The translations under genes and the position numbers were made by a program. Source: a virus (lineage: Duplodnaviria > Caudoviricetes). From it: 64,000 nucleotides of DNA. The DNA is taken from the IMG/VR virus record IMGVR_UViG_3300029928_000003. One strand, 5' to 3'. This document shows, in pieces, positions 1-64,000 of the stretch; position 1 is the stretch's first letter, and every line of letters starts with the position of its first letter. The notes beneath the pieces are model-generated. The model did not search any database. It worked only from the letters and a program-made list of their open reading frames with translations, and was not told where the DNA came from.

Positions 1-1599
1 ATCTGGTATGATACTCCCAGAATTTACATATCTTCTCTACTATTCATACGCCCCAGTAATGGTGGGCGCAACTGGAGGAATGCCAATTTTAGAAGTTCTT
101 CTATTATGTCTAGCACCTTCCCAACCCGTTAATGGGGTAGTTGCGCCATAAGGATGGCCTGTATCATCCCAACCAAAGTTTAACTGTGCCCACCCAGGTG
201 AAACTAAATCTGGATTAAGGGTAGTACCTTCAGCAGCTTTTAGAACTCCACCGTTTTTCTAAGACTGAGTTTGCTAAGTAAAGAATCTTCCATATCTAGA
301 ACTAGTAACTGAACTATCTCCAGTGGCTTGCGCTTGTTTGTATTTGTTAATGATTTGTTCCTGATATTGCGGAATATCATTAACACTTACTTGTCGTACA
401 GTATTATTACTTTTATCATATACGTATGCAGCCTATCCTCCGTTTTTTGTTTTAGATACAGAATGCGGAATAAGATATAAATTATCATTAGTAGGTAGTG
501 GTTTCATAATACCCTTTTTTATTAAATTTTGTACTACATCTGCCATTACCGCCCCATTACTAAATTCTGGAGTATAAGTAAGAATTTTGTGCATATATTT
601 ACTATAATTTACATTATAGTTATCAATATTACTAAGATATTCACTTAACCAATGCACTAAATCATCGTTAGTTAAGTTCTTAAACCCCTAATAAAAGTCA
701 TGTCTAACATAATCATTTACAACATTTCCAGTAGTATTTAAAGATACTGCTTCATGCAATTTTTCTGGATCTGGGTAGTTCTTAGCTAACCACTGGTTAA
801 AAGCTTCATACGCAGAATTTGCATTATTGCCTACGGTACTGTTATTACCTGTGTTACCAGTAGCAGTTGTTGAACCCGCTACCGAACTTGATGAATAATC
901 CGAATCTGGTGTAACATCAGTGGCGTAATAACTTCCTAAATTAGTAAATCCTAACTAACTTAGTGTATATCTATCATTATTTGCATTTCCGTCAGTAAGA
1001 CTAATAATAGCTTTATCAATACGAGATCGCCAATCTTGTTCATCTTCTGGAGAATCAAAATCATATCTTCCTTTAAGTCCTTTTAAAAATGAAATAATAG
1101 TAGCATCTCTTTGTGTAGTTCCTCTTTTATTACCATTTGCTGGATCTAACATTACAAATGCAGTAGGGTCAGATCCCATTAATTCTTTCTATAAAGAAGA
1201 AGTAATAATAGGAGACCCTGGTGTATATTTAATTTTATTAGATGGTTTTTCTGGTTCTTTATACTTAGGCATTCTCCTAAGTACATTTCCTAAATAACCT
1301 GCTGCTGCTCCATAAGCATCAAATCCGCTGGTAGCATTAGTAATTCCAACAGTATTTTCAAAACCACCCCCTAGCTTAGGTGTAATTGTTTCTGGATTAC
1401 TATTAATTCTATTGATTAAATCAGAATAAGCGGCTCTTACTGATTTTTTATCTTTATCTTTAATATCAACACTATCTAACCAATCGTTGAATCCGCTTTC
1501 TGCTGCATCTACATATGCATTGAGGTCAATCTAATCATTACCTCTTTTGTATGTCCTAACAATAGGCTTTCCATCAGCCAATTTAGTAATTAATGCCAT
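1..1599 (-). CDS. Large virion cargo/ejection-like protein (TAG=Gln; runs off left edge)
   Basis: ATG at 1599 (MALITKLADGK...); ORF-track fragments 955-1179 and 433-657 are in the same frame, separated only by TAG; contains QKNGGVLKAAEG. Confidence 0.6.
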
Positions 1600-1611
1600 A
1601 TAAAATAAAAT

Positions 1612-1641
1612 AGGGGGCATAGATTTTAGTCAATGCCCCCA
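1612..1641 (-). terminator. Intrinsic terminator-like hairpin
   Basis: GGGGGCAT...ATGCCCCC inverted repeat followed by a T-rich tract on the minus strand. Confidence 0.6.
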
Positions 1642-1657
1642 TTAATTAAATAGTTTA

Positions 1658-1978
1658 TTATTTTCTAATTCTTTTTACGAGTATACCGCCTTTGCGGAAT
1701 ACTGGTTCGCCTGCTTGTTGCTGTGGTGCGCCTTGACCCCCTGCTTGTTGTGCCATTTGCACAAATACTTGACAAACTTGCATTGCAGCTTGACAATCTT
1801 GATTCTAGAGGGCCTACATTGCTATTTGAGCAATCTGCATAATAGGATCTTCTTGACCACCCTAAGGTGCAGCTTCTTGTTCTTGGGGAGCTGCTTCTTG
1901 TTCGGGTGCTTCCTGCTCTGGAGCAACCTCACCACCCATTTGAAATTTCTTAATACTGTTTCTAGGTGTAAACTTCAT
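1658..1978 (-). CDS. Small Gln/Ala-rich virion protein with KFQxGG motif
   Basis: MKFTPRNSIKKFQMGGEVAPEQEAPEQEAAP...VFRKGGILVKRIRK*; 2 TAG read through. Confidence 0.7.
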
Positions 1979-2067
1979 AGTTAACTATTTTTTATAAAAT
2001 TTATAATTAATATTAATTTATCTTAAATTCTATTTTGGAGCTATTAAATATAGCTATTATAATTTAA

Positions 2068-2643
2068 TTAATTCTGTTTCTTATTAGGGTTTTCCACATA
2101 TTCAGGTTCTCTATTATCTTGTGTTTTTAAACACTTAAACATATATTTCCCTAATGCTTTATAATCTTTATCTTCTTTAGACTAGTCAGCTTTTTTGGCT
2201 TTTTTTATAAGTACTCTAGAATTCTTTCTAGAGAAAATCCTCTCTCCTCCCCATAAATCATATTGATCACTGCCATCCTAATTAAGTACTTTCATTACTG
2301 GGCCTCTATCATCAGGAAATTCTAAAGAATCTCCTATTTTTACACCAGAATCTTTATTAAGTTCGAGTACGTATGCTATATCTTTTTCACTTATTGGTTT
2401 AGTACTATTAGGAGTTCCTTCTTTGACATTAATTACATTTTCATCTTCATCAATAAAAATAATATCAAGCGGAATCTTAGTATCTTTCATCCAAAAAGAT
2501 ACATCTTCTGGGGGAGTAAAATAAAATAGCATACCTTCATCTTTAGGTAGATTTTCTATATCCTGCAAACCTTTAGATTTTTCGTCCTCGGTTATAGCCT
2601 ATTTTACTTTATATTTCTTATTTCCTACTTCAATATTAATCAT
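2068..2643 (-). CDS. DUF192-family protein with C-terminal extension
   Basis: GLQ..GMLFYF..SFWMKDTKIPLDIIFID..YVLEL signature; ATG 2643 to TAA 2068 with TAG=Gln. Confidence 0.8.
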
Positions 2644-4109
2644 TGTATAGAATCAGAGTTTATATCATTAAAAGATGCTGAAGTCTAAGACGTAGATCTC
2701 ATACCAGGAACTTCGGGAGTAGATTTTCTTTGTTGTACTCCTACAACAAAAGCCTTATTGCGTGCGGCATTTTCAGCAGAATCTAGTTGCTATTTAGTAT
2801 ATATTGCGCTAGAATTAGGAGTTTGATTATTCTAATTAGGATTATTTGGGTCTACCATTAAGAAATTATAAGCTCCTCCAAGTATGTTTTTCATTATTGG
2901 GTCAAATCTTCCAGATAAGCCTCTAAAAGGTCTTGTTGCGAGATACCCATACGGGCCGACAACGCGTAATGTGTTCCTAATTACAGGTCCTTTAGAATTG
3001 CTGAATTCCCCTGGTTTTTCCCAAAACCAAGCTCTATAAGGATTAGCATCTCTATATTCCCACCAATTATTATATTTTGGCGTACCCTCTGTAGAGTTAT
3101 TTACAGGTGTTTGTTTATCACCTCTCCAAGCTCTCCAAAGTCTTTTAAAACGTCCTGGTTGTTTTTCAGGTTGTTCGTTAGATGGGTTATTTTCTCCCTT
3201 ATTTTCTTCATCATTTTCTTCATCATTTTCTTCTTCAGAAGAATTATCATCTTCTGGTTCTGGATGAATTACAGTCTATGTAGTATCTACAGGAGTTTGG
3301 ATACTATCAGGTGCTCCACTATAGGCTCTTGCAACTGCAGCTGAATCTGGGTACTCTGTAAGGTTGCCTTTATCATCTAGAATAGATACTGTATTATAAG
3401 TTCGATCGTTATTAAGAGCTGCGACTCCTAATCCTAATGCCCCTGTTAATACGTATGGAGAATAAGTCATTGCTCTAGAAGTAGCAGCCACAGGAGTTGC
3501 TATAGGAGTTGCTACAGATACACCTTCAGGCGTTACCATCTACATTACTGCTCTAGGAGTTCCTTGTGTAATGTAATTTCCTACAGGAGTGTCTGATAAA
3601 CCTCTACCTACCCAAGATATTATTCTCGGAGCACCAGATTTTACTCCTCTACTAATAATAGAAAATACTGGTCCAAGTGCTTCGCCTACAGGAAGTAACG
3701 TAGCTGCCATATTACCTACTAAATTACCTGCATCTGTCCATTGCTACATAGCGTATGGGTTGTGTTCCCAAGCTTGTTGTACCCCTCTTACACGACTATC
3801 CCCAAATAATGCGCTATAATCTGAAGTACCATAGAAATTTCTATTAAATTCAGGGCTATAAGCAGCTCCCCTTTGAGCATCTACTACATTAGTAGAACTA
3901 TGTCTAGCATCTGACTAAGGGGCATTTGATATAGGAGTATACAAAGTGGGGTTAGTTATATCATAATCACTTAACTAATAGCTAAATGGTATCTACCCTG
4001 TCTGGGGATCTATATAAACTTTAGTATCTGGACTAGCTGTTTTTCCAGCTGGTCTCATATTTTCTGGAAGATCCCCCCATCGAATATATGATATTTTACG
4101 TTTTGCCAT
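2640..4109 (-). CDS. Hypothetical cargo-like protein with acidic low-complexity tract
   Basis: MAKRKISYIRW... open to TGA at 2640 with TAG=Gln; hydrophobic segment then EEENDEENDEEN. Confidence 0.65.
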
Positions 4110-4111
4110 AA

Positions 4112-5962
4112 TTATATAGAATTATTTGTATTATCTTTTGTATTATATAATATTTCTTTCGTTAATAATTTACCAGCTTGAATAGCTATTTCATCTTTTT
4201 CTTTTTGAGTAGAATCATTATTATACTTTTTGTACAATTCTTCTATTTTCTTAGTTATATCAAGTCTAAGAATTAATTCCTCTCTTTCTATTTCGGCTTG
4301 CTATTCTATATTTCCCCCATCAGATTCAGACACTACTGGAATTCCTTTATTAGTAATTCCTTCTACATCCATATTATGCTTACGAGCATGTAGGGATCCT
4401 TCTGGAATTATATTAAATTTACCACCTTCTCTAAATATATCTGAAATTACTGGAAACTATATTTCTAATAGAGTTGTAGTAAATGTACCTCCTTCTTTAT
4501 GTAATGTAGTCTAAGAATCATTCTAAGTAGTAGTCTATAATGGAGTAGTTCTAGGCACATATTTATAATACGGAGAACTTTTAATTAGTTTGTATTTATT
4601 ACGAAAATCTTCAGCTTCATCAGAATTATACCAATCTAATTCCTTCTGTAATGAAGGATGTTTATCAGATTTCATAAATTCTATTTCTCCAGTATCTGGA
4701 TTCTCTGCGACAGAATATGCATGATACCCATCTTCATACTTAGTAAATAAGCCATTAAATACCCCAGTTTGAAAATCTTTAGGTTTACCATTATATTTCC
4801 AATAATCTTTCATTCTATAATCAGTAGTATCCTATAAGTTTTTTGGAAGACTCTCATAAAAAATTTGATACTTTTCATCATCTGTTAATTCTTTTGGGGT
4901 GCTTATAGAGCTTCCCTTTTGATATTTAAGAGTTCTGGCCACTCTTCTTCCTCTATATAAATCTTGTAAAGAGAATCCGTTTCTGCCTACAGGGATCTAT
5001 TGATACCCTCCTTGTAGATTATAGTTTCTTCTATTTCCGTTTATTGCAGACATAGAATTTCTTATATTAAATCTATTCATTGAATCATTAGCAATATCTG
5101 TTATATATTGTTGCTATATTTTAGCATTTTGTATTTCATCATTTGCTTTATTTCGGGCATTCTGACTAAATAATCCGTATTTCTTACCAGATTTTTTTAA
5201 TGCATCATCTATTAATTTATTAGTTCCAGTATATGATGCTCCTACTTGTGAAAAAGCATCTTTATCTTTAGTAATAGTATCAGCTTTAGAACCTCCAAAA
5301 CCATTAATTAATCCTAACGGGGTTAATCCTAAAAAAGAACTTCCTAAAATAGAATCTATGTTAGTCATACCATCAGTACCCCCTCCTATAGCATTTAATC
5401 CTTTATTTAAAACCGAACCTGCTTTCATAGTACCGCCTATAATAGAACCTACAGGACCAAATGCCATAGCAGCATCCGAGATACCATCGTATACTGTATC
5501 TAAAGTTTGTGTTACGTCTCCTTTTGTGCCGTAATATTCAGATTTCTGAGGTAAAAAGTTATTAATGATATCTGAAGCTACGCCAATCCTAGCCATTGCA
5601 TTACCAGCTTTACTTAAATTCTGCTAATGTTTTAATTGAGCCAACTATTTAGAATTTAAAGATGCTTCTGCTAAAGTACTTATTCCTGATGTATCAGGTT
5701 TAGTAGGTTTAAAAGTAGGTGCTACAGAAGCTATAGCCTATGATAGATTAGATACCAAATCTTGACCTATCTATGGAGCAGTACTTATATTATCAGTAGA
5801 ATTATTACTATTTTGAGAAGTATTATATAGCCACTATAATAGATTAAATTTATCTGTTAAATTCTAAAACTAATTTTGCATCTAATTAAAATCTGGATAA
5901 TCTCCAAATGTTAATTCTGGATTTGAAGTACCTAAAGGGCTTCCATTAAATGTATTAGGCAT
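4112..5962 (-). CDS. Virion cargo-like protein (~616 aa)
   Basis: Joins fragments 5114-5596 and 4535-4813; Gly-rich hydrophobic region; C-terminal FNIIPEGSLHARKHNM..KGIPVV..AEIEREELI. Confidence 0.7.
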
Positions 5963-8900
5963 AGCTTATAGAAAATAAAGTATTTACTGCATTAATAATG
6001 GCACGTTTTCTGCCATCATATCTAATTCTAATTTTCATATATTTATCTTTTAATTTAACTTCTTGATTAAGAGGATTATCCCAAATTACTATTGCTCTAT
6101 CTTTAAGGTCTTTTGGGATACTTAAAGTATTTGAAACGTCTAATGGTTTACACTAAGAGCCGAGTTCAATAGGAACTTTGTTGGGATTTAAATCAGTGGT
6201 ATTTGCTAGGTTTTCTTTATCCCAAGCAGGCTCATTCTTTTCTATTACATTTAAAGGATTAATTTGTACATACCACTTATCCTCTTTATAGTGCATATTT
6301 CCACGTAGTCTACCGCCTTTGTTTAAGTCTATTGCTCTTGCATGATTCCATATATGATATTCTCCTGTATTAGGATAGTATACTATTTCCCCACCAGCTA
6401 ATTCAGAAAAATCTTTATTTAACCCATCCTTTGCATAATAAATATCTTCTATTAAATTATAAGGTTTGGTTCTCCAATAATACTAAGGTAAAATAGTAGA
6501 TTTCTTATAATATTCAGAATTATCTATTAATTCATGAGTAATACCTTTTTCTAAAGTAGGATATGAACTATTATAAGTTAAATTACTGCCGTTATACTAA
6601 TATAGTTCTTTGGTAGCTTCCTATCTAATATACATTGTTTGTTTATTAGAAGAAAAGCTATAACAATCCCCAACTATTTCATAATGAAATGATTCTGGTT
6701 CAGCACTATTACTAACAATTTCTAAATTATCAAATATTTTATGATATTGAGCATCTTTATTTACAATAAACTCAAACTCAAAAGGATGTTGTTTACCATA
6801 CCAAAATGTAGGCTTTAACTATTCTGCAGTATCTATAATACCGCCATAACCATGTTTCCAGAAAGATGTATTTAAACTATTTAGTCTATTATCTTTTATT
6901 ACTGCAATAACTGTTTCAATAGATGGGTAAGTAGTATTTATATCATCCAATTTCTTGCTTATATTAGCTTTAATATTTAATAAATAAACAGGTTCAATAC
7001 TATCTTCAGTTCCAATATATAATAATGTATTAGTTTCAGGATCAATCTTAAACTGTTTATAATTATTTAAATTATCTTTAATGAGTTCATAAGTAATTAT
7101 ATAACTATCATCATAACCAGAACAATTAAGTATTCCTATTTCCTATTGACTTGGTGTAATTACTACGTTAGATAATGTAATACAATCTGAAAAAGAATTA
7201 CCGTTTATAGATGTACCTAATTTAGAAATATATTTAGAAGTATTCCTATCAAAACTAAAATATTGATTTTCTATATTTTCAGAATAACTTGGAACCCAAC
7301 TATAGAAAGTTATCCATTTATTTAAGACCTCATTAAAACATATATTCCATACATTTTCTTCAAATCCTTCAAGATTGTCGTAGAATGTAAACATTACGTC
7401 CTATTTAAATGCATTGTAATGAGTCTTGATATTTCTAATACCTATTATAGGAGTAATTTCTCTTTCCTTTAAAGTTATATTTTTATTTAGAAATTCCTAA
7501 ATTCTAAAATCAGATATACATTCAAAAGAACTGCCATCGGTTCTCCAAATCTTTTTAGTTACTGTATCTATTCCGTAAATTGCTTTAGGAGTTTTTATAA
7601 TAGAATCTACCCACTAACTCCCATGGGTATCAGAAAGGATTTTAGGATTCTCGGGTAAAACATTGGATGTGTTAATATAAATATTTCCTCCAGTTCCACT
7701 ACCAGCTAAAGCTCGTTCATTAATTGGTATTAGGGCGATTCCGTGTTCAAATACACAAATAATATCTCCTCTCCATTCTTCTATTTTTGTAATAGAACCG
7801 TATGTTTTAGGATAATCTCTATAATTAGTTCCTAAGAATATTCTCCAACCATTTTGGAAAGCATCCTATACTTGAATATTAGAATAACTTATCCTATTGC
7901 TAAATTCATTCTTAATCCAAGGTACATCTGGAAGTTCGTAATGATACTAATTAGATAAACTTTTACTAAATCCTTTATTATAGCATAAAGCTTCGGGAAT
8001 CTTATATGAACCCCCATTATTCATAGGATATAATGGGAAAAATCCTCTATTGTGCCCAAATAGAGCTGCTTCATCAACCATAGATTCATCAATAGCTCTA
8101 ATTGATAAATTCATAGAAGATCGCACAGTAAGAGTTACATACATTCCAAGTTGTACTGCATTGACATCTCCTAAATTAATCTTATCAAAATTTTCTTTTT
8201 TAACAACACCATCTTCTACTTTATAATTATCTGCCCAACAATTTGGATTAACTATTTTATCATTTGTTGGTGAAGATGGGTCTTGAAAATTTCTATTTAC
8301 TCTATGAGTAAATTTGCATATATAACAATCTCCTCTATAAAAAGGTATTGTAGTCTTTACATTATCTTGTTCTTTAGTAAATAAAGATTCATCGTTAATA
8401 TCATATCTTTCAGAGATTGCAAAATATGCCGATTTATCATTGGCTCTAATCTAGAAGTAATTTATCAATTGTGCAATATCATATCCTGGGATTTTAATAT
8501 CTATATAAGTCCCTACAGTATCAATTCCAGTAATTCCTAAATAAGAGCCATAAGAACCTCTTAATAAATTAGAAGCTCCTGTTTTAATTTTCTTTTGTCC
8601 TATATATTCGTACCTAAATGCTTCTTCAGCTTCCCCTGCTCTTGCGGAGAACATTGTATTACCGATAGCAACTAATTTAACGTTATCTTCAACACCTAAT
8701 ACTTTAACGGTTCTATACTATCCATTTATTGTATATTCATCAGTATTAGGAATAAAGTGAATATTATCAGGTTGTTGTGCTAATATAACCTATTCACTAT
8801 TTCTACAGACTAATTCAGAACTATTAAAAATAGAATTTAAATATGGGGAATTAACATCATAATCTGGACAAATAGCTCCTTGTGCATTATACTATAAATT

Positions 8901-10580
8901 ATCAAGCAGTACTTTTCTAGATTCAAAATTATGAGTTAATATTCTTTCGGCAATTATTTCTTTAGTAGAAGGTCTTTCTCCATTTTGTATATCTTTACCT
9001 ATTTGAGATAAGAAACTTTCTGTAATACACTACTTATTTGCAATTGGTAATACTGGAGTATGGCTTTCTTTATCAATTCCTATAGTATAAGCCTAACATA
9101 ATGTAGTAGGTATTCTATTTTGTCTTACAAAGAAAAATCCTTTTATTTTTAAAGTGTTCTTTAAATAATTTAACACTTCATCAGGTACTTTAAATTGTAT
9201 ACCTATTACTTTATTATTTGGAACATCCTTTTCTATTTTAATAACTCCTTTAGCATTTTCATATATATTTTTCTGAGATATTTGATAATTTTGTTCATTA
9301 TAAGTAATATAGTTACGACTATTATCTTCTGAAATAAAATCAATATCACTATAGATAGGTTTATCTGTTAATAAATTCCCTCTGACATTAAATACTTCAG
9401 TTAACGTATAATCCTGCTATATAAATACAATTCCAAATCTATATATCTCATCATTCCAATATCCTACCTTATTATAAATATATTTAGTATCATAATAGGT
9501 ATCTAAGATATTACCTTCGTAATTTTGATCTAAATTATTTATTTTACAAGTTTCATCTGTATTTAAATATGGTTTAAATCGTAATGCGCAATCAGCTAAA
9601 TCTTCATAAGGTATTTTTGGTTTATCTACGTTAGCTAAAAATAATATATTCTGAGCAGCTGTTTGTGTTTTTGCGGAACCATAAATTTGATACTAAGTAT
9701 TTATATCTGACAGAGGAACTTCTGTTTTTTCTTCATATCCAGTAATAATAAATACTGTATTACTTTCAGTATTTAAAGTAAAGCTATGATTTATTTTATA
9801 TGCTTGAGTAACTGCATTCTACTGAATATCAGAAGTATTTATAGTAAAATAAATATTTACTTTATTATATCCTGTATCGGTATTATATAAACTGAATTGT
9901 ACTTGCTTATGAGAGTTCTCATTTCTAAATCCAGAATAAATAGAATTAGGTTTATTTCCAATAAAAATAGATACTAATCCAGATTCAGCAAAAAAATCCG
10001 ATTCATTTCCATCTTCATCTACATATCTGAAATAGAAATGATAATTTCCAACTGATAAGTTTCCTCCATAACTAACCCCATTAAATTTCAATTTAGGAAT
10101 AGTATTAACTTTCTTATATAATGCTGTGTCAATCTCAAATTGATCACCCCTATCATATATATTAGTATCATTATTACCTTTTCTATCACATATCTAATAT
10201 TTATTTTTACCTATTGGGCTAAATCTAGAATTAATTAATTTAGGGGTATTTTCCCCATCATTAATAATTAGATTTACTGAATTATCATAAGACCACTATG
10301 GCAACAAATTAACTGGGCTAGATAAATCAAATTGTAATTCATTTGTAGTAAAATCCACCAAGGAACCTTTTTGATATAATCTACCCTATTTCTTTTGTTC
10401 TTCGGTAAACTACCCAGATAATTCAAATTCTTCTCTTGTATACCATTTATCCTAATAACGATACATATCTTGATCTAAGCGGTAATTATGAAATGGGTTA
10501 TATTCCCAAACTAAATTACCTTCTTGAGGATGTTGTCTTAATACTACCCCAAAATTATATTTAGTTTCTATGTTGCTCAT
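5955..10580 (-). CDS. Tail muzzle/stabilisation-like protein, part 2 (~1541 aa)
   Basis: Four ORF-track fragments share one frame from ATG 10580 to TAA 5955; ends ...KLKDKYMKIRIRYDG..NTLFSISYA, resembling crAss muzzle proteins. Confidence 0.7.
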
Positions 10581-13500
10581 TACTTATTGGACCTAAATTA
10601 ATTATTTCTTTAATTGTAGCATTCTATTCTTCCTCTCTACCAATAGCCATTACATATCTATCTTTATTAACTGCTCCTAATGTTACTCTTAACATTTCAT
10701 TTTGGGTATTAATTCTATACTAAGTATTAGCTAATGATTTAAAATCAGAAGAATTTCCTTCATCTTCTTTTAAATAATAAACTGGAGTGTTTTCGTCAAT
10801 ATATAAGTTCCTAGGAGATACTTCTAATTCTTTTATTTCGTATGAATCTTCATTAGGAATTTTAACTAATGCTTTACTTGTATCTATATAAGATAACTAA
10901 TTTATATAATATGACGGAGATACTTTAGTAGTAAAAGTTATATTTATAGTAGTATTCTAGATAGGATTATAATATAAGTTTGGGATATTTTTATTAGGTT
11001 CAATGTCTATACCACATATAGATACTTTTATATTAGGATTTATAGCTAAAGAACATGTAATCTAATAGTTATAATCAGTATAATATTTAACATTATCCCA
11101 TCTTAATTTCTAAACTTTATCAATAATACTAATTAATTTATGATAATTTTTAAATGGGGCGGTTAATACATCTTCTGTTACATCTTTTTGATTTAATGTA
11201 ATAGGTAATGGATAACCTGTTGGCCATTTGCTTTTATATTCAAATCCCTGCTATACAGATGTTTCATCGTACTACTTTATATTTGTATTGTACCAAGCAG
11301 ACTATTTAAGCTAACCGTAAGTAAATAACTATACAGTATCATTAGAATCTTTTATAGCGTACATTATTAAATTTGGTCCATCACTTACTTTTCCATTTCC
11401 ACTATAATAGTATAGATTATATAATCCGTGGGTAGTACTACTTGTATATAAAGTACCTTTTGCCCAAATAGATATATTTTTTTGATTTCCATCTGTAGCA
11501 GAATCATGGGTTCTAAATCTTATTGCAAGCACGTCAGCTTTATCTAATTGAGAATCTAAGAAATTATATAAGTCAGGATATACTTGTATATTACCAGATC
11601 TTCTTATATCATCCTTATAAGATATTTTAGCTTGGGGAGACACATTCGCTATATCATAATCATTATATATTCCTATACTCCATATATGATGCTGGCCTTC
11701 GACCATTATCCAGTAATCAGTGTTAACTACTATAGGAGTTAGTTCATAATCTACTGAAACATCTTCTTTAGTACCATAAGTTATACTTATAGGAGAATAT
11801 ACTTCTATAGCATAAGAAGCGGTTAATTGTTTATCATATTTTATATTACTTAATTTTACTGTTTTAGTAATAGCATCTAAAGAAGTAATATTACTTTCCT
11901 ATCCCCCATAAGCTAATTGAATCTATTTAGCATTATTGCTATCCGTATATTTAATATTATCTGTAAAATTTAACGATTCTATAGATATATTAATAAATGG
12001 CCATATATTAGAAGAATTAATTTCTCCAGAAATATCATAACTCTCTTTATTGAATACTTTATATTGTTTAGTAATAGTTTTAGAAGTATCATCTAGATAT
12101 TTAGGTAAAGAATATATTTCAGTGTTTTCTAAATAAAGTTTATTATTAGAAGCCTAGTTAGTATAACTTATATTTGGAACACTATAAGTTGTATTATTAG
12201 TAATAATATCATTTAGATTTATATTATGATAATCATCTATGATATCAAAATAATTATTAAATATATCACTATTATAAAGTAATCTATATAGATATCTATC
12301 TTCATTAGTATAATGGATACACAATTCAACTACATATAAAGAATTATTCTATAATTCTGTAATTCTTTTTGAAAAATATCCAGAATAACTAGGTCTTATA
12401 TCTGTAAAGGATTGCTCTCTACTTTCTATACCTATTATAGAATTTGTAAGATACTCTGTTCCATTTTGTTCTTTATAAGTTTCTTTTATACTCGAATAAA
12501 GTTTTGGAGTAACTTTATAGAAATTAAAATCAATAGAATCTATTTTCTTATTCATTTCTGGATAAGAATCAATACCCCAATATAATATAATTCCTTTATC
12601 GTCGTGTATATATTTATATTGTTTTAATATAATCTCCCCAGAACCAAGTTTACTTAAATCTATATCAAAATGTCTTTTAAAAATACTGATATACCCAAAT
12701 GGCATAGCCGGATAAATATCAATAGATAATTCTTTATTTTCTCCAGTATCAGTATAGATAGGCTATTCAATTATAAAATCACTATCAGTATAATCATTCT
12801 TTCTAATATACTTTTTAGGTTCAGATGATTCATAATCTGGAGATAAATAGGTAACTCCTGTAATATGTGCATCTGGAGCTATAGTATCTATCTTAGCTAT
12901 ATCATTATTGTAATATATAGGGTATTTTAATTTTAATAGTATATTTCCTGTAGAATTAATATTATAAATAATACTATTTAAATTAACTGCATTTTGGGCT
13001 TCTTCATTATCATAAGTCCAGTTAGTTGCTAAATAAATTTCATATTTATTTTGCTTGTTCTTTTTAGCGTCCCAACTTACAGAGAAAGAATTTATACATT
13101 CAAGCTAAACTAAAATAGCTAATTTACCACTTACTTTAGAAGAATATACGCTATAATTGAATTTATTATTAGTCTATTCTGGAAGAATTTCTAAAGTACT
13201 TCCTACATTTATAAAGAAGTATCCGTCTTCATCTTTATAAGTCCATTCTAATGATTTTCCTAAATCTATTATTTTACCATTATCTTGAACTGATACTACT
13301 GAAAACTTTATATATTTAGGAAGCTTATTTATATTTTTATCAAACCCATAAGCACTAATATATTTATTTAGAGTATTTATGTAAATTCTAAACTAATCTC
13401 CAGCATGTAATGTATTATCACTTAAATATATAAGCTATTTATTATTTAATATAGGGTTCTCTGGTGAAAACTAACCTGAATCTAAAGCAATTAACTTAGA

Positions 13501-13842
13501 AATATCTAATTCTGATTTTCTTTTACTTGAAAGTTCTTCAATATTACTTTTCTAAGGAGATGGAAATGAACCAATTTGTCCTTCATGTGTTAATGGATTA
13601 TAAGAAGCAATATATATAATACCGCCTAATTCAGTAGTACCAACTGGGATAAATCCTGATGGTAATTCAGCATTAGGTATTTTTACATTACCCATATCAT
13701 TCTGAAGTACATTATCATTTCCATTATATGTAAGTAATGTAGCATTAAGCGCATTACTTATTGTATTATTTGGGGCTACTAATGGATTAAAATCCATTAT
13801 TAATCCATCGGAAAATGTATTAGAAGTTGCATCTTTTTTCAT
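10561..13842 (-). CDS. Tail muzzle/stabilisation-like protein, part 1 (~1093 aa)
   Basis: N-terminus NTFSDGLIMDFNPL..NALNAT..LQNDMGN..GFIPVG..GGIIYIASYNP; fragments starting 13842, 12705 and 11706 are in frame. Confidence 0.65.
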
Positions 13843-14414
13843 AATAATTCATATTTATTACAGTATGTTAATACATTTTTAAAATTTGGGGCATCCATAG
13901 TTTCTACAAATTCAGCCTTGTCTGAGATAAATTCATTAATTACTATTTGAAAACCTATTTTAGCAATATAAGGAACTCTAAATATATATTTACCTTTGAA
14001 TGCACGTAATTTACATTCGTCTTTCATTAAACACATATTTACTTTACCGTAATTAAAGATTTTTTTCTTTCGGCCTCTTTTCTTATTCTATTTTAAGTAA
14101 TTCTAATAAGCTTCTTCAGAAATTGCAAAATAATAGTATCCATCCCAAGGGATGTGTCTTCTTCTATATAATACTCGTAATCGAATTATCAGCCTTCTTA
14201 AATAATAAGAAAAGTGTTTTATAGGGTCATTACTTACATTACCTATATAACACCAAAAATCTTTATTTTTTATGAAAGTATCTCCTCCGTAACTGTTGTG
14301 TAAATATAATGAACGAAATCCAAAATTTAAAATCCGTTTAATATCTTGTTTAGGAACATCTGGAAATTGCTTATATAACTATTCATAATAATCAGATATT
14401 TTAGTTAGTTTCAT
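13839..14414 (-). CDS. Conserved crAss-like protein (possibly IHF/HU-like)
   Basis: MKLTKISDYYEQLYKQFPDVPKQDIKRILNFG...; position in neck/tail block. Confidence 0.6.
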
Positions 14415-14418
14415 AATA

Positions 14419-14865
14419 TTAACAATATTGCATACCTTTATTGGTATTATCAGTTATTTTATTTTTTAATTTACTATTAACATAGATATTCTTAACTCTA
14501 GGAGTTCTGTTGCCGTACATAAATAATCCTAACTAATATCCCGTAAACATTGATTTTAAAAAATCTACATCTTCCCATTTACCATTTTTCCTTAATTTTT
14601 TAAAAAGTTCCCCTGTAAATTTCTGCATGTGAATATCGCTTTTAACATTACCATTTAATGGTAACTAAAAAGTGGCATTATTATCAATTACATCATTAAG
14701 TACTGCTTCTAAAGCAGCCTTGAATATTCTTTTTACTAATTTATCTCTATGTCTATCATTAATAATTTTTTCACAATCATTACAAGTAATTTTCAACTTT
14801 TTATAAGGAAAATTCTCAAATATATCGTCTATAGAGAAAGCGCATCCAGTACTCCAATATTTCAT
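14419..14865 (-). CDS. Conserved crAss-like protein (possibly IHF/HU-like)
   Basis: ORF-track fragment 14665-14865 extends through 2 TAG to TAA at 14419. Confidence 0.6.
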
Positions 14866-15551
14866 TGTATAGGTTTATATGATTTATTATGAATTTTTCT
14901 ATTCCAATTACTTTTAGCATCTAATATCTAATCCATTTGATTTTGATTAAGATATTCTGTAACCCTTGCTTGATCGCACTATGTTATCCACTATGATTTT
15001 AAAGTGTTAGCTACAGAAATAATTGTAGCATTATTAGTGGCAATTCCTTCTTTATATTTAGTTACATAGGCGCAATAAGTTGCAATAGCTAAAGCTTCTT
15101 TATCTGTTAATTCTGGCAAGCCATTATCATCCAATATTACTCCTTTATATAGAATATTAATCTACCCATAAGGCTCATTAAAATAAAGAGTATCTCCAAC
15201 TCTTTCATATTTTATATATTTGCCCCCTTGATATAAGGGGTGTTTAAATCCTTTTCTACTTTCTATATAAGATTCAGTATAAGCAGAAGTAATATCTCCA
15301 TCTGGTAAAGTATTAGTTACATGATTCCAATCTTCCCAACCTGTAGTAACTGCTTCTATAATATCTGCATTACAAGGTAGATTAATTGGGGTATTACAAT
15401 CATTTACGCATACTTTATATTGATAAAGTTTATATCTTTTATTTCCTATAAGATTCCAGGAAACCAAACCAATCTCTTCAAAAACATCTTCTGGCATTGT
15501 AATACCATATAATGTTTCCATTAAAGTTTCAGCATAATAGAAATTATTCAT
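14862..15551 (-). CDS. Neck/ring (tail tubular-like) protein
   Basis: MNNFYYAETL...INILYKGVILDDNGLPELT...; ends TGA overlapping the next ATG. Confidence 0.65.
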
Positions 15552-16243
15552 CCTGCAGTATATTGTTGATCGTTAGGTAAATTATTTGGAGCTTGTATTC
15601 TATAATAATTTACTTTTTTAATAGTTAATCTTTTTTTAACTTCATTATCTATAAAACTTATATTGTTATCAGATAATGAATTGCAACTAGCACAATTCTT
15701 TAATTCCTAAAGCTGTCTAGGATCTTTAAATATTGCTGTAATAGATACTGATTTTAATAATGGGGCGTTGAATACAAAGCAATCATTCATTCCATTTTCA
15801 TTAGGGGTTGAATCTATCCATACGTATGGTTTATTTTTACCTCTTTTACGATACTTATGTAATCTAAAAGATTGTGCAGAAGTATAATATATAAAAGGCA
15901 ATTGTCTATCACTTGATCCTATATAATCAATAGATTTTAAACCATAATCATTAAGTAGTTGTGGTATTTCAAAATGCGCCGTTGGAGTTAAATCAATATC
16001 AGAATTACACTTACATCTTTCAATATCTTTGCAATCTATAGGTATACAATTTATAGATATATATAAATCTTTAGCAGGTAATATTCCTTTTATAGAATAT
16101 TCCTTGATTACCTATAAACGTTCATCTACTATATCTTGTTCTAATTGCTCCATTGAAAGGCTAAAGTTTGTGTGATACCCCCGTAACCCTCCAATAATAT
16201 CATTATATATAGCAGAAGCTAACTTCTGAATTTGAGTCCACAT
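15548..16243 (-). CDS. Neck/ring protein
   Basis: MWTQIQKLASAIYNDIIGGLRG...AIFKDPRQL...PND; Cys-rich; TAG=Gln. Confidence 0.65.
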
Positions 16244-16259
16244 AATATTAAAAGTAAAA

Positions 16260-16286
16260 AAGGCGAAGGCTTCAAGCCCTCGCCTT
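16260..16286 (-). terminator. Intrinsic terminator
   Basis: AAGGCGAAGGC-ttcaa-GCCCTCGCCTT hairpin followed by a T-run on the minus strand. Confidence 0.75.
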
Positions 16287-16307
16287 CATTATAATATTGA
16301 TTAATTA

Positions 16308-17309
16308 TTATTCGCCATCTTCATGAGTATCCTTTTGATCTGAATTTGCTTTCTTTTCCGCAGGAACTTTTACAATTCCGGCATCAGGAGCAATTACAGT
16401 CAACCCATTTTCAAAATCTGATGCAACTGCTTGATTTACAAAGAATACATGAGTAGTAAGAGATTTAGTAACTTCACCAACTGCATCACCACCCATAATA
16501 CCACGATTAACGCAATAACGAACTACATATTCATTATATTTTGCCCCAAGAACAGGAGCTTCATCTGCGTTAACTGCACCATAAGAAAGACGAGCGGCGG
16601 TAGGAAGACGAAGATTCTTCAAAATATATTGATAAGTACCGAAGCCTTCAACACCTTGTTCAATCTTGAATTGTTCGTCATAATCAGGATTCTTAGTTTT
16701 ACCGTCTTCAAGATATTGCATAGTAGTAGGAAGTGCCGATTTAACAACTTCAAAACCGCCAAAAATAGGACAAGTATCTTTCTTAACAAATTCTTCAATA
16801 TCCATACGAGTAAAACGTTGATATTCATCAGCACCCTTAATAGTTACAACTGCACCAGAAACACTTACTTTTACAAACTCTTTCTCATAAACAGTAAGCA
16901 TAAACTTCTTAGTCATTTTCTTGATACGTTCTGCAACTTTGTCGGCGGTTTCGCCTTTTTTCCAAATAAACTCAATATAGAAAGGACGGCCTTTAAATAC
17001 TAAGTCATTTGCATAGTAAGAATTAGCTGAATCCGAAAGACGAATGTACATTGCGATACGGAAAAGCTTATCTTCATCAATAGGGGCGGTTAATGCACCA
17101 AGATTAAGAGTTGCTTCAGGAACTTTAGGTTCAGTATATTCAGCTTTAGTAATTGAAACCACATTGGGCTTTAAGAACTTAAGATGACGTTTAATATTAA
17201 AGCTGGCGACATTTCCGTCTTTAGCTTCCTGTGAACTCCACAGGGGAGTTTCACCAGTTGAGTAATCTTGATTTGCGTTGATTACTGTAGTTGTTGTAAA
17301 TTGAAACAT
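16308..17309 (-). CDS. Conserved structural protein (probable auxiliary capsid protein)
   Basis: 333-aa TAG-free ORF with high-expression codon usage, in the capsid operon. Confidence 0.7.
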   Translation of the reverse strand: MFQFTTTTVINANQDYSTGETPLWSSQEAKDGNVASFNIKRHLKFLKPNVVSITKAEYTEPKVPEATLNLGALTAPIDEDKLFRIAMYIRLSDSANSYYANDLVFKGRPFYIEFIWKKGETADKVAERIKKMTKKFMLTVYEKEFVKVSVSGAVVTIKGADEYQRFTRMDIEEFVKKDTCPIFGGFEVVKSALPTTMQYLEDGKTKNPDYDEQFKIEQGVEGFGTYQYILKNLRLPTAARLSYGAVNADEAPVLGAKYNEYVVRYCVNRGIMGGDAVGEVTKSLTTHVFFVNQAVASDFENGLTVIAPDAGIVKVPAEKKANSDQKDTHEDGE

Positions 17310-17317
17310 AATTAAAA

Positions 17318-18265
17318 TTATTTAGTTGTACTCTATTGCTGAACTGGATTTGCAATAGTTTGTGTTACTGCACTGTGTGTTTGTAATCTAGGATCTGCGG
17401 TATTTTCCATTACCAATGTTACCAGTTCATTTATTATCTCTTGACATACATAGTCTGGAAATTCCATAATCTATGAAGTGTCTTCTGTAAGATCTACCTA
17501 TTGCTAGGTAAGTCTAATTGTTTGTGGAGCTTTTATATAATCAATAAGTACGTGTTTTAATGCAAAAATACTATCATCTTTGCCGTACCGAATTTCACAT
17601 CTAACTTTCGATGTATTACCATATCTTACTGCAGCTTCTTTTTCTACTAAACTACTTTTATGACCATTATTACCAATAATTACTCGGTCTAAGTTTGTAT
17701 TATTACCTTCAGTCTTTTGTACCGTATCAGGCACCTAACCTACTTCTACATTATAAACTCCATTCATATCCGTATCAGGATTTGTAGGAATTTTAGTATT
17801 AGTATTTACATTATGTAAATAGTAGTAAGGTCTTTCTGGAAGCGGCCTATTATAAAAATCATTTACTATAACTGACCAAGCGTCGGCTGTTAATCGTTTA
17901 GCAGCAAATTCAACTATGTCTCCTTTATTATAGCATTTATAATTTTGATTTAATTCATAGACACATATACAATTAAGCATGTGTAAATAATCAGTGGGTA
18001 AATCAAATTCATAAGTTGCTTTAAATAAGGGTTGAATAGTAGTGCCGTATTTAGTTGTATGAGTAGGATCAATTACTGCAGTAGCTTTTAATACACGAAG
18101 ATCATCAGTTGTTTGCTAATTGACATCGTAGATGTTATAGCGTTTATTTATATATTGATTAATCGCTTTATTAATAAAATAATTAAAGTCTTGTAAGAGC
18201 ATACTTGGGGCATGAACCTTACTAAGCTCCGTTAGCAATCCTTCAAATACCTATCTAGATGTCAT
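17318..18265 (-). CDS. Neck/ring protein
   Basis: MTSRQVFEGLLTELSK..FNYFINKAINQY..DDLRVL..LPTDYLHML..YIKAP..EFPDYVCQEII; TAG=Gln. Confidence 0.7.
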
Positions 18266-18288
18266 AATTAATCAATTTATTATTAAAT

Positions 18289-19140
18289 TTATTGTTTATC
18301 AATGACTAAATCAGGAAAAGTATCCTTTTTCATCATTTCAACTACTTGTTGATTGCTAGGAGATTTCATCCATTCTACTGCGGCTTCTTCTGTAGCCCCA
18401 ATAGGTCTTGTACCATAAAGATACATTTTATTTTTTATAGTAACAATCTTTTTATCCTTAGCTGTTACTAATAATAATCTGAGGTCATTATCGTCTCCAG
18501 TATAAAGTTTAATAATTCTCTCTGGATCTTTTTCTGCAACAGTAAGTAGATAATCTTCTACATCTGCTGTGGGCATATTAGTCATGTGCTTACCAAGCAG
18601 TTTAGCAATCATTAATCGTCCATCGGCACCCTTTGGATCATTAGTAATAAAGTTACAAGCTTCCAAAACTTTCTTCTTTCTAGATACGCGTCTTTGTGTT
18701 TCTATACCAGGACGGTCAATATAAAGTTCAGCTATACCATAACGACGATGTTTCCATTCTTTACGATTCATCGTGCCGTGAATCATATATGTACCATCAC
18801 TATTTTTAGCTGTAAGTTCTGGTGCAATAAGAGGGCAATTCTTAATTGCCTCCCAAGTAGCGGCATCTTCAGGATTCTTTAAATCAAAAATCTTACCATC
18901 TGTAATTACAAATACCGCTGTCTCTGGGAAGAATATTTTCTTCTTGCTTGCATAATCATTCTTCTCAGCATCGCTGAGAATCATATCTCCATGAGAATCT
19001 ACTTTCTTTACACACTCGGGATATCTACCTAGTTTATCTTTACAAGGTTGAATGAAGTATTTCATCCCAACTTTACCATAAACACTTCTTAGAATTATTT
19101 TATCATTAAAAATTAAATCAGTTTGTGTTACTTTAGTCAT
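18289..19140 (-). CDS. Conserved crAss protein downstream of the major capsid gene
   Basis: 283-aa TAG-free ORF; position. Confidence 0.75.
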   Translation of the reverse strand: MTKVTQTDLIFNDKIILRSVYGKVGMKYFIQPCKDKLGRYPECVKKVDSHGDMILSDAEKNDYASKKKIFFPETAVFVITDGKIFDLKNPEDAATWEAIKNCPLIAPELTAKNSDGTYMIHGTMNRKEWKHRRYGIAELYIDRPGIETQRRVSRKKKVLEACNFITNDPKGADGRLMIAKLLGKHMTNMPTADVEDYLLTVAEKDPERIIKLYTGDDNDLRLLLVTAKDKKIVTIKNKMYLYGTRPIGATEEAAVEWMKSPSNQQVVEMMKKDTFPDLVIDKQ

Positions 19141-19166
19141 ATTAATTCATATTATCATAAAAATAA

Positions 19167-19198
19167 AATGAGGGGAGGGTATTAAGGCTCCCCTCATT
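19167..19198 (-). terminator. Intrinsic terminator after the major capsid gene
   Basis: AATGAGGGGAG...CTCCCCTCATT hairpin followed by a T-rich tract. Confidence 0.75.
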
Positions 19199-19213
19199 AA
19201 TCTAAAATCTGTA

Positions 19214-22200
19214 TTAAGCTTGTCTTAAAATAAAGCTTCTGTAAGGCGCAAATACGCCTATTCCGGCATCAATACATAAGTATTAGTAGACTATATCTTT
19301 AATTTAATCCAAATATTTATATCGAAATCCCTTCGCAAATTCATCTCTTCCTTGTAATACATGAATCATTCCAGATCCATTAATTCTTTTACATTCTGTT
19401 AAGGATTTATATTTTTCTAATAAATTCCAATTTTTATCAAATTTCCCAACTGGGCGAGATTTTCCATTTTTTGGACATATTGAAGGCATCTTATCTAATT
19501 TTTCAAAACTCCATTGAAAATTTCCAGCAGTACGTTTTAATTTAATTGCAGTATATATATTGCTTGTTATTCCAAGGGCTTTCTTTGCCTAAGTCATATT
19601 AGGATAAGAAGCAATATAATTTCCATTTAAATCATACTAATATACTTCAAATGATTGGACGGACTCGCTTCTTGATGTACTGTATTTTTGGGAATAGGTT
19701 ATTGTAAAATATTTATTCTTACAAATTCCACCAGTTTTGATAGCAACTGAAAGATTAGAGCTATTAATTTTTAAAATTTCAGAAGCTTTCTTTATAGATT
19801 CATAACAGCATTCAAAATTTCCATCAAGTCCATACTAAAATACTGGAATTTTACTATGGCCTTCATATTGATGCATTTTAGATAAATCTAATTTGTCGTA
19901 TTTTGTTTTAGTCCAAAAAAATCCACAACATTTATGTTTGTTTATCAAAGCTCTTTGTATTGATTTTAAGTTTCTATTAATTTCAATAGAAGCTCTTAAT
20001 ATTGACTAATGTTCTTTTAAAAAATTTCCATCAGCATCATACTAATATACTTTGATTCTCTGTAAAATCTATCCCCCAACTTTACCTCCTAACGCCATAT
20101 TATATACATCATTCCGTTTTAGAAACTCTTCCGTTACTATATTAGCTTCTAAATCGAAAGCATCTTCTTCATTATCAAATATAGCAATAGTATTCCTTAT
20201 GAATTTATCAGGACCATATTTTTTTAAAGCATAATGAAATAAATTTTTACTATGCTAATACGTTGAAGGGCGATTCGCGTATGCACCACATCCCAGATAC
20301 TAATCAAAATAATCTGGGTTAGTCATGTGTACTCCGATATAAATTTTTTTATTGATAGTATTTGTTGTACAATATACTATCCATTTTAAATTATTATTCA
20401 TTTCGATTATATTTTTAAATTAATATATCTACGGCGCACTGCCTAGTCGTTGAACTTTCTTATTATTACTGCCTAAAGGCACTTAAATAATATTTAGCTG
20501 CTGATTGTCAAAAGAAATTATTTTTTAGCGATTCATAAAGATATTGTAGCATAATTTCCGTTTAGGTTTTCCAGCAATTAGAATATTTTTTAGATGGATC
20601 GTGCCGATTATTCAACCCATCATTATCAGCTTAGAACCTGCTACTGGAGAGCTAACTACTCCCGATTCTACTCCTGAAAGGCCGCCTACACCAGGATACT
20701 TTGATGTCATGATGTCTGCACCTTTAAGTGAGAACATAGCAATTGCGGGTTTACCGCTAGCAAGGTCTGCCGTTAAATCAATGCACATTCCATAACCCTT
20801 ATCACCATATTCACGAGTAAATGTACGATCCACCGTAAATGTGATAGAGTTACCTGCAAATTCATAAGTCGAGAATGTTGCACCTACTTTTACGTAGTTA
20901 TTTGCAGCTTTAGAATACATATAAGTACCATCTGTCTTGAAATCAGCCAGATAATGACCTAATGTATATTGAATATCATTCCACAATTTTTCATTGCAAA
21001 TGAACATATAGTGATTTCCAGTAGCTTTTTCAGCCTTCTCGTTCATTGTCTGCATTATTGTGTGGAATACCTCAACAGTAGGCTTATCGTTATATACATA
21101 CTTAGATGCAAAACGTTCTACTTGAGGGATCAATCCGTCGCCAATATAAATCAATTTTGTTAGTCATTAAGTTTCCTTAATGTTCAGACTATATCTTTAA
21201 CTTAATCAATATATTTAAAAATATACCCACCTGTTGTTTTTCTTGTACCATTACATACTTTTCGACAAGCTGGAAATTCTTTTTGACATGCAGAAATCGT
21301 ATCCCAAATCTTTATAAGATTTCCATCTTTATCATATTGAGCTATTTTAATAGGAGTTAATTGTCTTTCTTTATAAATTGGAATTATATTATCTTTTTCA
21401 TAACTCCATTTGTACTCAGAACAACAAGATTCATTTTTGATAGCTCTTATTATATTTCCAGTACTTGTATTATTTTGTCTAGCTGCTCAGATAAAGATTC
21501 ATATTCTTTATCAAATTCTCCAGTTTTTAAGTACCTGTAAACAACAGTTTGATTTCTCAATTTTCTAGAATTAATATTATTAATAACTTCATTTATATCA
21601 TCATTAGAGTGTAGAAAATAATAACCGCTATATTTATGCTTTTCGTAAATTGCACTATTAATAGCTTTAAAATCTAAGTCCAATTTTTGGGAAGTTTCTT
21701 TAGCAGTCCTAAAAGAATTTAATAACATTCCTTCAGAATTATATTGAAATACTGCTTCTCTAGCACTTAATCGGTATTCTTCTATATTTATTGCATCAGA
21801 CTCAGACCAATAATTATTATTAAAACTTCTTTTATCATTAATACACATTATTATTCTGTCCTTATTACAATTAAAAGTTTTAGTAATACTTATAATAGAA
21901 TCCCATTTTTTAATAAGATTTCCATCAAAATCAAATTGATAAATTATTTTAGATCGGGTTGGAGAGATAAATCCTCCCAAAGTCATATTATAAGTATCTT
22001 CTCTTTTAATAAAGCTTTCATTAACTAATTCTGCTTCTAATTTAAATGCTCCCTCTGCAGAATCAAAAACTTTAAAAGTTTTTCTAATAAAATTTTTAGG
22101 ACCATATTTTAAAATAGCATTATGTAAATGATATTTAGTTTTATTATAACTTGATGGTTTATTAGCGTAAGCACCACATCCTAAATACCCATCGAATACA

Positions 22201-24779
22201 TCAGGATCTTCTGTTTTGTGCACTCCAATATAAATTTTATTATTAATTTTATTAATTGTTTGATATACTATATATTTCATAATATTGTTAAGTTAGTTCC
22301 CATTTCCACTAAAAAGTGTACGATTAAATAATCTAGTCGTTAAACCTCTATCTCAACTACCTATTGGCCTGTTATATGAGATATTTGGCTGCTGATTGCC
22401 ATATCCGTAGATTTAGGTTTCCAGCAATTAAAGAACTTTATTTGTATAAGCCTCTCGACTTACCGACCCGTTTATTAAGCGGCGAAACTTAGTAAAAATT
22501 CAGGTCTACCAGTATCTGGATCACAGATTGTGGCCTTACCATTAGCGTCAATATTAGTTTTATTGAATAACAAACCCTGGTTACGCGAAACAAGGAAGTT
22601 ATCAAGGAGTTCTTTCTCCTTCTTATTCATTTTATAGATTGTTTCACTAAGACAACCTTGATTCTTGCCTTCTGCAATGCTTACAAATACATCTTCATGA
22701 GCAGCATAAAGCGAAGACCACGAGATATCATTACGGAATGTAGTAATATAATTGCGATGCTTCTCAATATTGCTTTGGCTCTTAACGTACCCTTCTTCAG
22801 AAAGTTCGGGCATTGCATTAGACTAGAATCTTGTAGTCATACCGACCTAACATCCTGATAAATCAAGTTCAGATGAATAATCATTATCAATTAAGCGAAC
22901 AACTACCTCCCAGTAATCCATTTTATAGACTATATCATTTATTAATTTTAATTATATTGTCTTTAAAGTATTTATTACCTTGTAATAAATCTTTAATATT
23001 CTTTTTAGATAAATCATAATCTTTTTGTAAATCTTCAAGATTACTATATTTTTTTATAAAGTTACCATATTTATCATATACACTTATACCCTTATTAGTA
23101 CATTGTGGCTCTAAATAAATATAGAAATCTTGATACTTATTATGATATTCTTCAAATATCTTACTTATTTTGTTCCAAGAATGTAATTTAATTATCTTCA
23201 TTAATTCTTTTCCTTTGCACTTTGTAATAAAATTCATATCAGAATCATATACATAAAATTCTGCACTTTTATACCTAGTCCTAGGTTTAGAATAGAATAG
23301 ATCACACATTTTGGTAGAAACAAAATATTCATTATCTATAAGATTTTGAGATACTATATATTTCATTAATTCTTTAATATCTAATTTAAGATATTTAGCG
23401 CAACTAAGTTTGGAATTAAATTCTCTTAATAGTTTACCATTCTTACTATATACATAATAATAATTAGAATAAGTTTTATTTATAAATTCATTCAGTTTTA
23501 TTTTATTATTAGTACTCCAATACGAATCTAGAAATAACACTTTACTATTAACCGCTGATTGAAATTTAAATGCAGAATAACCATAAAAAGATTCTGCTTC
23601 TCTGTAATTAGTCCATTTTTTAACTAATAGTCCTTCTTTATTGAATTGATAAATAGGAATATTTACGTGATCAATAAAAGTATTAAAAGTTCTAGCAGAT
23701 TTAATAAAGTCTTTATTTAATAATTGATCTAATTTATTATATGCTTCTTGTTCATTATCATAAACATATAGTACAACTCTTTTAAATTCTTTTGAACCGT
23801 ATTTCTTAACTGCACATTGTAAAGGCGTTTTCGGGTATTTAAAACTAGAATTGGAATTAATCCAACACCCTGCACCTATATAACCATCAAACTTATCTGG
23901 GTTTTCTGTTTTATGCACTCCTAAATAAATACGATTATCTCTTAAAGAGATAGTTAAAAAGACAATATATTTCATTTAATAATTCAGTTTTTTAATTTAT
24001 TAATTTATAGGTTTCCCTTAGTCGTTGAACATTTCTATATAATATAGATATGCTGCTGATTATCAATTTGACTTTCCAGCAATTTAAAGAATTTATTTTA
24101 AAGCGAGACAATTAACTGGGTTGTTTATCACGCTTTCTGGTAGGCCTACTAACTACTATGCACTGTTGCATTGTTGCATCAATTTTAAAGATATCATACT
24201 TCTCATAGTAGCGTTCCTTAAATGCCATTACAATTTCGCCGCCATTCTCACCAGTTTCCTGGGGAACATCTGCGAATTCAATACGTTTAATAAAGTTAGT
24301 TTCTACTTCCCATTCAAACATCATTGAATCTACTGATTGGAACTTATTTGCTCCCTTTACATCATTATAGAAGATATTCTTTAATGATTCAGTAAGATAT
24401 GTAGCGGTGTTTTCAGGATAAAGGCGTGATACTACGCCAAGCTTATGAGGGCGTGCGCCCAAGAACTTATAGAAATCTTCATAAGTTCTAGTTTCTGACA
24501 TCGTAGGTCTATTCAATATTGTTATCCTGTATCTTTTTAATTATACAGTTCTATTAGTTTACCATCCTAATAGTTCAGACTATATCTTCTATCTTCCGCG
24601 CTCGTGTCAATATTATTGATTGAGCTATCTCAATTGTTAGTCGTTGAACCTATTTCTTACTTCTATGCTCTTCAGAAAGTTGGCTGCTGATTACCCAAGA
24701 AATTATGAGGGAGGGTTTCCAGCAGTTCACGGAATTTAACGTCACCAAATAGCTCAGTGACAAAATTTGCAACTATCAT
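19214..24779 (-). CDS. Major capsid protein, 5 exons (24756-24779, 24127-24513, 22502-22918, 20614-21151, 19214-19269; 473 aa spliced)
   Basis: Exons join in frame: MIVANFVT|NRPTMSETRTYEDF..RKRD|DYWEVVVRL..DPDTGRP|IYIGDGLIPQ..LIMMG-Y|AGIGVFAPYRSFILRQA*; 1422 nt; each junction is U|...G| with P1/P10 pairing. Confidence 0.9.
19270..20613 (-). mobile_element. Group I intron 4 of major capsid gene
   Basis: P1 GATGGGTT/GATCCATC; P10 TGCCG/CGGCA; core TTGCTGGAAA, AATCAGCAGC, GTTCAACGACTA, AAGATATAGTCT; splits a Tyr codon T|AT. Confidence 0.88.
19304..20401 (-). CDS. Intron-encoded GIY-YIG homing endonuclease with NUMOD1 repeats (TAG-recoded)
   Basis: WIVYCTTNTINKKIYIGVH..YLGCG..YNMALGG; several VYQYD-type repeats with Q encoded by TAG; 365 aa. 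Confidence 0.85.
21152..22501 (-). mobile_element. Group I intron 3 of major capsid gene
   Basis: P1 GACCU/GGGTC; conserved core motifs; terminal G at 21152. Confidence 0.88.
21202..22280 (-). CDS. Intron-encoded GIY-YIG/NUMOD1 homing endonuclease, frameshifted near 21486
   Basis: MKYIVYQTINKINNKIYIGVHKT..; the 276-aa frame stops at 21450, while a shifted frame continues AARQNNTS..IAQYDKDGNLIKIWD..GYIFKYID* to 21202. Confidence 0.8.
22919..24126 (-). mobile_element. Group I intron 2 of major capsid gene
   Basis: P1 AAAGCGTGAU/GTCTCGCTTT; P10 GATTACTGGG/CCCAGTTAATT; core motifs; very short 3' end (GATATAGTCTATAAAATG). Confidence 0.85.
22935..23975 (-). CDS. Intron-encoded GIY-YIG/NUMOD1 homing endonuclease
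   Basis: MKYIVFLTISLRDNRIYLGVHKT..FDGYIGAG; IYQFNKEG and VYDKYG repeats; 346 aa, no TAG. Confidence 0.85.
   Translation of the reverse strand: MKYIVFLTISLRDNRIYLGVHKTENPDKFDGYIGAGCWINSNSSFKYPKTPLQCAVKKYGSKEFKRVVLYVYDNEQEAYNKLDQLLNKDFIKSARTFNTFIDHVNIPIYQFNKEGLLVKKWTNYREAESFYGYSAFKFQSAVNSKVLFLDSYWSTNNKIKLNEFINKTYSNYYYVYSKNGKLLREFNSKLSCAKYLKLDIKELMKYIVSQNLIDNEYFVSTKMCDLFYSKPRTRYKSAEFYVYDSDMNFITKCKGKELMKIIKLHSWNKISKIFEEYHNKYQDFYIYLEPQCTNKGISVYDKYGNFIKKYSNLEDLQKDYDLSKKNIKDLLQGNKYFKDNIIKINK
24514..24755 (-). mobile_element. Group I intron 1 of major capsid gene (ORF-less, 242 nt)
   Basis: P1 GTCACU/GGTGAC; P10 AATAG/CTATT; core CTGCTGGAAA, AATCAGCAGC, GTTCAACGACTA, AAGATATAGTCT. Confidence 0.9.
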
Positions 24780-24800
24780 AATTTCTTATTTAAAATGTTC

Positions 24801-25859
24801 TTAATCTAAATCATCAATACTTAGATGATTCGTTTTTTTGTTTTGTTTATAAACGGTAACTGGTTTTTTATTCATCTCTTTAACTTTTCCAGCTCTTGCG
24901 TCTGCAACCCCTTTATTATAAGAGTCCCTACGTACTTGTGTAACTGAATGACGAACGTAATCCGAAATATCGTCCAACATTTGTTCTCCATGTAAAGCAA
25001 ACCAAGCCATTCTTGTTAAGATAGCTGGATCATTCATTGCTTTACCTAAGATACTTACACCGGCTTCGTCTTGTCCTACAATAAAGTCATAAAGTTCTTC
25101 TTTATCATTATTGTCCATATTAAGATCAAAGCCATTAAACTCATTAAAGTTTATTACCTGATCTCTAATTGCATTTGCAAACTGGTTAAACTGCTCTTGC
25201 TATTCTTGTTGCTACATATACTGTGCATACTGTGCATTTTCATCTTCTACTTTTTTATATTCATTACGAATAGCTTCAACCTGTTTTTTAAACAAAGTTT
25301 CATTAGATTTAGCCTTATCTAAGGCTTCTTGAATCTCATCATCCGTTATGTTGTTTCTACCCATTCGTGAAATAAGATCTGTCGCAAAGACATCTTCGTC
25401 ACTGAACTAATCTATATTATATACTGGTTCTGAATTGGCTTGCAAATTTTGAGCGTAATAATTTGCACCCTGATTAGCAACATAATTTAGATATTCTTGA
25501 GGCGACATCCTACTATTACGAATAGCTGAAATTAATTGTTGTTCAGACTAATCTAAAGAACTATTATTTGTTTCAAGATTATGCAGAATAGAAAGCTTTT
25601 CATTAGATCCAAGTGAATCCCAATTTACTTCTTCCTCGCTGCCATCGTTATCTTCGTACTTAATCTTTGAAATATCAGAAATTCCTTTAGATTTTAAAAA
25701 CTCAGAAATAATCTCTCTATCGCTAAGATTCTAATCTTGCGAATCATCTTGATCCTAAGTATCGTAATTAGATACTTCTGATGTATCTTGAGTTGTGGTA
25801 TCTTCACCCTAATTTTGATCGACTTCATCGAAATCAATATCATTAATTCCTATTTCCAT
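24801..25859 (-). CDS. Acidic helical protein upstream of capsid gene (putative scaffold)
   Basis: MEIGINDIDFDEV... 352 aa with TAG=Gln; D/E/Q-rich. Confidence 0.65.
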
Positions 25860-25885
25860 AAAATTACATTTAATTAAAATACATA

Positions 25886-25893
25886 CAAATATA
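25886..25893 (-). promoter_or_regulatory. Bacteroidota -7 promoter element (TATATTTG)
   Basis: Matches TAnnTTTG about 27 nt upstream of the scaffold/capsid operon start; AT-rich context lowers specificity. Confidence 0.4.
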
Positions 25894-25950
25894 TAAAAAC
25901 TATAATTTTATAAAATATAAAATATTCGCTAATTATAAAATTATAGACTA

Positions 25951-27264
25951 TTATTCTTTAATTAATTGATCTATTTTGTAGTAACAATTAGAATACGACA
26001 TATTATAAATATTATAATCAGGCGTATCTACGATATTTCCTATAATACTATCTTTATTACTAAATTTATAATTTAATAATTCCTATATGTTAATATTAGT
26101 AAAGGAAAATAAAATAATATTATTATTTTCTATTATTTGTCCCGATAAATTATTTATAATTAAGATTCCATTATTTGAAACTGCGTTAGCTGTCCAATAA
26201 CCTACATTTCCGAATGATTTTAATGGGGTATTAAGATCCCATTCATTATTATAATATTTACTATTTTTAGATAATATCTAGCATAGTATTACCTATAAAA
26301 ATGTTTTCTGCCATATTGGGTTACTCCAATTCTCTTTAGTTCCAGAGTCAAATATAAAGTCATTAGTAGCTTCTGTAATAATATTGTTGTTATCTACCTT
26401 CCACAATATTTTATCATTTAGTAATGTAGAATTAGTCCAATTATCATTAGAAAATGCTATTTTAGATAGATAAGTAATATTATTAGTTATTTTAATATTA
26501 TCAACTTCTAATATTGACTCATTTCCGTTCTAATAAAGGTTAAAAGAATTAGATTTAAAAGAGGGGCTTATTATAGGAACTTCACTAGTTATTTGCTAGT
26601 CCGAAATAGTTAATTTATTTGAGTTTCCTATTTTAATTACTAAATTAGTTTGAGAATTTATAAAAGAATTAATATCTTCATTATAAATACTTAAATTATC
26701 AAACTATATAGAATTATCTACACCCTTACCTTTAATAATTAAAGCCCCAGAAGAAGTATCTGTATTAGCTATAGTAAATGACGTATTTATTATAGATGGA
26801 ATTTCAGTAGTGTACTCTTTAGTTGTTCCATCTTGTACTATATATAACTTCTTTTCAGATTCTACATAAATAATACCATTCTTTAATGATTCATCATCTA
26901 ACTATGTTAAATCTTTATATATAAATCCTATATTCTATAAAGCTATATACTTCTATTCAGCAGTAGATTTCTGCTCTTTCAATAAAGATACATACACATT
27001 ACTATCTTCATTTGTAAGAGCTATAAGAGAGTCTGATGTTTTTAAATAAATGTCTTTATCTACTATATAAAAACCATCAGATGTTCCAATTTTATCTTTA
27101 GAATCTACTTGTTTAACTATATTAATTTCAGAATTAATTTTACCTTCTTTTATAAGATCTATAAATTTAGAACCCCATTGTATTTTAACTTGTCCTTTAG
27201 TTTTTATTAAAAAATCAGAATTAGATGAACCTACAGAATCATAGTTTCTTCCAAATAAATTCAT
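25951..27264 (-). CDS. Conserved hypothetical (structural/tail-associated) protein
   Basis: MNLFGRNYDSVGSSNSDFLIKTKGQVKIQWG...; frame consistent to TAA 25951 with TAG=Gln. Confidence 0.6.
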
Positions 27265-27266
27265 AA

Positions 27267-27716
27267 TTATTCTATTGTTAAAGTGATAGATTCTTTAATA
27301 GGTAGAATAGACATTAACCGCTTAAAAGTAATTTGTGAGTTAATAACTTTTCCTACTACTTTATTCTATCCTACAATTATACAGCCAGAGGTACTATTCT
27401 AGTCTGTTCCAGGATGTATGAGAACTCCGTCAAATCCTGGAACGTTTATAAGTCTTGGTATTTTCCCGTTATAAGGCTTCGCCCAAGTTCTATCTTTAAA
27501 TTTAGGGCTTACAATATTCATATTTACAGAATATGTCCCAGTTGGAATTGCAGTCTCATTCTTTACTTTAATTGAAGTAATTTCTTCTAAAGGCATTGTC
27601 TATTTAAGGCCTCTGTCTTTATCTTCTATTGTATCTGCGAAATATTTTCCGTCTATATATAATTTACCAATCGTATATAAATTCTTTTTTGCTATACGTT
27701 TTAATAAAAGTTTCAT
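27267..27716 (-). CDS. DUF5675-family putative endolysin
   Basis: LKRIA..YTIGKLYIDG..TAIPTGTY..VPGFDGVLIHPG..TSGCIIVG; three TAG codons. Confidence 0.8.
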
Positions 27717-27757
27717 AAATTTTAAATTTTTTAAACTATAGTAATAATATAAAAATA

Positions 27758-27791
27758 ATGCACATTACCAAAATATATTGATAATGTGCAT
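27758..27791. terminator. Intergenic hairpin
   Basis: ATGCACATTA...TAATGTGCAT inverted repeat. Confidence 0.5.
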
Positions 27792-27799
27792 ATAAAATT

Positions 27800-28174
27800 T
27801 TAAATCATTTCTTTCCAATCTATAGGAATTCCCTACTTTGCCATATCAGCATACCATCTATTAAATATTAAATGCTACTCTGAATTGAGTATATCTCTTA
27901 TAAATAAAATTAAGTGCTATTCATCAGTAATACTGGAACTATAAAACACGGATTTACACCAATTCGCGATATAAACAATATCATATAATTTACTATCCGG
28001 CATTTCTATCTAAAAACTTTTAATTAAGTTGTCTATTTTTTCTTTAGTATAATCCTCAGACTTTAACTATTTACATGCAAATTGACAGAGCTTTCTATTA
28101 AAGTGTTCTCCATAATATCTAAGATAGTTTAAGAAACCTTCTGGCTTTATATCATAATTAGTAAAATCTTCCAT
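27800..28174 (-). CDS. Hypothetical protein (cassette gene 5)
   Basis: MEDFTNYD..YLRYYGEHFNRKLCQFA..FNRWYADMAKVGIPIDW. Confidence 0.75.
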
Positions 28175-28226
28175 AACAGTATAAAACAAAATAGGTGGCA
28201 GAATATTTCCACCACCTACCTATTAA

Positions 28227-28391
28227 TTAATAATCATATCTAGTTCTACGAGATTTTTTAGAATCCTCCTCGTAGATATCTGAATGCTCAGAAAGCATTT
28301 TTATAAGCTTACAAGCTAACATTTTAATTCTGTTAAGATGCTCAATAGTGTCATCATAAGAATCTTCCGTTATTTCAATATATCCTCTCAT
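28227..28391 (-). CDS. Small hypothetical protein (cassette gene 4)
   Basis: MRGYIEITEDSYD...RRTRYDY*. Confidence 0.6.
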   Translation of the reverse strand: MRGYIEITEDSYDDTIEHLNRIKMLACKLIKMLSEHSDIYEEDSKKSRRTRYDY

Positions 28392-28393
28392 AA

Positions 28394-28867
28394 TTACTTT
28401 GATTCTTTAGCTAAGATAGTTAGTATCTAATCCATTTTAGATTCAATACCAATCATTTTATCTTTGAGATTATTTATATCTTCATCTCTTTCTTTCTCTT
28501 TGGCATATTGAGGATTTAATTCTTTTAAAATAGATTCATACGCTTTAGCAGCATTTGTGTGATACGATGCACTATCAACAATACTTCTACTTCTCTATAA
28601 TTCATTATTAATCTCATTAGACATAAGTTCTTTAGATTCAGAAATAATTACATTATTATATGTAGCTATTCCTTGATTTCCTGGCAAGTTCTTAAAATCC
28701 ATATTTGAATCATTAACTTGTGTACTTATATCTATTGACTAATTCATTAAAAAATTGCTATTATAAGTAGGTTGTGTGACATTAATCACCGTACCTATTT
28801 TTAATTTAGCATTTTCTCCTTTTTCTACAATGTATACAATACTTCCCTATCTTAAAGCTGAAAACAT
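28394..28867 (-). CDS. Hypothetical coiled-coil protein (cassette gene 3)
   Basis: MFSALRQGSIVYIVEK...LKELNPQYAKEKERD. Confidence 0.75.
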
Positions 28868-28871
28868 AATA

Positions 28872-29210
28872 TTAAATATTTATTAAATTTAAAGTATCAG
28901 TTTGACGTTCATACCAAACCAAATAAACACCTGTACCTTTAATAGAAGCTACAGTAATGGGTTCTCCATTAACTCCAAGTAAAGGCTAAGCATTAGTGCC
29001 ACCACTAGTAAATACTATTGGTAAAGTTTCAGTAGTTCCAGTTGGAATCTGCTATGCAAGATTTACTACAATTAAACCTCTAAAAGGTCTACCAACATTT
29101 CTATGATTATTAAAATCAAAAGCAACTTGTGTAGTTGAAACATTTACTGATAGAGATTTAATTGCAGGAATTCCATTTACGTTTACATTAATATAAGCAG
29201 GTAATAACAT
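28872..29210 (-). CDS. Hypothetical beta-rich protein (cassette gene 2)
   Basis: MLLPAYINVNVNGIPAIKS...PTGTTETLPIVF..GTGVYLVWYER. Confidence 0.75.
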
Positions 29211-29225
29211 TTAGAACCTCCTTTC

Positions 29226-30194
29226 TTAACCCCACAATGTATTTACACCGCAAGTATTTAAATTAGATAATCCATACCCATATAATAAGTTAGTAGGTAC
29301 AGCCGTAGCACAACTATAAGGAAGAGTTACAGTTTCTGGTAATTTACATTTAACACTGTTTACATCACCTTGTAATGTAGCTAATGCGTTAACTAATGGG
29401 GTAGTAGCATTCTGTATCATTTGATTAAATACAGCAGTCTATTGCCCATTGTTAATAATTACATCCTTCTAAGAACTAGCTTCTCTTAAAGCATCAATCT
29501 TGTTTTGCATTTCTCTCATTTCGGCATCACGTTGCCCTGCTAATATAGATTCTGTAGCGGATCTTATACTATCACGAATATCACAAGTTTGTTTTTGTGT
29601 CTCATAGGCTACAGAAGAGAAACCACGTTCTTGCCCAGTTGCTACGGTATTGATAGCATTTTGTAAAGTGTTAGTTTGTTGACAAGTTGCTAATCTATTT
29701 TCACAACAACAATCTGCAATCTTACTTGCAATCTAACAATTACCAGATTGAATTGAATTTATTATCTGAGGAACAGATAAGCCAACTTGATTACCTACAT
29801 TTGATAATTGTGTCATAAGTCCTGTAAGTGCACTTTGAACGCTATCAATAGAACAATTAAGATTTGAAGACAACTAATTGATGGCAGTACCATTCCCTTG
29901 AATTGCTTGCATTAAAAGTTCACGGCCAGAATCATTATTAATTAAATTACCAAGTTCTGCTCCAATTGGGCTTCCATTGCGATTTCCAAAACCATTCCAA
30001 CCATTTCCTCCCCAACCCATTAAGAAGAATAAGAAGATAACCCACATAAACCATCCGCCTTCATTACCGAAGCCATTATTACGCTAAGCTAATAATATAT
30101 TAGGATCAATACCCTTTTGAGAAAGCATAGGACCTAATAAAGACATTAGATTACTGTTTTGTTCTGGAAACATAAATACTTTACTGTCCGACAT
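29226..30194 (-). CDS. Membrane-anchored coiled-coil protein (cassette gene 1)
   Basis: MSDSKVFMFP..GGWFMWVIFLFFLMGWGGNG..ELLMQAIQGN..ADCCCENRLA; 322 aa. Confidence 0.8.
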
Positions 30195-30340
30195 AAATTA
30201 AATTATTAAAGTTTTTAAATAAATAAGATCTAAATTCTACAAGTACTTGTTTGTACCAAATGTATTAAAAACAATTAACAATATAATTTATTTTGATAGA
30301 AGATAATTCTACAAATTGTTGAATATATTTATAAAAAAAA

Positions 30341-30372
30341 ATAACCCAGACCAAAAATATAGCCTGGGTTAT
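30341..30372 (-). terminator. Intrinsic terminator
   Basis: ATAACCCAG...CTGGGTTAT hairpin followed by a long T-run on the minus strand. Confidence 0.7.
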
Positions 30373-30396
30373 AATTAATAATTAAAATATAGTAGA

Positions 30397-31986
30397 TTAG
30401 AGAATGTGCCAATCAATACCACCATCTACAACGAGATTTCCCTCTGCGTCAAGTCCTACATTACGAACATCATCAGATTTAAGTGCGGCAGTGCTCTTAA
30501 CAGCTGCTTCAAATACAGGATCAGTGGCTGTGCCAGTGTTTTTAACACCATTCTTAGCTGTAACAGATACAACATCACCAACATGATTTACACCGGCAGG
30601 AAGAGCAGTACGAGTAACATTTACTTTATAATTTCCAGTAGTAGTATCAAATGAAGCACCAACACCAGATACATAAGTATTTGCAGTTGCTTTATCGTCC
30701 GAAGCAATAGTAGGAAGTGCCTTAGTTTCACCAGTAAGCTTACCATCAGTAAGACTTACACTTGCTACATACTTATTAGCTTCAGCAGCAATCGTGCCAC
30801 TTACTGCACTTTTAGCAGTTGCAATAGCATCGTCAATACCTTTGGTCTGAAGATTTCCATCAGTACCAACAGTTAAGTACTTATCAGTAGTAAGATACTT
30901 AAGACTTACTGCATTATCTACTATATTAATAGCAGTACCACCAGTATAAACATCAACAAGACCATTTACAGGAATGTAAATAGGAGTTTCCTCTGCATTG
31001 GAAATAATGAGTTTAATGTACTTTTCACCTGCCTTAAGAGATGCATCAGCTTTTACATCATCTGCAGTAGCAGTAATAACACTACCAGACTTAACTACTA
31101 AGTCCTTAGGAATGTCAATAGCTACACCAACTTGCTTACCATTTTGCTTTACAACATAACGTTTAGCAACGCCAGTAGCTTCAGCATCAGTTTCTACAGT
31201 AACTACCGAAGAATCAACAGCTTCTTTCTTAGCTGTATTCATTGCAGTAATAGTAGCATACTTATTAGTAAATGCAGTATCATCAGCTAAACCAGCTTTA
31301 TCAAGATCAATAGTAACAGCACCTGTAGCACTATTTACACTAAGATGACTTCCATCAGCAACGGCTGCACTAGTTACTCCTGCATTAGCTGCAGCAGCAA
31401 TAGCATCAGCAACTGTACTTTTAGCACTATAGCTACCACCGAGTTTATCATCAATTTCCTACTTAGCTGTACTAATTTTGTTTTCCGTTTCTTCAAACTT
31501 ACTAGCTAATCCAGAAACCTGACCAGTAGTAATTTCACCTACAGCAAGACTACCATCAGTATCTACAATAGTAGTACCATCAATAGCTAACTTAACTTTA
31601 GCAGCACCAGTAGTTGTAGGAACAGTTAATGCGGTAGTAGTGCCTTCAGCAGTACCAATAGAGGTTACACCAGCTTTAGCTGTAGCGGCATTAACCTTTT
31701 CAGTTAAATCGTCAACAGCCTTCTTTACTGTATTAGTACTATCAAAACCAGTACCAATTTTACCATCAACTCCAGCAATTGCGCTTGTATGATCAGTAAT
31801 ATTAGATTCAGCTGTACTTAATCTGCCGTCAAGACCGTCAATTATACTGTCATAATCAGAAATAGGATTACCTTCATCATTATAAAGTTTGTAAACCTTT
31901 CCGTCTTTGTCAGTTGTAAAAAACAAACCACCTACTGCTTTAGCTTTTTTAGCGGCTTCGCCTTTGTAAAATATAACTTTTGCCAT
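30397..31986 (-). CDS. Tail/head fibre protein (529 aa)
   Basis: Fragments 31459-31986 and 30397-31242 joined through 2 TAG; A/T/G/V-rich; GVTSI-type repeats. Confidence 0.7.
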
Positions 31987-32029
31987 ATTAAAAATTTAAT
32001 AGATTGAAAATATATAATTTGTAAGGAAA

Positions 32030-32314
32030 TTATCCCTTACTAAAATGAAACATAATTAACCAAAGAATTGCAAATATAATACCTACTGCATCTGCAATAA
32101 TATCATACCAATCCCATCTATTATTCTAGTTTACTTCATCACTCCATTCTTTAGTAACTGCAGCAACTAATCCGCAATAAATTGCAGCAATTGTAGCAAT
32201 TAAAAAATTAGAAGATAAAAGTAAAAGCAATGTACCTATACAGGCACTAATTAAAAAACAAACTCCTACGTGTTTAAGTTTGTCTATACCAAATAAATTA
32301 ATCAACCAATTCAT
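32030..32314 (-). CDS. VanZ-like small membrane protein
   Basis: DKLKH..hydrophobic..KEWSD..WDWYDIIADAVG pattern. Confidence 0.65.
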
Positions 32315-32323
32315 AGTATTTTA

Positions 32324-35008
32324 TTATTTTATGAATTTATTATAACATAACTCAAAGCATTGTATTATAGAATCATGAGAGACTATACTTCCAGACCAAG
32401 TTGAACCACAAACAGTATATGCATATTGCGTAGCCCCGTTTTTAGTATATTTAAATACCACTAAAGAACTAGGTAATATATAATAATTAGGATTTGTAAA
32501 TTCAGCATAAGCAGTACAATCAAAATTAAATATTAATGCATACTATAGTGGTATTGTATTAGAAGACCTATTGTCTTTAGTAGTTTTAAATATAGCATTA
32601 ATATTACAAAACTACTCATTTTCAGTAGAACTCATTCCGTTTCCATTTAATTTCATACGAACTGAAAATTCTGATGGATTGTAACTAGTTATACTATTTG
32701 ATATAGAATCCATCTTAGCTTGTACATTTGTATCTGTTATATTTCCCCAATCACAAATTGGTTTGCCGTTCCATAATACAAATATATCTGAACCACCTAA
32801 TTTTGATAAATTATAAGTAGTAATCTTATTTACTGGTTTCTTCTAAGTATAACCAATATAATGATTAGTATTTGAAACTCTTTCAAGTACTTCCCATAAT
32901 TCACTACTATCATTCTAAATTATATAAAGACCGTCTTTTGTTGCTTCTGATTCAGAAGATATTGTTTGAGGATTAAAATTATTTAATTCGTCTCCTATAT
33001 AACAATATTGGCTCTAATCTTTAAAATAATTATTATTAGTATTGGCACCAGAATTGGTCAATAATGAAAGCTATCTTATTTCCGCATCAAAATATGGTTT
33101 CTCATAATTACGTACATAATAAGATCCTAAATCCCAGCTATTTTGAACTTTATCTATTCTTACTTCTTTATTATTGGCTAAGTACATCCAATCATAACAT
33201 AAATCTTGTTCTGATTTTATATTAATCTTATAGCAATCTATAATATTAATCATTTTATTGGTTGCACTATAAGGAGCTACATTATTAATACAATTTTTAG
33301 CAGTAGTTCCATTAGGTAATACTGGAGATACGTCGTTAAAAGATCCTGCTATATCAAGGTTACTATATCCTACACCCTTCATGTGTACTACTCTATATAA
33401 TGCACAATCTGCAGTAAGTACTCTAAAGTCAGAATTAATTTTTCTTCTACCAGTATCATCAATTACTGTTAATATAGTAGAATCTGTTTCATTAACTAAT
33501 GTATTAGCGATAGCAGTTGGATTCCATCCAACACTATTTGTCTGTAAAAATAGAGTGTTGTTATTATAGAAACTATTAACTCTAGAACTTACTGTAGTAC
33601 TTCCTATTGTTGCGGGGGCAAGCCATACATATACTGGATAAGTAGCTATCACAGTTCCTAATGTTACTATATTAGACATCCACGTAGTATAACCACCAGT
33701 AAGATAATCTGAACTAGCATAATACCCATATTTGAAACCCATTATAGTATTTACTGTTATTCTTGCGCTATTACCTCCAAGATGCTTAAACGCATAACCA
33801 TTAAACCAACCATAAGTAGTTGCTTGATCCGCTTTCTAAATAGTGTTAGTATAATCACGACCTTTACCAATTCTATTTATATAAATATCAGTATGACGTT
33901 CTGAATTACACTATACAGCAATATCAGCATCTTTATTTGCAACAATTGCTCCATCACATTTAAAAGTTAATTCTGACATATCTATATCAATAACAGGGCT
34001 TGCGTTGGGGCCTCCCCAAAGAGAACCTTTAAGAAGAATTTGCATTCCGTAATGCCCGTCATTAATATAATTAGCTTCATCAGAATCAGCATTAATATTA
34101 GATACTGTTTCTTTTAAGATTACAGAGCTTGCTACATAATAACGTTCCGCAGTCATTAATATAGTAGACCTACCTGCGGCTTTAAAGCAGGCGTTAATTG
34201 CAGCAGAATCGTCAGTAGAACCGTCTCCTTTAGCACCCCACCATTCAGGATAAATAAATGGTGTATTAAATTTACCAGTAATTACAGTATCTGATGTAAA
34301 AATCTATTGTCTTGGATCTGCGATAATATGTGTATTATTTAAAATTAATTTAACATTAGATTTTAAAATACCTTTAGGCCCGAATACTAATTTAGTATTA
34401 TCAGAAAACTAAATTACAGTAGTATCTCCTGGCTCTATAGTTTCGTTAATAATTACGTAATTGTAGGTATTATTAGGAATAACAATTTTATCAGATAAAA
34501 TACTTGCAGTAATTTGTAAAGCATTAGGATATAAATCATTTAATTCTAATTTACTCTTTAGCTTATTAGTAATTACTTTATTCTATACTGCGTTTTCAGA
34601 ACTTTCTGAAAGAGCAGCGTCTATTTCTGTAGGTGTTTTAATAATTTCTATAGATCCACTAACACTGCCATTATCTGTTAATATTATTGTGTATTTTGAA
34701 AAAGAATCTTCTCCAACAAATTTAATATTAGCGGCATTAGTATCATTTAATATTTTATAACAAAAAATATAAGTATCTGCAACCAGTCTAATAATATCTG
34801 CTTTACTGTACTTATTACATTCTGCTTCTGTAATTTCTACTAAACCTTCTTGATAACTTAAATCTTCAACATTTAATCCTGGGTTATAATTAACCCCATT
34901 TAGCATTAAAGGATATCTTCCATTGCTATCCTATGAAGTAGAAAAGAATATTGAATTATCATCTTTTACGTACTTTGTATTATCACCTTTTATAAAATTT
35001 ACTTTCAT
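32324..35008 (-). CDS. Tailspike / polysaccharide depolymerase-like protein (~894 aa)
   Basis: YPEWWGAKGDGSTDDSAAINAC beta-helix cap motif; three ORF-track fragments in frame. Confidence 0.75.
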
Positions 35009-36285
35009 ACGAATAAAGTTATTGCATTTTTATAAGAATCATTTGAACCGGACTTAGTTTCTGCTGCTATTGCGTATTTATATGCGATAGTTGTAGACTC
35101 CCCAGCTATGCTATTACTAGTATATTTCATAAGACATAGTGTAAATTGTCTATTCTAGTATGCTACTGAAATGGCCATAGCATCAGAATCTTTAATTGGA
35201 ACAGGCATATAAAAAGTAAACGCTATAAGCTTATTTATATCTACATCTATTTTAGATGGTTGAGTTTCATTTTTAGTGGTTACAAATACATTCTTAGTAG
35301 TAATCTTCTAAATATCAGAATCTCTTGTAATAGTAAATGAGAAAGCTTTATCATTAGTTAAGTCTTCTGCATAACTAAATAAGGATTCTGCTAATCTTGT
35401 GGAGTAATCCCCAGAAGCTGTTAAAGTTGTTTTATCTATATCTATAGCATTTTGGAATATATTAAGATTCTTAACAGATGGAATATCTGTTTTTAATGCT
35501 AATGTAGTAGATCTAATATCCCCAGTACCAGAAGTTCTTGGTAATAAATATTTGTAAGTTACTGAACCACTATCTTCTGTAATATGCTTAGATAATAAGT
35601 AGCACTCGTTTCCTTTTGTCTCAAATGAAATCATACTATTAGTCCCAGTATTTCTAATATAAAAATCAGTTGGATTTACGCAAACACTTTTGGCAACACT
35701 CAAGTCTGTGTAAATTACAGCTTCTTTGTTATCTTTATAAGTAAGACATAATGGGGAAACTGCTGCCGTCTAATCGCTAGTGAGAAATTCATCATTAGAT
35801 AAATCCTAATTAGCGATTAAAAAACATCCAGTAGGGGTATCATTAATATTACTATTTATCTATACTTTATTAGTTACTAATTTATTAATAGATTCAGTAG
35901 CTAAATCTCCAGAAGATTTCTGAACAGTAACAGAAGTCGGAGTGATTTTAGCAATTTTCCCATCTTTATTAATTACTGTTATGGATTCTGCAGAAATAAA
36001 TAAGACTTTGCATTTCTCATCATTAATAATAATAGAATCCTCCCATAAAATCTAAGAAAGATCTAAATTAGTAATTGATTGAGAATCAAAACTGTTCCAA
36101 TTAATTTCTTCTGCTATTGTATAATCTACAGGAGAATATGCAGGAAACTTAATCTTATGTGTGTATATAAAAGGTTTTTTATCTTTTACATATACAATTG
36201 ATTGATCTAAAATTTGATCATTTTTAATAGCGTCATCAAACGACTATTTCTTTTTAAAAAAAAGAAGTTTTTTATTTATAGCCAT
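35005..36285 (-). CDS. Tail fibre-associated protein
   Basis: MAINKKLLFFKKKQSF..SIVYVKDK..IYTH; frame consistent to TGA 35005. Confidence 0.6.
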
Positions 36286-36348
36286 TTTAAAAATATTAAC
36301 TTATTTTAAATAAAACTATTTAGTTTCGCTAATTATTAAAATAATTAA

Positions 36349-36387
36349 TAAGGGAGTTGGAAATATTAAGAATCTTCAACTCCCTTA
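36349..36387 (-). terminator. Intrinsic terminator-like hairpin
   Basis: TAAGGGAGTTG...CAACTCCCTTA. Confidence 0.65.
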
Positions 36388-36392
36388 AAATA

Positions 36393-37475
36393 TTAATTTA
36401 ATTCTTGCCAAGCAATTGCATTATCTACATATTGTTTTACCTAATATGCAGAAGCTAATGCTTTAACTGTTTCAGTTGCATTTGCGATAGAATCAGCCAC
36501 ATTTACTTTGGCAGATACTTTTGCACCATTATCAGTAGTAGTTACTTCTGTCGTAACATAATCAGTAGTAGCATCACCAGCTAATTCATTAAGTTTTGCT
36601 TTAAGAGCTGCATCATGTTCTTGCTATTTCTTTAGAATCTTACCAAGAGCAGTATCCATGCTATCACCTTTAGCAGGATCACTATATTGTTCTGGAATAT
36701 CAATATTTACTACCTTAACAGAACTACCATTATAAACATCTATTAATTCGGATAAATCAATAGAAATTGGGTCTTTACCAGCATCAGTATTAAATGTAAG
36801 AGTAAGACTATGATCTTCAGAACTATATTTTGCGCTATCGATCATTCCATCCTTAATAAAATCTTTTGCATCAATTTCACTAATTACTGAAGAATCTTGA
36901 CCACAAAGTTTAATCTTTTTATTCTCAGAATCATAGGTCAAACTAAGAGTGATAGCTAAACCTTGATCATTTACTTGTAATGGACTACCCGTATTAGTTG
37001 GATCAATAGTAAATGTAAGCTTATTACCATCTACAGCAATTACTGCATTCTCAGAAGTAATACTTTTAAGAACCTCTGTATTCTTTGCATAAGGAGTTAA
37101 ATCAATCTTAGCAATCTTATTTGATACAACAGAAGTTCCATTTACTTGTACATCATCTATCTTACCATAATCAGTGCCGATATATACTTCCTACCAATTA
37201 AGAGCAGTAGTAGGATCATTCCAGGTAATTAATTTATAGTACTTATTAGTATCTTGTACATACCAAATTTGACCTATTGCATCATTACCAGTAGGCGTTC
37301 TTCCAGCAGCTAAATCTCCTGCATAAGAGGACGATAAAATACAACCTGCTAAGCTATATAAATCAGATACAGTAGCTACGGATCTATGACCTGAGATTTC
37401 ATTTGCGTCAACAATACCCCAACTTTTAGGATTAGCTGAGGCAAGTTTCGCCATTCTTGTCAATTTATTTTCCAT
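36393..37475 (-). CDS. Tail fibre protein
   Basis: MENKLTRMAKLASANP..IDAKDFIKDGMI..VKQYVDNAIAWQELN*; TAG=Gln. Confidence 0.7.
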
Positions 37476-37492
37476 ATATTACCCTCCTTTTA

Positions 37493-38872
37493 TTAAGAAA
37501 AACTAAACGATGATTTAGAGCTTACAGCACCTGCACCACTATAATATACTTGATATGAAATAGCTGGAGCACCAGTACCAGTATCAATACTTACAGTCTT
37601 AGTAGAGAATGCACTAATTACAGAATCTACTCCATCTTTTTTAATAACAGTTAATACCCCATAAGAAGCAGGATAAGCGTATACTAAACGTTGTGTGGCA
37701 GAAAGAGCACTACAATCAATTGTGGCTGCTTTACTAGTTTGATCTTTATAAGTCTTTAAAGCTTGAATTTTAGTATTAGTAACATCAGCACCAGTAGGAT
37801 CACTAGAATCAATTATACCATAGAAAATTCTATCTACAAAAGATACAGAAGCTGAACAAGACTTTGAATCAGTACCCGAAGCAGGAACTACTTTACTTCC
37901 AGAAACCATTAAACCTTTCTTAGCGGCTGTAATAGTTTGAGTATATGTAGTGTTGGCAGATACCTGAGTACCAGTAAACGAATCACTAGCAACCCCGCTT
38001 TCTGGAAGGGTCGTTCCCCATATTCCACTAGTAGCTTCTGGATCTTTCTTAGAAGAATCAGAAGTCCATTTCCAACTACCAGAGAACTAGGCTTTATACC
38101 CTTTAAGTAAAGTAATATTACTAGTTTCTTTGATTTCCTTAGTATCAGTACCGTCATTCTTAAAGATAGACCATTGAGGATTAGTAATTACAGGGGTTAC
38201 TAATTCCTTGTCTCCTTTAAGAATACCATCTACATCATCACGAAGTTTTTTACCTTTATCTCCTGCATAAGCAGTAGAAGAAGTTTCTCCAAGTGCTAAT
38301 GAAGACCCAATTCCTACATACTATGTTCCAGACCAACGATATGTTTTGTTATCGTCTGTAGATACATAGATTTTACCAGTTTCGCCAGTTTCTGGAAAAC
38401 TATTATAAGTATCATATTCAAGAACATCATCTACAAATGAAGGTAATTGAGAAGCAGGAACTTTACCATCTTCAAGTGTCGCAATAGTAACACCAACATC
38501 GGTTTTATTTACCTTAGCATTTAATGCATTTTGAATTGCATCATCGTTACTTTCAATAGTAACTGCTCCAGTAGCGTCTTCTAAATTCTTTATAAAACTT
38601 CCCTTTGCAGAAATACTTTTTACACCAGCTGCTGAAGTTGCAGCTTTGACTTGTTTATCAAGTTTAGCAATAGCTGTTTCAATAGAATCACCTGCTGCAA
38701 GCACACCATCTAATGCTTGATATTCAGCACTTAAAGCATTATAAAACTTTCCGTGAGTATAGATTTCTCCAGTCTCATGACAGAAAGCAATAGCACCGTC
38801 AGGAAATTTGCCTGCTATGTCTTCAGTAAGCTTGGCTTTAGTTTGATAATATAAAAATTTTACGTTAGCCAT
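37493..38872 (-). CDS. Tail fibre protein
   Basis: DGKVPASQLPSFVDDVLEY..GETGKIYV..YRWSGTQY..LGETSSTAY; one TAG joins two fragments. Confidence 0.75.
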
Positions 38873-38877
38873 ATAAA

Positions 38878-39552
38878 TTAATTTTCAACCCAAGTAGATT
38901 CTCCTCCAGAAATTTTATTATTTCCAAAGTAAAAATAAGGTTTATTTTTAATATAATATATTGTATTATCTTTAAACTCTGTTGGATCTTGATCTAAATA
39001 TTCTATTTCTATTGGATTACCAGTATTCTTAATTGGGAATGTAGCCTTTAATCCTTTATCTGTAATATCTAAATTAATATTACTAGAATTGTCTACTTTA
39101 ATTTTAGATTTAACAATTCCTTCTTCTATATAACTTTCAATAGAATCAGAACTGTTATTAGCAGAAGCATAATATTTAGTGTTGCCTACTTGTATAAAAT
39201 TACATATAGTTCCTAATGGAAATTTACAACCATTATCTATATCTTCTTGTGATATAGCTGCAGTTCCAAAGTTTGATATAGTTTTACCTTCAGCTGTAAA
39301 TATAGACATATCTACAGGTTCTCCTATATCATTTCCTTCAGAATCTTTTATATGTAATTTATTAGAAGAATCTAAAGTAATTCCAGAAATACCTGTGCTG
39401 CTTGTTTTATTAATTAGTTGTCTAACTAAATTATAAGTAGGAATAGTAGTATCTAATTCTTTATCTGTCTCAGTGTTAGTTACAGTAAGACCGCCATAAG
39501 TTACCCATAGGTAATCTAATTGACTCTGCCCTTTAACTCTTCTATCTATCAT
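38878..39552 (-). CDS. Tail fibre/hub-associated protein
   Basis: ATG 39552 overlaps the upstream TGA; TAG-free. Confidence 0.65.
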   Translation of the reverse strand: MIDRRVKGQSQLDYLWVTYGGLTVTNTETDKELDTTIPTYNLVRQLINKTSSTGISGITLDSSNKLHIKDSEGNDIGEPVDMSIFTAEGKTISNFGTAAISQEDIDNGCKFPLGTICNFIQVGNTKYYASANNSSDSIESYIEEGIVKSKIKVDNSSNINLDITDKGLKATFPIKNTGNPIEIEYLDQDPTEFKDNTIYYIKNKPYFYFGNNKISGGESTWVEN

Positions 39553-39989
39553 ACTTCTTCGTACCAATCATTTTCTAAATTAGTTACTCTAGTATCTAAT
39601 GAAACTATATTACCGTTTAATTCAGAAATTCTAGAATTTAGATTACCCAAATTAGAATTTAAATTATTTATAGCTTCTTTTCTATCAGAAATTTCATCTT
39701 CAATACTATTATTTAATTCAGAAATAGTATTCTTTAATGTTTGCTAATTATCCAACACTTCCTTTAAAAATGGTTTAAATTCCAGAGAATCGCCATTTTT
39801 AACAACCCAGTAAAGCTACTGCTCATCACCAGTAACCACTTTAAATAATCCTGGGTGAAGAGTGGTTGCATTTACTTGGTCTTTATAAAATTCCTATAAG
39901 GCAGCTTCTGAATCAAATACATAATTGGCTTCTAAAGGATAATCTCCATTTCTTATGAAGCTGCCCATTATTTCACTATATTGACTCAT
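39549..39989 (-). CDS. Coiled-coil fibre protein
   Basis: MSQYSEIMGSFIRNGDYPLEA...heptads...LENDWYEEV*. Confidence 0.65.
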
Positions 39990-41758
39990 TTGCTTTTAAA
40001 ATTATAGGTTACTTCTTGATTTAAATTAGATAAAGCTTGTTTATATATATACATTGTATATATCACATCTTTGTTTAGTGCCGATACTTTTAATGGTATC
40101 TTATCAATTACATTAAAAGCTTCTATGCCAAAACCTTGTGCCGCAATCTATACTGAATCTAATTTAGGATAAGTTTCAGGAACTACTATAAATGGATGTC
40201 TTAAATCTTTATCAGTAAATACATATTTAAAAGTTACACTAGTTAAATCTTTTCCATAATTAAGGAATCTATTCTAAGTGCCGTCAATATCCTGACGCTA
40301 CAATTCTTTTAAATATTCCATAGACACCGTATATCCAAACTTCCACTTAGGTAAAAGCCCTACAAATATAGGAACATTACAAGTAACTGTTTTACTTTCT
40401 GAATGATTAGATCCATTAGTATAAGTTACTTTAAATGTAAATGTCGTATCTTCTAAAATTGGTTCACTATCCACTGTTATACATCCGTCCTTAAAATCAT
40501 TGCCATTAAAAGTATATATTACTTTATCTCCTTGATAAAGTTCCGCGATTTTAATAAGTCCAGTAGAACCACTTACACAAATTGTAACTGGGCAAGTTTC
40601 GCCAGCTATTACTGAACCAGGTACTGTAAGACTGATACCACTTCCATAAAATATAGCATCACATACTTGTTGTAATGTCATAGAATCTGGTACAGGAGTA
40701 TTGTCTTCTAAGAAACCTACAGTAGACTATACAGGTCCAGAAGTTTTCCAAATAGGCTATAGTTTATTAATAGTCTTATTTACCTCTTGTACTTTTTCTT
40801 CTACTTGGTGTAATGTTACTAAGTCTTGAGGTTTTACTGCATCAACTCCAGATTGAGGATTTTTAAATACGGTAGTCCCATCCTATTTAATATATTCCTT
40901 CTTAACTATATCAAGTATATGATGAGGGTCTATCGCACTTAAGTGATCTGCAATTACCTCCTCAGCGGCATCTGAAACTAGCTGATGTATAATTAAATCT
41001 ATTTGCTATTTGGAATAAGTCTAATCTCTATTATAAACATTAGCTGTTTTAGCATAAAATGCTAATTTATTATTAAGTATACTAGTAAATCCATGAGGAT
41101 CTACTGTAGCTAAATGTTTCTACATCGTCTAATCTACATATCTTTTAGTAGATAGATGATCATTTAATACTGGATCTTTACCAGACTACGTACTAGTAAA
41201 TGGTGTGGACCCATCTAATTTAACATAAGCTTTATTTTGCTTATTTATTTCATCTTGCGTATATAACTAATCTTTCAAATATACTTGAGAATATTTAACA
41301 TATTGCTAAAGCATATTCTCTATTTCTGGTATAATTCTATGAGGATCAGTTTTTCCTAAATGCTCTTTTAAAACATTTTCAACAAATCTTTTAGTAGCTA
41401 GATGAAAATCTTGTACTGGGTCTACTCCTTCTTGGGGATTAGTAAAAGGAACACTTCCATCATTTTTAATTACCCCATCAATCATCTTTATTACCTGTGG
41501 TAATATTTTATGAGGATCTGAAGTATTAAGATGTTGATTTAATGTTTTATTAATAGCTTGATCTAGTAATGAATCTGATTCCTCTTTAGTATAAACTGCG
41601 TCTTTCGACTATACTCCTAAATTAGACCGTACTATAGCTTTCTCATCCTCAGTGGAGAACTCAGAAAGATAATTTTCTTTCTGTAAGTAATCTACCGATG
41701 GTTGTTCTGGAGTAATTATAGGTTGATCTTCTTCAGGTGTTAAGATTGTATTTGCCAT
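39986..41758 (-). CDS. Tail fibre/hub protein with internal repeats (590 aa)
   Basis: Three DG-x-P/V-F..Q-x-G-x-D..HLxTKR[FY]V-type repeats and four DPH motifs. Confidence 0.7.
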
Positions 41759-41949
41759 AAGTTATTTAAATAATATTGTAAAATAACTTCAGATAGTTTA
41801 TCTTCAAGTTCGTTATTACTTATCAAATTTATAACAGATATTTCCTCAAGAATAAACTCATAATCCTATTTATAGCCTTTACTAAGTTTTCTTAGTAATT
41901 GGTTAAAATCACACACAGTTTTCTTTTTTAATTTATTTAGAGCATCCAC
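41740..41949 (-). CDS. Small hypothetical protein
   Basis: GTG start overlapping upstream gene; DALNKLKKKTVCDF... Confidence 0.5.
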
Positions 41950-42673
41950 ATCCGCTACTATTTATTCTATTGGTTTGATTCTGTTCGTTATTACAGATCC
42001 CATTACATGAAGTTACTTGTTCTATAATTCGTTCTGCTTCGTCTAATTGATTTAAATCGGTCATATATTTAACAATATTCATTGCCATCCAAGCTAAATC
42101 TCTTTTATATACTAATTCACTATCAATTGTATTTTTATTAGAACAAGCAGTAATGTTTCTGTTATTAAATATCTATTTGCACAAATTTATATAACACTAT
42201 CTTAAATAACAAATTGAAACATAATTTTTATTAATTATTGATATAGTAGTGTTAGTAGGATTTATCTATATAACTTCATTTATTGTAGCGGATTCAATTT
42301 GGCCATTAACTAGTTTATAGATATTTCCACTATCTTCAAAATAGATATTAGAATATAAAGCAAAAGCAGACCCGTGCTGTTTATTATTTTCTTTATCATA
42401 CCATTTCTTATTAGGTAATACTACATAATATATAGTAAAATAACCATCAAAAGTAATTGGTACGTTAATATTATTAATATTAGAATAATATGTAGGATCT
42501 TTTAGTTCAGTTCCTGCAATTTTATTATGCTATAATATTACAATAGAAGTAGTTTCGGAATGTTTAAATTTTCCTTTAGCAATATTAGTTGCATCTTCAG
42601 GAAGATACTATGAATTATCTTGGATAATTACTTTACAATTTTTATCTGTATCTATGTTAATATTTAAATTCAT
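41933..42673 (-). CDS. Neck/ring-like protein following portal
   Basis: MNLNINIDTDKNCKV..DGYFTIYYVVLP..SICYLRQCY..C-terminal GCGCSK. Confidence 0.65.
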
Positions 42674-44862
42674 GATCCAATTTGTCTTATTTTATCATTA
42701 TAAGGATTTCCGTCATATAACTAAGCAATTTCTGCTTTGGTTCTCTTCTTAGCTTCCTCGGCCATAGTTTCTTTATAATTACGTTCAGTTTGCGCTTTAA
42801 ACCAATCAAGCTAATTCTCCATCTGCATTTTCTATTGTTCTAATTGAAGTTTAGCCTAGTTAATTTGTTCTATTTTCTGCTGTGCTTTTTGTAATTCTTG
42901 AGTTGCCTATTTAGCTTGCTAAGATAATTCTTCTATCTACTACTATTGTTTTTGCATAATATTATTCTCATCTTTCTATTTCTATAAAGCTTTACGTACT
43001 ATTAATTTTATATCAGTAACACTTTTACAAGTAAGAGCTTCAAATATTATATCTGGAGCCATAGAACCATTTTTAATAAATTCTGGAATAATAGATTTAA
43101 TATATTCCAAATCTTTCATTACATCACTACTTGTAGTAATACGAATATCATGGTCTGTTATTGTAAAATATTCTGGAAGTGCAGTAAATATCTTTTGATA
43201 TTTTTCTCCTAAAATTAATGTACCTGTTAAGCCATTTTTAAATACTATTTTTGCAGTATTTAAACAATCTAATAGGATTTCATTAACTACTAAGTCCATC
43301 TAATGATAGTACTACTTAGTAATAATAAATGAATTATTCTATCCTACTCGTATATTGGAAACCGCATCATACTATTGTATTCCATTAAGTCTTTCTCTAA
43401 AGACTCCTGTAATAGAAGATGCGGTAGATTCAATTTGTTCTATAGCTAATTGTATAGCCTATATAGCCTATACTCTTACAGTGTCATCATACCCATTAAA
43501 TATAGTATTTAATGTTGAAGGAGAAGACCCAAGTCTTCCTTCCTATGAAGAATCAATAGGAGCAATACCAGACTTTTTATATGCTATAAACTTCTATAAT
43601 TTTTCTGCTGTATCATGTCCTAAAAAGTTAGGAAGCATAGATACATCAACGAAATCTCCTACAGTACCACTATTAGCAATAAGATTGTCTCTGTAGAAAT
43701 TTAGTATATCATACTTATCCTGCAAGTGGGCGCAGGCCAAGACCAATGAATATGGCTGCGAACCCCTATTTAAGAAATAAATACCATTTACAGATAATCC
43801 ACAATACGATGGATTAGATTGACTTCTAATTACGTGTTCATCTTTTCCTTTTAAAATGTAGACGCTCTATCCGATACGAATTGTTTCATATCGCTACATA
43901 ATAAAATCAGAATCTGTTTCAATCCATTCTACTTCATATACAGGTATTAAATCATGCTATTTGCCAAATGTAGTAGTTGGATAACCAGGCACAATCAACT
44001 CTTTACCTGCTTTTATACCATCTGTAGATGGAATACCTTGATTAGCCAATGTTCTTACATAATAAGTAGCTTCATCATAAACCGTTTCCCACTTCTCATT
44101 TATTAAATCTATATCTCTCTTAGATAATTCTCTACCATATAAATTCAGGATTTGATTTTTACTCATCCATTTTCTAACCACAACTCGGTAGGAATTTTTG
44201 ATATAAGGAGATTCAGGATTACGATCTGGAAACACATTTAAAGGACTAAGTGCCTCTATCTTTACATTATTCTTTTCTACCGTAGGATGTACTTTATAAT
44301 AAGTATATCCTGTAATAAGTAAATCTAGTATAAGATCTCGTAGCACAGTCATCATATCTGTATCTCTTGACTACATTATATATTCAAGAACATTCTAAGC
44401 AGCAATCTCGTATTCTGAAATGAAATTAGTATTTATATCTTCTATAAGTCTTTTTAACTATTCTTCTATAGCACCATCTGTAATTGATTTCCCATCTATA
44501 AAACGTAATATAGATTTCTTTAGATCTGATTTAAGAAATTGTTGTATTTCTTTTTCAATCTTTAATTGCTTCTCCCTATCTATATTATTTAAAGTTTTTG
44601 AATCTTTACAATATACTTTAGGTATAATAGGAGTTCCAAGATATTCACCTATTAAAGCATCAATATGTTTCTTTATAAGTGGTGTAAACTCTATTGAAGT
44701 AGGATTACCTATTCCAAAGTTCTCTTCTAGATATCTGAACTATTCTTCATCCCGAACCCCATTATAATAATTATAGGCTTTCTATAATTCCCATTTAGGA
44801 TAGACTAGCTCATTTATAGCCCTGTCTGTTTTGTCTATTAATTCTTCATTTGACAGCTGCAT
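42670..44862 (-). CDS. Portal protein (730 aa)
   Basis: AYNYYNG..ENFGIGNPTSIEFTPLIKKHIDALIGE..LSVNGIYFL..DKYDILNFYRDNLIA; directly downstream of terL. Confidence 0.85.
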
Positions 44863-45152
44863 GATTTATTTATATTATGAGTACATAAATCATCTGGTTC
44901 ATATTTATAACCTGTAAAATATTTAACCAGATCAAAATGTCTATCTCTAAGTTCTTTTTTAATAAATTCTAAAAAATGCTTATCGTCTAGATCTGCTGAA
45001 ATAGTAATAGGCATATCTGGTTTATTAAAACCCATTTTTAAAGTATATCCATTAGGTAATTGAACTACTTTTATATTACCTATGTACTTCTTGTGATAAA
45101 TATCCTATACGGCTTCTAGGATCGCTTGTTCCAGTTTCTGCGTAGTCATCAT
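44838..45152 (-). CDS. Small conserved protein between terL and portal
   Basis: MMTTQKLEQAILEAVQDIYHKKYIG..; overlaps both neighbours. Confidence 0.65.
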
Positions 45153-48100
45153 AAGCATTAAACTAATTATTATTTTGAATAGAATTTTTTATTTTGGGTA
45201 TTTTACCTTTTCTTTTATAACCAAATTCATCAATATAGTATCCAATATCATACCATTCTTCATTATTATTAGAAATTTTTCTAGGTATAGTTCCAGATAA
45301 TTCTTCATCTGCTAGCATTGCCATACCAAATGCGGCAATAATATCAAACTTACGTTTATTCTCGTCAGTATACCTGTTTAATTCGTCAAGTATTTCTTCA
45401 AACCAAATCTCATGACAGTAATCATTTACATAATCTGCAATAAGATCAGTTTGGTGTGAAATAATCGTAGATGTGGCTGGGGTACCATATTGACTTGTTT
45501 TTCCCTTAGTTATGTCTGTTAAAGTAGCCCTAGGTCTCTTCATAAAGTACTATAAATAATGCTAATTTCTAGCCCAACCTAAAAGACTTACACGCGTTGC
45601 TTCAAGATTAATTAAAGCATTATAATATTGAGCTAACTTAATAGCTATTTTGTGAGCATCTCTTAAGTCATTTGGCCTGTCTTTATAAAGAGCTACTATC
45701 TATGGATTCTATAAGCCATAGACTCTTTTATATACAACTATACAAAAATCTGAAGGATCTCTTGTAAATTCTGAGGTTTGACTTGCTCCAATATCTATAC
45801 CGTCAATACCTATTACATATAATCCCTCCATTTCTTCTACTTTAGGTCTTATAATGTTTCCAGATTCCTCATCTCTTATTGGTTCTAATGTCCATAAAGG
45901 ATGTTCTAATATTTTTAATTTACTAGTAGGATCTGGTTTCCATTGAATTCCAGTAACATTTTGTTGAGTATGTATATTATTTTTAAAAATATATTCTAAT
46001 CGCCCAGCTTCTATCTTTGGGCATTTCTTTAAAACTCTTATCTAAGCTAATTGCTCAGCTATATTTACTTTATTAAATTTATTATCACCTTCAAGATTAA
46101 ATGCTTCTTCTGGATTGTAACAATACTCGGCAGCAAAAGTTATTAATTCTTTAGGACTATCAATAAATCTAGCACGTTGTTTATCGTAGTATTCTTTTCC
46201 TTTTTCTGGGGAGGTATATCCACGATTATCCATATACTCTCCTTTTACAATAGAAAAAGCTGGAAGGAAAAAACCAGTTAAAACTTCTTCTCCTGTTTGT
46301 GAATAGTGGTGTTTATAAGGTAAGACATTAAAAGCGTTTGGGTCATAGAAAATTGTTCGTAAACCTTCTAATTTGGCTCCTGAATCGCCTCCAGTCAATG
46401 TGTTATCGTTAAGTTTTTTATCTTAACTTCTTATAATTTGATTTTTATAAGTTCAGCGTACATTTTCATTTAATTAAATGTCGGGCACTCTTGCTAGTAT
46501 TATATTCTTAATAAGTTTCAACTAGTACGCGTTACGGTGACTAATATTATTACATATTAGTTTACCTCGGTATTCCCATCGCAGGGTTCACCGATTTTGC
46601 CCAATTTTAATGCGGCAAATTTATTAATATATATATTATATTTACGATCCAAATATATTGTAGCATTTTTATAAAGTAGATCTGCGGCTCTATGTGCTTT
46701 ACTAGTACTATAACTTAATCTGTAAGTATTTTTATTACAGTTTGTTTTCTACATTAGAAATCCTTTTCCTAAGTATTTCTATACACCCTCTAAAAAATTT
46801 TTAGTACCGACTATTAATAAGGATTCTTCTAATTTTGGGTTCTTTTTACTATGAGGATATACACCTAAAGAACCGTTCCCATCTACATATCCACGTATAA
46901 AATCATATATTAACTATCTATTTTTAAAAATATTGTCCGGCGGAAATGTTAAAATTAAAGATTTGTTTGGAACACATCCTTTAGATATTAGACTATTCCA
47001 TAACTATTCATTTGTTATCTATGTACTTACCATATACATAGTATCTCCATTTTTGTCAGTATGTTCTTTACTTCCAAATTGATAGGTTTCAGTTATATTT
47101 AAACCTTTTTTGTAATTTAAAGCCTTATTATATTTTTTAAGATGTTCAATGTCTTTTAACGATATATTTAAACTTACTGTAAATTTTTTTGCACAAACAC
47201 AGCCATTAGCATACATAAATCCTAACCAATATGCCTTTTCTTCCGTATCAATAACATCAAAAAAATCTTTATTAAATTCGGATTTATTTCTATTAGCAAC
47301 AATTTCAATATTATTAATTTTTAAATATTTAGTAAGAGTTTTTCTATTAATACCATATTTGGCAGCTATAGATACAATACTTCTATCATATATTGCAGTA
47401 TTCAAGTATTCCTAAATTGCTAAAGCTATTACCTACTTTTTGTATTCTGTTTTAGAAACCTCTTCTATATTATTAATTTTTAATTCATCTACAGCTTTAT
47501 TTAAATTACTTTTATTGTTAATTCTTTTTATAGAAAGTCCTTTACTTTTTAAAAAATTACTTATAGTAGAAATACTTATTTTATATTGCTTACTTAAAGT
47601 AGTTAAACTAATTTTATTTTCTTTATATATTTCAAATATTTTATTTAATCGTATATTACGTTCTTCTTTTGTCATACCAGTTATTTTTAGTATTTAAAAT
47701 GTACTTGTTAATAATATATATATATAATAAACTATAAGGTTATCTACCGCCTATAACCTTATAACCGAACTATTCACCCTAAATATGTATTAAAGCATCT
47801 CCTTGAATAAAAGCTTTAGTAGAATTTAACCAGCTTCCCCCCTCTTCATATAAAAGTAAATCACAACGATCACCTCTAATTTTATTAGGGGTGTCTGCGA
47901 TAATTCCTTTAATTACGGACTTACTACCAGATTCAATGTCAATACCATTACGAGATTCTTTATAAGAAGCTTTTCTTTTCATAGCAGTATTAACTACTTG
48001 GGCTAACTGAGAAAAACCATTACCAGTACTATCATTCAAAAATGATAAAGCATTCCATACTTTAGATAGAGTATCTTCTACATATTTAGCTAAATTTGCA

Positions 48101-48777
48101 GCTATTACAGTATTTGAATTATTACGTACTGTATACATATTAGCTGCTAAAGACGCATTCATTTCAGAAAAACCTAATCCTCTGGCCTTCATTAGAGCTG
48201 CATTCTTTCTAAGTCTTTTACACATTTCCAGATAATGAAACCATTGATACTGGGCTACATAAAAATCAGGAAAATCAATAGCCCTGCCAACACCTGCTTT
48301 AGCTGTTTTGAGATTTGGTAATCTATAGAAATTTAGAAAGAAATAATGATCTCCAGTTATTGTATAACCATGAGAGGTCATACCATTTCTACATCTATCA
48401 AACTATGTATCCCAAAACTACTTAAATGCTCTAGATTTAAATTTTGCAGCACAATATTTTCCTGTTCTATTAAATGTTTCTCTAGTTTCTAAAAACCATC
48501 CTGGATTAAAATCTAATCCATGTGTATCATCAATTGGTTTATATCCTGTTAATTCATAAGAAAGAGTTGGATCAAAATACTCAATAGCAACTTCTTTAGG
48601 AATATCCCACTCTCTATTATCCTCTAAAGACTATTTAGCTTCTTGGATTACTTCAGTAATATCTGAATTTTCTTTATCCTTAACATCATCTATTATCTAT
48701 TGAATTTCTTGAGGAAGTTGTGTTTTACGCGGCCGACCCCTTTTGCGTTTAATTGGTTTAGTCTGGTCTATATCCAT
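45076..48777 (-). CDS. terL: Terminase large subunit, 2 exons (47746-48777, 45076-46395)
   Basis: Walker A MKARGLGFSE, Walker B LLLYEEGG, junction IGG|TGGD, nuclease YVIGIDGID..SDF..KFDIIAA. Confidence 0.9.
46396..47745 (-). mobile_element. Group I intron in terL with ORF in the P1 loop
   Basis: 5' exon ends GGCGGU, putative IGS GCCGC at 46616-46612, core AAAATCGGTGAA..ATACCGAG..GTAACGCGTA..GTACGCTGAAC, terminal G at 46396; P10 pairing is weak. Confidence 0.85.
46557..47675 (-). CDS. Intron-encoded HTH + double LAGLIDADG protein (both catalytic Asp changed to Asn)
   Basis: AYWLGFMYANG and FIRGYVDGNGS motifs; 372 aa open with 7 TAG=Gln. Confidence 0.85.
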
Positions 48778-49342
48778 TTACAGCACCTCCTCTAATATTT
48801 GATTCTTCAGAAAGATCTCTTTTTACTTCATTTTCCAAAGCTTTTAATTCTTCATGTACTTTAGATAATGAAGATACTTCCTAAATAATATCTTTAGTTT
48901 TAAATACTGGTTTACCATTAGCATCACGCTCTGATAAATCTACGATAGTATTAAAGTAATCAATAAAATTATCTACAGTATTCTAAGCCGCCTATAGCAT
49001 TTTTATAGATCTATTAGATTCTTGTATAGCTCTGTACTTTCTACAAGCAGCTCGAAAAACTGGGTCATTAAATTCTTCTTCAGTTAGCTAAGAATCTGTT
49101 AAAGCTTCCTAGTGCCTTTCCTATTCTGGGAAATCTGCATAAGGACTTTTCCAATCTAAAGCTAACCATATATAAGTAAATTCTCTAAACGCTTTAAGAC
49201 ATTTTAAACCCTTTGGGTCTTCTTTGCATATATTCCGATCATATTTTACTAATTCCGCAAATTCCTTTACAAGAAGAATTTCTGGCATATTCAATTCTAC
49301 TCTATTTACACTATCGTCATATTGGAATATATTTCGTATCAT
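48758..49342 (-). CDS. Conserved protein upstream of terL (terminase small subunit candidate)
   Basis: Helical 194-aa protein overlapping terL start; ends NIRGG motif. Confidence 0.6.
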
Positions 49343-49344
49343 GA

Positions 49345-50067
49345 TTATCTTCTAGGCTTACTTACAGATTTAGCTTCATCAAATCTTCGTTTTAATCTTC
49401 TAAATTCTTGTGGGTCTTGACTTTTATAAACTGGCTAAGCTATCTCTACCCACGGACGGTGCGCAGGTATTTCTGATGCTATGCTATCACGTAAACCCTC
49501 ACTATACCCCACAGCTATATGAGAAGGCATCATTAAAACACTCCCATCCGCACCCTCTACTGACTAATATTTCTCCCGAGGCCGTCCAATCTTAGGGACG
49601 ATAATCAACGCGCCGGTATCATATTCAGGATTTAAAGTGGCCTAGAAATCTCTATATGTACCCCCTCTATATCTTTCTTTTGCAGAAGGTGCAGTAGGGA
49701 GTTCTTTGCCATTCTTGAATTTCTTCATCCTATGTTTACTCTTAAAGTCTTCAATAGGATTCTTGGAAAAGTTTTTACCTTGTTCCATCTTTTGGCATTT
49801 CTTACAAATCCTACCCCCCATCTTATAATATACCATTTGAGAGCCTTCGGGGCATACGCCACGTAATCTTTCAATATAGTTTAGCTTAGCTCCAAATTTA
49901 GCAGCCTATACTTGCTATTGTTGGAGTTCCTAAATAAATTCCTAGTATTCTTTTTTAAGACCTTCTTCTCCAAGATTTTTAACATATTGTTCAAATTCTT
50001 GTTCTGTTTTTGCCCCAGACTTCTGCTGAAGGTATTGCATAAATGCTTGTTGTATTTGTTCGTCCAT
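49345..50067 (-). CDS. Hypothetical protein with CPEG/CxxC and KxGG motifs
   Basis: MDEQIQQAFMQYL..AAKFGAKLNYI..GVCPEG..YYKMGGRICKKC. Confidence 0.65.
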
Positions 50068-50069
50068 AT

Positions 50070-50285
50070 TTATTCTACTAAAATAAGATCCTTAGTATTC
50101 CATATACTTTCTTGTAATTCTCCTGTAGTAGTAAACCACCTGCACCTAATTCCTCTAAGAGTATTCTTTTCTGAATTCTTAATAAGTGCAGTTTCTTTCT
50201 TTACTACTATCATTAAAGGTTTATTTGGGATATCCTACTTTAATTGTACAATATCCCCAGGGTGATAAAAAACTGTATCTTCCAT
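50070..50285 (-). CDS. Small YodC/DUF2158-like protein
   Basis: PGDIVQLKQ..PLMIV..IRCRWF..GELQ. Confidence 0.6.
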
Positions 50286-50881
50286 TACTTATTAATATTA
50301 TTAAATCGTTTAGTTAAATCTTCATTTACTACTGCTATAATTTGACTTTCAGCTACTGTAAATAATCCTTGCCCAAAGAAAGGAACAGGAACTGCAGCAG
50401 CTTTTTGATAATATACAGCATCACCCTCTTGTAAATATTTACATTCTGAGCCAACATCAAATACTGTGCCAACCCCAATTGAAGACTATTTAAGTTCCCA
50501 TTGACCAGAATCATTTGAAAATGCTTCAGGTTCTAAACCTCCAGTATCAACAATAATACCATTCTTTACTTTAATTTGTTGGAAGGGATTAATTTCAAAA
50601 GGCTTAATAAGAACCCTTGTTAACATTGGTTTAATCTCAACATTATTAAGATTCTTTTTAATACTTTCAGTATATTGTTTAAGTATGTCCGCGTGTTTGT
50701 CGATACGTTCCATATAATCACCAACTTCTTGATTAAATTTAGCAGCTTTCTATTTAGCCACCATATCCTCAAGAGAATTTTCTGTATTCATAGCAAAGTG
50801 GGTTGCTTTTGATTCTAACCCAGTTATACCCCTTGCTATTTTTTCATTATCAGTTAAATTAAGTCTTACGTTTTTACTCAT
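50285..50881 (-). CDS. GroES-like co-chaperonin with N-terminal extension
   Basis: IKPMLTRVLIKP..GII..GTVFDVG..LQEGDAVYY..ESQIIAVV. Confidence 0.7.
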
Positions 50882-50895
50882 AAATCATTTAAATA

Positions 50896-51165
50896 TTACC
50901 ATTTTCCCGCAGGACATTTTGCATTAGCAAGTTTAGTTTTAGCTTGTAGTCTGCAATTACATCCTCGTATATAACCATCTTTTTCTTCTATACTAACATC
51001 TTCAGTCTCGGGATTTAACCACAACTTTCTATTACAAATACCGCCAAGACTTTCTAAGTATAAAGGACAATCTTTACATATCTTTAAACGCCCTTCAGAT
51101 ATATCTTTATTAAGCCCCAATACTTCACTTATATGACCTTTAACAATTTGTCCAATTTCAAGCAT
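50896..51165 (-). CDS. Small Zn-finger protein
   Basis: CKDCP..C..GCNCRL..CPAGKW. Confidence 0.75.
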   Translation of the reverse strand: MLEIGQIVKGHISEVLGLNKDISEGRLKICKDCPLYLESLGGICNRKLWLNPETEDVSIEEKDGYIRGCNCRLQAKTKLANAKCPAGKW

Positions 51166-51266
51166 AATATATTTAAATTTTAAATAGATATTAACATTAA
51201 AGTAATACGGGGTGATATAAACTTCATAATGAGTTTGAAAATATCCTTTATGTTAATAATATATTG

Positions 51267-53192
51267 TTAATATTCTATTCTTTTTCTTTTATCTTTACTT
51301 CTTTGTAATATAACTTGTTTCTTATAAAAATAAAGCATACGTTGCACTTCATCTTTTAAATAAGGACAATGATACAAAGTATTTTTTCCTTCATGGTCAT
51401 AATGATTAAGAATCAAATCTTTTATTACAAAGTTGGGATTTATTTTCTGAAGCATCCAAGCATACGTAGACAGTTGTAATACGTAATGCCAATAATTACT
51501 GTCATCTAGATTATTCAGGGGATATTTCATTTTAGCTGTAGATTTAGTTTGAGTATTATAACCACTTTTTAAATCTATTTTTCCGTTAGTATTATGAGTC
51601 ACTATTAAAGAATGCGTACATAAATATGTATGAGATGGGCTATCAACTGCAATACATTGCGTTGGAACTGTTTCAACTTCTTCTACAGAATTAATATTTC
51701 TAAAATTATTGCTATCTTTAATTGAAGTATTTTCTATTTCTTGATTTCTATATAAAAAAGGATTGAATTTATTTGTTGTAAAGTTAATGTTCCATACTGG
51801 AAATTCTTTACCATTACATTTATGTATTTCTCTAAAGATAGATATCTTACATCCTAATGAAGAAAGTAATTTTTTCATTCCCTCCATTTGCCAATCAAAA
51901 GAAGTTGTCATAACATATCTTTTACGCTTTGGATAATAGTATCCATCAGTATCCATTAATCCTCTGAGTAATTTTAATCGATCTTCATAAGAAGCTAAAA
52001 TATAATTATCAGGAATATGTTTATTATTAATCAATCCCATAGCTTTTAATATAGAATCTAATCCATACACAGTACGCATTTCAGTATTTTCACTATCGGA
52101 ATTATTATTTAAATTTGGACCTATTTCAAAACCACTTTGTTTAATTAGTTCCCATAAATTAGAATTTTTTTCTTGAGTTATAACACCACATGCTTCAGAA
52201 CCGTCTCCTAGCCAAACCCCTAGAATATAAGGATCCAACATGATATTAGAACTAGTTGTATTTAACGGTTTCGCATCAAGAATTTTTGGAATATTATACG
52301 TAGTCCTTTTGCTTACAGAGTCTAAATAAGTTTTTAGTTCTATAGTGGTCATTATTTGATGTTTAAATCCATCAGGATTTTTTCTTGTGGGGTTTGCTAA
52401 CTTAAAAGAAATTAACCATCTATGATCTATATCAGCAATTATACTTTCATGATTATCAAAATTGATTTTATAACATGGATTATAATGCACACTAGATTTA
52501 ACTGTAACATTGCATAGATTCCCATCTTTATCAAATACTTTATCCCCAATTTGTAAGTCCTTCATAGTAGACCATCCGTTAGAAGTTAAAATAGGAGTAT
52601 CTAAAGGAAGACCTTTGTGGTCAATAACCCAAATATCATTACCAGATTTTACGATCAAATCAATTTGTCCAGCTATTTTTAATATACCATCATTAGATTC
52701 TCTGTATATAAGATACTCTGGATAAACTCCGTGGTCTAAATTTAAATCATTATAATTCTTTTTACATTCAAACTTACCTCCAATTCCGAATTTATCTAAA
52801 ACTATATTGTTTTTAGTTTTATAAAAAGAATTTTCTAATTCAGAATGTATTTTAGTACCTCTTTCGCAAGCTTCTTTATTTTTAATATCCCACTCATCTA
52901 AGATTTCTTGTTGACACTTATTAAAGTCATTTTCTGTAATATCATATAAATCTAAAATAGATTTATCAAATTTTTTAGTCTTTAATAAAGACTTTTTTTC
53001 TATAGCCCAGTTGTCCTTAGGAATAAGTTTTTCTAATGCTTTATAAGCACTCCAAAAATCTTTATCAAACGGCTGGGCAAACTGATTAATAAGAGTAGTA
53101 ACTGATATATATCTCTCATTATCATTTACATTCCAATAGGTATGTGAATCTTCCGAAAAAGCCACAAGTCCATTTTGCTTATCAATTTTCAT
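51267..53192 (-). CDS. PD-(D/E)XK nuclease (Cas4/exonuclease-like) interrupted by an intein
   Basis: SVTT, GTKIH, E, AGQIDL, IDHK|TN, YVLQLSTYA motifs; TAG-free. Confidence 0.85.
   Translation of the reverse strand: MKIDKQNGLVAFSEDSHTYWNVNDNERYISVTTLINQFAQPFDKDFWSAYKALEKLIPKDNWAIEKKSLLKTKKFDKSILDLYDITENDFNKCQQEILDEWDIKNKEACERGTKIHSELENSFYKTKNNIVLDKFGIGGKFECKKNYNDLNLDHGVYPEYLIYRESNDGILKIAGQIDLIVKSGNDIWVIDHKGLPLDTPILTSNGWSTMKDLQIGDKVFDKDGNLCNVTVKSSVHYNPCYKINFDNHESIIADIDHRWLISFKLANPTRKNPDGFKHQIMTTIELKTYLDSVSKRTTYNIPKILDAKPLNTTSSNIMLDPYILGVWLGDGSEACGVITQEKNSNLWELIKQSGFEIGPNLNNNSDSENTEMRTVYGLDSILKAMGLINNKHIPDNYILASYEDRLKLLRGLMDTDGYYYPKRKRYVMTTSFDWQMEGMKKLLSSLGCKISIFREIHKCNGKEFPVWNINFTTNKFNPFLYRNQEIENTSIKDSNNFRNINSVEEVETVPTQCIAVDSPSHTYLCTHSLIVTHNTNGKIDLKSGYNTQTKSTAKMKYPLNNLDDSNYWHYVLQLSTYAWMLQKINPNFVIKDLILNHYDHEGKNTLYHCPYLKDEVQRMLYFYKKQVILQRSKDKRKRIEY
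51591..52613 (-). mobile_element. Class-3 (WCT) intein with LAGLIDADG endonuclease, 341 aa
   Basis: Starts GLPLDTPILT; block B DHRW, block F TQCIAVD, block G VTHN|T; LGVWLGDG and LRGLMDTDG. Confidence 0.85.
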
Positions 53193-53239
53193 ATACTATA
53201 TCAAATTATTATTCATTATTTTATAAAAATAAAATGTAG

Positions 53240-53452
53240 TTATTCTTTATTAGACATTTTATATTTATACTTATAATCTACTCCAAATAAAGCTCCTGCA
53301 AATGTACATATCTCACCAAAGGCAATTAATATGGAATTATCTATAATACCTAGGGGGGGTACTGCAAATCCTGCAATAAGCAAAGCACTCCCTAGTAATA
53401 TTAATGCTACAGCGGATAGTAATTGCAAGTTAAGTCTTGAATTTTTATTCAT
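53240..53452 (-). CDS. Holin-like two-TM protein
   Basis: Two hydrophobic segments around VPPLGIID; basic C-terminus. Confidence 0.55.
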   Translation of the reverse strand: MNKNSRLNLQLLSAVALILLGSALLIAGFAVPPLGIIDNSILIAFGEICTFAGALFGVDYKYKYKMSNKE

Positions 53453-53608
53453 ATCTTTTTATTACTAATTGTATTAATAAGTTGTATTAAATTACAGTAA
53501 TAAATAAGATCTATAATATTATATAAGTAATGTTATACTAAATAATGTTGTATATAGCAAATATAAGTATTATCTTTATAATTAGAAATAATTTTAATAC
53601 AATATGAG

Positions 53609-53896
53609 ATGAAACAACTTAATTATAATTCTTATCCTATATAGAAATCTAATTTATACAGGTTTCAACCTATATATATACCTTAGATTTTATTTACTAC
53701 GGAAAATGAATCTTATACTTTAAGATGTAAAAATGGTAGTAAGATACATATAAAAAAGAAGAATAAAGGTTCTTTTACTTCTTACTGTGGCGGTGCTGTA
53801 ACTAATGAATGTATTGCTAGAGCTAAGAATAGTAAAAACCCAGTAACTAGAAAAAGAGCAATTTTTGCATAGAACGCAAGAAAATGGAATAAGTAA
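53609..53896 (+). CDS. Small basic protein (IHIKKKNKG..RKRAIFAQNARKW)
   Basis: Open from ATG 53609 to TAA 53896 with TAG=Gln. Confidence 0.65.
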
Positions 53897-53897
53897 T

Positions 53898-55016
53898 ATG
53901 ACGGATTCTATATTTACTACATATGAAACTGTAACGCCCCCTAAATTCGTATTAGAAGGCATTGACGCTACACCCCCTGCAACTGAATTAGATTATATGG
54001 ATTATTTCACTCTACTTAATAAAAGTAAAGAAGACAAAGAAGAACAATAGGAAGTTGATCTTTCAAATGATTTGTTTACTCCTGAAGATTTTATGCCAAA
54101 AAAGAACAATACTAATGATACTTTAATTAATAATATTATTAATACTGGTAGATAGTTTGTAGGAAGTAAATATGTAAGTGGGGGAACTTCTCCAGAAACT
54201 GGATTTGATTGTTCTGGATATTTACAATACATTTATAAATAGAATGGAGTTAATATTCCAAGAGATACTGCCGGTATATTTAAAGCAGGTACTGAAGTAT
54301 CTCTAACTAGTGCTAAACCTGGTGATATTATTTGTACTAAAGGAAGCGGTGTTACTGGAAGACATGTATAGATGATTAGTAAAATAGATTCAAATGGCTA
54401 GATTTATGTATTAGAAGCTAGAGGTCGCAAATGGGGTATTGTAGAAGAACCTTTTAAAGGTAAATCAGTAATATCAGTAAGACGTATTATTAATCAAGAT
54501 TCTGTAGCCAGTAATGATCCTTTTCTAACTAATACTGCAATTAAAGCTCCTAAAACCTTCTCTAATAAATAGAATTTTGTATCTACTTTAAATGCAGCTT
54601 ATAAAAGAGCTTTAATTAAATTTGGGTTAGATCCAAATTACTCAGAAGTACTTACGGCATAGGCTGCCTTTGAATCTGGTTGGGGTAAACACTTAGCTGG
54701 CACTTATAACTTTGGGGGTATTAAAGCAGGTAAGAACCAATCGGGAACTATGAGAACTACTAAAGAATGGAGTCCTTCTAGAGGATATTATACTATACAA
54801 GATAAGTTTAGAAATTTTTCTTCTATAGATGAGTATGCCGAATATAGAATAAAATTACTATCAAATAGACGATATAATTTATTTAGATTTAATCCATAGG
54901 ACGCACAAGGTATGTTAACTAGTATGTTAAATAGTGGGTACGGAACCGCCCCTATAGGAGATTATGTTCCTAAAGTATTAAATATTTATAAACAAATTAA
55001 GACTAAATATGCGTGA
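53898..55016 (+). CDS. Peptidoglycan hydrolase: NlpC/P60 + GH73 glucosaminidase
   Basis: YVSGG..GFDCSG..IPRDT..HV; AQAAFESGWG..YNFGGIKA..FRNFSS..GYGT. Confidence 0.85.
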
Positions 55017-55467
55017 AAAATTAAATTATTTACTTAAATACCAATATGGTGGTATGATGAGAAAATATGGTAATAAACTATCAGAAATGTTTATGGCTTT
55101 AAAAAATAGAGGTTTAAACAATCAACCTGCTTTTGAAATTGCTTGGCAATCTTTAAAAGAACAACCTAATAGATGGTATAGTTTTGGAAATAGTTTTAAT
55201 AATGTAGACAGTTGGGCGGATAATGTTGTTAACCACCAATTAAAAAGAAATATCTATAAACGTGCTAAAGATTCAACTAATTTTTAGCAATATAGGTAGG
55301 CTACTTTGCCCTATAATAGAAATGCGGGATATACTGAATGGTTACTATAGGGAAGAAATAAAGCTAAAGATTATATAAATAATTATATGCAACAAAATAA
55401 TATAGATGGAAAACCAATTGCATATAATCTCCTAGAATAGAATAATAACTTAAATAGCTATGTCTAA
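55009..55467 (+). CDS. Hypothetical protein with KYQYGG motif
   Basis: ORF-track fragment 55009-55287 extends through TAGs to TAA 55467. Confidence 0.65.
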
Positions 55468-57133
55468 GTATACCAAGAATTTAAATAACACAAAGGTAAA
55501 TTATCCTATTAGATTTAACTTACCTAATAATACTAAAAGTCCTGTGTTTTATTCAGCACAAGAAGCGCAACAATGGTTTAATACTAACTATGGTGATAAA
55601 TACAGTATATAGATGCCCGATATATCTACTAATGCTACTTAGAATACAAGTACTACCAAAAATGTAGCTACTTAGCCCGTGAAGCTGCCTGAAATTACAG
55701 TAGAAGCCCCTAAAACAAATTACAGGGTTAATCTAGATATGTTAGGTATTAATCCTTTTAACTGGCCTAAATATATTCCAGAGTCTTATTGGGACAGTGA
55801 TACACATAAGGCAATTAAAGAAGGGAATAATATTACAGCTTGTATTGTTACTGCTCCGATACTTGGGGCAGCAGCTTCTAAAGTACTTCCCTATATGTCT
55901 GCAAAAGGAATATTAGCAGCAACAAATGCAGCAGGAATTACCCCAGGATGGTTTACTCCTACAGTTGCTTCTGTAATAGACACTTCTATTGCAGGTACTG
56001 GATTAGGATTAAGTTTAAATGATATAAGAAAAAATGGCCCTACATTTGGAAATGTATTAGGAACGGGATTGAGTGCTTTAGGATTTGCAGGAGAAATTCC
56101 TGGTTTTACATAGGCTGTTAAAACTATCTATAATAATAGAACTTTATGGGATAGATTTGTACACTATGGAACTCCTTATGTATAGCATGTTCCAAAACCA
56201 TTGTCAATTAGGGAAAAATTAGGATTATCTAAAGGTGTTTATGGTAGTTTAAATAAATATCAAAAACAAGCATTAGAAGATTATGAATAGTATCAAACTT
56301 CTGGAAAATTAAGAAATAAATTTGTATATGACACTACAGACGGTTCGTTTAAATATACATATAATGTAGAATCTACTAAACAAATTCCTGCCGTACAATA
56401 TATTACTTCATTACCAAATTCTAAAGTAACATCTGATTTCGTTAGAACCCCAACCTAGGAATTAGCCTATTTTCCAAATATAAATTAGTCTAGAATTGCT
56501 TTTTTGCCAAAAGGGTATAATTTTGGAGAATTACGGGCTACTCCAGAGCAGAATGGTTTTCAAAAAAGTATTGTGCTCACCAGTCCTAGAGTTGATTTTA
56601 TAGACGCTATGGTAGGAGGAACTCCAGAGTAGATAGCCAAACTCCCAAATAGAATACCAAAAGAAGATATGAAAAGATTCTGGGAAAGTATGGAACAAAC
56701 TACTAAACCCGGCACATATCTATCTGGAGATGCTGGAAGAATGCCATTGGGAGGATTTATGATTAAAGCGAAAACTCCTTCTGAAGCTTCTAAAATATTA
56801 TTAACAGATGCTGCGGATATATCTTCAGTTGGTACAAGAATGGGGCTTAGTCCTGATTCTTATAAGGCAATTGTTAAACAGGGACTAAGACCTGGGCATA
56901 GACTTCGATTTAGTAGAAACAGTTTTACTAAATTAAATTCTTCAGCTATTGATAATAAAGCATTATATGAACAATGGAAAGCGGCAAATACTCCAGAATT
57001 AAAAAAGGAATTTGTAGAAGATTGGAATAATCAAATATACCCTAATTCAGCTTTTATAGACGATAGAGGTATTATTAGATTTTTATAGCCGTTTGTATAT
57101 TATATGCAAAAAGGTGGGACAATAACTGGTTAA
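55460..57133 (+). CDS. Cargo/effector-like protein A (557 aa)
   Basis: N-terminal PIRFNLP..KSPVF, LPEITV, hydrophobic Gly/Ala segments, C-terminal MQKGG. Confidence 0.65.
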
Positions 57134-57150
57134 TTAGTAAAATATTAAAG

Positions 57151-57378
57151 ATGAAATCAATAAAAGAATATATTAAATTAATATTAACTTCACATTCTGG
57201 TATATCTTCTAAAAGATTGTGTGGCGTATTTGGATTCTTAATGGTGTCCTTTATATTAATATACTGTACTATTAAATAGATACAAGCTCCTAATATAGTA
57301 GAACCCTTTATCTATGTAATATGCGCTTTACTTGGTATAGATAGTGTTACTGGAATATTTTATAATAAATAGAAATAA
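57151..57378 (+). CDS. Holin-like two-TM protein (SSKR type)
   Basis: SGISSKRLCG + TM1, TM2 ending ALLGIDSVTGIF; 2 TAG. Confidence 0.65.
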
Positions 57379-57382
57379 TTAA

Positions 57383-57931
57383 AGTTCTAAATTTTAGAAT
57401 GGAGGTAATGTAGCCGAAGCAGCCTCTTATATGATTCCAATATATGGAACTCTTAAATCTTATAAAGACTTGTATGATGAACCGAGTTGGTCAAATCTTG
57501 GTAGTGCCGCTCTTAGTACTGTTGGTGATGCTGGTTTAATTGTAGGTGCAGGTGGGTTACTTAAAGGGGCTGTAGCTGCTAACGCTGCGAATAAAGCGGT
57601 TAAGGCGGCACGTGCAACATAGGCTATTAAGAATGCAAGAATGGCAAGAACCGCAGAAGCTGTAGCAGATGCCGCGGCCAGATATGATAGAACAGCTAAG
57701 CTTGGAGTTCCTATTAGAATGTGGCCATGATAGCAAACATATTTACGAGCTACTCAACAGTAGTTAAATAATGCTCTTAAAGCTAATTTTGTTGCGGGCA
57801 CCTAGGCTCTTAGGAATAATTATATAGCAACTGAATCTAGAGCAGCATATAATGCTATGTAGCCCTATTTAAGAAATGCAGGATTAGGTGCTGTAATGGG
57901 TATTGGGGAAATGCTTCTAGTGTGTCTATAA
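57383..57931 (+). pseudogene. Degenerate cargo-like gene
   Basis: In-frame SSKFQNGG with no upstream start codon; internal TGA at 57728-57730 with the frame continuing to 57931. Confidence 0.45.
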
Positions 57932-57963
57932 GACATAGATAAGTATTTTACAAAAAAAAACAA

Positions 57964-60900
57964 ATGACTAAATTAGTAAATAAATCTGGACCGATATAGT
58001 TTAATCTGCCAAACGGTGGTAAATCACCTGTATTTCAAAATGGTAACGAGGCTTCTGAATGGTATGTATAGCATTATCCGATACATGGATATAGAATTAC
58101 AACCAATTCTCCAAATTAGTAGCTTGTTACTAATACTTCTGGTAATATCACCCAACTTCCATAGGTAACAGTAACTGCAGTTGCTCCTAAAATAGAAGAT
58201 TAGTAGATAAGAGCCTAGATAATGTCTGGTAATTATAAAGGAACTAAATTTATTCCTACAGAAGCTAATATTAAACATTATCTAGATTTATATGAAAAAG
58301 ATAAACAAGTAAATAAAGCATCAGATTCTAGTGAATGGGCTAAATTTGTAGGAGAAAATGCAGCAGCCGCTGCTAGTGTAGTAGGCGCACCATTAGTAAC
58401 AGTAGGTGGTTTGATTGGTGGTATTGCTGGAGGTGAATTAGCTAATGCTGCCCACCGTGCATTAGTAGATAAAAATACTAGTATTGGTGAATATGTATCT
58501 AATGCATGGAATAATAATTTAACTAACACTAGATTGCCAGGAGGACATTATTTGCCTTAGATAAGTCCTGAAATTGGAGAATTTGCAAATGCAGGTAGTT
58601 TAATAGGAGGGGCAGTAGGAGGTGCAGTAGGTGCTCTAACTGACTATGGGGCAAAACAAGTATTTACTCCTTATGTACGAAATCATTTTTCTTGGGATAA
58701 TGTTAAAAACTAGGTATTAAAGCTAACTCCTTAGAATATAAAAGAAAGATATTAGAAAAATATTGATTTTGCTTATAATACAAATTAGAAATTTGGAGTA
58801 ACTGCATATAATCAAAATCGTTTAGCATAGGAATTATACAGTATTCCTGACGAACCTTATAATTAGTTTTTTAGAAGAATTCCAGGAGCTATGTATACGG
58901 ATTCAATAGGACGCCGTCCACGCAGGGTTAGACATCGCAGAGCAGGCGCCCCTCCGTAGCGTGCTAAGATTGTATATTTGGAGCCTATAGCTCCAGAAAG
59001 AAAATCTCTTCCGATATTGCATGATACATCAGTTAAGTTTGACCCAATTACAGGAGAAATAGTTGAGCTAAGAAAGAATCCACTATGGGAAAAAGCTTGG
59101 GATTATGTAAGATTTGGTTTAGATCCTGAAGTACAAAAACAATATGAACAGCAATTAATAAAAGCAGGGTTTACACCAAAAGATAAAAGTTTATATTTAG
59201 AAAATAATGGGGAGATATATAGTCTACTTCCTTGGGCTTCAGGTATAGATGTACAAATTAAAAACGATCTTAGGGATTTTAAAATAGATCCAAAGATAGC
59301 TTCTGAATGGACGGCTAAATTATAGCAAGCAGCTAAAGATATTCCGGGATTTAAACCTTGGGGTTCTTCTGTTGGTGTTGCTGAGTAGGCTATGGCTGGA
59401 ATGCCGCACGATATAGATGGTGTTATTCCGTTTAGTATGTTGCCAAAAGGAGTAGTTCCTAAAATAAAAGGGGAAACTTATTTATATTAGCACCCTACAC
59501 TAGGTGATATAGATTTAAATGTTATTAAAATAAATCCTAAAACAGGAATTGGCAATGAAAGAGCTACTGAATTATATGTATAGTTATTTCCAGATGAATA
59601 TCATAAATAGGCTATGAATATGGTTACTAACCCAAATAGAGAAAATTATGCTTAGTACCCTGTTAAAATATTAGATATTAATGGTAATCCTATGACTGAA
59701 GAATAGTTAATGTCTAAGTATAACGCTTTAAAGAAAACTATACAGGATTCGTTTGAGATTTATTGGGATTCAAATGAGAGTAAAAACAAACATTAGTATA
59801 GACCATTACAATATTTATTAGGTAATTAGCCATAGACCGTTCATGAAGTATTACAAAACATAGCTCGTAAAGAACTAGGAAAGAATGGCAAATTATTACC
59901 TAAATTAAAATTTGGAACCCCAGAGGAAAATCAAGCATTATTAGAATCTATTGGGTATTCTGATATAATCGCTAAAGAATTAAGTACTTAGCCAGATAAA
60001 ATGTAGAATGCGTTAGATTATTGGTATCTGGCAGACAACACTTTATTTAGAGCAGTTAATGCTGGAGATTAGGGACAGCTTGGTGGAACACCTCAGTAGG
60101 TAATACGAAATTTAACACAATGGAATCCTGTTGCAGGTGGGGGTACATTATCAGGAGAAGGATTAAATACTACTGTATTTGGGTGGTCAGGCCACCCACG
60201 AGATGTTTCTGGACTACTTTAGCCTAGAATAAAAGGATTATATGAAAACATGCCTGCTTAGGACGCAGTTAATCTAGTTTCACGTAATATGTGGTCTTTT
60301 GGGGAAGTTACTAAAGCATAGGCAGATGCCATTAATAAAATAACTAATTTAGATATATAGGAGGGCACTCCCCTATATGATATGTTAGAAATAATTGGAA
60401 ACTACACTACACGACTTCCTAATAAAGAAAGAGCAGAAAAATATAATCAAATATTAGACATCTTAGGGGTACGTGGTTTAAAGGGGGAGTCTTATTCTTA
60501 TGATAGAACTAGCCCACAACGATTCTACGGTGCAGGAAACCTTAATCCTGAATCAGATGGTATTGGAGTAAATACTGGTGATATTGCTAATAATTTTAAG
60601 TTTAAATAGATTCCTACTACAGAAGGCCGTATAGAAGTACCCGTATGGTAGGATATTGGAGATTCAGATGCGTATAATCGTAATACATCTATTCCAGAAA
60701 ATGTAGAATAGATAATAAGTAGACTATTTCCATTTAGAAATACTTATCCTAGTAAATATACTCCAGCAATGTTTGCACGAGATAGAAAAAATCAACTTCA
60801 AGCTAAATCAAAGTAGAATGAAGATATGATGTGGCATTTCTATAATAAATGGCTAAATTTAAAAAGAGGGGAACAACAAGTATATTCAAATATGCTTGAG

Positions 60901-60990
60901 TAGCTCAGATAGAATTTAACTAATTAGGCTGCACAAGGTGCGTAGGCTGGAGCAATTAAAGGAGAAATTGCTAATAGCTAGAATAAATAA
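57964..60990 (+). CDS. Cargo/effector-like protein B (~1008 aa) with nucleotidyltransferase-like motif
   Basis: Three ORF-track fragments in frame; N-terminus paralogous to the 55460 gene; WGSS..PHDIDG motif. Confidence 0.65.
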
Positions 60991-61010
60991 TCGAGTAGGA
61001 GAAAAAACGA

Positions 61011-61047
61011 AAAAGGAGAACATCAATTAAGATGCTCTCCTTTTTTT
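61011..61047. terminator. Bidirectional intrinsic terminator
   Basis: AAAAGGAGA-ACATC..GATG-CTCTCC-TTTTTTT between convergent genes. Confidence 0.8.
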
Positions 61048-61050
61048 AAT

Positions 61051-61440
61051 TTAATTACGAACAGATATTTCATTTAGGTTATCTAACCAGTCTAAAACTT
61101 CTTGTGAGTTTTCTAACTTATAATCCTTAATCATATTCCATACTTCATTTAAATCTTTTAAAGATTTATTCATTCGATTAGTAACCCACTTTCTTTGTAA
61201 TTCATCTAATGTTATTGGCGTATAGCCTTCTGGAATCTTATTGTAAACAGAGGTAATAGATTCTCCTTTATTATTAATAAAGTAGAATAAATCATTACGA
61301 ATACTTATAGATTCTTTAATTTCTTTTTTAGTTTCGTCAATGATACGAACATCGTCCCAAGTAATACCTAATTGTTGTAATTTTTTATCTGGATTTTTGG
61401 GATAATATTCTATACCATTATATTCAAATTTAAGTCTCAT
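61051..61440 (-). CDS. Hypothetical protein
   Basis: 129-aa TAG-free ORF starting 2 nt after the tRNA discriminator base. Confidence 0.7.
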   Translation of the reverse strand: MRLKFEYNGIEYYPKNPDKKLQQLGITWDDVRIIDETKKEIKESISIRNDLFYFINNKGESITSVYNKIPEGYTPITLDELQRKWVTNRMNKSLKDLNEVWNMIKDYKLENSQEVLDWLDNLNEISVRN

Positions 61441-61442
61441 AG

Positions 61443-61763
61443 TCGGGGTAGAGAGACTTGAACTCTCACTTATGGTTTTAGAGCTAATTGTTCTGTAAAG
61501 ATTTTTTATTCTTTACTTCTACAACTTCTTATTAATTGTAGTTCAGCATACGTTTTAATCCAAAATATTGGATTGGGAACACTCGTGGTAATATTATATT
61601 TATTCAATTACTATGCGTTACATTACTTTTTGACCTTTCGCAATTCAAAAAGTTAACTCGGCATTGGCATCACAGCTTTTACCGATTTTGCTCCCTACAG
61701 CTATTATATTACTATAATAGTGGGCCTCTTGACCACCTTGCTAACCATTACAAACATACCCCA
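61443..61763 (-). tRNA. Amber-suppressor tRNA (anticodon CUA, Gln-like), exons 61732-61763 and 61443-61483
   Basis: Spliced 73 nt: acceptor TGGGGTA/TACCCCG, D-loop AATGGTTA, anticodon stem GTGGT/ACCAT with loop CT-CTA-AA, T-arm GAGAG-TTCAAGT-CTCTC. Confidence 0.88.
61484..61731 (-). mobile_element. ORF-less group I intron (248 nt) in the suppressor tRNA
   Basis: U|C...G| boundaries; P1 GTGGU/GCC(C)AC; P10 CTCT/AGAG; core collinear with the terL intron. Confidence 0.85.
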
Positions 61764-61774
61764 ATTTAATATAA

Positions 61775-62128
61775 TTAGAATTGATCTTTCAAATAAATCA
61801 AATCTTTAATCTTATCCGTAATATGTTTTTTAATTATATTCTTAGTAAAATTAATAAGATTAAGAACTCTATCAGTTTCTTCATCAGTAAGCTCTTTCTT
61901 ATTAAGAAGATCATCAAATTCTTTCAAGTCAACTTGATAAGTAGATTCTAAATCTTCTGTAGCATCTAAGAATAAACAATCATCTAATAGTTCTAAACTC
62001 TTTTTAAAATCTTTAATTTTATTCTTTACTGAATTATATTCAGCTTGGATTGAATTACCATCAGATGTAATCTATACATCAAATCCATAATCTTTAAATA
62101 GTTGTTTTAATTCTTCTAAGTTTTCCAT
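61775..62128 (-). CDS. Acidic hypothetical protein (one TAG at codon 19)
   Basis: MENLEELKQLFKDYGFDVQITSDG...KDQF*. Confidence 0.7.
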
Positions 62129-62150
62129 ATATTTTTAATTTTTGATGTTG

Positions 62151-62181
62151 TAAATATAACACATCAAATCTATTTATCAAA
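62151..62181 (-). promoter_or_regulatory. Bacteroidota sigma70-like promoter for the tRNA operon
   Basis: TTTG-N19-TATATTTA; identical architecture recurs at 63077-63107 before the rep gene. Confidence 0.45.
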
Positions 62182-62293
62182 TATATAAAATGTTAAAATA
62201 TTTTAAATTTTAAATTCTGCCTTTTTCTAACTTCTATAAAGTTAGCATCTTCTAATCTCTTTATAATAGAGTTAATTGTAGGAATACTGATTG

Positions 62294-62340
62294 CAACTAA
62301 CTATACTTAAATACTATACTTGTAACTGTACTTAAATACT
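62294..62340. repeat. ACTATACTT iteron-like repeats (downstream of rep)
   Basis: Three copies (one ACTGTACTT); CAACTAACTATACTTA shared with 63206-63221. Confidence 0.6.
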
Positions 62341-62371
62341 TCACGAACTCAGAAATTTTTAAAATTGATAA

Positions 62372-63052
62372 TTATACCATATACTGATTATTGATTTTAC
62401 GATTTCTTAGAGCTTGATTTTCTAACTTTAACTGAGCTATCTCTTTCTTAAGTAATTCAATGTCATCTGTATTTTGTTTTATTTTTTCATCTTGTTCTTT
62501 GAACTTCCACACAAATAATTGATCTAATTCTCTTAATTGAAATTTCTTAGTAAATTCTGAAGCTCCTTCTAAATATCCTTTCTTTTCTAAAGCTCTATTA
62601 CACTTACTTATTGTTGCTTCCGGCATTCTAATTAAAGAAGATAATTCTTTATTCGTGTACTCTATTTTTCCTTCATTATTGTCTTTAAACATATATTGTT
62701 GAGTAGCTATTATATAAGATTTCTCGGTAAATGTTAATTCTGGTTTATCTAAGAAGTCATAACTATAAGGTTCAAATTGTTTCTTATTATTAAACTTATA
62801 TATTAACTTACGACCCTCTCGTCTAGTTTGTAAATAATCTTCTTTTACTAAATTATCTACGCACTTCTTAATAGTCTTAGCGGCTGCCCCCGTGTCTTTA
62901 GTAATAGTTGCATAACTTGGATATGCTTCCATTGTTTGCTTATTCATATATCTTCTAATAGCAACATATATTAATTTATCTTTTGGGTCTAAGTCTGGTT
63001 GAATTTCATCGTTTGATGGATGAGGATAAATTACAAATTGATTATTTTCCAT
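62372..63052 (-). CDS. HTH replication-initiator-like (RepL-type) protein
   Basis: DKLIYVAI..AYPSYATITKDTG..TIKKCVDNL wHTH plus second HTH and coiled coil; TAG-free. Confidence 0.7.
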   Translation of the reverse strand: MENNQFVIYPHPSNDEIQPDLDPKDKLIYVAIRRYMNKQTMEAYPSYATITKDTGAAAKTIKKCVDNLVKEDYLQTRREGRKLIYKFNNKKQFEPYSYDFLDKPELTFTEKSYIIATQQYMFKDNNEGKIEYTNKELSSLIRMPEATISKCNRALEKKGYLEGASEFTKKFQLRELDQLFVWKFKEQDEKIKQNTDDIELLKKEIAQLKLENQALRNRKINNQYMV

Positions 63053-63130
63053 TTTTATTAAATTTTAATTATGGTATAAATATATAATTTTTATAGTAAA
63101 TACCAAAGTAAATTATATATTTTTAACAAG

Positions 63131-63360
63131 GACTACCTGCTACCAAGATTAACTACCTAGGTTAATATAGAGACTACCTGCTACCAAGATTAAACTACCA
63201 GTTACCAACTAACTATACTTACTATACTTATATAACTATACTTAATTAGAAAAACTCTCTTCAGTAAAAATCAACTAGAACTGATTTTAAAATAAAATTT
63301 TTATATATGGGTTCCGAATTTAGTATCCCCCTACCCTAATATAAATACCCCCTACCCTAA
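63131..63360. repeat. Direct-repeat cluster, candidate origin/terminus region
   Basis: GACTACCTGCTACCAAGATTAA x2 (63131, 63172), ACTATACTT x3, CCCCTACCCTAA x2. Confidence 0.6.
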
Positions 63361-63495
63361 ATATTTAGAGGCTAATATATAGAAAATAAAATTTTTTATG
63401 TGAAAAATAAAAATTTTGTATATTATAGGGTAGTGGGTATACTACCCCTCCAGTCCCCCTACCATGGTAGGTATTAAATTCAAAATTATATTACA

Positions 63496-64000
63496 ATGAG
63501 TAGTACATTGAAGACAAAAAACGACCAGCGAGTAGCTGGTCGTAAACTCGCTGGTGCAAAATTAACCAGCGAGCAAAAAGACGCTCTTAAGGAGCGTCTG
63601 AAGAGGACTCGGACAGCTGAGTTAGATGTTACCGACACAATCACCCTTACGGGTGAATATGTGGAGGCCCTGTTCAACGATACCCCCTACGTGGCTCTAT
63701 GCTGCGTGGGGGGTCGTAGGCTGTCCCTAAACACCTTTCTTGGGGCCCCTGACCCTATGAAGGTGTTTCAGCCTGAAACCGTGGCAGAAGCCACGGAAAT
63801 GCCACATTCAGGGGCTGAACTGCTGGCCCTCTTAGGAGGGTTGGCAGGAGAAACTTTCGAGGTCATCGACAAAGCCGAAGACTTTGGAAGATTTTCTCAG
63901 ACTTTCTATCTGTGGAAACAGGTAGAGAAGACGGAGGGCGAGCCTGAGGGCGAATCTGAGGGCGAATCTGAGGGCGAATCTGAGGGCGAGAAGACGCCTG
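63496..64000 (+). CDS. High-GC hypothetical protein (runs off right edge)
   Basis: MSSTLKTKNDQRVAGRKLAG... open to the window end with no TAG; ends in an EGES repeat. Confidence 0.7.
   Translation, partial: MSSTLKTKNDQRVAGRKLAGAKLTSEQKDALKERLKRTRTAELDVTDTITLTGEYVEALFNDTPYVALCCVGGRRLSLNTFLGAPDPMKVFQPETVAEATEMPHSGAELLALLGGLAGETFEVIDKAEDFGRFSQTFYLWKQVEKTEGEPEGESEGESEGESEGEKTP
63934..63990 (+). repeat. 12-bp coding tandem repeat (GAGGGCGAATCT)
   Basis: About 4.75 copies encoding EGEP-EGES-EGES-EGES-EGE. Confidence 0.85.

Follow-up and report, generated by a model that had tools for sequence, protein, structure and literature searches.

The terL gene of a crAss-like phage is interrupted by a group I intron whose open reading frame, here called P0001, encodes a LAGLIDADG protein in which the metal-binding aspartates of both motifs have been replaced by asparagine. 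The explanation we favor, with a probability of roughly 55%, is early decay of a homing-endonuclease gene after fixation of its intron. A LAGLIDADG homing-endonuclease gene sits in the P1 loop of a group IA-like, presumably self-splicing intron in terL, and in this lineage alone both aspartates have changed to asparagine by G-to-A transitions, with the presumed loss of DNA cleavage. According to this explanation, the intron is apparently fixed and homing is no longer under selection. The gene would now be at the first stage of homing-cycle decay, with its catalytic residues gone, its constraint relaxed (most clearly on the N-terminal helix-turn-helix (HTH) arm) and one HTH unit already deleted in the allele described here. 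Frameshifts and stop codons would not yet have accumulated because the loss of the aspartates is recent, and we infer that no new function has been acquired.

A LAGLIDADG reading frame in the terL intron

The window, by which we mean the whole 64,000-nucleotide stretch analyzed (IMG/VR record IMGVR_UViG_3300029928_000003), is DNA of a crAss-like phage in which TAG is recoded to glutamine. Its TerL matches Crassvirales terminases, and the source is a gut-type phage belonging to a code-switching, intron-rich group. When joined in frame, the two terL exons (Table 1) reproduce the uninterrupted TerL of relatives, which aligns across the exon junction at ..FG..G/TGGD.. (slashes mark junctions); the placement of the reading frame inside a terL intron, which a sequence-only reading of this DNA had proposed, is thereby borne out. 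Without the intron, the terL junction reads ..GGCGGT/ACTGGAGG.., where L098 has the variant GGAGGA/ACTGGC. No intronless TerL more than 79% identical to that of the window was found within the content of the database, the best uninterrupted one being 79% identical. The intron occupies the identical terL site in all close relatives and appears to be fixed in the window lineage and its nearest relatives, which would leave no selection for homing. No paralogue of P0001 was found elsewhere inside the window; two nearby intron ORFs (22935-23975 and 21450-22280) were considered and rejected, as they bear NUMOD1 and are not LAGLIDADG proteins.

Table 1. Features of the terL locus and of the suppressor tRNA gene, in window coordinates.
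Feature	Coordinates	Strand	Basis or comparison
terL exon 1, end ..FGYKVIGG	47746..48777	-	
terL exon 2, start TGGDSGAKLEGL..	45076..46395	-	
Group I intron, 1350 nt, IA-like, with P7.1 helix; ORF in P1 loop (L1)	46396..47745	-	
Ribozyme core, internal guide sequence to terminal G (P1' strand, P3-P9.1)	46396..46619	-	comparative folding
Internal guide sequence GCCGC, encoded within ORF (..KFAALK..)	46612..46616	-	read from sequence
Intron ORF P0001, 372-aa double-motif LAGLIDADG protein, 7 TAG=Gln	46557..47675	-	phrog_4645, E 2e-52
N-terminal HTH-like repeat region, residues 1-125	47301..47675	-	Pfam, model
Junction of 54-nt in-frame deletion, flanked by CTAAAA direct repeat	47450..47456	-	vs P0121 and all close relatives
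Codon AAT = N157, metal-binding position of motif 1 (..LGFMYANG..)	47205..47207	-	sister codon GAT
Codon AAC = N267, metal-binding position of motif 2 (..IRGYVDGNG..)	46875..46877	-	sister codon GAT
248-nt group I intron without ORF, inserted in the anticodon loop of suppressor tRNA(CUA)	61484..61731	-	gene 61442-61763

Translated with TAG as glutamine, P0001 is an open frame of 372 residues with exactly 7 TAG codons, in agreement with the sequence-only reading. A phmmer search of the PDB gave nothing useful for this protein, and a fold search was used instead. The AF2 model (pLDDT 87.7) has an order of secondary structure that fits the LAGLIDADG fold, with the LAGLIDADG helices at residues 145-157 and 254-267 and N157 and N267 at their C-terminal ends. 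The best Foldseek matches were I-AniI, I-Tsp061I, the bI3 maturase and the I-OnuI family (E 1e-9 to 1e-6), with a probability of 1.00 for I-AniI, I-Tsp061I and the I-OnuI family. N-terminal HTH-like repeats had also been suspected, and weak Pfam HTH matches at residues 9-41 and 87-121, with which the model helices agree, support them. In ancestry and structure P0001 belongs to the LAGLIDADG family, though not as an active enzyme.

The terL intron has the ends GGCGGU/A...G/ACU, with U before the 5' splice site and G as the last intron base, and its internal guide sequence pairs with the exon-1 end GCGGU to place a U.G pair at the splice site; a hairpin carrying the 5' splice site in its loop was rejected as P1, as it is not conserved among relatives. 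The last ~21 codons of the ORF overlap the internal guide sequence, P3, P4, P5 and P6. RNAalifold on 8 sequences gave 50 pairs, 31 of them with compensatory changes. The P3-P7 pseudoknot was read by eye, as was the covariation of P7 (GCGUAC/GUACGC in the terL intron and GCAUA/UAUGC in the tRNA intron), and a helix located between P7 and P3' points to subgroup IA. Judged by this folding, the ribozyme core is intact with all its helices kept, and no degeneration was seen relative to sisters that retain aspartate at both positions (D/D). Neither the terL nor the tRNA intron matched the Rfam group I model (RF00028), even at E ≤ 10; another intron, at 24551-24780, does match it.

ARAGORN at default settings reported no tRNA; once introns were permitted and the threshold was lowered, the suppressor tRNA(CUA) was returned. 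It also listed a 'tRNA-Ser' with a 715-nt intron at 30741-31533, which we regard as spurious, since it lies inside a long ORF (30397-31986). The core of the tRNA(CUA) intron is complete and the same as that of the terL intron, so the kinship earlier proposed between the two introns holds. A P0001-like ORF directly upstream was missing for 48 of the 72 related ribozymes that could be assessed, and the tRNA intron is among the ribozymes without one.

Loss of the catalytic residues and signs of relaxed constraint

Asparagine is present at both catalytic positions, as the sequence-only reading had noted. The pair is far from a chance feature. In an alignment of homologues, the check that had been suggested, each of these positions is aspartate in 118 of 119 sequences; 79 of 79 IMG/VR loci have aspartate at both, and over about 200 homologues it is effectively invariant. 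Related loci were collected using an alignment as query, as a single-protein query returned only 2. The closest relatives of P0001, at 85-89% identity, are D/D, including the sisters L001 and L015, and the double loss is thus recent and restricted to the window lineage. It is not an error, given that the exact protein with both asparagines (N/N) was found in many independent assemblies. GC-to-AT transitions, the class that converts GAT to AAT, make up 10 of 18 changes on the branch.

Selection was assessed by relative-rate counts of lineage-specific differences. On the window branch there are 19 nonsynonymous and 13 synonymous changes (N:S); the sister clade has 12:32 (Fisher p=0.009). The branch is roughly double the sister path in length. 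In comparison with L001, unique nonsynonymous changes number 18 vs 4 (p=0.004), while synonymous counts are equal (11 vs 13). The HTH region holds 8 nonsynonymous changes and 1 synonymous change specific to the lineage, and in the core the N:S is 11:12 vs 5:24 in sisters (p=0.03), a ratio about 4-fold higher. The nonsynonymous fraction of the whole branch, 19/32, is nevertheless below the neutral expectation of 0.73-0.81 (p 0.004-0.08), although this average takes in the time before the loss; the branch is therefore intermediate, above the sisters and below neutral. Within the N/N population we counted 2 synonymous and 0 nonsynonymous differences, which are too few to weigh and come from a retrieval by exact protein that biases the count; with only 2 SNPs, the population is too clonal for an estimate of selection after the loss.

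The conserved part of the protein has changed little otherwise. P0001 keeps 95 of the 99 columns with at least 90% conservation, and apart from the two aspartates, its 19 lineage-specific replacements sit in variable columns or yield residues found in homologues; H198Y was for a time counted as a third 'forbidden' change and was dropped, as tyrosine is common there in more distant homologues. D265, two residues ahead of N267, is also kept, as are K163 and K277 in the beta1-beta2 loops, which are the commonest residues of their columns and putative counterparts of I-DmoI K43 and K130. No frameshift or stop was present in the ORF in any recovered assembly carrying the gene, and the sole indel is in frame.

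That indel separates P0001 from P0121, a 390-aa N/N allele that is otherwise identical. It takes 18 residues from the second of the three HTH units, namely its turn and its recognition helix, and so falls in the accessory DNA-binding arm, the fastest-changing part of the protein. The deletion postdates the D-to-N changes, and the deleted allele is now the commoner one. Its presence in the window copy was beyond what the sequence-only reading could see.

These patterns resemble the homing-cycle model of Goddard & Burt, in which homing endonuclease genes degenerate after fixation (reviewed in PMC1654191): apparent fixation of the intron, loss of catalytic residues, a raised nonsynonymous rate and deletion in an accessory domain are common to both. 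The sequence-only reading had taken the intact frame as a sign of retention for a non-nucleolytic role. A branch below neutral accords with that idea, but the nonsynonymous excess over the D/D sisters and the loss of an HTH unit do not, and are what relaxed selection predicts. The window ORF differs from the degenerating genes of the model in being open, and its only losses at strongly conserved positions are the two metal ligands, a pattern more targeted than random decay predicts; that neutral decay should strike the second catalytic aspartate among so few changes at conserved sites is improbable (1-10% by a rough estimate). The sparing of conserved positions, a branch below neutral, the open frame and the kept K163 and K277 likewise appear to speak against decay.

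Alternatives to decay

The acidic residue of the LAGLIDADG motif has been described as essential to metal binding (PMC3384342, PMC6294521), and activity in vivo falls by about 10^4-fold in D20N I-CreI and D22N I-MsoI (PMC2655683). By analogy with these inactive mutants, P0001 is almost certainly cleavage-dead, as was first proposed from its motifs. The near-invariance of the aspartate argues in the same direction, and it is very unlikely that P0001 is still an active endonuclease or nickase in which the asparagines or their neighbors hold the metals, even though the surroundings of the active site, including both lysines and D265, have been kept. One may postulate instead that the loss of cleavage was itself selected, because the first D-to-N change produced a harmful nickase or because an off-target site was costly, and that the protein survives as a putative DNA binder, for example by sitting on the intronless terL site in relatives that infect the same cell. 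Such a scenario would account for both catalytic aspartates having been struck while other conserved residues were spared; mutation of one active site in a single-chain enzyme can indeed leave nicking activity (D22N mMsoI; PMC2655683), and assemblies with the N/N lineage far outnumber those with its D/D sister P0002. We consider it improbable, however: the phage itself lacks a cognate intronless site in its genome, an off-target site did not come to light (the insertion sites in the tRNA gene and in terL have only a 5'-side GG(C/T)GGT in common), and the rapid change of the HTH arm, together with the deletion of one of its units, argues against selection for DNA binding.

A further alternative is that P0001 is kept as a non-cleaving RNA-binding cofactor, or maturase, for the terL intron and perhaps for the tRNA(CUA) intron too. 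We regard this as unlikely, and the narrower proposal that a phage LAGLIDADG protein has just switched from homing endonuclease to nuclease-dead splicing cofactor for the terL intron, possibly acting in trans on the paralogous suppressor-tRNA intron, as distinctly more doubtful. A maturase would explain the intact frame, the confinement of strongly conserved losses to two metal ligands and a core still below neutral on the window branch, and decay of a DNA-binding arm alongside a kept core would be in keeping with a change of ligand from DNA to RNA; the core N:S, however, is well above that of the sisters. TerL can also be made only if an intron with a large insert in L1 is spliced out, but the ribozyme core is not degenerate relative to those of D/D sisters and keeps its helices with compensatory changes, and at least two thirds of the sampled related ribozymes, the tRNA intron included, have no such ORF directly upstream; the intron gives no sign of needing a maturase. 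I-AniI, which is bifunctional, and the bI3 maturase are among the closest folds, although this likeness is to the generic fold, as the I-OnuI family scores nearly equally. A maturase role would have a parallel in the yeast mitochondrial bI2 and bI3, which have lost endonuclease activity; RNA binding by P0001 would be conjecture, and we know of no LAGLIDADG maturase from phages or bacteria. According to a passage in PMC3384342, citing Szczepanek & Lazowska 1996, a few point mutations can separate maturase from endonuclease. The sequence-only reading went further and proposed a positive-feedback switch in which P0001 splices the suppressor tRNA intron while its own translation needs that tRNA. 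Although the two introns share one ribozyme core and the ORF has 7 TAG codons, this is speculation and extremely unlikely: such codons are equally present in the D/D homologues and in terL itself and are thus not special to P0001, the tRNA intron core is complete, a strict mutual requirement would block start-up, and the maturase activity presupposed is itself hypothetical.

Related systems and implications

Yutin et al. 2021 (PMC7886860) reported LAGLIDADG endonucleases encoded in group I introns for crAss-like phages of the Delta/Zeta group, and the present locus shares with those phages the phage group, recoded TAG in host-gene and intron ORFs, a high intron density and LAGLIDADG ORFs in introns of core genes. 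It differs in having an intron in terL, where Delta-group TerL typically carries inteins, and in its N/N endonuclease, as catalytic-site loss was not described there (PMC7886860). With the maturases I-AniI, bI2 and bI3 (PMC3384342; PDB 1p8k, 2ab5), P0001 shares a monomeric two-domain fold and a place in a group I intron; they are its top Foldseek matches, and among these proteins nuclease loss by very few substitutions has precedent; they are mitochondrial, however, with demonstrated splicing activity and introns needing help, whereas P0001 has an extra N-terminal HTH arm and a ribozyme that looks self-sufficient. The D20N I-CreI and D22N I-MsoI mutants (PMC2655683) carry the identical Asp-to-Asn change at the identical motif position. 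Those are laboratory homodimers, while P0001 is natural and altered in both motifs of a monomer. WhiA/DUF199 is a domesticated LAGLIDADG plus HTH regulator, and it too joins a LAGLIDADG scaffold without acidic catalytic residues to HTH modules; it is, however, a host gene of ancient origin that stands on its own and whose product has its HTH at the C-terminus, remodeled surfaces and lost catalytic lysines, whereas P0001 is a very recent derivative, still intronic, with decaying N-terminal HTH units.

A natural homing endonuclease immediately after catalytic loss is an uncommon snapshot, and active-looking sisters at 85-89% identity together with two dead alleles one deletion apart offer a clean natural test pair. 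When such ORFs are annotated, nuclease activity should not be taken for granted, and the Rfam group I model misses a widespread phage intron type. If P0001 does assist splicing, maturases would extend to phages; it would be, to our knowledge, the first LAGLIDADG maturase outside organelles, and would link splicing to code switching. If it does not, the locus would clearly exemplify the homing cycle, in a group of phages that is abundant, rich in introns and code-switching.

The terL intron and its reading frame

TAG is a sense codon in the AT-rich phage DNA of the window (30% GC); almost every long frame is open only when TAG is read as glutamine. The frame of P0001, a two-motif LAGLIDADG protein, is flanked by the two halves of a crAss-like phage's large terminase, whose best annotated matches are Crassvirales TerL. 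Exon limits follow from uninterrupted TerL of relatives (cr1_1, MT835470), which aligns straight over the junction (..FG(Y/L/T)..G|TGGD(S/E/Q)G..) and bears out the placement of the frame in a terL intron.

Features of the window discussed in the text
Feature	Coordinates	Strand	Basis or remarks
P0001 ORF	46557-47675	-	translation with TAG=Q: 372 aa, 7 TAG codons
terL exon 1 end	47746	-	alignment to uninterrupted TerL
terL exon 2 start	46395	-	alignment to uninterrupted TerL
terL intron	47745-46396 (1350 nt)	-	TerL alignment; U before 5′ splice site, last base G
Suppressor tRNA(CUA) gene	61442-61763	-	ARAGORN with introns allowed, lower threshold only
Different group I intron	24551-24780	-	sole Rfam RF00028 match in window, 65 bits
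ORFs on either side of that intron	24801-25859; 24112-24516
Nearby ORFs	22935-23975; 21450-22280		TAG-free, carry NUMOD1 domains

The Rfam group I model did not recognize the terL intron. An alignment of its 3′-terminal 224 nt to six terL intron homologues, plus the tRNA(CUA) intron of the window, gave a consensus of 50 pairs, 31 of them with compensatory changes; it comprises P3, P4, P5, P6/6a, P8, P9 and P9.1, together with a subgroup IA-like helix that separates P7 from P3′. The tRNA intron, which is 248 nt long, ORF-less and missed by Rfam (its gene is also missed by default ARAGORN), belongs to the same ribozyme family, and P7, the usual pseudoknot, covaries between the two introns, confirming the kinship proposed in the sequence-only reading. 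P1 also appears to covary (tRNA exon GGUGGU with guide GCCCAC; terL exon GGCGGU with GCCGC). The terL guide, GCCGC, base-pairs with GCGGU at the end of the exon and is encoded close to the 3′ terminus of the ORF, which places the ORF in the P1 loop. The final ~21 codons double as P1′, P3, P4, P5 and P6 strands (46396-46619, minus strand), which accounts for a C-terminal tail (residues 359-372) that is disordered in the protein model (pLDDT <50) yet highly conserved. As these codons are read through the guide and P3-P6, an RNA molecule on which the ORF is being translated should be unable to fold into the ribozyme, and vice versa.

The P7-P7.1-P3′ signature was found in at least 114 viral stretches of IMG/VR (loci L099-L178), sometimes twice per locus, and group I introns of this type are widespread in phages; RF00028 matched neither of the two copies tested. 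The NUMOD1 ORFs of the window look like further intron-borne nuclease genes. In L001, the locus of the sister phage that keeps both aspartates, the P0002 gene is immediately preceded by a 140-aa ORF (L001:2435-2857), and upstream of this is an extra 289-aa ORF (L001:1473-2342; faint LAGLIDADG_3 match). This arrangement may reflect another intron interrupting terL exon 1, one not present in the window phage.

Loss of both catalytic aspartates

P0001 matches PHROG 4645, "endonuclease" (E 2e-52); its Pfam matches, to LAGLIDADG_3 and a number of HTH families, are weak. Its AlphaFold2 model (mean pLDDT 87.7; 120 homologues as input) has I-AniI, I-Tsp061I, the bI3 maturase and the I-OnuI family as Foldseek neighbours, and the predicted fold is firmly that of a monomeric LAGLIDADG enzyme. 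The LAGLIDADG helices (145-157 and 254-267) terminate exactly at N157 (..LGFMYANG..) and N267 (..IRGYVDGNG..), the metal-binding Asp/Glu position of the family (PMC6294521, PMC3384342), and the codons previously assigned to both asparagines were correct. We strongly infer that P0001 is nuclease-dead, and that it is still an active endonuclease is very improbable.

The protein family has 2129 database matches. Conservation of the asparagines, to which the sequence-only reading had looked, was not found among relatives: each position is Asp in 118 of the 119 others among the 120 best cluster representatives, and both are Asp (D/D) in 79 of 79 assessable loci (80 IMG/VR loci, 31-83% identity) and in the nearest relatives (P0002/L001 and L015; 85-89% identity, same terL site occupied). 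The exceptions are two singletons on short contigs, one (of P0033 and P0088) with Asn in motif 1 only and the other with Gly in motif 2 only; they may be nickases occurring in nature, genes starting to decay, or artefacts of sequencing. Only two protein sequences carry the double-Asn state: the 372-aa form of the window, with 61 indexed blocks in the collection, and the 390-aa P0121, with 30. As both come from many independent samples, with loci ~99.9% identical, and relatives lack the state, it is real, recent and confined to the window lineage.

Constraint on the window lineage

Pairwise dN/dS between P0001 and its sister is 0.16, equal to the family-wide value, although this averages both lineages. 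We therefore counted lineage-specific differences with three outgroups, taking the sister clade as stem plus tips. Nonsynonymous:synonymous changes were 19:13 in the window and 12:32 in the sister clade over the whole gene (Fisher p 0.009), 8:1 and 7:8 in the N-terminal HTH region (p 0.08), and 11:12 and 5:24 in the LAGLIDADG core and tail (p 0.03). Changes unique to the window or to L001 were equal when synonymous (11 vs 13) and differed when nonsynonymous (18 vs 4, p=0.004), and the window branch is ~2x as long as the sister path. In addition, 54 nt (18 aa) present in P0121 and all relatives are missing from the window allele; the deletion, bordered by a CTAAAA direct repeat, removes the turn and recognition helix from the second of the three HTH-like units, postdates the Asp losses and defines the commoner allele. 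Together, the nonsynonymous excess, longer branch and HTH-unit deletion indicate that constraint has been relaxed on this lineage, most strongly on the accessory DNA-binding arm.

Other signs speak against simple decay. Stops and frameshifts are absent from every copy; of 99 highly conserved columns, 95 are unchanged, a further deviation (S168) also occurring in the D/D sister; both loop lysines are retained; and the 17 replacements besides the two Asp fall in variable columns or introduce residues occurring in homologues. The nonsynonymous fraction of the branch is below the neutral expectation (p 0.004-0.08, by mutation model), and purely random decay, once the first catalytic Asp was lost, would be unlikely to remove the second as well and leave the other conserved residues intact (rough estimate 1-10%). 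On the other hand, GC-to-AT transitions make up 10 of 18 changes on the branch, where D-to-N is the commonest kind of change (3-5 among 19 Asp). Within the double-Asn population we found 2 synonymous and 0 nonsynonymous differences, too clonal a sample to decide between retention and decay. Of the proposal that the protein was retained for a non-nucleolytic role, the open frame and spared columns stand in its favour, and the relaxed constraint against it.

Decay or a second function

We favour early neutral or relaxed decay of P0001 without a new role, at a probability of roughly 0.55. Second functions have precedents in maturases a few substitutions from active endonucleases, bifunctional I-AniI, domesticated WhiA and the repressor role of I-TevI (PMC3384342). 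Retention as a splicing cofactor is unlikely: relative to the D/D sisters, none of the helices of the ribozyme core is broken, and a P0001-like ORF is absent immediately upstream of 48 of 72 assessable ribozyme matches in the fetched loci. The window tRNA intron is another such ribozyme, so the type commonly exists without a P0001-like protein in cis; a helper acting in trans is possible. The feedback loop suggested earlier, in which the protein would help splice the tRNA needed for its own translation, is a very improbable variant of the cofactor reading, its one point of support being the shared ribozyme type.

That inactivation was selected while binding was retained is improbable, as an uninterrupted terL site to bind is lacking in the phage's own genome, and with it an obvious target for a DNA-binding regulatory role. 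Intronless TerL was found only in relatives at ≤79% identity, the nearest at L098:1487-1547 (79% aa identity over exon 2). Its insertion-site codons (GGAGGA|ACTGGC) are different synonymous codons from those of the window (GGCGGT|ACTGGA), and all intron-bearing alleles have GGCGGT|AC(T/A)GG; this could reflect co-conversion or, in alleles that carry the intron, the needs of P1; alternatively, the empty site may be a resistant one.

In Delta and Zeta crAss-like phages, core-gene group I introns with LAGLIDADG ORFs, recoded TAG and a very high density of introns have been described (PMC7886860), and endonuclease loss after fixation is the standard expectation of the homing cycle (PMC1654191). 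The present case is of a known kind and stands out for how clean and recent its double catalytic loss is.

Follow-up and report, generated by a model that had tools for sequence, protein, structure and literature searches.

A putative group I intron between the anticodon stem and loop of the amber-suppressor tRNA(CUA) gene in a TAG-recoded phage

How does a phage decode amber codons when ordinary tRNA finders detect no tRNA in the DNA analysed? This question is raised by the window examined here, the whole 64-kb stretch of DNA from a gut phage, in which ARAGORN, run with and without its intron option, returned zero tRNAs and the Rfam tRNA model had zero tRNA matches. When TAG was treated as a sense codon, the cover by open reading frames (ORFs) of at least 150 codons rose from about 0.25 to about 0.9, and it did so along the whole window. 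About 320 in-frame TAGs lie in ORFs of at least 120 aa, and nearly every gene of the window contains TAG. The codons found opposite TAG were compared in two orthologous genes among four lineages, and CAA was the commonest, with 29 of about 120 positions in total and, for the two most similar lineages, 10 of 15. Since CAA is the most frequent codon opposite TAG, TAG is most likely read as Gln. An earlier annotation of the sequence (the first-pass annotation) had implied a TAG-recoded genome and noted TAG->Gln recoding in Crassvirales; the ORF cover and the codon comparison support recoding, most likely to Gln. A 1541-aa protein of the window matches the Crassvirus muzzle protein, and contigs of 147-153 kb from the same species were found in many samples. 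With a genome of about 152-153 kb, TAG recoding and its intron load, the phage would match the 'Zeta' group among the crAss-like phages, described by Yutin et al. (PMC7886860), whose genomes are very dense in group I introns. One plus-strand ORF at 57964-60990 (1008 aa, no family match) carries 43 in-frame TAGs, more than 4% of its codons, a density far above that of any other gene in the window.

A tRNA(CUA) gene is present on the minus strand in two halves, 61763-61732 and 61483-61443, separated by an insert of 248 nt at 61731-61484. ARAGORN called the tRNA only once these 248 nt were removed in silico, as a 74-nt cloverleaf with the anticodon CUA. The coordinates, the strand and the cloverleaf proposed in the first-pass annotation were thus recovered, as was its expectation that standard tRNA finders miss the gene. 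In this cloverleaf the acceptor stem measures 7 bp and the anticodon stem 5 bp (G.U/U-A/G-C/G-C/U-A); the anticodon loop reads CUCUAAA and the T loop UUCAAGU. Exon 1 (61732-61763, 32 nt, minus strand) holds the 5' acceptor strand, the D arm and the anticodon stem's 5' strand, and ends in GGUGGU with U31 as its last nucleotide. Exon 2 (61443-61483, 41 nt, minus strand) starts with CUCUAAAACC and provides the loop CUCUAAA, the 3' strand of the anticodon stem, the variable loop, the T arm, the 3' acceptor strand and the discriminator A. CCA is not encoded. Both exons were defined by ARAGORN on the spliced sequence and by alignment to intact orthologues.

The intact orthologues were found in related phages; a neighbouring 129-aa ORF (61051-61440, minus strand, no TAG) served as the synteny anchor. 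A lineage with an anchor protein 72% identical (loci L006 and L007) carries an uninterrupted tRNA(CUA) in the same place, and the L006 copy scored 52.8 bits on the Rfam tRNA model. In a distant IMG/VR relative (L001), an intact tRNA(CUA) lies at the syntenic place, downstream of a homologue of the replication initiator. Alignment to these intact copies put the break exactly between U31, the last nucleotide of the anticodon stem, and C32, the first of the loop, which is the 31/32 position claimed earlier. A junction shifted by one base (C/C) is formally allowed, and the insert would then have C as its last nucleotide. Together, the cloverleaf with CUA, the orthology to intact phage tRNA(CUA) genes and the use of TAG as a sense codon in this genome identify the gene as an amber-suppressor tRNA. 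The tRNA-Gln(UUG) that the phage also encodes is no close paralogue of this gene. The match of the acceptor stem to E. coli tRNA-Gln given in the first-pass annotation was not confirmed, since blastn of an intact tRNA(CUA) orthologue against E. coli genomes gave zero matches. Only 2 nt separate the 3' end of the tRNA from the ATG of the 129-aa ORF, and the gene lacks CCA. Both must be part of one transcript, from which processing then separates them.

The split gene was found at 99.4-100% identity in 10 independent metagenome contigs of about 150 kb from the same species, and therefore it is not an assembly artefact. Exact exon patterns searched in IMG/VR gave zero matches, as did the 129-aa neighbour protein in the same database and a megablast of positions 58000-64000 against GenBank phages. 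JGI metagenomes gave no match to the junction pattern expected without the intron, so an intron-less form of precisely this anticodon arm was not seen in them.

The insert itself has relatives in many phages. With the insert as query, blastn found homologues of intron nt ~35-244 with 69-79% identity in 22 phage records. Each of them separates the two parts of an interrupted gene. They lie in the terL genes of two Staphylococcus phages (F1 and SA2), directly 3' of the terL CDS as annotated and before the portal gene in cr7_1 and cr131_1, between the halves of an ATPase and beside an 'intron-encoded endonuclease' in cr6_1, in the helicase gene of cr118_1, within a Leptolyngbya phage's gene for DNA polymerase (with a LAGLIDADG ORF) and in the MCP gene of a bajarodcaudo virus; further homologues are present in C. 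difficile phages. Both ORF-less and endonuclease-bearing members occur in this family. In phiCD211 (L031), a family member adjoins a separately annotated Intron_gpI (1082-1352, 1360-1625) between the minor tail and tape-measure genes, and the pair may be two adjacent introns.

An alignment of 14 family members, including the window copy, fits the group I topology, with P3, J3/4 AAA, P4, P5, P6 (GAAA loop), J6/7, P7, P7.1, CACGAG, P3', P8, J8/7, P7', P9, P9.1 and a tail with the final G. In this alignment, 95.4% of the paired cells can pair, compared with 30-44% when the partners were slid, and this includes the P3/P7 pseudoknot. Changes on both sides were observed in 35 of 51 pairs, and the covariation score was 0.629, against at most 0.144 in the controls. 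Each helix is 76-100% paired across the alignment, and every helix is intact in the window copy.

The 248-nt intron (61484-61731, minus strand) is ORF-less and appears IA-like with P7.1, an assignment based on family homology, covariation, a covariance-model match given below and an MFE z-score of -3.98. All of its elements lie on the minus strand. P2 (61701-61720) is a hairpin of 8 bp with a GUAA loop. The 5' strand of P3, GGGAGCA (61689-61695), pairs with UGUUCCC at 61581-61575; both-side changes were found in four of its seven pairs, and 99% of the cells are paired. The P4-P5-P6 domain (61625-61685) consists of P4 (UCGG/CCGA), a short P5 and a 9-bp P6 with a C-GAAA-G cap. The catalytic core (61544-61617) contains P7 (C-GCAUA/UAUGC-u-G), P7.1 with the family-invariant loop UGAAUAAAUAUAAU, the joining segment CACGAG, P3', P8 and J8/7, and it is followed by the hairpins P9 and P9.1 and the 3' tail AGAACAAUUAG (61495-61541). 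In P7, one G-C and one C-G pair are invariant in 14 of 14 members, and the third pair covaries between A-U and G-C. In the window copy, C115-G188 with the bulged U187 is the predicted guanosine-binding site. The P7 sequence is C-GCAUA/UAUGC-u-G and not the usual GACUA/UAGUC.

A P7.1 hairpin placed between P7 and P3' characterises subgroup IA, and the IC3 core has neither P7.1 nor P7.2. The architecture hence argues for a phage ribozyme of IA-like type and against a classical IC3 intron. The insert may also resemble the Twort intron, a likeness that was given no weight in this assignment.

The first-pass annotation had suggested a search of the insert with group I models, and the outcome depended on the model. 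Rfam RF00028 did not match the insert at the gathering threshold, nor at E<=10 in a search of 61300-61900, and Rfam gave no group I match in four homologues of the insert either. This failure is probably due to the non-canonical P7. A covariance model of the 3' domain only (R1, 147 positions) was built from the 13 family members other than the window copy. R1 matched the tRNA insert with 121.9 bits (E 2e-22) over model positions 1-147 of 147, and the insert outscored all other R1 matches outside the model's own 13 sequences. The window also contains a group I intron that is positive in Rfam (24514-24780, minus strand, RF00028 65.2 bits). R1 matched this intron over its full length (24514-24649, 64.7 bits), with P7 aligned on the canonical GACUA/UAGUC. 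Since R1 matches both the insert and the RF00028-positive intron, the insert is tied to bona fide group I introns, and for this reason the RF00028 miss was judged to be a sensitivity gap and not evidence against the assignment. Taken together, the fold and the model match strongly support the group I identity of the insert, and the earlier description of an amber-suppressor tRNA split by a group I intron agrees with the spliced cloverleaf, the family fold and the covariance model. A BHB/protein-spliced intron, a group II intron and a transposon were also considered and rejected, on the grounds of the boundaries (U before the 5' splice site, G before the 3' splice site), the length (248 nt), the group I core with its covariation, and the absence of both an ORF and terminal repeats.

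Several introns of this phage showed further features of their own. The Rfam-positive intron runs about 37 nt past its Rfam match, and this extension includes a P9.1 hairpin as well as a GAUAACAAUAUUG tail, both resembling their counterparts in the tRNA-intron family; an ORF with a NUMOD1 domain (22935-23975, minus strand) adjoins this intron. On a separate locus of the same species (L039), R1 matched 16445-16611 (37.5 bits) and 17752-17934 (57.1 bits), in the DnaB/primase region next to a LAGLIDADG_2 ORF.

R1 also detected the 3' domain of a sister ribozyme at 46395-46537 (minus strand, 110 bits, E 6e-20), just downstream of an endonuclease ORF (46557-47675, minus strand, 372 aa, phrog_4645 E 2e-52) with seven TAG codons. 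By R1, the sister ribozyme and the tRNA intron are close relatives and share the same non-canonical P7. The tRNA intron might need the endonuclease- or maturase-like protein of its sister for splicing, and as this protein contains TAG codons the tRNA and the protein would reinforce each other. The kinship of the two ribozymes, with their shared P7, and the intact state of the endonuclease-family protein with its TAG codons speak for such assistance. However, ORF-less family members exist in genomes that have no evident partner (cr118_1, Staphylococcus phage F1), and we consider protein-assisted splicing with feedback quite improbable.

The splice sites of the tRNA intron were defined from its boundaries and from pairing with the exons. 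The last nucleotide of exon 1 is U, and the insert ends in UUAG, its last nucleotide being G at 61484 (omega-G). The putative internal guide (61719-61729, minus strand) comprises the P10 strand AGAG (61729-61726), G7 (61725), which is the partner of U31, and the 3' strand of P1, CCCACU (61724-61719); it was assigned by duplex folding and shuffles, and its layout is that of the terL intron of Staphylococcus phage F1. P1 would form between GGUGGU of the exon and intron nt 7-13 (GCCCACU), with six pairs including U31.G7 and one bulged C, and it would engage the anticodon stem's entire 5' strand. This pairing depends on the bulged C, which sits beside or close to the U.G wobble and counts against our best explanation. 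P10 would form between intron nt 3-6 (AGAG), directly 5' of the guide G7, and CUCU of exon 2. Only 61 of 200,000 shuffles contained P10, the G and 2 bp at the fixed place, and the P1 energy was matched in nine of 2,000 shuffles. Hence, P1 and P10 match the intron's own tRNA exons better than chance. Among the other aligned family members, a G is found 7-10 nt past the GAUAAC motif in 12 of 13, with none there in Dulem virus 41. In the terL gene of Staphylococcus phage F1, the exons join in frame to a protein of 568 aa, again with U at the end of the exon and G at the end of the intron; P1 is clean (GAGGU/GCCUC) and P10 is AGGA/UCCU.

From these elements the following pathway is proposed. The 248-nt intron would fold into an IA-like core (P3 to P9.1, with P7.1 between P7 and P3'), and the 5' strand of the anticodon stem would pair with the internal guide to form P1 with the U31.G wobble. 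A free guanosine would cut after U31, which would then attack after the omega-G at 61484 with P10 (CUCU/AGAG) as the guide, and the loop CUCUAAA would be restored. Once its ends had been processed and CCA added, the tRNA would decode the ~320 in-frame TAGs of the window genes, most likely carrying Gln, as suggested by the codon comparison. What the sequences show is the structure of the gene, the fold, the membership of the family, the recoding and the occurrence of the intron among the relatives. We infer from this membership that the insert splices itself, and we also infer that the tRNA is aminoacylated and that splicing is not regulated.

The tRNA could instead have been killed by the insertion, with TAG being read by another suppressor. 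A scan for a second CUA tRNA found none in the window and in the 29 kb beyond its end, which were reached via contigs of the same species and hold a tRNA array (Leu-UAA, Arg-UCU, Glu-UUC, Gly-UCC, Gln-UUG). This amounts to 93 kb of the ~153-kb genome, the remaining ~60 kb being the replication and transcription block. Another suppressor could accordingly be sought in those 60 kb or in the host, and the extent of the scan is the point in favour of a dead gene. On the other hand, the core helices are all intact and the insert has the top R1 score outside the model's 13 sequences, the guide is still complementary to its own exons, both exons have kept a perfect cloverleaf, the arrangement is conserved in 10 genomes, and the orthologue of this gene is the sole CUA tRNA in the fetched loci of the relatives. 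A dead gene is hence highly improbable.

We consider it likely that the locus is an intron-split suppressor tRNA(CUA) gene, with an ORF-less group I intron at 31/32 as a selfish mobile passenger that is probably spliced constitutively. This reading draws on the relatives, which carry the tRNA either intact or with a different intron. In the lineages L002/L003/L005 and L008 and in GenBank MT835539, an insert of about 1 kb follows CUCU (35/36). Copies were delimited at L002:1958-2961, L008:61-1042 and L037 (MT835539):670-1672, and when the loci of L002, L008 and MT835539 were spliced in silico, a tRNA(cta) was called in all three. The ~1-kb insert encodes an HNH endonuclease (PF01844 25 bits, phrog_10822 E 9e-46). 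It is unrelated to the 248-nt intron and has canonical-looking R/S motifs (AACGACUA ... AUAGUC); Rfam gave no group I match on the L002 copy. By its placement between CUCU and AAA, the HNH intron lies inside the CUA anticodon. The HNH intron occurs on two different tRNA backbones, that of MT835539 being the different one, so that its homing site seems to be the loop of the CUA anticodon as such. From these comparisons, the suppressor tRNA of this clade has been invaded at least two times, by two unrelated introns at two sites.

The 248-nt intron was thus not retained across the recoding relatives: L006 and L007 are intact, and L002, L008 and MT835539 have a different intron elsewhere. Because TAG-recoded relatives have either no intron or a different one at another site, the intron is optional for the TAG-recoded lifestyle. 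Our preferred interpretation is a selfish mobile element, now ORF-less and fixed in this lineage, whose family mostly targets conserved protein genes of phages.

The first-pass annotation had gone further and proposed a splicing-gated switch of the genetic code, in which slow or conditional splicing (GTP, Mg2+, folding) of the sole suppressor tRNA times or licenses the translation of TAG genes. The tRNA would indeed be useless before splicing while nearly every window gene contains TAG, and no second CUA tRNA was found in the 93 kb scanned. The genes directly upstream and downstream of the tRNA, a replication-initiator-like gene (HTH_36, 62372-63052, upstream on the same minus strand) and the 129-aa ORF, are without TAG, which is what one would predict were the tRNA produced ahead of the translation of TAG genes. 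However, an intact gene suffices in the recoded relatives L006 and L007, the ribozyme comes from a generic family that resides in terL, helicase, polymerase and capsid genes, and zero sequence features point to regulation. Moreover, phage group I introns are established to splice constitutively in vivo. Since the sisters are intact, the ribozyme family is generic and no control feature was seen in the sequence, we regard the gate as unlikely, and this part of the earlier proposal was not sustained: the intron belongs to a mobile family of ordinary phage protein genes, and recoded relatives lack it or carry the HNH intron. A similarly low probability is given to the combined form, in which the ribozyme step on the sole suppressor is rate-limiting or conditional, possibly aided by the TAG-containing protein of the sister intron, so that a self-reinforcing loop arises and splicing sets the moment of the code switch. 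The preferred reading remains that of a passenger intron with constitutive splicing.

Group I introns in bacterial and plastid tRNA genes offer the closest comparison in position. The classical types are Leu.3Ug, fMet.2Ug, Arg.5Ug and Ile2.5Ug, all of them IC3. Williams 2020 (bioRxiv 10.1101/2020.01.27.920355) lists 21 settings in which bacterial tRNA genes carry such introns and examines loop positions 0-7. Like those introns, the insert is of a self-splicing type and lies in the anticodon arm, with U at -1, G at omega and P1 formed from anticodon-arm nucleotides, and it too hides its gene from ordinary tRNA finders. Unlike them, it resides in a phage and in a stop-codon suppressor tRNA, and by its architecture it appears IA-like with P7.1 and not IC3. 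It also differs in lying at loop position 0, a type (0Ug) absent from the seed alignment of Williams 2020. The earlier claim of an atypical site is weakened by the explicit test of position 0 (= 31/32) in that paper.

The phage introns in protein genes (terL of Staphylococcus and crAss-like phages, polymerase, MCP; td and nrdB of T4, orf142 of Twort) share the ribozyme family with the insert by sequence, fold and covariance model, whereas the target here is a tRNA gene. In the review by Hausner et al. 2014 (PMC3984707), all phage introns then known were in protein-coding genes, despite the many tRNA genes of phages. The present gene thus adds phage tRNA genes to the targets of group I introns. 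The tRNAs of Lak phages have been described as intron-containing (PMC8346664). The literature searched, whose coverage was incomplete, gave no account of a suppressor tRNA of a phage that carries a group I intron.

With the suppressor tRNAs described in recoded crAss-like and Lak phages (PMC7886860, bioRxiv 10.1101/2021.08.26.457843, PMC12386605), the gene shares the anticodon CUA in a TAG-recoded phage and a location near a tRNA array in a TAG-poor region, and it differs from them in being discontinuous. Yutin et al. 2021 (PMC7886860) and the 2025 Zeta paper (PMC12386605) described crAss-like recoded genomes without a detectable suppressor tRNA, for which host tRNAs, incomplete sequences and extreme divergence were proposed as explanations. 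Introns were considered in none of the three studies (PMC7886860, bioRxiv 10.1101/2021.08.26.457843, PMC12386605). A split gene offers an explanation, open to direct testing, for at least a part of the 'missing' suppressors of Zeta crAss-like phages, in which the tRNA would be present but discontinuous. It is also a reason to search recoded phages for tRNA genes interrupted at any of the loop positions 0-7.

Three minor observations were made in the loci of relatives. In a Bohxovirus (L040, PV686213), a homologue of the HNH ORF with 56% identity is flanked by tRNA-like halves at 840-875 and 1840-1900, exon 1 ending in GGUGGGCUCU; a brute-force splice search in this locus placed no junction with U before the 5' site and G before the 3' site that gave a clean anticodon loop. 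The minus strand of L006 has a RAGATH-1 hammerhead ribozyme (1404-1493, 60.3 bits, exceeding the gathering score), with the tRNA array on one side of it and the suppressor tRNA on the other. ARAGORN called an 85-nt tRNA with the anticodon UUA, of the ochre-suppressor type, in the array of MT835539 (L038:6356-6440, minus strand), a phage that also has the intron-split CUA tRNA.

Follow-up and report, generated by a model that had tools for sequence, protein, structure and literature searches.

The window analysed here, a stretch of 64,000 nucleotides of phage DNA, carries one group I intron within a tRNA gene and another within terL. An earlier note on this DNA had proposed that the two are sister ribozymes, one of which may have moved between the protein gene and the tRNA by reverse splicing into a similar target. 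The question raised by the locus is whether the two elements form such a pair, or whether they are more distant relatives that happen to occupy the same genome. The results described below indicate that both are probably working-type members of a single IA-like family, that they belong to different subtypes of it, and that the terL copy is not indicated as the source of the tRNA copy.

ARAGORN found no tRNA anywhere in the unspliced window. Removal of positions 61484-61731 yielded a 74-nt amber-suppressor tRNA with the anticodon CUA and a clean cloverleaf, including a 7-nt anticodon loop and U33, which upholds the exact coordinates given earlier for this intron (all window coordinates in this text refer to the minus strand unless stated otherwise). 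The 5′ exon identified with ARAGORN (61732..61763) supplies the 5′ strand of the acceptor stem, the D arm and the 5′ strand of the anticodon stem, and reads ...AAGGUGGU| at its end, with GGUGGU as the last six bases. The 3′ exon (61442..61483) opens with the whole anticodon loop, CUCUAAA, followed by the 3′ strand of the stem, the T arm and the 3′ strand of the acceptor stem; the intron is therefore placed between tRNA nucleotides 31 and 32. Sliding both junctions by 1 nt generates an identical spliced product, and the coordinates 61484-61731 were chosen according to the rules for group I introns, in which a U precedes the cut and the intron terminates in G. Positions 61442-61445 read as the discriminator A followed by CUA, i.e. 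CCA is not encoded and must be added post-transcriptionally.

The acceptor stem of the spliced tRNA begins with UGGGGUA, which we take to be typical of tRNA-Gln. Reassignment of TAG to Gln is known in crAss-like phages, and the acceptor sequence would fit such a reassignment.

The phage reads TAG as a sense codon. Stop-to-stop frames of at least 100 aa, summed over both strands, amount to 47% of the window under the standard code and to approx. 103% when TAG is treated as sense. In-frame TAG codons number in the hundreds in this phage, with 12 in the terL exons and seven in the ORF of the terL intron, and synthesis of both the terminase and the endonuclease should therefore depend on the spliced suppressor. 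The window has a G+C content of 30%, and its genes are encoded almost exclusively by the minus strand. Its TerL shows 55% identity to that of a human-gut phage record and approx. 28% to those of named Crassvirales, and relatives of the phage reach 154 kb. In these respects the window phage agrees with the recoded crAss-like phages, rich in introns, that Yutin et al. 2021 (PMC7886860) described.

The tRNA intron (248 nt, subtype A; family HMM E = 1.7e-51) has no ORF, starts after U31 and ends with ...UUAG|, the last base being the terminal omega G. Its internal guide (61721..61729) was identified by reading the sequence, and in the MFE fold the G of this guide is the partner of U-1. The segment GCC(C)A (61721-61725) forms P1 with GGU and U-4 of the exon, leaving a U-1.G pair at the cut, and AGAG (61726-61729) is complementary to CUCU of the 3′ exon, which gives a putative P10. 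P1 is short (3 bp, a bulged C and about 1-3 bp more), and P5 contains one A.C mismatch. Further elements are the P2 hairpin (61701..61720; 8 bp, GUAA loop), the P6 hairpin (61626..61652), supported by covariation and subtype comparison, whose loop AUUGCGAAAGG marks subtype A, the 5′ strand of P7, GCAUA (61612..61616), with its partner UAUGC at 61546-61550, and the short (subtype A) form of the P7.1 hairpin, located between P7 and P3′ (61588..61611). An MFE fold of the whole pre-tRNA (z = -4.9) recovered the acceptor and T arms, P1 with its U-1.G pair, and P2 through P9.1.

On this basis, the anticodon-stem 5′ strand GGUGGU would pair with the guide to form P1, and the first four bases of the anticodon loop would pair with AGAG to form the P10 that aligns the 3′ exon. 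Guanosine-initiated splicing would then join U31 to C32, after which the anticodon stem could form. As GGUGGU would serve both in P1 and in the anticodon stem, the two helices would compete for this strand.

Inspection of the neighbour genes and domain searches revealed no homing endonuclease in or beside the tRNA intron. A free-standing homing endonuclease adjoining the tRNA was considered as a candidate and dropped, as the neighbours carry no such domain.

The segment previously regarded as the terL intron (46396-46620) turned out to comprise the catalytic core only. The frame of the terL 5′ exon, ...GYKVIGG, ends at 47746 with the bases GGCGGU (...AUAGGCGGU|), and the 3′ exon, in the frame TGGDSGAKLEG, begins at 46395 with ACUGGA. 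The ends of these flanking frames define an intron of 1350 nt (46396..47745), across which the exon frames join as ...VIGG|TGGDSGAKLEG. Its ribozyme core (46396..46616, subtype B; family HMM E = 4.4e-45) extends from the guide GCCGC to the terminal omega G (...AUUG|). The core contains no P2, has a short P6 loop and an extended P7.1 (46494-46525), and the 5′ strand of its P7, GCGUA (46526..46530), is partnered by UACGC at 46456-46460.

The terL guide (46612-46616) base-pairs with GCGGU of the 5′ exon, where the cut falls at a U.G pair. Approximately 1.1 kb of ORF separates the 5′ splice site from this guide, and the pairing therefore places the ORF in the P1 loop. The ORF (46557..47675; 372 aa), the final codons of which overlap the guide and P3/P4, matches phrog_4645, annotated as "endonuclease" (E = 1.8e-52). 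Two LAGLIDADG-like motifs were recognized by eye in its translation, and Pfam gave HTH matches only. In these motifs (..YANG.., ..DGNG..), Asn occupies the usual place of the catalytic acid.

The tRNA and terL introns belong to one large and widespread family of phage group I introns. We aligned 103 distinct full-length members, both window introns among them, with nhmmer and hmmalign, and drew up the structure on the basis of the tRNA intron (P3, P4, P5, P6, the P7 pseudoknot, P7.1, P8, P9 and P9.1; 56 pairs). Pairing was observed in 93.8% of 5656 cells, compared with 34-42% when the partners were slid by 1-3 columns. Compensatory changes occurred in 48 of the 56 pairs, and none of 500 shuffles reached the observed values. 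The P7.1 helix (helix 5, columns 137-141 with 225-229) was paired in 98.8% of cases and covaried in all five of its pairs, and RNAalifold recovered the nested helices independently from nine members. The presence of the P7.1 hairpin between P7 and P3′ makes the family look like subgroup IA. Both window introns keep all family-invariant columns, and each is preceded by a U at its 5′ splice site and closes with a G.

BLAST searches with either core revealed kin in the crAss phages cr6_1 (ATPase gene) and cr118_1 (helicase gene), in the Staphylococcus phages SA2 and 6ec (terL), in C. difficile phages and in rodent-gut phages (MCP). The core pattern of the family matched more than 112 IMG/VR contigs.

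Two subtypes can be distinguished within the family. The type of the P6 loop and the length of P7.1 are linked in 103/103 members (46 of type A and 57 of type B, none mixed), which suggests two alternative, swapped tertiary contacts; this co-change in two structural forms is worth a structural look. The linked regions correspond to alignment columns 102-114 and 146-188. On the ML tree the subtype label changes 11 times, compared with approx. 33 times for shuffled labels, which points either to recombination of the modules or to a weak tree.

The earlier note had also proposed that two intron lineages coexist in the window, and this proposal is supported. The family HMM produced two strong matches there, the tRNA and terL introns, and the sole other match below E = 9 was a weak and partial one in the 3′ part of one capsid intron (E = 2.6e-6). 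Conversely, Rfam model RF00028 detected capsid introns only, three in number (65.2, 51.3 and 32.6 bits); when it was applied to short slices, the tRNA intron gave no match and the terL core scored 9.4 bits (gathering score 50). This miss is a limit of that single model. The sequence blocks that the earlier note had listed as common to the tRNA and terL introns are all present on the minus strand, and in global alignment the two introns matched each other (z = 10.7 against shuffles) much better than either matched three capsid introns (z no higher than 2.7). The refuting outcome named in the earlier note, an alignment no better than to the capsid introns, thus did not occur. The capsid introns represent a different lineage, of the T4/Rfam type.

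As regards P7, the two window helices were read in the sequence. The tRNA intron has GCAUA/UAUGC and the terL intron GCGUA/UACGC, and they differ, as reported earlier, by one compensatory change from G-C to A-U. At this third pair, A-U occurs in 65 members, G-C in 36 and C-G in two, with no mismatch in any of the 103. The description of this P7 as non-canonical is correct relative to the GACUA/UAGUC of the capsid introns and Rfam, but it is the norm of the family (103/103). The assignment of GACUA/UAGUC to the four capsid introns was likewise confirmed only in part: all four carry ...AACGACUA and three have a clear GAUAUAGUC, but the partner in the fourth is doubtful. Within the family, columns 132/350 of P7 form a G-C pair in 103/103 members and the neighbouring pair is C-G in 101/103; the G-C pair could serve as the guanosine-binding site. 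On the ML tree the third pair changes state 14 times or more, and A-U and G-C are each found in both subtypes; the pair provides good evidence for the helix but does not mark a lineage.

A similar conclusion applies to the target sites. Insertion of both introns after G(C/U)GGU, as stated in the earlier note, can be read in both 5′ exons, the last six bases of which (GGCGGU in terL, GGUGGU in the tRNA) agree at five of six positions. The guide of the family usually lies just 5′ of P2 and reads GCCGU, GCCGC, GCCC or similar. Since the automatic P1 finder was too noisy in AT-rich DNA and miscalled both window introns, we used the enrichment of GCC alone. The guide zone contained GCC in 68 of the 103 members (23.6 expected; no more than 34 in any of 200 shuffles) and GCCG[UC] in 27 (2.9 expected). 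This enrichment shows that the family as a whole aims at ...GGU sites, and the similar targets of the two window introns can accordingly be explained without any special link between them.

The terL motif GG-TG-GDSG, which is rich in GGU glycine codons, has been entered by family introns of different phages at two sites located 6 nt apart. The site after GG is occupied in the window, L114 and L036, and the site 6 nt further on in MT835539 (L001), L031, L060, L063 and L097. The 5′ exon of another member, L075 (guide GCCACC), ends with GGUGGU, the same hexamer as in the tRNA target, at a codon position that differs from that of the window terL site. The target likeness and the P7 swap are thus traits of the whole family and not marks of a recent jump within this genome.

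Comparison with relatives throws light on the history of the tRNA intron. A related 154-kb phage (G001) shares the terL intron and its ORF (80% identity for the region, 97% for the core) and carries an uninterrupted tRNA(CUA), at L123:1823-1900, directly upstream of a homologue of the window gene 61051-61440. The occurrence of this uninterrupted gene at the same spot shows that the tRNA intron is a presence/absence difference between relatives. The same split tRNA is found in ERZ808267 and ERZ808258 (97-98% identity; the differences are one extra U in P6 and one T-loop change), and this recurrence in two other assemblies argues that it is not an assembly artefact.

The tRNAs(CUA) of the window and of G001 differ strongly, in the D arm, the T arm and the variable loop, so the tRNA locus may have been replaced as a unit. 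This difference would fit arrival of the tRNA already split, on a cassette gained by horizontal transfer or gene replacement from another phage or a bacterium with tRNA-borne members of the family. Splicing in silico at every plausible junction pair, followed by ARAGORN, revealed no tRNA home among 132 full-length family members (111 from phage records and IMG/VR, and 21 from genome contigs of 185,579 species) apart from the copies of this phage. Targeted pattern scans for other tRNA-borne copies recovered strain variants only; a loose pattern combining the intron end with the anticodon loop gave 118 chance matches and no family members, and a tighter version gave eight chance matches in IMG/VR. 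Arrival as a ready-split cassette is therefore unlikely. A terL peptide-word search of IMG/VR for close relatives of the phage returned none, though L114 is there.

Still less probable is that the intron is dead and the tRNA gene a disrupted relic, with TAG decoded by another phage tRNA or by a host tRNA. The weak P1, the imperfect P5 and the fact that the analysis covers 64 kb of the genome are compatible with such a relic. Against it, no helix is broken, the family-invariant positions of the core are all preserved, as are the U.G pair and the terminal G, the spliced product folds cleanly, the arrangement is kept in three assemblies, the phage has many in-frame TAGs, and ARAGORN detected no other tRNA in the window.

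As regards the relationship between the two introns, they are 63% identical over 222 match columns. When the 102 other members are ordered by similarity to the tRNA intron, the terL intron comes 67th; in the corresponding order for the terL intron, the tRNA intron comes 100th. The nearest kin of each lie elsewhere: L067 (76%), followed by cr6_1 and L044, for the tRNA intron, and L114 (97%), in a relative with an 80%-identical terL region, for the terL intron. The L067 intron is located inside a structural gene of another relative (L067:2294-3620), after ...AGAUAUGGU. The window homologue of this host gene (17318-18271, minus strand) is intron-less and reads ..UACGGC at the site, as opposed to ..UAUGGU.

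In the best ML trees, obtained with FastTree and with a careful IQ-TREE search, the tRNA and terL introns were placed apart, the tree from 218 columns having 51 of its 99 branches unresolved. The AU test did not reject a clade of both introns and L114 (lnL difference of 4.4, p = 0.45), and strict sisterhood is thus unsupported but not disproved. Three peripheral modules that lie outside the match-column tree, namely P2, the P6 loop and the length of P7.1, also differ between the two introns. The two are relatives, and the evidence leans against their being sisters.

The proposal that the two are sisters, one copy of which moved between terL and the tRNA within this genome by reverse splicing, is accordingly the least probable reading: it can draw on the shared family, fold and target type, the near-identical exon hexamers and the AU result, but the low identity and mutual ranks, the different subtypes, the nearer kin elsewhere and the family-wide GGU target argue against it, as does the 97% match of the terL intron to a copy in a relative with an intron-less tRNA, which indicates little change in the terL copy, from which the tRNA copy is nevertheless distant.

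The reading that we prefer, and consider probable, is that of two family members of different subtypes that do not form a recent pair. The terL copy is an old resident, which has its own endonuclease and is shared with the related 154-kb phage. The tRNA copy would have originated as a subtype A intron in a protein gene of a crAss-like phage and would have entered a ...GGU site of the kind favoured by its guide, through reverse splicing or off-target homing. Against this origin, the searches revealed no donor above 76-78% identity. Its arrival in the tRNA could have involved reverse splicing, off-target cutting by a related endonuclease or cassette replacement; of these, entry by reverse splicing is a fair, if tentative, idea.

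Group I introns of phage protein genes provide the closest known parallel. Those of the T4 td/nrdB/sunY, Twort and SPO1 type likewise have a self-splicing-type fold with a peripheral P7.1 and likewise reside in conserved homes (terL, MCP, helicase, ATPase), some of them with homing endonuclease ORFs. The intron at 61484-61731 differs from them in residing in a tRNA gene, and the P7 of its family, GCRUA/UAYGC, differs from the T4/Rfam-type GACUA/UAGUC. In crAss-like Delta/Zeta phages, too, group I introns have been described in protein genes (Yutin et al. 2021; PMC7886860).

The tRNA introns of bacteria and plastids are a second parallel. They are also small, ORF-less group I introns that interrupt the anticodon region, and exon pairing in the anticodon arm matters for them as well. 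Examples are found in tRNA-Leu(UAA) and tRNA-fMet of cyanobacteria, in tRNA-Ile of Azoarcus and in tRNA-Arg of Agrobacterium; these introns are of subgroup IC3. Introns of the IC3 type in tRNAs are not known to have a P7.1, and they interrupt the anticodon loop either at the anticodon itself or beside it. In contrast, the window intron is IA-like with P7.1, is inserted where the stem meets the loop (31/32), upstream of the first loop base, uses the 5′ strand of the stem as its P1 target and occurs in a phage.

The existence of IC3 introns in pre-tRNAs is documented in a 2014 review (PMC3984707), according to which all phage introns known to that date were located in protein-coding genes, despite the many tRNA genes of phages. 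No counter-example was found in the later literature, the coverage of which was incomplete. A phage tRNA is thus an unreported home for a group I intron of this family, and a phage intron of this kind at the unusual 31/32 position adds to the protein-gene cases known to that review.

A third system, the Theta (HDV-like) ribozymes, adjoins suppressor tRNAs in recoded gut phages (PMC10879173). These ribozymes are likewise tied to the maturation of suppressor tRNAs in stop-reassigning phages, but they are small self-cleaving elements that flank the tRNA, are not introns and have a different fold and chemistry.

It is also conceivable, though we regard it as rather doubtful, that no group I intron had been seen in a phage tRNA gene before this one and that its splicing times the code switch, acting as a timer or checkpoint. 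If so, every TAG-bearing late gene, including terL and the gene of the terL-intron endonuclease, would wait on splicing of the suppressor, and a ribozyme of the same family would also gate terL itself. Use of this dependence for timing is a matter of speculation.

A further implication concerns annotation. As ARAGORN found no tRNA and Rfam no intron at the present locus, a recoded phage of this kind would be annotated as suppressor-less. On the same doubtful reading, introns missed by tRNA finders and by Rfam could explain some of the recoded phages without a detectable suppressor (PMC7886860, PMC12386605).

Some minor observations were made in the course of the analysis. At positions 63450-64000 of the window, the G+C content rises from approx. 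0.25 to 0.49-0.54 and a GC-rich ORF on the plus strand runs off the end; this stretch may represent a contig end, a join or foreign DNA. A 98%-identical phage piece (L285; CALEJY010000220.1) was binned in a "Candidatus Melainabacteria" MAG, and relatives with 70% identity in the terL region (L256, L257, L271) were present in an Anaeroplasmataceae MAG and in another bacterial MAG. These placements are possible hints of hosts, or possibly the outcome of low-G+C binning. Finally, a 169-kb IMG/VR phage carries an intron-less tRNA(CUA) with a long variable arm (L008:753-839, minus strand), the anticodon arm of which (GGUGGU CUCUAAA ACCA) is identical to that of the window tRNA.
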